This document shows positions 1 to 64,000 of a stretch of 64,000 nucleotides of DNA, in pieces. The notes under the pieces are model-generated. The model saw only the letters and a program-made list of their open reading frames with translations, was not told where the DNA came from and made no database searches. The DNA is from Amoebidium appalachense (taxonomy: Eukaryota; Protista; Ichthyosporea). The translations under genes and the position numbers were made by a program. The stretch covers positions 6,066,708 through 6,130,707 of the forward strand of contig CAVNZM010000017.1 in the NCBI GenBank assembly GCA_963693365.1, read 5' to 3'. The number at the start of each line of letters is the position of its first letter. Position 1 is the stretch's first letter.

Positions 1-298
1 TGGCCCAATTTAATCATCTAGGGTTCCTGCGTTTTGGTATTTGCGTATTGTCTGGTTGATTCCGTCGGGTTCTTACGACTCTCTCTCTCAGTACTCGAGA
101 CGTTGTAATTATACCTACCCCCCCCCCCCCCCCCCCCCCCCTCCTCCCTTCTCCACGGCTCAAAGAAAAGAAGAAGAAAAGAGAAAAGGGGGGGGGGGGG
201 GGGGAGAAGAGTGGGAGGGAAGAAGGGAGTGAGATAGAAAGGGAGATATAGAGAGAGAGAGAGGGAGCATTGCACATGTCTGACACTTTTTCCACCAG

Positions 299-395
299 TG
301 CTTGCATGGTGTCAGCTGTGCCGGCAGAGAGTCCCGGAGGCCGATCTCGAACGACACATGGTGGCCTGTCTATTTCCCAAAGGATACAACGGTTG

Positions 396-473
<78 letters not shown>

Positions 474-490
474 CCCCACCACCTCCCCCC

Positions 491-526
<36 letters not shown>

Positions 527-704
527 ACTCCCATCCCCTTACACACACACACACCTTCACCACCAAACAAGCGCGCATGCGCACGCGCGCACACACACAC
601 ACACACACATACATTCCACACTACCCCATGCCCTAAATAGGCTGTAGAGTGGTGTCTTCCTGTTAACTGCTGGTCCCCGCGCCCACCTCCCGTCCCCCCC
701 CCCT

Positions 705-735
<31 letters not shown>

Positions 736-1155
736 TCCCTCCTTTTCCCTTTGAAAAAGAAAAAAGGTTTGCATTAATGCCCAGTCAGCCTGACGTAAAC
801 AGTGAGCCTTTTTTTGAATGTTGGCAGGCGGTTGGTGTCCCCCTCAATGCCCCGGGGGGTTTCATGTGCATTTCGATTGGTGTACACGTGCACACAGTAT
901 GTAGCGGGATACAAGCTGGGGTGTTGGGCCCAACCTCAAATTAGCGTCATAATGACGTCATATTCACCGTGAACTTACACTGCGAAATTCCGGCACTTGC
1001 GTTGGTAATATCTAGTCATTCGTGCCACGGACCTTCATTGAACGTTTACCTGCTGCCGGAGGTTCTTTTGAGCCGGTGTGTTTGTTTGTGGACTCGTGCT
1101 GTCTGAAACTACATCTGGTGACTCGTCCCATCTTCTTACATTCTGGCCATGCATG

Positions 1156-1203
<48 letters not shown>

Positions 1204-1699
1204 GACCATCCTTGAGCGCTCCCTTGAGTCCGAGTGCCCCATCTGTCTGGAGGAATTTGAGCGGGGCCAGGCTTTGGCCCGCCTGCCCTGCATGTGCACA
1301 TACCATAAATGGTAATACCCCCTAAAGAATACACTCCTCACAATATTTGTGGGCTATTGTGCAAAACAAAATAATAAAAAACACTACTATCTGCTTTCAT
1401 TCTCGGTTTTTCCACCAAAGGACACATTTTTTTTATTTTATTTTTTTTGACGCAACCATGCATACCTACCAGGAATGGCAAAGTCCCCACCAAATCACAT
1501 CCACCATAGACGGTAATTCTACCTGCATTTTGAATGGTAATACTTTACCAAATAAAAAATGAACTTTATGTGCAGCAACACAACCTTAGCGCACGCACCT
1601 ACAAGAATTTGGCAATATTCTCAGCACATAACACGCTGTAGGCTACTGAAATTGCTTGTTTTCCCCCCATCGAAAGAAACACCCCTAGTCTATATTGAG

Positions 1700-1730
<31 letters not shown>

Positions 1731-1999
1731 CGCCTGCCCGCAGCTGGCACACACACAAATTCTCGTACTATGGATGGATGTGTCTCACACCACCCACCAA
1801 ATGACCATCAAAGACCGGCTTTACCTTGTGGTTTTGATAGTTCAGAATAGTTCTTAATATGTGGGATACTTTATGTGTGGGCTTTATAAGCGGATGTAGT
1901 TTGTTTGGGTGTTTTTCTCTATTTTGGTTACTCAGAACACAGCCACTAACCCCAATGCTAATCGCACACGCACGCGCGGGGGCACACGCACACGCACAC

Positions 2000-2061
<62 letters not shown>

Positions 2062-2135
2062 GGTGCCTCAGTTCTTGGTGGGTTCGCCAGCAATGCTGTC
2101 CCCTCCATACCGATTTGCCTGCCACTGACGACTGA
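299..2135 (+). CDS. ZNRF1/ZNRF2-like RING-H2 E3 ubiquitin ligase, last three exons (5' part lies upstream of the window)
   Basis: Exons 299-391, 1203-1311 and 2063-2135 have GT-AG boundaries and compatible phases. Joined protein: LAWCQLCRQRVPEADLERHMVACLFPKGYN-VTILERSLESECPICLEEFERGQALARLPCMCTYHKW-CLSSWWVRQQCCPLHTDLPATDD*. This is a CxxC..H...C zinc finger followed by a RING-H2 with ARLPCxCxYH, the ZNRF architecture. Confidence 0.88.
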
Positions 2136-3581
2136 ACGAGGCAAAATCTCTTCCCAATCAATTTCAAACCCTGGTGTGCGTCGATGTGGCAAATACTTCT
2201 ACCTTCCAGCTGGGCTTAGAGCCAGGACTTGAAAAAGTGGTGTGTCTAATTGATGCACGAGTGTACATATTTCGGGTAACACACCCTCGCCTTACATAAT
2301 TTGAAGGTTCGCGCACGCGTTACACTCGACTCTATTGGCAGGTGACTGCTTTTTCTTTTTCCTTTTTCCTTTTTTGTTTTTTCTAATGATGGTGTTCGCC
2401 AACGCGCGTGTACCTCATTTTGCTGATGGCGAGTGCTGTTAATAGCTCCATTTGAATCACAAGGGGACAGACATTCCTTTCACTAAATCCACATTTTCAT
2501 AAGGACGCGTTCACCAAATCCCTGATCAAGAATTGTGATTCGGTAAACGGGTGATGAAAGTGAATACCTTTTTTGATACTGTCGATAGATGACTTTTCTC
2601 ATGTTTTGATTGTCAATGAGTCTGTTGGCTTGGGAGACATGCATGCTAGGTTGACCATTCTCGGGTAATCTTTTTTTTAATGGTTGTTGGTGTCGCAAGA
2701 TGGTGTATTGTAATCAATTAAGTAATGGCTGGTGATTTGTGTGTCTACAAGTAGGATGATAACTTGGTGGACATGGCAAGAGTTCATATTATGCATGCTA
2801 TATCCCTCCCGGCATATCATTATCATTTTATCGTATGGTGCCTTGTTTTTATGGACTGTAGATGATACCAGTTTTGTACAGAAGAAAGTCTTGATTAGAA
2901 AGTTCGTCAATAAAAAATGATCGGAAGGTGGAATTATGTTTTTGGTTCTAATCACATTCCCCCCCATGTGCATGTGTGTGTGTGCGCACACACACGCGCG
3001 CGCGCACCACACACGAACATGTTCGCATCTGCACACAATAAAAAGTGTATGCTCACAGTCGTGCACTGTAGTCTACGTACACCAGCTGCACACACGTGTG
3101 TAACGTGTGCATGCACGTACACGCGCGCGCGACGTACGCAAATTGGAGGAATGTGACCACATGCACTAGGAGGCATGTGCAGATACGCACTGCACACATA
3201 CATTCATTAATGGCCACTTGCTGTGCCAAGAATATCTGTGCGTACATAATCTTACTCTTTTGTTTGTTTTATAAAACTTTTTTTTTTTGGCCCGCAAAAC
3301 TTCCAGCCCAAATATCTATACTTGGCTAATCGTGCGATCGCGCGAAAATCATTGGTTCATACATAAGCTTTTTGAGTATCCTCCATTCTTTTCAGTACGT
3401 TGAGGTTACTGCAAGTCCTTTTAACCCCAATCAGTAGTGGTGGGCCTTTCGCCATCGTTTACTTCAAGTACTTGCTGCTCGGGGACCCGGAAGGGGGAGT
3501 CTTGAGGGGCGTGTGGTGGTGGTCACCCGGGTGGTGTGCGTGTCTGCGTGCGTGCGTGCGTGCGTGCGTGTGTGTCAGTCA

Positions 3582-3612
<31 letters not shown>

Positions 3613-3658
3613 TACATGTGTGTGTGTGTGTATGTGTGTGTGTGTGTGTCTGTTTTTT

Positions 3659-3693
<35 letters not shown>

Positions 3694-3833
3694 GGGGATT
3701 CAACGGACATTTGTACACTGTGTGTGCGGGTGTGCATGAGCGGGAGCTCGAGGCAAAGGGTGGCGGAAAAAGGAAGTGGGGTGGCCATTCTTCGCCTTCT
3801 TTTCAATAGTATAGCAGCCCGGGGGGAGGGGGA

Positions 3834-3864
<31 letters not shown>

Positions 3865-4265
3865 TATTCGGGACGAATTCATGAAGCCTGTTGACCTCTA
3901 AGGGCCGCCCATTACAGGCGGCTTTCCCCTCCAAAAGAGACAAAGAAAACCGTTTGCGGGGTTGCAAGTTTGGGACTGCTATCGGGGGCAGTGCACCTGC
4001 ACCGTGTGCATGCTGTGTGCTGTATCTTAGTAATGTGAATTTGAATGTGAGGGCCTATTCATCCTGGGGTTTCAGAGCTCAAGATCGAAGATGGAGAATA
4101 GGGGAGGCCTTTTTTGTTTTTGTTTTTTCGGGGGCAGGGGGGGGGGGGGGGGGGGAGGGGGGGGGGGGTCTCTTGTGTTCATATGGTTTCAAAGATGGAG
4201 CCGCTGTACGTAGCAGCTGAAGCAGTACTGGGGAAGTTTGCTTTCGGAGTGGGGGAGAGGGGGAA

Positions 4266-4316
<51 letters not shown>

Positions 4317-4771
4317 CTGGGCTGATCGAAGGGTAGGGAGCTCGAGGAGGGAGGGGAGAGGGAAGAATCTGTTAACAGTTCCTCCCCCCCCCCCCCCCCC
4401 CCCCCCCTCCCCCCCCCCCCCGGAGCCCATGATGCCAAACACTGGTTACTTAACTAGGCCGTGGCTTGCAATTGGACACTAAAAATATCAATGCCCATAA
4501 TAGTCTTGGATGTGTGCACATTCACACATGCATTCATGCACACACATATCCGCTGTAACACACAGGCGCGCGCACACACACACATAATGACTCGGCTGAC
4601 TCGGGCAAACAAACACACACACAACACCCACGCTGTCACCGAGCAGGCGCTCAAGGCGCACATAAATGTGCCCTCAAATCCGTATGAAACTCACACACAC
4701 ACTCAACTCAGACAATCAAACATGCACACACTCGCGCACTCTCGCACACCCCGTGCCCCCCCCTTCCTGCC

Positions 4772-5976
4772 TTTTTTTAATTTTTTAATTTTTAATTTTA
4801 TTTTATCACGTTTTGTTCCCGGAGGGCCTTTTCAGGCCCTCTAGGGAAACTACCGTCTACCACACAGCACCGACAGTACACTAGTTAAGGTGCTATCTAT
4901 GAGTTCAGCTAAGCTAAATTATCCTTCACAACCTAACTATAAGTACACACTTTGCCCAGGGCTACTACCCCAGCCACGCCGGCAGGAGGCTCCAGTCCTC
5001 CCCTCCATTCAAAACCTAGCAATAAACGTTAAGCGAGGGCTCTCATTGGTCGATCTACAGTATTGGGAAGTCCTAAGTGTTGTGTATAGTATTTACGGTG
5101 GGTATGGGTGGATGATGGGGTGTGGTGGTGGTGGGGGGGGGGGGGGGGGGGTTGCTGCCTAACATTATGTGTTGTTGTATGTATGTTGTGGCGATGTTTT
5201 TGTGGACTAAAAGGTGGGTTTTACAGGGCACACTGGGTCTGTGTATGTTCCGGCAGTCAGAACAGGCTGGCCGGGTGTGTGTGGGGGGTGTATTTGTTGG
5301 TGTCTTGGGTTTTTGGGGAGCCATACTTTTCTTTCTACGGGTAGTGGGTATGTGGTGGTGTTTTTGCATTTTGGGGTGGGTGGGGAAGAGTGTTGTGTTC
5401 CGTGGTTGCCAAATTTTTGAAAAGAAAAAGGACTGCAACTCTACTGTGATTTTTCCTAAGATGGCCCGGGTGGTGGTCTTGGTGGTGCCGGTGGCTGCAA
5501 GTAGTGGGCCCACCGATCGTGGGCAGAATCCCCGTTCGACCCACTTGATGTCTTCGGGGTCTGGTGGGTCACCGTTGCATCCTATCCAGTTTATCCATGC
5601 ACATTGGTCTACCACCGTGGCTGCCGTATGGTGGTGCTGTGCCGTGGGGGTGTTTGGATGACGAGTGTGCAGGACGTTGTGGATGCAGGCTGTGATGGCC
5701 GTGGTCAGGGTGGGGACCTCCCCGGCATGGGCCGGGCAGGCACAGAGGTTGGTGGTGGTCTCAGGGTGCTGGCTGCACCGGGGGCATGTGGGCATGTGAT
5801 CTCGGTGTAGCCGTGTCATGGTAGGCAGGGTGCCCATGGCCAGGGACAGGCTACGAATGTTGCCTCTGACGGCCCCGATGGTTGCCTGTGCGGGCCCCTT
5901 GTTGAGCTTGAGGGGTTCCGTTCGGCTGGGAGCAGTCTGGGGTCGGCTAGTATGGACATAGCCTTGGTCTTGCCGG
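4772..5976 (-). mobile_element. 5'-truncated non-LTR retrotransposon (LINE 3' end) with target-site duplication
   Basis: Direct repeat cccccccttcctgcc at 4757-4771 and 5977-5991. The minus-strand frame is open from 5976 to 5073 and carries ORF2 C-terminal motifs (LPTMTRL..CPRCSQHPET..LCAC, IWQPRN). It is followed by a ~270-nt 3' UTR, a terminal hairpin (4815-4850) and an A-rich (TAAAA)n-like tail at 4772-4805. Confidence 0.85.
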
Positions 5977-6389
5977 CCCCCCCTTCCTGCCTGCCGAGTC
6001 TCTTTCCGTTTCCTCACTTTCCCCCCATCTGGCTGGCACGTACACGTGGATATGCACATCGCAAGCAACACACAGCATGTACACGATTTGCTACGTAGTA
6101 TACATACACACACACACATCTCACGGAAGATACACTGTGACATATACACCCGTTTGTGTGATTGCCGATGTAATGTTACCCGCGTCAAAAATTCGAAGAA
6201 TTGATATCAATAATGGATGGCGGCAAGGGAGAGAGCAGTGTTTGGCCCGAAGGGAGGGGGGGAGGAGGGGGGGGGATTCATGACGGAGGAAACCACCCCC
6301 CCCCCCGCCCCCCCCAGGACCCCCCTTCCCGACCCTCAAAGAGGGAGGGGGCGACACCCACACCCCCAGTAGTACGGTTAGCTTTGCGA

Positions 6390-6423
<34 letters not shown>

Positions 6424-6879
6424 TTCCCCTCCTCGGGGCCTTCAAGAGTTCCCAACGTGACATGAGCAGCTACTGATAACCACACACACAACATGAATTA
6501 AACACAACACATCGACGAAATTCCGACATCGAGATCACCACTCTGCAGCTCATTGTTAAGGTGAAATCCAAAGACATAAAACACCATCACTGCATGCCAC
6601 CTCCAAGGTGTGAATCACGTTTATTGTAACCCCTGGTGCTGCCGCTTAGAGAAAAATGTGTACAAGCACAATATGCAATAACACAATCAATGCTCACGAA
6701 TGTCTGTCGACAAATGACTCCATTATTTCCTAGGGGAAAAACACAGAGACCGTGTCATCGGGCGCCCTGTGGTGTACAGACAGACAGATCTCTTAGTATC
6801 ATAGTTGAACAGAAGTAGAGCTTTCACGTGTGCATGCATGAAGTCGAGTCACCATGTATGGCGTATGTGTGTGCGTGTG

Positions 6880-6897
6880 CGCGCGCGCATGTGCGAC

Positions 6898-6937
<40 letters not shown>

Positions 6938-6982
6938 GCATGGGTGTGTATATACACTATTCTGACACAGTCACACGTAAAT

Positions 6983-7028
<46 letters not shown>

Positions 7029-7169
7029 ACACACACACACACAAGCACACACACACACACGTGCACACACTGCACACACATTCGCACGCACGCACACACG
7101 TGCACACACACGAGCACACACATTCGCACGCACACACACAAACAGTGTCACACACACACACACGCACAC

Positions 7170-7206
<37 letters not shown>

Positions 7207-7300
7207 CACACACACACACACACACACACACAACGCGCGCACACACATACGCACGACCGCACACATGAACACACACACAGACAGTTACACACATGCACAC
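6880..7300. repeat. (GT)n then long degenerate (CA)n microsatellite block
   Basis: Direct reading of the dinucleotide arrays. Confidence 0.9.
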
Positions 7301-8288
7301 GCGCACTTTAACTGCACAGAGGCACCGTGGCAGTGCCACACATCCATATTTTATGCGCACTTAAACGCAACCAAAGTGAGAAAACAACGGGCCCCCCGGG
7401 CATATGGGAAACAACACCTGGCCTTATCCACAAAAATGGCTTGTTTTTTTTTTCTTCTAAGAAACCTTCTTAATATTAACGGACCACCAATTGCAAGCAC
7501 AGCTTTTCTCTTACAAACTCAGGCAAATCGTTAGATATCGATTGTGGCAGCGCACAACACACATCACGAAAATGCACAATTTCTGATACAACCACACAAG
7601 CTGCACAAAAAGGCAGCCCCCCTTTCACTATGACCTTTCAAACCAAACGCAACAGCCATTTTTTGCTTTCACATGTTGATGAGTTTTGCTACATATTGCC
7701 CTGAGCGTTACCTTTTGCTCCCCGGTTGAAATTCGTACATATGCCAAAATCGGATCTGACGGAGCGTTCGACAGCCTTGCATGTACAATCATCGCAAAAT
7801 AAAAGTTTAGTGCGCTGGAATGCAAAAAACGTTTTCTTGCCATAATTTGTCCTTCGTTTACCGCGAGCACATCCCGATATAGGGCATCGTCCTTCCGGTC
7901 CGTAACACAATTCATATGCTTGAGCGTGTGACAATTTTTTTGATTTGATCCCTAAGCAATATTATATACACATGTTTCATTTCTTGTGTTGAGCTCTTTT
8001 CTGTGCTTTTTTGTGTTGTTTTGACTGCCGCTGCCTGAGCGATCTGGAAAATTTAAGACAACCAATGGAAGACAGAACGATTTATTACTGGAATGTGGCA
8101 CTTGGAAACTTTGGAATGTCCACAAGACTAACCAATCGCAATATTTCAATAAATAATTCCATAAATTAATTCCAGCACTTTCCACGCGCCCCAGTAACAA
8201 ACACATTTCCAGCGGGCGGGTTTTTTTTTTTGCGTGCATATTACGCAGGTGGATTCATAATCCCATTATATAATGAAAATATAAATGC

Positions 8289-8321
<33 letters not shown>

Positions 8322-8808
8322 TATTTTATTGCATAGGTATTAGTTGATGGTGTGATCATGATGCGCCACATTCCTCATGAAAGTGCACTTCTTGAAAGTG
8401 AACTTCCCCTTGCACCTCTTGATTGGGTAATTATCATGTCCTCTTTCTCACCGCATGTGCCTCGCTGTACACTGACCGGCTCGTTTTCTTGACTTTCAGT
8501 TTAAACTTTCACCCCCCTGCACTGCACTCTCACGCCATGCCACGAGAGCATGCACTTTCTCGCCGTGTCCTTCTACTTCCTTCCAAAACACCCCTTTATT
8601 TCCTTTTTGCCGTTTGAGAGACAAGACACACATTCACGCATTCTCCCCCTTATATATCTCGCTTGGCAGGGTTTGTTTAGTCCCCACGCGGGGCCAACCT
8701 CCTTTCCAAGAGCAACCCTGTTGTTTCCTCGTGGAGCCAAAAGAAAGGAGAGCGAGAGGAAGGGATCGGTTCAGGGGTGTGTATACACCCACCAAAAAAC
8801 AACCGAAA

Positions 8809-9593
8809 ATGGGTATGGTGGTGATAGAGCAAAATGTGACCGATTTCTTTAACGGTCACCAGGACCGTTTCTTCTTCATCGTGATGGTCTTTGATCTCAT
8901 GTATCCCATCGTGGCCATGGTTCAAGCAAAAATGATGGGCGCCTACCCAGGAAGAAGATTTAGGCAAACATTCGCCGACGCAACCTCAATCTATGCACAC
9001 ATCATTACTGGTTTTCTCTCGATTTACGGGTTGAGCGCGGTGTTTTTGGCCGAGAGATACGGACCGGAAAACTGTATGGACGACGCGAAGCCGTTTGTGC
9101 AGTTCATGGGTGTGTGCATGTTGATACACAGTATCACGTCGTTCTATATGCTACCCATTGTCCACGGCGAGAAGATTATCACACAGCCCCTCTATGCCGG
9201 CCAGATCTGCATCAACACTGTTGACGCCATCAACGTAAGTATGCACACACGTTGTGTGTACATGGCTGTGTTTTGCGTTATGCAACGGAGTTAGATGTCG
9301 ATTCCCTTCTTGTGGTTTTGCCGTCCTGCGTCTTTCACCTCATTAAACCCCAATACACCACGAGACGGTCTGTTGTAGCACTATTTTCCCTGTTTATTGC
9401 ACACCTTCATGCGACAACGCTCGTTTGCCTTTAGCAGCTAGATGGCATCACCACTTGCACTTGACAGAGCAAACACCCATTCTTGGGGTAAATTGAACAT
9501 GCACTTACCACTTCGATTTACAACAACGCCTACTTTGCCAAGATCACTAGACTGGGGTCTTATTGAGCATGGCTTTTTCCCTTTGCCTTCCAA

Positions 9594-9633
<40 letters not shown>

Positions 9634-10272
9634 AAAAAACCACCTACCCACCCACCCCACCTCCCACACCTACTCGTGTTTACTCACTTACTCTTTTCTA
9701 TCCATAGGCTATCCGTGATCCCACCTTCAACAACGCCATGCTACTGTATGGAGCCGTGAACGCATTCGTGTTCGTCCGCATGTTCTACATGACATTGGTG
9801 GCATACACGTACATTGACCGCAAGCTTCTCTACACGTTTGCTATTACCGCATCGTTCATCAGTCCCGTGCTTTCCGGGCATGATATGATGTGGTTGACCA
9901 TGTATGGTTTCCCCGCCATCTACGGAGTGATTGTGTTCATATACCGTTCGATACCAAGGGCGGAGACGTTTGCAAACATGCGAGAGAATCTGATGCAGGT
10001 ATGTTGAAGCGTGGCCCTGTGTCCTAGTGTCACCACGTACGTTAGTTTTGTCAATTACTATCAGTGTGGCTTCTGCTTTTTGTGACCTTCTTAGGTCATT
10101 TTTCGTGTCTGTTTTGTCTTTTTTAGCTTTTAGTGACCGTGGTCGTCAAATCACCGGCTGCACCACTCTTAGGAAGTTGAGTTTTTAGGGTGTTGCAGTT
10201 TGCCATTCTTTTTTTTTTTTTTTTTCCTTCTCTTTCTTTTTTTCTTTTCTTTTTCTTTTTTTTTTTTTTTTT

Positions 10273-10303
<31 letters not shown>

Positions 10304-11288
10304 GGGGGAGGGGGGGGGAATGGGGGAAGGGGGGGAGGTAGTACAGGGAGTGGGGGAAAAAAAAATGGGGGGGGGGGGGGGGGGGGGTTCTGTATTTGTC
10401 GATCATAGAGCTCCAACTCTCATGAGAATGCCATCTATCAGATACGGAGCACTCGTGTTTGCCCTGTAAGCACGTACACACGCTATAGGTGGTGCCCGCA
10501 CATTCACCCGCACTCCCATGCCAAGAACTACGTAGACATTTGCATATTTTTATTCATTCTTCTTGTTTTGAACCACCATGCTCTTACTTTTTAATATAGT
10601 CTTATAAATTTAGAACTTATTCCTACTTTTTTCTAGTTTGATAAATATAGAACCGGACGCTTGTACACGCAATCATAAGCAATCACACATGCCCCGTGCT
10701 CCCCCCCTCCCCTCCCCCCCCCCCCCCCCCTCCCCCCCCCCCAAACATGTAAACATGCGCATTTAGCCTAAATGATTTGCACGGGTCTACCAACGTTCCA
10801 CATCAAGTAACCAAATTATCCCAGCCTGCCCCATATTATCATTCCCACCCCCATGTCCCAGCTCCCACCCCTTCAACCGTTTTACGCTCACACTTGTTAC
10901 CCCCCTCCCCTACCCCCCCTACCCCCCCAAACGCACACAAACCGCCACTCTTCCTGGTTTAATAGGTGATCTACATAGCAATCGCGTCCCCTAGATATAT
11001 TTAAGTACTGTGACATTGATACAAAGCCTTTTAACCAATCAGACACCGGATGGTGGCAAGAAGAGAATTGATGTTCCGACCCCACCCCCTACGGCCATGG
11101 TGTATGATATTGGGGAGGATTTGGGCAGCGACATAAATACGGCGCCTGGTGGTGATCCGGCCGAACAATCCCCTTGGGCCCCTCATGATCGCATTGGAGA
11201 TGACACGGACAGTATTCTGAGCAATCAGCCGGTGGTGACGGCACAGGTATGTGAGTACGTGTGTGTGTACGTGTGTGTGTGTGTGTAC

Positions 11289-11319
<31 letters not shown>

Positions 11320-11459
11320 TGTGTGTATGTTAATGTGTGTGCTGTGTGTGTGCATGTATGGTGGTGTGTGTGTGTGGTTGTAGCGTGTGTGTGCACAGTG
11401 TGTGTTTAACGGATGGTGGTTATAACAACAGAGGCTATAGTGTGTCTATAAACGGGACG

Positions 11460-11490
<31 letters not shown>

Positions 11491-11936
11491 GGGAGGGGGG
11501 GGAGGGGGGGATAGCAAGACAGTGTTTCGAGGGAGAAAGGACATCCAGCCGGGGTCATGCAAACACGATGGAGGGGGTGGGAGGGGGCAGGGGAAATAAT
11601 GTAGCTTATGGTTTCAGTGGAATCAGAGAGGTAGGCACAGGTTGTTGCACGAATACCTACACTAGCACACATGTGGTGTCATTAGTGTGAACATCGTGTT
11701 TTGTATAGAGATACAGAGATCTTTGCTATGTGTTGTTGGACCCTCCCCTCCCCTCCCTCCTCCACCCCCCCCCCCCCCCCCCCCCCAACACACACACACA
11801 CACTACCCTCATGGCTCAGCACTGCGCTGCTCTGCGCTACTTTACTTTGAGCCACACACAACAACACACACGCGGACACGGGTGCGCACGCCCGCTCGCG
11901 CGCACACGCACACACACACACACACACCATGTCTTC

Positions 11937-11972
<36 letters not shown>

Positions 11973-13824
11973 CCCCGCCCCCAACACACACACACATACA
12001 CACATTCTTTCCCCCAATGACCCCCCATGCACACCCCTCAACTATACGCCCAATTTTTTCACTGTCTTGTCTTCCCATCCCCACCATGATTGCAGAAACC
12101 CCCCGGAGCAGGAATTTACGACGGCCCCAACCACTATGGACCCCGCCCAATTTTCGGGAAGCCGGCCACCCGTTGCACTCTGGGAGCCGCAATTTTCTTT
12201 GGGATGATGACTATTGCTTTCATGGTGTCAACTATCACTCTGGCCATAAAGGATGTGGAGGATGGAAAATGCAGGGGGGACTATAGCGACCTGACTACTA
12301 AGGTATGGGGGTGAAGGGGCGGGGGGGGGAGGGGTTCAATGGGTTTTTGGAGTGAAATTTGCGTTGTGTGAAGTATGGCGGGATATGTATGTTCTTAGCT
12401 TTTTGTTTTTGGTAAAGGGGAGGGGGGCGGGTGGAGGAGGAGGGGAGAGAGGGGTTTGGGGGGGGGGGGGGGGGGACGTGGGAGGGAATGCAGGGGATCA
12501 TTTCAAAGCACAGATGCGTGCGTAGAAGTCGTTCTATACATTAGGTTGCCTACTGTTGTTGATTGGATTTGGACACGCATACATGCACACACAACACATG
12601 GTGCGCGCGGACTCGCTAGCTGACACCATCACCCATTTATACATGTTCCCGCATGCAACACATACACATACACACACACACACACAAACACGCACGCACA
12701 CACACAGGACCCCGTTGACTTCATCGGCATTGCCAACAACATGAGCGAGACTGACCGCGCCGCACGTGCTCAAGCTCTTGCAGCCAACCAGGTAAAGAGT
12801 TTAAATTCTTAAATTTTAGTTTTTAAATTCATGTCCCTTTCCGACCACGTAAACCCCCCGTGAGCATGAGTTTGTGTACATTTGATTGAATAATGGCTTA
12901 TATGTGCACTTTGTCAGAGCCCCTGTTTTCATAGCTATGCTTTCTATGGTGTGTTTAAGGCCCTCCGCTTTCTCCAACCGTATGCCGATTTTTCTTTCTT
13001 GTACGTTCTTTCTTTCTTTCTCTCTTATTTTTTTTGTTTTGTTTTCCCCTTCACATCTCACCATACTTTGTGACGTGTTAGCCATTCATTATTCTTGTTA
13101 AACATACCCAAAATGATACGGGTTATAAGTAAACCAGCAACACTAATTACCCAAAATGATACGGGTTATAAGTAAACCAGCAACACTAATTACCCAAAAT
13201 GATACGGGTTATAAGTAAACCAGCAACACTTTATAAGTAAACCAGCAACACTAATTACCCAAAATGATAAGGGTTATAAGTAAACCAGCAACACTAATTA
13301 CCCAAAATGATACGGGTTATAAGTAAACCAGCAACACTAATGTTACCATCATCAATAGTACCAGTACGAACAATCAAGAGCACTTGTAAGCTTCATTACT
13401 CTAGCATCAACGTCTTTCTGACACAAGACCCCCTCCCCCCTCATCCCCCCCCCCCCCCCCCCCCCCCGGGGCCCTCCCCCTACCCTACTCCCCCACTCCC
13501 CCCCCCCCCCCCCCCCCCCCCTTTCTGCGCCATGCAGGTTCTGTACCAGTTCCACCCCCGCAACCTTACAGCATTCGCAAACAAAAAAGGAAAAACTTTC
13601 CTCTTTGGTGGTGCCGGTGGTCCCGTGGGAATGGCGATGCGCGAGTTGGACAAACAGAAATTCTTTGTTGAAGAGCTTCTACCCCATCAATTGGTCTACA
13701 TTGAGCCTGCCGTGAACGCCACTTTGATGAATATCCCGAAGCTCAAGTTTGATAAGTTGACGGACTATGATCAGCTGTTCCAGTTTGGATTCCCTATGCC
13801 TAAGCAGGTGTGTGTGTGTGTGTA

Positions 13825-13864
<40 letters not shown>

Positions 13865-14146
13865 ATGTGTGTGTGTTCTTTTTTTTCTCTTTTCTTTTCT
13901 TCTCTTTTTTCTTTCTTTCGTTTGGGGGGGGGGGGGGGGGGGGGGGGATTGTTGTTGTGGGTAGAGGTGGGGGTGGGAGGGAAAATGACGTGAATGGGTG
14001 TAAGGTTGAGATGGAATTTGGGGAGGGAGGCCAGGGGGGAAGGTGGGGGGAGGGAGGGGGGTGTGTGGTGATTTTAGGGTGTGGCTATTGATATGGAACT
14101 TGGGATGGGGCTTGGGTGAATAAGCGGGTGGTGGTGGTAGGGTGGT

Positions 14147-14199
<53 letters not shown>

Positions 14200-14449
14200 A
14201 TGAGGGGGGGGGGGGGGGGGGGGGGGGGGCTTGGCAAGGAGGTGAGAGGAGATGTGTAACGGTTAGGCCCATAAGAGGGCGGGATTAGGGGGGACGGATG
14301 GGAGGGGAGGAGTGGGGGATAGGCAAATGACTTGCAATACGTACACATATGAATATATGCATACGTACTAACACACAGTCGGACACACACACATCAACCC
14401 ACACACATTTGTACACGCACCTGAACACACACACATTTCCACAAACACA

Positions 14450-14518
<69 letters not shown>

Positions 14519-14557
14519 CCCTCCCCCCCCCCACACACACACACAAACACACGTACA

Positions 14558-14592
<35 letters not shown>

Positions 14593-14631
14593 CCCCCCCC
14601 CCCCACACACACACACACACGTACACGTACA

Positions 14632-14678
<47 letters not shown>

Positions 14679-15457
14679 CCCCCCCCCCCCCCCCCACACA
14701 CACACACGCACACACACACACGCCAGGACGCAAACGGCATTCTCAACGACGACCAATTTGCCTACGAGCAAACCACCATCACAGCCGGGTTCATTGAGAA
14801 GTGCTACTACATGCCCAAGCTCATGCAGGGCAAGTTAACGGAGGAGCAGGTTAAGAACCTGCTACCGCCTAATGTGGTCTCTCTGGCAGATGCCATGTCT
14901 AAGGGTCTGGTTTATCAGGTGGGTCTTTAACTCCATGTGTCTATGGGTCTGGTGTACCAGGTGTGTCTTTCCCAGGTGTGTCTTTAACTCCTTGTGTCTA
15001 AGGTTCTGGTGTACCAGGTGTGTCTTTAACTCCTTGTGTCTAAGGTTCTGGTGTACCAGGTGTGTCTTTAACTTCTTGTGTCTAAGGGTCTGGTGTACCA
15101 GGTGTGTCTTTAACTCCCTGTGTCCCCGTGTGAGGCTTCCACGGTGTAGTACTTGGGGGAGGGGGGGCTCATAATCTTCAGAGGGTGTTGACCCTTGTGC
15201 CAAGTCAGTGTTCTTTGGAGGATATTATTGGTCATCCAGATGATTACTAACCAATCAAATGTCTCCCTTGCAGACGGATCTGTCGTTCATCGATGTGATT
15301 GGCCACCACAACCAAACCGCCAATCTGCTGCTGTCACCCAATTTGGGCCCAAGAACCAAATACACCATCGGCACCCTGGGCCTATTTATAGCTCACAATG
15401 AGACAGACAAGAACGACCCTAAGAAGTTTATTAGGTATGTGTCATTTCTTCCCTCCC

Positions 15458-15488
<31 letters not shown>

Positions 15489-15571
15489 AATAAATAAATA
15501 AAAAAAAATAAAAAATAGAATAAAATAATAAAATAATGAAATAAAAAATCATTCCCTCCCCTCCCCCTGCC

Positions 15572-15603
<32 letters not shown>

Positions 15604-15691
15604 AAATAAAATAAAAAATAAATAGAATAAAATAATAAAATAATAAATAAAAAATCATTCCCTCCCCTCCCCTGCCTCCTCCCTCCCCCCC

Positions 15692-15722
<31 letters not shown>

Positions 15723-16130
15723 AAAAAAAAACAGAAAAGAAAGGAAAAGAAAAGAAAAGAAAAACAAAGGGGAAACTGGAGGAAATCAGAGAGGGGAAGG
15801 GGGGAGAAAACGATACACACACACAGGCATGCGCACACCAACACATAATCCCACACATACAAACACCTCCCATGAGCCATGACATGGTGACGCGGGGGAG
15901 AAAGAGCGAGGGAGAGGGGGGAGGGGAGGGGGGAGGGGGGAGGTTGGTTTGCATGGTAGTGCCCTGTTTACGCGGGTGGATCGGTTTTTATCCCTTACGC
16001 TGTTTGATTGGTTGCATGGGCCCACTGCTAAAGGGAATAAACCCTGTCGTGACCACCCCCGTACTCACCATCTGTCTCTCGCCTCCTTCTTCTCCTCCCC
16101 TTTCCCCCCAAAAAAACATGCACCCGTGCG

Positions 16131-16173
<43 letters not shown>

Positions 16174-16452
16174 CACCACATCCCTCCCCTCCCCCCCCAC
16201 CCGACCCCACACACACACGTACACGTACTAGGTCCAAGCTCAAGCCTCTTGCCATCTGGCTGGGCTCAGGCAGTGAGCAAGTGTTCACCCCCAACGACCA
16301 TGACGTGGAGTGGGTGGTGGCCAAGCTATACTTTGCTAACGGGGCTAAGACGGTGAGCCACGTGAGGCACGTCGTCATCAATCACTTCCTGCAGGTGTGT
16401 GTGTGTGTGTGTGTGTGGGTAGGTGGGTGTGTGTGTGGGTGTGTGAGTGTGT

Positions 16453-16491
<39 letters not shown>

Positions 16492-17278
16492 GTGTAATCC
16501 CTACTGCCCACCTTCTCTCCGTGCGGCATGACATATTCCCCTCCCCCCTCCCCCTATCTCTCTTAATCACTCAGTCACTTAGGTGCATACAGTCGTACAC
16601 ACACACACACTCTCTCTCTCTCCCTTCTCCCCCCCTCCCCCCCCCCCCCCCCCCCGGCCCTGCCCGCCCCCCTCACGCCTGTGGTTCCCTCTCTCTCTCT
16701 CCTCCTCCTCTCTCACCCCCCGCGCCCCCCCCAACAAACACAGGTGAACACATGTCTTTGCATATAACACACCTTCATGCACAAACACGAAGTATTCCTC
16801 CCTTCTCCCGACTGCCCCACCCTACACAACTCCCCTGCTGTTCATATTCCATCTTTCATGTGGTGTTTCTACATCCTGCTTTTTTTTTCGGACTAGAATT
16901 TTTTGAATGTTCACACATCCAGGAATTGGGAGTAGTGGGGGGAGGGGGGGGGGGGGGGGGGGGAGTATGTGACCAACAGGCCAACACGGCACCAATAGGA
17001 ATCTAATGTTATTTTTTATCACCAATTGGAATCTAATTATATTTTCATCAAGGAATCTGATTTTATATGTCCACCAATAGGAATCTAACATTACGCTTTT
17101 CCACCAATAGGAGCCCCAGCTTATTGCGTCGTTCCGTCAGCTTCCCGACACCCACCCCGTAAACCGCCTACTTGCCTATCACGGGCACTTGGGCATTGGC
17201 ATTGCCGAGTTCATTCAGACGTCATTCATGCTGCCAACACCAAACCAGGCTTTCTCGGTCGACCAGGTATGTAAATGC

Positions 17279-17345
<67 letters not shown>

Positions 17346-18352
17346 CCCACCACCACCACCATCACCACCCCTTTTCTTCCTCTGTTTTCCCTTGCCTGTG
17401 TTTTCGTTTTTTGTGATACCCGCATACTAAAGTACTTAGCACTCCCCTCCCCCCCCCCCCCCCCTCCAATCATACCCCTCGCACGCAAACATCCCCCCTC
17501 CCCCCCTTCCCCCCCCCCCCCCCCCCCCCCGGGGGCCTTTGCGCCTTCCCATGTTGTTTGTGCATGCATACCTGCATGCTTTTGCGCAGTTCATAGCAAA
17601 AAATAACGGGGCGATACACCCAAGAGACACACTTCACCCCATACAGTGCGCGCTCAAACACACTCAAGGCTAAACACATGCACGTAGCCACACGCAATGC
17701 ATATGTCTCTCTACTCACTTAACTTCCTGGTTTTCCTACCTCCTACCTTTTTTTAGACATACATATCTCAAATACCTACATAACTTTCTAATTTCAAAAC
17801 TCAATCGCACCTAATCACGTACTTGTTCACCAACCACATACAGGTTCTCGGTGTAGGTGGTGACGGTCTAGCCCGTCTTGCATCGCGCGAGTTTGAGATC
17901 TTCAACTATGAAGACCACGATCCCGAGCAGTATTACAAACTGCGTGATGTGCATGGGCTGCCCAACCACCACTATCGTGACGATAACCTCGGCCTGTTCT
18001 ACATCATTGAGAAGTTTGTTGAAAACTATCTATCGATCTACTACCCTGATGATGCGACCGTGAAGAACGACTTTGAGGTGGGTGTTAAATTTTTTCCCTC
18101 ACCCCCCCCTGTCGGGGGGAGGAGTTCTCTGTTTCCTCTCTCTCTCTTTTTTTTTTTTGGGGGGGGGGGGGGGGGGGAAAGCATGTAGACTTATAGCAGA
18201 GGTTTGCCTCCTGCACAAATGGAGTTCTCTGTTTCCTCTCTCTTTTTTTTTTTTGGGGGGGGGGGGGGGGGGGCATGTAGACTTATAGCAGAGGTTTGCC
18301 TCCGGTTTGCCTCCTGCACAAACATAAAGTCAAACTTCTGTGTTTTGCTTAC

Positions 18353-18389
<37 letters not shown>

Positions 18390-18940
18390 CCCCCCACCAC
18401 CACCACCACCACCAGCTCCAACAATGGTCGCAGGAGGTTGCCAGCATGCAGTACGGTCGGGTCAAGGGCTTCCCGGCCCGGATCGACACCTTCAAGAAAC
18501 TGGTTCGGATCTTGGCCCGTTACTGCTGGCGGAACACGGTGCACCACTCCTCCAACTCGGGTGAAAACGCATATGAATACCTTGCACACCCAGGCGCTAT
18601 GGTCTCTTCTCTGTACATGGCACCCCCCAAGGAAAAGGGTCAGGTGTCGTGGGAGGATCTGAAGAAGGCTCTGCCCTACCCTGAGGAGTCCGTGTATAAG
18701 ATGGGTGTGCTTAGAAACCTCAAGAGGAATATGAAGCCTGACCATGGTATGCTTCGTGCTTATGAAGCCGCCGGGTTGGGTGTTCGGGCTGAGAGGTTTG
18801 TGAGGCACTATCAGCAGGAGATGAAGACTTTCTCGGTGCAAGTGAAGGAGAGAATGCGAAAGCAAAAGGATGAGGGGTGGATCCCGGGCCCACCGTACGG
18901 TTTGGATCCTGAATATATTCCTTATTGGGGTTGGTTGTAA
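8809..18940 (+). CDS. Polytopic membrane domain-lipoxygenase fusion protein (about 970 aa, 12 exons)
   Basis: Exons 8809-9234, 9708-9998, 11043-11246, 12096-12302, 12708-12791, 13538-13807, 14727-14918, 15274-15434, 16232-16394, 17111-17266, 17844-18077 and 18416-18940 are all GT-AG and phase-compatible (2913 nt). LOX motifs: [83 protein letters not shown]-terminal [12 protein letters not shown]. The LOX call is strong; linkage of exons 1-2 to the rest is inferred. Confidence 0.85.
13104..13341. repeat. 43-bp minisatellite, about 5.5 copies, inside a lipoxygenase intron
   Basis: Unit ttacccaaaatgatacgggttataagtaaaccagcaacactaa, period 43 (13107, 13150, ...), with one partial copy. Confidence 0.92.
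14895..15120 (+). repeat. 42-bp tandem repeat derived from the exon 7/intron 7 junction of the lipoxygenase gene
   Basis: Unit ccttgtgtctaaggttctggtgtaccaggtgtgtctttaact (period 42 at 15001/15043) matches the exon end tgtctaagggtctggtttatcag plus the donor gtgggtctttaactcc. Confidence 0.88.
16990..17112 (+). repeat. ~30-bp tandem repeat containing the 3' splice site of lipoxygenase exon 10
   Basis: caccaat(a/t)ggaatctaa units start at 16990, 17020 and 17072; the last partial copy (17102) supplies the acceptor AG at 17109-17110. Confidence 0.8.
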
Positions 18941-19810
18941 ATTAAATGCCATCTGCATGTGATTGTGGCCGGTTGATGTTATTGTTGGCGTGGATTCGGT
19001 GTTAATATTAATATTAGCATAGTAAATGAATATTATATTGTTCTCTGACGAGTTATTATCGGAGACATACCAGTCTTTTTCCTATGAGATCTATAAGCGG
19101 CGGGCATTTATCGAAGGGATTCTTTTGGGTTAGGGTTGATTAGGGTTAATTCTCGTCTGAACACGTGTAGGCTTTTACACAGACACACACACACACACTC
19201 TCTCTCTCTCCCACGTGTACACGGGTGTGGGACACAAGCACTTGAAATATAGTCGAGTTGTTACCTAAGATTCTTCTTTGTATTTTCACTGAAGGATAGA
19301 GTTTGAGGTTTCCTTCGAGGTGCACTTATAGCTACATAATTTCATTGCCATATAATGTTGTTCTATTCCTGTAACCAAACTTCCTGTAAACACGTACACA
19401 CACTGACGTGGATAACCGGTTCGCAGCGACTACTATAGACTTGTAAACCTCGGTCAGAGTGCATGGATAAATGTATTCGCTATCATAACTATGCTACTAA
19501 TTGGAGAAGTATTTAGAGATGGCCCATATTCGAATTACTTGGGAGGCACAGGCTGACAGGGACTTTGAGTCGAACAGGGATGTTTAACATAAGCTGGATC
19601 GGTTGACAATTGCAATATAATAAAGGAAAAGACCCTTACTGAAAAGAAAGATAAACTCAACCGTAATACGTGATAGTTAGCACTGTTTGCACTAATTTTT
19701 CACTAATGCACACACCGTCGAACACGTGCATGTAGGCGTGGAGGCATGGGCCAAACGGTTGCAACGTAAACATGCCTAAGATCACATGTGGCCGCATGTA
19801 AGATCTCCCT

Positions 19811-19860
19811 TAGCCGGATGTAAGATCTCTTTCAACCAATGGCTTGCGTTCCCGCCAAAA
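19811..19860 (+). promoter_or_regulatory. Candidate promoter module (CCAAT box + E2F-type site) of BTB gene copy A
   Basis: agccggatgtaagatctc..caaccaatg..cgttcccgccaaaa lies ~160-200 bp upstream of the ATG and is conserved in the paralogue promoter at 43194-43245. Confidence 0.55.
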
Positions 19861-20018
19861 CCCCTACTCCTCCGACTGTCGATTGAGAAAGTCACGCGCC
19901 CACACCACTACAAATACAGTAGTGGCCTGCAGCCAAATACTCAGCAAATAATAATAATACGCGGGCAACCGCGTTCTAACCACGTCTCCACAGTGCCTCC
20001 TCCTGTTAGTGGTTGAGA

Positions 20019-23729
<3,711 letters not shown>

Positions 23730-23892
23730 GTGTGATTGGGTAGGGCAACTTGTATGACTTGTTGCAGACAGTACTAGGCGGCAATTTCTGTTATTTTAAC
23801 ACTATTAATCGATATCGATATTCATCTTCCGGGGAAATTCTCAGATTCTATGCGGGATTATTTCTTTTCCTTTTTTTTTTTTTTTTTTTTGT

Positions 23893-23936
<44 letters not shown>

Positions 23937-25319
23937 ATAATTCGCGTATGCATGCTGTATGGGCTCTACGATCGATAGCCGGGTTTTTTTCCTTTTTTTT
24001 CTTTTGCCCTCCTCTCGTCCCCATGCTGTGGGCCCCGTGGAATGGGTTTTGTTGTGATTTTGTCTGTGTGTTTGTGGGGGGAAGGGGGCTGCGGTGGAGG
24101 TGTTGATGGCGAAACCAACACTCCAAAATTTTAATTTACAGTGAGGCAATCCAGCCCAACCGGGCTTATGGAGGCAAATTTGCGGACTTTTGTTGAACGT
24201 TTTTACATGGTTCGTAGATTGTACTATTTATAATTAAGACGTCGACATCTTTGTAAAATTTGCAAGGGATAGATTTTGGGTGGCTACCAGTGGCGGTGGT
24301 GATGGGGTGTGTGTGCACGTGCGCACGTGCATGCTCGTTTTTTTTTTTTTTTTTTTTTTTTTTTGGGGGGGGGGGGGTAGTGGATGTTTCAGTCCGATTT
24401 TATTGGCCCTGTCCCACATTACGTACATGGAGATACATTATCCCAGAGCCATTAATAGGAGACGGAAATGGCATGATAACTTAGCATTACTGCACTGGCA
24501 GATGAATGAACACTTCGAAGTACATCAGCTACAAGAAGAAACTGGTTTTAAATATTAAAGAGTAGGGCATCAACTATAAATGGAAAGGTGTAGAGTGTCA
24601 CGGTGTGTGTTCGGGCGCGTGCCCGTGTGTGTATGCGTGTGTGCGAGAGAGTGTGTGTGTGTGCACATGTGCATGTGCATGTGTACAAGTGTATGTGGTG
24701 TTCGTTTGTGTGTGTGTGTAGTGCGTGTGTGTGGAATGTGCGTATTTTTGCTTATTTACGTCATGCCGCAGGTGTGCACATACCGAGGTCACGTCCACTA
24801 ACACACAGGGGGCGGAACCGCCTTTGGCAGGCCCACTGAGAACGGGGAAAGCCCGTAACTATTCTTAGACCAAGGTCGGCATTAAGTAAAGCTTTGAAGT
24901 GCCACGGCTACTATATAACAGGGGAGGGTGCATGGGAGGTTGATCGTAGCCCAGCCACCTGTTTGCTCTGCAGGGGTGATACATCAGCAACAACATCAAT
25001 AATATAGAAAATCGATACTAACAACAAGGTCAATCGTGCGCCCCACTCAAACACACACGTACACACACTCACACCTGTGCCCCCCTCTCCCCCGCCTCCT
25101 GGCCCCCTCCCGCCCCCCACCCCCCGCCACACACACACACCACATACATATAAATCCCCCCCCCCCTCCCCCCCCGGCGGGGGGGTTGGGCAGGTGCATG
25201 TGTGTATGTGTGTGTGTGTGCATGTGCACCATGTTGTGTGGGTGGTTTGATTTTTATTTATTAATTCATATATTCACGTATTTTATTTGATTTTATTTAT
25301 TCTTTGATTCTCTCTCTCT

Positions 25320-25350
<31 letters not shown>

Positions 25351-25360
25351 GGGTGTGTGT

Positions 25361-25400
<40 letters not shown>

Positions 25401-25449
25401 ACCGTACCCTATGTAGCTGGACACGTGTAGTTCAGTGTGTGTGTGCACG

Positions 25450-25528
<79 letters not shown>

Positions 25529-25653
25529 TGTGTGTACGTGTGTGTGTACGTGTGTGTGTGTGTGTGGGTGCGTGTTTTTCTGTTTATGCACCCCATGTTG
25601 CATGTGATCATATTTTTTTTATTCATTTTTTTTTGATGGTGGTGACTGGGTGA

Positions 25654-25698
<45 letters not shown>

Positions 25699-25723
25699 TG
25701 GTGGGGGGAGCACCGTACCTCTA

Positions 25724-25911
25724 CTAGCTAAACATGTAGTGTTTCTTGACGGCCCTTGTCACCTTCCACGTGCAACTCATGCCCTCAGGAAACACCACAA
25801 GGGCACCTGGCCCAAACGTAACGGCTGGAAGGGTGCGGTCATCGGGGATAACAGTAACCTCACCTGGATGGAGGGGCAAAGGGGGGGGGGGGGGGGGGGG
25901 GGGAGGAGAGG

Positions 25912-25943
<32 letters not shown>

Positions 25944-26043
25944 AGGGTTTAAGGGGGGAAGGTGTGGGGGACGTGTTGGGTGTCTGTAGCGGGGAGGGGA
26001 CGGGCGGCGGGGGGGGAGGTGGGGGAGGGGGGCAGGGACGAGA

Positions 26044-26078
<35 letters not shown>

Positions 26079-26180
26079 GAGATGAGGAAGAAGGGGGAGA
26101 AAGAGGGAGCAAGGGGGAGGGAAGGGGGGTGGGGGGTGGGGGGGGGAGAAGGAAAGGAGCAAAGAGGCAGGGGGGGTGGT

Positions 26181-26211
<31 letters not shown>

Positions 26212-27592
26212 GGGGGAGACAGGTTAGACGAGTGAAACCAACCAACGGAAGACCTCGAAGGCAACAGGGTGCTGCACTGTCTGGGCAAATTAGTTACCAA
26301 CTCAATGGTCTGGTGTTTTTCATATTTTATTGGGGGGGGAGGGGGGGGGCAAGAGCAAGACACATGACACTCACACGGCACAACCCTATCTCCTTAGATA
26401 CCTTCTATCTCTTCCCTCTTGCTCATAATGCATCCCTTGACCTTGCCCCCCTTGACCTTGCCCCCCCCCCCCCCCCTCCCCCCCCCCCCCCCCTCCCCCC
26501 GCGCCCCCGCCCCCTCCCCCCTTTGCCTTTGAGGGCAACACGGTGATGTGCCACATCCTCCTGACGACAACAAACACAGGCCCCCCCTTCCCCCTCCAAA
26601 CCTCACACTCCTCCCCACACACACACGTGTCTCTCCTCCCCCTAACCCCATCCTGTCCACTAGCCAAGTTAACGTAGTCTGGTCGAGGCTGCCAACTCAA
26701 GCCGTTAAGTAAAAGTTCATACCCCCCCTCCCCCCCCCCCCCTTCTCCCGCCCCACACGCACACACAAACACCCACCCTCCTTCCCCCCCCTCCCTGCCC
26801 CCCCTCCCCCCCCCCCCCCCTCCCCTCCCCTTTCCAACCACCACCTCCACGACCACTACCAATACCACTACCCACACACAGACACACACACACGCTTTCT
26901 GCCCTTCCTTTCTCTGTATAGGTAAGCAATCGAACGGTTCTTATTCAAAGCCCCATGTCTATACGAGTACAGGGTTGGGGACCAGGTGTGTGGTCAGGGA
27001 GGGAGCAGTTGGTTGGGGTGGGTGGGGGGGAGGGTGGAGGAGGGGAGGGGAGGGGGGGGGGAGGTGGGAGGGGGAGTCAATGCACAGACTTCACAGAGAA
27101 TGAGAAGCACAGTTCGAGTGGGAGGTGTGAGGGGGTCTGAGTGGGCGGTGCTTGAGAAAAGTAGTGTGAATCGGTAAGTTAATCACGGTCTATACGTGTG
27201 GTTGTCAGTGCCTGTGTTTGCGTGTTGCTGAGGATGTGTTCTAGTGCACCAGTTCTCTTCAATGTGTTTGCGTGTGTGCATATAGATATGTCCCGTTAGG
27301 GATGTTGTCCTTCGTGTGTGTGTGTGTGTGTCTGTGTGTGTGCGTGCGTGCGTGTGTGCGCGCACGAATGTGTCTCTGTATGTGTTTGTGCGTGTGTGCG
27401 TGTGTGCGCGCACGCGTGCGTGTGTGCATGTTTGTGTGTGCATGGCATGTGATTGTGTGTGCATACGTGTGCGTGAGTGTGTGTGCATGCGTGTATGTGT
27501 GCATGCGTACACGTGCGTGTGTGTAAATATGTCTGTATGCACGTGTGTGTGGCTATGCCTGTGTGTGTATGTGAGTGTGTGTGGGGGTGGGG

Positions 27593-27627
<35 letters not shown>

Positions 27628-28058
27628 GTATGGGTGTGAATGCACGCTTGCATGTGTGTGTTGGTTGAGTTTCTTGTGTTCAAGGTATTTCAGAAGAAGG
27701 GAACGAACGCTGAAAAAAAAACCATGGCCAAATAAGAGTAGAGCACAGCGAAGGAAAGGATAACGGCGGGGGGAAGGGGGGGGCGGGGGGAGGGGGGGGG
27801 GGAGTAGCTAATTATTAAGGGGGAGCAGAGGGGGAGTGGGCCACACGGAGGGCAGAGGGGGGGAGGGGGGAGGGGAGGGGGGAGGGGGGGAGGGGGGGGG
27901 GGGAGATTTGGCCAGGCACCTTCGAGGATGAGTGCGGTTTCTGTGTCCGTGTACGTCCAGGGGAACTCGCTCACGCCACAGCCCCACGTGCTCCACTTCT
28001 TGGCCTGGGCTACTACGTCCGCACTGGGCGTGGGGTCGACAGTGATGCCTTTGGCCAT
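25724..28058 (-). CDS. Small cupin, DUF861/EutQ-like (92 aa, 2 exons)
   Basis: Exons 28058-27920 and 25863-25724 join in phase 1: [92 protein letters not shown]. The WxC...FPWxY...E...ILEG...G..V.FP.G..C.W.V....KHY pattern is typical of this family. Confidence 0.92.
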
Positions 28059-29066
28059 GGTGTGTGAAAGGGAGGCAAGAAGGGGGTGTGGGTGCTGTAA
28101 GGTTGTGCTGTAGGTAGGATTTGCACGCTGTTGTATAGAGCTAGAGTGAGCCAATAAGGTCAGTGTATGTTATCGTAGCAAAGAGCTAATGAAGGAAACA
28201 TGACACGGAGAGTCTACAGTTGGGGATCGAGGAAGGCTGTTAACGTTGACGAAATGAAACGATACTGTATATGTACTACGGGTGTTACTTATACTAATGT
28301 ACATTGTGCGGCTGTAAGACATGAATGGTAGTACACACCAGTATTAGGACACCCCTGGACCAGAGGTAAACCATTTCCCTCAGGGCCCGTACACGAACAC
28401 GAAAACGGGACCCCTTTGTGAATTAGTACTAAATGCATGTTTTGTAGTAGGTTAGGCTTACACAGTTTATTAAATGTTATAAAGTGGAGTGGGAGCACTG
28501 CACCCCGTGTGAGTGTATGAGTTACTGCGTCTTTTAGCATGAGGTGTAGCAAGAACGAAGAAAAGAACAGTGATGATAACAGTGCCTCTCACTATGTGTT
28601 GTTGGGGATGGGTGATCACGATCTCCACCCAGTTCTACTACGTACGTTTATTTGGTTGGAAGTTCTGTATCGGGAAGTAACCTTCTAAGTGTTCTTACGA
28701 TACAGGATGCATCACCCCTTGAGTCTTAGACTACAATGTGTCAAATGTCTTTCTAGGACCTGAACAGCTAGTGCTTCTCCGCCTGAAGATCGTGAGTTGT
28801 CACGCGTGTGTGACAAGCCACGGTACAATCAGCAACTGTTGTTTTATAGAAACCGTTTGTATGCATATTCCCGCTTTTTTTGTGTTTTTTTTTTATTCCT
28901 ACATTTTTTGTGTTTTATTTTTTATGAAGCCTTATACATCTTGCTATATTTATGTTCCTTACACAGACCACATGCTTAGGATGTCAAGTTTTTTGCTCTA
29001 CAGTATGGTCTACTTTACAAATGTTATAAGTGATTATGAGAACTTTAAACGAAGAAAGTTGGCTCA

Positions 29067-29265
29067 TCACAGGCTTCGACAGAGTCTTTCTAGGTGGCAG
29101 GCACAGGCCTTGGTGGTGCACACGGTTTTGCGGCAGATTTCATACTTGCCGCTGAGGGATTGAGGTGTGTCCCCTCTTTGCTGATCGCGGATCTGAGTTG
29201 GAAAGAAGGGAGTTGGGGGTGGGGGGGGGCGCGCCGGGGGGGGGGGGGGGGGGGGAGGGGAGGGG

Positions 29266-29296
<31 letters not shown>

Positions 29297-29707
29297 CTTT
29301 GGGTTAAGGGGGGTAGGGGAGGGGGGGGAGAGGGTGGTGGGGGGGGGGGGGGGGGGGGGGGGGAGGGGGGGAGATAAATCTTCTTGGTCGGGTGGTAAAG
29401 GTGGATGCTGTTTGAAGGGGTGCAAAAGTGAGAGGAGGGGTTAAGGTGGGAGGAGGGGTGTGACTGGTTGGAGTCAAGTGTGTTTGCGAACCTTTTGCCC
29501 TTGGATGGCTGAGGGGGGGGGGAGGGGAGGGGCGGGGAGGGGGGGGAGGGGGGGTTCTATTTTTTCTTCGTTATTCTTACTTTCTACGTTGCTATTACTT
29601 CACCTCGCTCTCTCATTGAGAGCTTCCATGTGCAGTTATTCTATTTCAAGTAGCCAATAATCTACTCTATTCTGCAAATCTCAGCCCCCCCCCCTCCCCC
29701 CCTCCCC

Positions 29708-29744
<37 letters not shown>

Positions 29745-30718
29745 CTCCCCAAATCCCTTCTCTCATCATCAGCTGCTGCTGCTGTCTTCCTTTTTCTCCC
29801 TTAGCCTTTGAATCTGAACACTGCTTTGATCGGTACCCACTTCGTTATTTCAGCCTGCTCTTCTTGATTGCCTCAGTTTTCGTTTTGATTTCTAAGCACT
29901 ACCCCCCCCCCCCCCCCCCCCCCCCCCCTCCCCCCCCCCCCGCGCCGGTCGTGAAGAAAACGCACGAACAAAGAAATTCTTCTTTCTGTTGATCCGGATT
30001 CTAGCGGTAATCCTTAGGAGGAGGTGGTGTGTGTGTGTGTGGGGGGGGGGGGGGTAGAACTAAAACAGGCAAAATCAAAAACCCAGATAATTTTCGCTAA
30101 ACAAAGCCTCATGTTCAAATATCTCATAGCATACACGCACCTGCGTACGTATCCAGTGGAAGTATGGAGCCACCCGTGCATAGACCCCCGGAAAGGCAGC
30201 CTGCCCACATCCATTGCCAAAGCTGACCACTCCAATCAGGTGCTTTCCGTCGGCGGAGACGAATGGACCACTGCCACGTATCACCCAAATACTGATTAGC
30301 AACCTTCCCTCCCCTTGTTCCTGATTATGTTTAGGTACACACAAACGCACAGATATACATGCACAAGAGTTCGAACACACGTGTGTGCGTGTGTAGACAT
30401 ACACACACACTCACACAGGCAGAACATTCCTTACTGGTCCATAATCACCCATACCCTATCATGTAAGCAAATTCGCCCAGAAATGCCTTACACAGTATCA
30501 GCTACATTTTCAAGCATAATTATACTTTTGCTGTCGTATTGTCGTTTTGCATGTTTGCTGATTTCCATACGACTTTGCCCTCCGAGCCAATTTAGCTCGT
30601 TGCCTCATTACTGTTCATGCCCTCCCGTACCCGTACTTTCTGTTCTCTCACCCTCCCCCCTCTCCCGCCCTGCTCCCCTTCCCCTGTCCGGTCCATTACC
30701 CCTCTTCCCACATAGAGT

Positions 30719-30755
<37 letters not shown>

Positions 30756-31549
30756 CCTTTCAGCCCCTAACCTCCCCTTTTTTTTTCCCTCTCTACCTCA
30801 CAAATCCCATCCGGCAAGTCCCCCCCCCCCCCCCCCTCCTCCTCTAAATTCTAACTCATGCTGCCCGATAAGCACTTATCAAATCAGCCGATTAGAATAT
30901 ATGCACTTACCCAGAATCGCCTTGGCAGGCATCGCGGCCACCCGTATGGACATCCCCTGCACACAGTTCGTTGCTTGTGATGGAGGAGCTGTTGCCGTAC
31001 GTCTTCTGGCACAGATCATTGTCGATGATGGGCACGTCCGTTTTGAGGAGGTAGGGTGAGCTCTCCCTCGTCGTGGTGTTAACTACTCCCCACCCGTACA
31101 CCCTGCACGTGCTTTTTAGTACGAGCTGATTGAATTCTTGGGCATTTGTTTTATATTGCTACTGTTACCGTAAGTTGGGGGGGAGGGGGAGGGGGGGGGG
31201 GGGAGGGGGGAGGGGGGGGAGGGGGACGGGTTCAGATGCGCAAAGAATGTGGACACTAACTTAGTAGGAAATAAGGGCAAGATCGTGTGACATCGGGACC
31301 CAGAAGGTGCTTGGGTTGGTCATATAGTGCATAAAAGGAAGCTCTGTATCATTTTGCTAAGACTTCCTATCTGGCTTTGTTTGTCGGTGTCATTGTCCTC
31401 TCATGCTCTCTTATCCCTCCTCTCTCCCCCCCCCCCTTTCCTTTTTCTCCTCCCACCGAGGCTAACATCACCATTGCTTGCTTAGGAGAATCACCGACAC
31501 ACACACTGTGCACACACACCCAAACACACACATGCACACACGCACACAC

Positions 31550-31584
<35 letters not shown>

Positions 31585-31617
31585 CGCACACATACGCACA
31601 CGCACACACACACACAC

Positions 31618-31648
<31 letters not shown>

Positions 31649-32250
31649 AGTCCTTCACCTTGCCATTTTGCCCGTTAGCTCATCCCCGCGCCTCCCTGTG
31701 CTTGGGCGGATGGAGTGGTTATCAACCGCAGTCTCGAGACTTACCAGACACAGGTCGGGGGACATGCCGTCCTTCTCTGCTAGTGGGGGGCTGGTTTTGT
31801 TGAACACTCGCAGAAGCTGCACCCATCCAATGAGTAAATAAAACCATCAATAAATGCCAATGTAATGTACTGTGTCTCTAGGCCCATCTTGATTTTAAGT
31901 GCATTCAGATATCTTGAGGATTTCTTACCTTTTTAGTTTTTCCGATCACCCCACCACGCGTGTTCCCAGATATAATCACTGGCTGAAAGAAGCTTCATGT
32001 ACACTAGCTAGTGTGTGGCATGTATGCACATGGAATGATTTTGGTGACGATAGGGTTGGGGGTGGAGGGTAGGGGTTGGTGTGGTTACCGGTGGGGGGTT
32101 GGTGGTGGTGTTTTGGGAGAAGGGAGGGATGCTCCCCCCCCCCCCCCCCCCCTCTCTCTCCCTCCTCCCCCTCCCTCCCCTCCCGTCCCCCCTCCCCTCT
32201 CCCTCCTCCACTCCGACCCTTCCCCCCCCCCCCGGGCCCCTCCCCGCCTC

Positions 32251-32294
<44 letters not shown>

Positions 32295-32406
32295 TCTCTT
32301 TCGTGTGCTCTTTTTTTGGTTTGCTGGGGGAAGAGGGGGGCAGGAGGGGTGATGGGGGGGTAGCAGGGGAAGGGCCCCCGGAGGGGGGGGGGAAGGGGAA
32401 GGGGAA

Positions 32407-32445
<39 letters not shown>

Positions 32446-32563
32446 ACACGTGAGGTAGAGGAGTACTAGTGGGGGGTGGGCCGGGGGTGGTGGGTGGGTG
32501 GATTTTAGGTGTGTGACGGTGTGGGTGGGTATGCACGTGAATGGTAATGCCTTTTTTTTTTTT

Positions 32564-32605
<42 letters not shown>

Positions 32606-32994
32606 GGCGGTGGTACCTGGAACTCCGTTATGTTACTCTGGTTGAGCCCTCCTATGGCTGCATGCAGGTAGAGAGGCCCAGGTACACCTTTGATGGTTTC
32701 AGCAAACTCCATGTCCCCGTCGAAAGGCTCGAGGCAGTGCCTCGCAGTGAGGATGTGCCGTGAAGAGATCAGACTGCCACCACATGCCGTTCTTGTGTGT
32801 TCATCGGTCAGAACATAGGCAAGATGTGTGTGTAAGAGCCCCTTGCTTGTTCTTTTCAAGTCAAGGCTTCAGGTGGTTTCTTTCTTTCGTGTTCTCTGGT
32901 CAAGCACGGTGCTTGTGTACGTTTGCCCGAACAAATAAAGTTGTTCCCTGCTCAAGGGAGAAAGAGAGGAGGGAGCATGTGTGTGTGTTTTTGT

Positions 32995-33048
<54 letters not shown>

Positions 33049-33239
33049 ATTGTGCAGAGTTCCAAGAATCTTGCGAGAATGTGAAATTCTCTCCCCAATC
33101 TCCAGATGGAAGAAGGGTAGCCCGGGGGAGAAAGGGGTGGGGGGTTGGGGGGGCGCTCATACTGGGATTTTTACGTTATATTCCCCCCCCTCCCCTCCTA
33201 CCCCCTCTTCACCCCCGAGCTCTCCTCTCCTCCTTCCCC

Positions 33240-33270
<31 letters not shown>

Positions 33271-33880
33271 CTCCCGGATCTCAACCCCGCCACACACACC
33301 CAAGATGCCACCCACCCAACCAACCAACCACCCTCGTGCGTGCGCACGCGCACACGCACACACACACACACACACACATACACACACACACACACACATA
33401 CACACTATAGCTAAGACACACAGACATACACTTGACACCAAAGATATCATCGTAAGGTCTTGATGCAACCACACAAATACCGGAGGCGTAAGGACAAGAC
33501 GTTGCTTGAACTTTTTATAATGGCGAAACCCCAAAGGGGAGGGGGAAACTTTACCTGCTTATGAACTTGTGGTCAAGCGATGCCAGTCGAAACGACACCA
33601 TCCAAGGGATGTTCTTGGTCACACGCTCTCCCCCAATTATCGTGGGCTCAAAGCCTTCAAGCTCGTCATCTGTGCGAGGGTGAGTGGAGTCTGAAGGGGC
33701 AAAGAAGTCTTTACGCACAAGAGCTTTCCAAACATTCGTTTGGGGTGCCAGCCAAGGTGACGTTGTGTTTTCTATGCTGGACAGGGTCGGGTAGGCAAGG
33801 CATGTTGAAAGCAGACTTGACGACAGGAAGATAAGCAGTAGAAACTCTGACCAGAAACTGAATCGGCACCGTGTTTCCAT
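29067..33880 (-). CDS. Secreted trypsin-like (S1A) serine protease zymogen
   Basis: Exons 33880-33555, 32791-32617, 31816-31659, 31102-30911, 30270-30141 and a probable last exon 29192-29067. Signal peptide, propeptide, IIGG, PWMVS, CGGSLI, LTARHC (His), DLCLVSL (Asp), [13 protein letters not shown] (Ser; Asp189 gives trypsin specificity), GVVSFG.GC..PGVYARV. The last exon is less certain; read-through to the stop at 30075 is the alternative. Confidence 0.9.
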
Positions 33881-34809
33881 ATTGAAGTACTGGCGGAGGA
33901 GCTTTGCTTTGTGTTTTTCACTTCGGTGTAGATGCATACTTAAACAGCTTGTGCCTAGCACTCATCCGAAGTAGCCCTGGGCTGTTATAGCACCAGAATC
34001 AAGCCAGAAGCTTGTGAGGGCACGTAAAAAAGTTCTCGGCGAAGAGGCCCGGTTTAACTTTTCTTTCTAATTGTTGATCTGGGACACCATTATTTCCAAG
34101 GTGCCTGTGTTTCAAGGTCTAACTGCATTTGCAAGCTCAACGATACAGTTTTTGGGTGTGCAGATTAAAGTGTCTTCATTGCTTGGTCACGAATCTTACG
34201 TTGACATGTGCTGGTCGTGCAATTATATGTGTGCATATTCATACCAATACGTCTGTACACATCCTCTTTAGGGAAGGCTTTCATTCCTGTTTGCACTATG
34301 CTGCCGTGCGTACGTGCACATCTACCGTTACGACGTGGTTTCTTTTGAAAAATTCTTTCTTCCTCTCTTCTCTCTCTCTCCGTGCATGTTTGTGTGTGCC
34401 GTGTGTGTCTTTTTGCCAACTCTTGTGTGTGTGTGTGCATGTCAGCACGGTTAAACTGAAGTGAATGGTGTTGGGTGATTTTCTTTTGTTCAAAGCTGCT
34501 CGAATTGGACCGTGACACGTGATTTTCCCAAGGCACTGAGCCCAATCTGGAAAACTTGCTCTGTTACGTAATCTTTGGTCCAATACTATTTTTAGCATGA
34601 GAACAATTCCCATCCTCACTTTAGTTAGCATGAGAACAGCCCAAATTATGTCGTTTTTCGTGCCATGTACATGTTTTAAAGGGGCCACGGAGCATGCTCT
34701 GATTGTCGTGGTTTATTTTTTCCTTCCTTTTGTGTTCTTGGAATGCAGGTGACACGTGACACATCAAGGACGTGTTGAATCTATGTCGTCATGGTCACAC
34801 ACCGTCGGT

Positions 34810-35028
34810 GTGTATGTGTGTGTGTGACTGTGTATGTATATGTGACGGTGTCACAGTGTGTGTGTGTGGATGCGAATTTGTGTGCGTGTGTTTATATGTG
34901 TGTTTGTGTGTGTGTGTGTGTGTGACTGTGTGTGCGAATTTGTGTGTGTGTGTTGCACGGTGTGTGTTCGTGTGCACAGCGTGTGTCTGTGCGGCGTGCG
35001 TGCTGCGTACATGTGTGCACGTGTGTGT

Positions 35029-35060
<32 letters not shown>

Positions 35061-35169
35061 ACATGTGTGTGTGTGTGTATGTGTGTGCGTGTGTGTGTGT
35101 GTACATGTGTGTGTGTGTGTGCGTGCGTGTGTATGTGTGTACATGTGTGTGTGTGTGTGTGTGTGTTTG

Positions 35170-35222
<53 letters not shown>

Positions 35223-35530
35223 CGGTGTGTGTGTGTGCTTGTCTGCGCGAGCGCGTGTGCATATCCCAACTTGGTGTGCTTGTGGGAGTTGATAGGTCAC
35301 CCGGGTTGAGCCTGTGGGTGTCGAATTTGTGGGTTGTGTGTGAACAGCGTGTTTGCGTGTGCGTGGACCTTGCACACGTGTGTGGACTGCTTTTGTATGT
35401 GGGTCTGTGTCTGTATGTGTGTGTGTATGTGGAGTCTGTGAGTGTGAGTGGATGTGTGAGTGTTGCAGTGTGCGTCTCCCCTGTGTGTGTGTTTGTTTTC
35501 GTGTGTATGACTATGTGTGTGTGATTGTGT
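34810..35530. repeat. Degenerate (GT)n microsatellite block
   Basis: Direct reading. Confidence 0.9.
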
Positions 35531-35775
35531 ATGTTCACAGGTTCCCGGTGTGCATGTGCGTATGATATATAATGTGAAGATCGTGTGTAATACTCGAGAT
35601 TTTCGTGTCTCTGTTTCAGAGAGTGTGTGTGGGTACATGGTGCGATTGGACTATTTCATTCAGAAAATGTCGCACTCAAAGCTTTTAGGCTACCCAAATG
35701 CCCGGTGTTTTTGTAAATGCTTGGCCTGGGCTGCCATTGACAGTGTGCACGCAGGCAAGTAGGGGTGTGTGTGTT

Positions 35776-35844
<69 letters not shown>

Positions 35845-35937
35845 CTGGAGTGGGTGGGGGCCTGGGGGAGAGGGGTGGTGGAGGGGTGGTGGGGGGTGAT
35901 GCGGATGATTGGGTTGGGGTTGGGGGGAAGGGCGGAA

Positions 35938-35978
<41 letters not shown>

Positions 35979-37039
35979 TTGATTTGCAATTGATTGAAAC
36001 CGGTTGCACTGAAGTATCTTGGGTGCCACATATGAATTGCTGGTGATAAATCCTGAGCAGGTAGGGGTTTCACCCATATGTTAAATTTTAAAAAGTCGTG
36101 AGTAAATATTTCTTCTCAACCACAGCAGGCGCATTGAGTGGCGCCTCCCGTTTCCACGAGAGATTTTGTTCAGCTTTCACATATGTACATGTTAACTAAT
36201 ATTAGGACCCTTTCCACGAGGGTTTTCCTAATGCTCCACAGCAAAAGTTTGCATTTCCAGCAGGATAGGTAAAGTTTGTAATATCCTTTCCACGATTGAA
36301 CTTAAGTACTACATAGGTAGTACTTAGATACTGTAACCCAGTAGCAGCTAAGGTATTAAATGTACACACCAAATTAGCTTCGTGTTGGGGAACTCTGCTG
36401 TTTTTGTCGGTTACGAAGTTCAATGATAATTTCTATAACTTGATCATAACTACTAGTTATTAATGTGCATGTACCTTTGGGAGTGAGGTGGCTTTATCTC
36501 CCCCCCCCCCCCCCCTCCCCCCCCCTCGCTCGCTCCCTCCCGGCCCCACCTTTCCCCCCAGGGCTCCCCCCGATCCCACCCCTCTCTTTCTTTGTCCCCG
36601 CGCCCAGCCCCCCCCCCCCCTCTCCCCCCCCCCCCCCCCCCCCCCCCCCTTCCCTCCCCCCCCCCCCCCCCCCCATGTGCCCCCCCCCCCCCCCCCCCCC
36701 TCCCCCCTACCTTCCCCCTCCCCCCGGCCTGGCCCCCTTCTCACCACCACCTCTTTTCCCGTCCCCCGTCTCCTAGGCCGAACCCCCCTTTCTCTCGGTG
36801 CATGTGTTGGAGGCTGGGATACATATACCCGTGTGTGTGAGGTGGTTTTGGTGGTGGTGGTGGTGATAAAGGGTGGGTCGCGAGGGAGGGGGGAGGGGGG
36901 GGGGGGGGGAGGGCTGTGCACGCGTACGTGAGAGCTCGAGAAGAAGAAGACGGGTAGGGGAAGGGGGGGTAGTACGTACTGTCACTTCTAAAGGAAGGAA
37001 CTACGGAGTATAGGAATTTCGAAGCCGGCACCGTGCACA

Positions 37040-37170
37040 TGCAGGGCAAAGACAGACACGTACCCAGGACCACACATGGATTCAATGAGTGAACCGGAAC
37101 AATGCATTGACTATTGAGGTGTCTGTGCACCACCAGGGCTGCTCACGATAAGTACAAGCTATTGTGCCCG
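37040..37170. repeat. Dispersed ~130-bp repeat, copy 1 (copy 2 at 44500-44630)
   Basis: Shared blocks gggcaaag..acgtaccc..accacaca..ggattcaa..tgaaccggaa.aatg.attgac..caccagggctgctca..ataagta.aagctattgt occur in direct orientation. Confidence 0.75.
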
Positions 37171-37546
37171 TACACAGCAGAAACTTTACGCAGGATTATC
37201 ATACAAAAAAGTGTTTCCTGCAACTACCCTGCGACTATTGCAGGCTTATTGCGCTACCATATTAGCGCTGTGAAGCTGTACTGCTTCTAAATATATCTAT
37301 AATTAGAAAAAACACTGCCTCAACACGGTGTAAATAGACCTGTTTATACACACTCGGGTCCCCATTTGTTCAATACACAGGCGATCGATCGTAGTTACAC
37401 CTGGACCACAGGAAATAATCCCGTATAATAATCCAAATATTTCCCCCGAAGTTAACAATCGATATTGATTAATAGTTAAACCCGATAACTGAAAATCCCA
37501 TACTCTGTGACAAGTCTGATAAGCTGTGTTAACCAATCACATGCAC

Positions 37547-43048
<5,502 letters not shown>

Positions 43049-43193
43049 TCTCAACCATCATGAATAGGAGGAGGCACGGTGGAGGCGTGGTTGGGACGCG
43101 CTTGCCGTGTAATATTTTCAAAATATTTCTTCGCAGCAGCTGGTGTGGGTGTACTAGGCTACTGCAGCTGGTAGGTTGCTCGCGGAACCATAG

Positions 43194-43245
43194 TTTTGGC
43201 GGGAACGAATGTCATTGGTTGGCAGAGATCTTACATGCGGCTAGA
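43194..43245 (-). promoter_or_regulatory. Candidate promoter module (CCAAT box + E2F-type site) of BTB gene copy B
   Basis: Minus strand reads agccgcatgtaagatctctgccaaccaatgacattcgttcccgccaaaa, homologous to 19811-19860. Confidence 0.55.
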
Positions 43246-43564
43246 GATCTTAGTAGATGCGCCTCGGCACAATTGCAAATCTATTAGATCTAGATGTGCA
43301 CGTGTACATGTTTATGTGTTTGTGCGTGTATAACTCACGTGTGTGCATATGTGTTTGTGTGCGTGTGTGCGTGCACACTCGTGTGCGTTTGTGTGTGACA
43401 TGTGTGTGCGTGTGCGTGTGAGCGCACGCGCGCCGCGCTGCGCAAGTGTGTGTGTGTGTGGCATTTAAATTTGTGTGTGTGTGTGTGTGTGTGCATGTGG
43501 TGTGCGTTTCTGTGTGCCTGTGTGTTTGTGTGTGTGTGTTTTGTGCTTGTACATTTATGCGTTT

Positions 43565-43611
<47 letters not shown>

Positions 43612-43688
43612 GTCGGTTCTGCGGTAGGTGAGTCCTTGGGACCCTGGGAGAACTTGGGGGGGGGGCGGGGGGGGGGGGGGGGGGGGGT

Positions 43689-43751
<63 letters not shown>

Positions 43752-44329
43752 CTGCAGGGTGGTTTTATTGTTCTTGCGGTCGAGGAAAATTATGCAATGA
43801 CATGGTCTGCAAAGATATGCCACGTATCCTGAACTCGCAGGGGAAATGGCTTGGGGGTACCGGTGGGCCATGGATGTATGGGTGGTGTATCGATGGGGGA
43901 AAGGGGGTTTGGGAACGATCTAATGGAGGAAATGGGGAAGGCTAGTAGTAATCTCTTACCAACACGCCACAAAACTTCAGAGTCGGCCCTGCGAACACGT
44001 GCACTCTCCCTCAAAAGATTTCTGTAAGCTTCACAGAAGCTCTCAAAAGATGCTACACAAAAGCTCTCTTCACATACAAACAGATTTTATAGATTATTGC
44101 CTACAAACAGATTTTATAGATTATTGCCTTTCCACCAGGATTATCTTATATCCTGACGGAAGCTTGTGTGAATTATCCCACGCAGCTAAGGCTTGCGCTC
44201 TACGCACGTGAATTGCAATTGCTGGGGGGACTTTGCTGTTGTCGTGTTAGACTACACATTTCTCTTACCCCGCCCCCCCCTTGACTTCCATCCTTTGTGG
44301 TGTGTGTGTGTGTGTGTGTGGGCAGTCGG

Positions 44330-44360
<31 letters not shown>

Positions 44361-44429
44361 GGGGGGGGAGGGAATAATGCTTGTGGTGCCGGGCTGTGAG
44401 AGGACAAGAAAAAAAGGAAAGGGGGGAGA

Positions 44430-44462
<33 letters not shown>

Positions 44463-44499
44463 GAGAGAGAGAGAGGAAGTCGAGAGAGAGAGGAAGTCG

Positions 44500-44630
44500 T
44501 GCGGGGCAAAGGCACGAGAAGACGTACCCGGCACCACACAAGTTGGATTCAACTGAACCGGAATAATGTATTGACAACCAAAATATCAGTGCCACCAGGG
44601 CTGCTCATTATAAGTAGAAGCTATTGTACA
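44500..44630. repeat. Dispersed ~130-bp repeat, copy 2
   Basis: Homologous to 37040-37170. Confidence 0.75.
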
Positions 44631-45040
44631 TGTATTGGTCAAAACAGAGTATCAATTATTGCGCCTGCGCTTCGGAGCCCCACAGGGGCCAATTCTTTTC
44701 GCTTCCAACTAAATTTAGATAGAACAGCTAACTAGACATGCTCGGGCAAGGGCGATCTTTCTACTCCTCTTCTCCTCTCTACTCTTACTTGACGGTCTAT
44801 CATTTAAATATCAAAACATAGAACATAAGAACGGGCGACACAGTTCCCATTAGTGGTGCCAGTTATTATATTCACTGATAACCGAAACCGCGAGTTTAGT
44901 GGTGCCAGTTATTATATTCACTGATAACCGAAACCGCGAGTTGTGAAGTGCGATATGTAAGCTCGCAAGAGATAACCGAAGGAGAGCAAGAAAAAACGGA
45001 AGATTCTACAGCGAAGGAGAGCAAGAAAAAACGGAAGATT

Positions 45041-46903
45041 CTACCACTCATCAGGTACCTTCGCGCTGGTGGGCTCATACGAGGCCGTGATCGTCTCTCC
45101 ATACGCCGTCCTTTGCCGGGTGAACTTCCTCTGGTCCGCAACAAACGGGTTAGGGCGCGGGTTTCTGATTCTCGTGTTGCGCCGAATTACATTGCGCATC
45201 GTTGACTGGGGCCCAAGGATGGAGCGACGGAGGTTGTGCACCTCAGACACTTTGCACGAGCACCACGACCGATCGTCGCACTGAGACGGACGCGGGGACA
45301 GGTTGCACACCGAGTTGCACCAATCGGGAGAGGCAAAAGGGTTGAGCGTTTGGCACACGTACTTTTCGCGGTCTGCGGCATCACCTACGTATTGCATGAG
45401 CCGCTGGCGATACCAAAGACGGTCCGAGCGCTGAATGCGTGAAAACTGAAGGAGGAGGCCGGCACGAAGCGTGGGGCCAACGCTTGCTCCCGGGATTTTG
45501 TCTTCGCTGAGCATACCGACGTATAGGTCGATATGGCTGACGTCATCACCATACATCTGCCTGAGACGATCCTGCAAGACGGGGTCTGACGTAATCTGGT
45601 TGATGCTTGTGATGGTGTCCCCCACAAGTATCTCGCGCACTTTAACGTATGAGGGGGTGTTGTAGTCACGTGCGCGCTGCACAGACAAAGCAACGAGGTC
45701 CATGGCGGGCTCGCCAGTTGGAAGCCCGCGGAAAAGATGGTTGCGTAAACACGTCGACACGTGCGTGTCGATACCCTCCATCTGTTGCAGCATCATGCCG
45801 GCAATAACGGGGTCTGGCCCGCCCAGCTGAGTGAACACACCGTGCGCACCAAAGTACGTGCTCTGTGTGGCGTTGGCTGGGTTGCACAGCGGCAACATGC
45901 CCTGCTGGCCTGGAAGCGGCCGCAGGTTCAACGGGTTGGCGAGGGTGAAGAAGTTGGGCACAGTACTGTGACCGAACCTCATGAAGCTGCCGTGGAAAAG
46001 GCGCATAAGCTGGCCGTTAACGGTCGGGTCATAAGGGGCCTCGCGGTAGTTTTCACCCAAAACGGCAGGCAGCCACTCCTGGTAGGTGATGTCCTGCAAC
46101 TCTGCCTCGATGATCACACGTGCTTCTTGGAAGATGCGCTCGGGGTCCCAGTTGGGGTTTTCACTGCGGATGAGCTCGGCAACATAGTTGTGTTCGCGAA
46201 ACATGAGCGTGTGCATGGACGCAAGCAGGGGGTTCTGCGAAACACGGTCGTCACCACTCTGATAGAGCGCCCGGTCGCCGATGGGCATCAGGTTACCCGC
46301 AATGGACGCCAGCAGCCAAGGCTTTTGTGGGTCACGCAGTTCCTGTGTGCGTTTTTGGGTGGAGCCGTAGACGATGGATCCGTCAATGTGTGAGCTGACG
46401 GTGTTAACTGCTGTGTTGTTTGCACTGCCATCCACACGAACGAAAAGCATCTGCGCACCGGGCGTGAAGTACTGATCGTCCTTGGGGACGGTGATGTTGA
46501 CTTGCGGGAGGCCCGGGCGTGCGATTGAAAGATCAAACACAAATGATATCTCGTGGTTGATATACTGGCCCCATGCAGGTACCATAGTGCTCAAACCACG
46601 AATGTCCGGTATAACATTGGTTGCATTCTGGTCGAAAACGGTGTTGCTTAGCAACCGCGTGTTTGGCACGGTCGGAGATTCGAACACTGCATCTGCGCGG
46701 GGGCCCGCAAGAAAAGGGATGGTGTCGTCATTGTTTGAGCCCCACTTTGGGTGGCGTAGGTTGTTAAGGTCACCTTCGGGTGTGCGGTACTTAACAAGAC
46801 TGTCGACCCCGTTGCTAGCGAGGAATGGGCATTGCGCATTCAATGTTTGCACGGCACTTAGTGCCATGAGCGTGGCACAGAGTGTGCTGGAAAACGGCGC
46901 CAT
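45041..46903 (-). CDS. Secreted heme peroxidase of the peroxidase-cyclooxygenase superfamily (animal-type), intronless, 620 aa
   Basis: Single ORF with signal peptide MAPFSSTLCATLMALSAVQTLNA. Motifs: YRTPEG.LNN..HPKWGS, PNTRLLSN, WGQYINHE (distal His), SHIDGSIVYGS, GDDRV (distal Arg), FREHN, FQEAR, QDITYQEWLP.VLG, RFGHS (proximal His), DLVALSVQRARD, IDLYVG, QF.R....DR.WY. Confidence 0.95.
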   Translation of the reverse strand: MAPFSSTLCATLMALSAVQTLNAQCPFLASNGVDSLVKYRTPEGDLNNLRHPKWGSNNDDTIPFLAGPRADAVFESPTVPNTRLLSNTVFDQNATNVIPDIRGLSTMVPAWGQYINHEISFVFDLSIARPGLPQVNITVPKDDQYFTPGAQMLFVRVDGSANNTAVNTVSSHIDGSIVYGSTQKRTQELRDPQKPWLLASIAGNLMPIGDRALYQSGDDRVSQNPLLASMHTLMFREHNYVAELIRSENPNWDPERIFQEARVIIEAELQDITYQEWLPAVLGENYREAPYDPTVNGQLMRLFHGSFMRFGHSTVPNFFTLANPLNLRPLPGQQGMLPLCNPANATQSTYFGAHGVFTQLGGPDPVIAGMMLQQMEGIDTHVSTCLRNHLFRGLPTGEPAMDLVALSVQRARDYNTPSYVKVREILVGDTITSINQITSDPVLQDRLRQMYGDDVSHIDLYVGMLSEDKIPGASVGPTLRAGLLLQFSRIQRSDRLWYRQRLMQYVGDAADREKYVCQTLNPFASPDWCNSVCNLSPRPSQCDDRSWCSCKVSEVHNLRRSILGPQSTMRNVIRRNTRIRNPRPNPFVADQRKFTRQRTAYGETITASYEPTSAKVPDEW

Positions 46904-48077
46904 CGTGCAGTGGCGATGTGTTAACAACAGATCGTGCAGTGGCGATGTGTTAACAGATTGTTAACAGATGGTTCTAAAGCTGAAGACTCGACTGATACTA
47001 TCACTGCAAATACTGTGTGTGTCGCTTATAGTCGCTGTGGTTTGGAAGTTGCAGCTGAGGAGAAAGAACGAACTGGATTCCCTTTCTCAGCCGAAAGTCG
47101 ACTTTATAAAGGACCCGTGTTTTTACGCTGCGCAATCCTATTGGTGATTAAGGAACCTTAGGGTGATTGGCGCTTCACGCACCAGAAAAGGCTGGAAGGA
47201 CTGGGTAACACGTCAATGTTAAAGTTTTATTGTGCTTTATAAATGATTTCCATAAGGGTGTATGGAATTATAAAGTAATAAACACATACTTTTATGCCTA
47301 TATGTACTTCCCCATACCGGGTTATGAACCAGAAGTTGGCTGCATAGAGCCAACATAAATCGGGCTCCGAGCATCCGTGTCCAAGTTGTTGGCAACTTGT
47401 TGCCATTGGTTAATAATTTCTACCAATCGCAATTAAGCCTGGCACTATTGTATACACCTGGATGCCGTGAATCATTGGTTCTTCGCACCCAAAATTCGAA
47501 AACTGTATTCTTGGTATCATTCTAGGTGTTGCAGTCGTTTTAGTATCATTGTCTTTGAGGCTTGAAAATAAATTCTTGTAAGTAATGGTGGCACAACAGC
47601 TTATGATTGAATTGCATGAACAATTTGGTTGGCAATAGTTGCTGTTAGTAGACAATAAGCATGGTGCAGCATGGTGCTTCTGTTGCATTCTAGATCTTTT
47701 ACAATAGCGGATATTATTTAATGTGTGTGTCTGTTATTTCATTGGCTCACATTTTTATCCACGCACGCTGCAAAATAGTAATTACAAACCGTTATGTGGG
47801 ATGGCTGGCGACCCCACCGGAGGTACGGCTAGATCATAGTGTGAATATGAATAGTTTCAAGTCTATGGCTGATAGATATCTTTTTACTCTACGTGTTGAG
47901 TCCCTTCCGGTGTTAGGACCGCAAAAACACCAACTACTAGTAGCCTATATGGCGGATACGGTTAGAGAGTCTCGTTCATACATAGATTCGTTTATTCGTA
48001 ATGTGGTGCGGTGTAAAAACGCGAAGATGATTATGGCTTGGTGGTGTAATCGGTTTCTGGTGTCTCCTGCTCGTATG

Positions 48078-64000: not shown

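Follow-up and report, generated by a model that had tools for sequence, protein, structure and literature searches.

A lipoxygenase fused to a seven-helix membrane domain is encoded by a single spliced gene in the 64,000-nucleotide stretch of Amoebidium appalachense DNA that was analyzed (the window). Assembled transcripts confirm that the two halves belong to one gene, and a second protein with the same layout was found among the relatives of the membrane domain.

Gene structure and transcript support

The gene comprises 12 exons, all bounded by AG and GT (Table 1), which join into 2913 nt encoding 970 amino acids and a stop codon, with no internal stops. The open reading frame of about 970 codons that an earlier note had proposed from twelve exons is therefore borne out, and all the motifs quoted in that note are present in the protein. 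The RNA-type contig X2 (3799 nt) reaches from exon 1 to exon 12, with 0 mismatches on exons 1 to 7, 11, and 12 among the pieces listed. Exons 7 and 11 are separated on it by 480 nt, the exact length of exons 8 to 10, and the joint between exons 7 and 8 is listed. The transcript data are contigs, not reads, from one sample of one study, and the "RNA" label of the runs is an automatic guess that the GT-AG skips support.

The earlier note had asked for RNA spanning the junction of exons 2 and 3, and had reasoned that transcripts ending at the TGA at 10005-10007, with a separate lipoxygenase start in exon 3, would speak against a fusion. The 9998/11043 joint is present in two of the three runs (X1 and X2; X3 has no contig at the gene), and contig depth in intron 2 beyond 9998 is zero. 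It is very improbable that two neighboring genes have been fused by read-through or misassembly. Retention of intron 2 would bring in a TGA in frame after exon 2, Met258 in exon 3 could be the start of an anchored lipoxygenase, and the contigs all come from one study, but such a reading has to contend with the GT-AG joint in two runs, with exons 1 to 12 on a single contig, and with an independent fusion in the relative P0014.

Table 1. Features of the fusion gene, in positions of the window
Feature	Positions	Strand	Content
5' untranslated region (at least this extent)	8511..8808	+	contig starts at 8511 (X1) and 8618 (X2); contigs do not fix the true start
Exon 1, aa 1-142	8809..9234	+	sequon N9 and helices 1-4; D29, Y32, H64 (8998-9000), G68, H107 (9127-9129), G120, P127, Y129, N136
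Exon 1/2 joint	9234/9708	+	seen in contigs X1 and X2
Exon 2, aa 143-239	9708..9998	+	helices 5-7; N160, F162, R166 (9777-9779), Y184, H200
Exon 2/3 joint	9998/11043	+	seen in contigs X1 and X2
Exon 3, aa 240-307	11043..11246	+	Pro/acidic linker, predicted cytosolic
Exon 4, aa 308-376	12096..12302	+	last part of linker, then eighth membrane helix (aa 337-358, 12183-12248)
Exon 5, aa 377-404	12708..12791	+	likely start of lipoxygenase region; sequon N387, common to P0014
Exon 6, aa 405-494	13538..13807	+	lipoxygenase
Exon 7, aa 495-558	14727..14918	+	lipoxygenase
Exon 8, aa 559-612	15274..15434	+	lipoxygenase; joint 14918/15274
Exon 9, aa 612-666	16232..16394	+	metal ligands H658 (16368-16370) and H663 (16383-16385)
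Exon 10, aa 667-718	17111..17266	+	Pfam PF00305 E 0.014; Coffa-equivalent I701, alignment uncertain
Exon 11, aa 719-796	17844..18077	+	lipoxygenase; Pfam PF00305 E 3.6e-4
Exon 12, aa 797-970 and stop	18416..18940	+	PDB manganese lipoxygenase E 1.8e-4; third His H840 (18545-18547), with the Asn slot occupied by S844 (in another register, H839/N843); last residue L970

The lipoxygenase, a second fusion, and the eighth helix

Single exons fall below the Pfam PF00305 cut-off (E values of 0.014 and 3.6e-4), and three bacterial lipoxygenases (L006-L008, from Nostoc, Rhodococcus, and a Pantoea plasmid) are matched once the exons are joined, with E values of 1e-18 to 2e-24. These enzymes align in register at H658, H663, H840, S844, and the C-terminus. 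The lipoxygenase metal site combines three His with one further residue that is His, Asn, or Ser, according to the available part of one account (PMC13059375), and the domain has three His with S844 (or H839 with N843); P0014 likewise has Ser. The C-terminal carboxylate ligand, usually Ile and rarely Val, is Leu970 here and Val in P0014. The Coffa site, where Ala or Gly is looked for, aligns to Ile701 (Leu in P0014) beside a four-residue insertion, where the register is unsure. Because the domain is divergent (22-24% identity to the bacterial enzymes), ends in Leu, and apparently has Ile at the Coffa site, the enzyme could be weak or altered. The domain would likely make a fatty-acid hydroperoxide. 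The claim that a lipoxygenase catalytic domain without a PLAT barrel sits in a single fusion holds.

P0014 (1101 amino acids) has the same layout as the Amoebidium protein, at about 30% identity in both halves: the membrane domains agree at 30.5% of 259 columns (E 2e-30) and the lipoxygenases at 29.6% of 510 columns (E 4e-65). Its lipoxygenase scores 65 bits in Pfam, above the cut-off. The layout is common to both proteins, and therefore the fusion is old. The segment past helix 8 is also alike in the two (score 41, reached in 0 of 1000 shuffles) and includes a sequon in common, and the linker between the halves is long and flexible, with a sequence not conserved in P0014.

The eighth transmembrane helix of the earlier note stands as well, with a hydropathy peak of 2.13 and a hydrophobic helix at the equivalent place in three relatives (P0014, P0002, and P0009). 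This helix is kept by position only, its sequence similarity being at the level of chance (139, 163, and 718 of 1000 shuffles). The four eighth-helix proteins form one group in a tree of 27 rows (support 100/99). Two of them, P0002, which its source marks as complete, and P0009, terminate shortly past helix 8. In the explanation we tentatively favor, the eighth helix would take the place of the PLAT domain as a membrane tether.

The membrane domain and its predicted pocket

The membrane domain belongs to a eukaryotic family without a name, found in an ichthyosporean, a choanoflagellate, chytrids, and algae, in which most members occur by themselves or behind an N-terminal beta domain and most have no lipoxygenase. 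The close and the algal-type groups share this membrane domain (hhalign probability 99.95, E 4e-38), and the beta domain of algal-type members has an acetoacetate-decarboxylase-like fold (Z 12.3, rmsd 3.4, 191 residues aligned). The AlphaFold model of a relative, P0019, has seven helices (pLDDT 89); carried over by alignment, this count agrees with the roughly seven hydrophobic helices proposed for the window protein.

Just 1 of 26 family matches carries a lipoxygenase, and therefore the family's basic role is independent of it. It is conceivable that the domain has a job of its own apart from oxylipins and that the fusion merely anchors or routes a signal-anchored, perhaps weak or inactive, lipoxygenase. 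The absence of the enzyme from 25 of the 26 matches, the relatives that stop after helix 8 (P0002, complete per its source, and P0009), the long flexible linker, and the atypical lipoxygenase motifs would all fit, and low-depth contigs in intron 5 (depth 2.5-4.6) could give a form ending before the lipoxygenase. We nevertheless regard this as distinctly unlikely: the fusion has been retained although the two proteins share only about 30% identity, both keep the metal ligands, and helix 8 by itself would suffice as an anchor.

The domain has no family match in Pfam, NCBIfam, PHROGs, or PDB sequence profiles. None of 15 members matched the Pfam MAPEG family (PF01124) at E up to 1, and none of the 26 matches did so at E up to 0.01. 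No GPCR Pfam family appeared in the 15 members scanned, and no Pfam family appeared at E up to 1 in P0027, whose automatic UniRef name hints at PF10192. There is no catalase Pfam match for the N-terminal domain, a predicted hydrophobic seven-helix bundle. With the P0019 model, Foldseek against the PDB gave a best E value of 0.38, a wide fold search (VIA) a best Z of 8.3 to an alpha-catenin bundle with otherwise generic matches, and a second fold search a best Z of 7.9; MAPEG, cytochrome b561, GOST, and rhodopsin did not stand out, which is not proof of a new fold. Comparison with the four-helix MAPEG fold gave just generic helical-bundle scores. In these comparisons FLAP/MAPEG, GPCRs, and heme b proteins showed no sequence link and no clear fold link to the domain.

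Word-index searches returned 0 of 51 candidates for exon 1 among longer proteins and 0 of 408 for exon 12. A search with alignment A2 returned 0 of 7992, in lengths of 810-2310 only; it missed P0014 and is therefore insensitive. Pattern scans confirmed none of 7, none of 4, and none of 42 candidates in viral contigs and none of 10 in prokaryote genomes, and P0019 had no tblastn match in plasmids or phages. Two apparent relatives (P0010 and P0026) were discarded as repeat artefacts. The ESM Atlas gave weak leads only, at 0.77 for exon 1 and at 0.81 to a mostly giant-virus cluster. The viral structure G8DFK9 is listed without a name, and a literature search returned nothing on it.

Nine residues (Y32, H64, G68, G120, P127, Y129, F162, R166, and Y184) are invariant in all 26 aligned relatives and lie toward one membrane side in six helices, as expected of an active site. 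From the alignment and the helix order we infer a conserved pocket. Two of the three intramembrane histidines highlighted in the earlier note are conserved, H64 in 26 of 26 and H107 in 25 of 26 relatives (Gln in P0009), whereas only 3 of 26 share the His of the VHG motif (H119). H200, in the loop between helices 6 and 7, is kept in 5 of 24 rows, all four eighth-helix proteins included. P0014 has changed the near-invariant polar residues D29 (to Ser), N160 (to Gly), and N136 (to Gln), and helix 7 has zero conserved residues across 25 rows.

These patterns bear on known membrane enzymes. Cytochrome b561-type bis-His heme proteins have four conserved intramembrane His, and only H64 and H107 are conserved here. 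The CREST hydrolases (PAQR, alkaline ceramidase) have HxxxH in helix 7 and an SxxxH motif; in the 25 rows, helix 7 has no conserved residue. The intramembrane His64, His107, Asp29, and Asn residues could mean that the domain binds or imports metal or heme, for instance loading a luminal lipoxygenase with Fe or Mn, and the retention of H200 in all four eighth-helix proteins would agree. Such a role is improbable: P0014 lacks Asp29, P0009 lacks His107, there are just two conserved His, on successive helices, against the four of the cytochrome b pattern, and the ZnT and ZIP transporter rows in Foldseek are at chance level (TM-score of 0.30 or less).

Charge and sequon patterns suggest that the lipoxygenase faces the ER/Golgi lumen or the cell exterior and that the conserved pocket faces the cytosol. 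The earlier note did not raise this likely consequence of the eighth helix, nor the breadth of the mostly lipoxygenase-free family. An N-terminal sequon is present in all four close proteins that have the N-terminus, the loop between helices 1 and 2 carries 4 K/R versus 1 D/E, helix 8 is preceded by 3 K/R and 0 D/E and followed by 3 K/R and 5 D/E, and P0014 has 14 Cys within residues 484-604. Sequons past helix 8 are not enriched (5 versus 2.3 expected, p 0.08; in P0014, 2 versus 4.4), and one sequon each in the predicted cytosolic linkers of P0014 and P0002 counts against this topology.

Seven helices, a predicted outward N-terminus, and a long cytosolic linker would also suit a receptor or sensor of a lipid or oxylipin that signals through the linker or switches the lipoxygenase, and fusions of seven-helix domains to enzymes are known, such as GPCR-PIPK (available part of PMC12716839). 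It is quite improbable that the domain works this way, since no scanned member has a GPCR Pfam match, the conserved site is predicted to face the cytosol rather than the exterior, and the linker sequence is not conserved. GPCR chains align to the P0019 model with Z of 5.3-6.2 and rmsd of 3.5-6.0, reaching residue ~190 of 254.

Proposed function and comparison with known systems

In the proposed mechanism, one 970-amino-acid protein with eight predicted membrane helices would hold its lipoxygenase probably in the lumen or outside the cell, where it would likely yield a fatty-acid hydroperoxide. The seven-helix domain would take the hydroperoxide out of the membrane, and the product would then be converted in the predicted cytosol-facing pocket of His, Arg, and Tyr. 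There are precedents in catalase-lipoxygenase fusions, which convert the hydroperoxide, as described in the available part of PMC11719350. Conversion in the seven-helix pocket is the reading we favor, but only tentatively. Running against conversion are the presence of a lipoxygenase in just 1 of 26 family matches, the divergence of the lipoxygenase itself, the algal-type members, which bear the acetoacetate-decarboxylase-like domain in the lipoxygenase's stead, and the polar-residue losses in P0014 and the change of H107 to Gln in P0009, which are odd for strict catalysis.

The membrane is predicted to separate the pocket from the enzyme, which would suit a carrier, in which the Arg/Tyr/His pocket binds a fatty-acid carboxylate and either collects substrate in the cytosolic leaflet and delivers it to a lipoxygenase in the lumen, as in FLAP, or returns the product. 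Arg/Tyr/His sets bind carboxylates in other lipid proteins, the residues that stay invariant even with P0014 included are Arg, Tyr, and His, and algal-type members also pair the domain with a second enzyme-like domain. A carrier role is unlikely, however: there is no MAPEG or transporter sequence match, conservation does not run through the full membrane (helix 7 has no conserved residue), and free fatty acids cross membranes unaided.

If the domain processes the product, the protein would provide a membrane-embedded route to lipid signals in one protein. A bolder and somewhat unlikely reading is that the domain represents a new class of oxylipin synthase working within the membrane, with a fold that the PDB does not contain; a heme site like that of catalase, or one for glutathione, could then be rebuilt in the bilayer from its His/Asn and Tyr/Arg residues. 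If so, this would be the first integral-membrane, outward-facing lipoxygenase, a single protein leading to eicosanoid-like cell-surface signals in unicellular relatives of animals, and a pan-eukaryotic family, possibly with a branch in giant viruses, would gain a function. The fusion is a direct handle on a nameless membrane family of holozoans, chytrids, and algae that has no clear structural match, and it bears on which oxylipins the close relatives of animals make. The layout was not described anywhere in the literature found, in a search mostly of the main texts of papers open without subscription. In the available text of the literature covered, lipoxygenases are soluble or peripheral, and their fused partners are soluble catalase-type domains.

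The family members compared (P0002-P0025 and L001-L005, from protists, chytrids, and algae) share the membrane domain of the window protein, and no function is known for any of them. GPCR-PIPK and GOST proteins, in the available part of PMC12716839, likewise couple seven helices with either an enzyme or a beta domain in the lumen; there is no sequence match to them, and the algal-type luminal domain resembles acetoacetate decarboxylase, not GOLD. PLAT-less lipoxygenases (manganese lipoxygenase, PDB 5fno; the bacterial enzymes L006-L008) also do without the beta-barrel and have their ligands in register, but these fungal and bacterial enzymes lack a polytopic membrane domain, and the window protein is 22-24% identical to them and ends in Leu.

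MAPEG proteins (FLAP, LTC4 synthase, and microsomal PGE synthase-1) are separate four-helix trimers, and the window domain matches them neither in Pfam nor in PDB sequences. Their likeness, together with 5-lipoxygenase or cyclooxygenase, is in the proposed logic only, a cytosol-facing polar site beside a fatty-acid oxygenase. Cyclooxygenase and microsomal PGE synthase couple a luminal oxygenase to a cytosol-facing intramembrane enzyme. The coral allene oxide synthase-8R-lipoxygenase (PDB 3dy5 and 3fg1), to which P0014 has its best match among solved structures (E 4e-29), and the cyanobacterial catalase-lipoxygenase likewise have a C-terminal lipoxygenase with a partner domain in front. That partner is a soluble catalase-type heme domain, whereas the window protein has a seven-helix membrane domain, no PLAT domain, and a lipoxygenase predicted to be luminal. 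Compared with the cyclooxygenase-PGE synthase pair or the coral fusion, the proposed logic is similar, but here it would reside in a single membrane chain whose partner domain is of no recognized family. An eight-helix lipoxygenase that is expressed, likely luminal or outside the cell, and kept across proteins of about 30% identity is a different design.

The membrane-lipoxygenase gene and its transcripts

The 12 phase-compatible exons read in the earlier note as one frame of about 970 amino acids were borne out: joined by their coordinates (window 8809 to 18940, forward strand), they yield 2913 nt, encoding 970 amino acids and a single terminal stop, with AG/GT at all junctions. The introns are rich in repeats. 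Transcript evidence came from three runs (X1 to X3) of a single sample in a single study, with the RNA type a guess. A 3799-nt X2 contig spans 8618 to past 19100. Its pieces over exons 1 to 7, 11, and 12 have 0 mismatches, and the stretches separating the listed pieces (80, 7, 480, and 10 nt) all have the length that the model requires; exon 5 was observed directly, and exons 8 to 10 are supported by the exon 7/8 joint and by the summed length. In X1 the gene is split between a 1510-nt contig, reaching from 8511 through exon 5, and a second contig over the remainder. The 9998/11043 joint between exons 2 and 3, proposed as a check, was spanned by contigs in two of the three runs (X1 and X2); X3 contributed no contig here. 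A transcript ending at the TGA at 10005-10007 would break the fusion. The depth bin over the exon 2 end equals the exon share alone (contig depth), and thus no contig continues to that TGA. The fusion gene is a real feature. Because contigs lose rare forms and do not reveal transcript starts, they could miss a minor transcript for the lipoxygenase alone, which may exist and for which Met258 is available as a start. That there are two genes instead of one is very improbable.

Within intron 5 there are two contigs of low depth; the X1 assembly is interrupted where exon 5 ends. Retention of intron 5 would lead to a stop six codons on and to a form without lipoxygenase, like the relative P0002. 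Elsewhere in the window, the two BTB/KCTD-type genes resemble each other, run in opposite directions, and are likely duplicates. The heme peroxidase frame is 27 kb from the lipoxygenase gene and belongs to a family that includes fatty-acid dioxygenases.

Features in the window, at metagenome and bacterial loci (L), and in protein relatives (P)
Feature	Location	Basis or remark
Low-depth contigs, intron 5	window 12966-13127, 13240-13312	depth 2.5-4.6
Intronic tandem repeat, ~45 nt	window 13100-13340	read from sequence
Intronic tandem repeat, ~40 nt	window 14900-15110	read from sequence
BTB/KCTD-type gene	window ~22240-23705 (+)	
BTB/KCTD-type gene	window 37598-39048 (-)	
Cupin_3 protein exons	window 27906-28169 (-)	
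Trypsin-like protease exons	window ~30078-33784 (-)	
Animal heme peroxidase domain	window 45920-46867 (-)	PF03098, E 8e-65; single long frame
Acetoacetate decarboxylase-like partner domain	L003:1268-2239; P0003, P0005, P0011, P0017, P0022, P0024	fold comparison
Fatty-acid desaturase	L001:1766-2923 (-)	PF00487, E 2e-32
Lipoxygenase after acyl-ACP thioesterase gene	L007:3138-6215	Rhodococcus plasmid; apparent operon

The lipoxygenase and the spread of the fusion

The enzyme half is a lipoxygenase; the layout and the membrane partner may be new. No description of either was found in the open-access literature, and supplementary gene tables might list such proteins. In an alignment of the model with three bacterial enzymes and P0014 (1101 amino acids), the three His metal-ligand places fell to H658, H663, and H840 and the Asn place to S844, where P0014 likewise has Ser; an alternative register, H839/N843, is possible for the third His and Asn. 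According to an excerpt of PMC13059375, lipoxygenase ligands are three His and a fourth residue that is His, Asn, or Ser, with a terminal Ile or rarely Val, which makes Leu970, at the C-terminal ligand place, atypical. At the Coffa position, which is Ala or Gly according to an excerpt of PMC3669278, the model appears to have Ile701, in an unsure register. As had been claimed, the stretch from helix 8 to the catalytic region accommodates no PLAT domain. The lipoxygenase is probably active.

A phmmer search with exon 1 against 1.84 billion representatives returned 26 matches, two of which (P0010 and P0026) were discarded as repeat artefacts. The closest relative is a 100-amino-acid fragment (84%) from the ichthyosporean Ichthyophonus hoferi, which makes an ichthyosporean origin of the window likely; named sources among the 24 clusters examined are Salpingoeca kvevrii, Chlorokybus, two chytrids, Prymnesium, and Dinophysis. 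Of the 26, only P0014, whose best solved match is coral 8R-lipoxygenase, carries a lipoxygenase. Its similarity to the model covers the membrane domain (30.5%, E 2e-30), the lipoxygenase (29.6%, E 4e-65), and the segment directly after helix 8 (0/1000 shuffles). In P0002 and P0009, the seven helices are followed by a linker and an eighth helix, and the proteins end shortly afterwards. Thus, the fusion rests on two full proteins. In a 27-row tree that omits P0001 as too short, the model, P0014, P0002, and P0009 group together on one side of a branch supported at 100/99, with P0014 itself long-branched.

Five metagenome loci (5 of 72 pattern matches) belong to the algal type, and no lipoxygenase frame was seen in them. 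The algal-type N-terminal domain (~230 amino acids) has no Pfam match and adopts an acetoacetate decarboxylase-like fold (Z 12.3, rmsd 3.4, 191 aligned; Foldseek E 2e-5). By eye, a His-Thr-His motif recurs in it, and several members start with a signal peptide-like stretch that in algae could be a plastid signal. The desaturase, tail to tail with a family member at one of the five loci, is possibly there by chance.

Conserved residues, topology, and possible role of the membrane domain

An AlphaFold model of the relative P0019 (24 sequences; pLDDT 89, pTM 0.86) has seven helices, in agreement with the approximately seven noted previously; by alignment they are predicted at about residues 16-43, 58-85, 95-117, 122-145, 149-172, 180-197, and 202-227 of the window protein. 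The conservation alignment had 28 rows, excluding ten near-duplicate or frameshifted proteins and two artefacts and keeping three near-duplicate pairs. Y32, H64, G68, G120, P127, Y129, F162, R166, and Y184 are invariant in all 26 relatives covering them, and D29, H107, T110, T125, N160, and T185 are kept in 25; P0014 lacks D29 and N160, and P0009 lacks H107. Of the intramembrane histidines singled out earlier, H64 and H107 thus stood, but that of the VHG motif (H119) did not (3 of 26). Pfam, NCBIfam, PHROG, and PDB-sequence profiles held no fitting family, and structure searches with the P0019 model gave generic bundle scores only. The one structure resembling the whole domain, the predicted, unnamed viral protein G8DFK9 (BFVD, 530 amino acids; TM-score 0.57, rmsd 4.2, 227 columns, E 0.022), counts as a lead only, as does a mostly giant-virus ESM Atlas cluster at 0.81.

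An N-terminal sequon (model, P0001, P0002, and P0014), basic loop 1-2 and preceding flank of helix 8, and net acidic loop 2-3 and following flank suggest that the N terminus lies outside, the linker in the cytosol, and the lipoxygenase in the lumen or outside the cell. The model and P0014 share a sequon directly after helix 8, where P0014 also has a 14-Cys insertion. However, the lipoxygenase part is not enriched in sequons, and the supposed cytosolic linker itself carries a sequon in two relatives. The lipoxygenase probably faces the lumen, and under this predicted topology the residues conserved in helices 1-6 would lie midway through the membrane or in its cytosolic half.

Catalase-lipoxygenase fusions convert the hydroperoxide (excerpt of PMC11719350). 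The invariant His, Arg, and Tyr over six helices suggest an active site, and a pocket of the seven-helix domain may convert the lipoxygenase hydroperoxide product. A tight link between the two domains is weakened by the polar residues lost from P0014 and the many family members without lipoxygenase. The domain might instead act as a carrier, which is less likely, or as a mere anchor for the lipoxygenase, slightly less likely again; a putative supply of metal or heme is improbable, and a receptor role is more so, ranking last ahead of two separate genes. Product conversion is tentatively favored because, in addition to those fusions and the invariant residues, it has a precedent: with cyclooxygenase and microsomal PGE synthase, a luminal oxygenase supplies a cytosol-facing membrane enzyme, much as the predicted luminal lipoxygenase would feed a cytosol-facing membrane domain.
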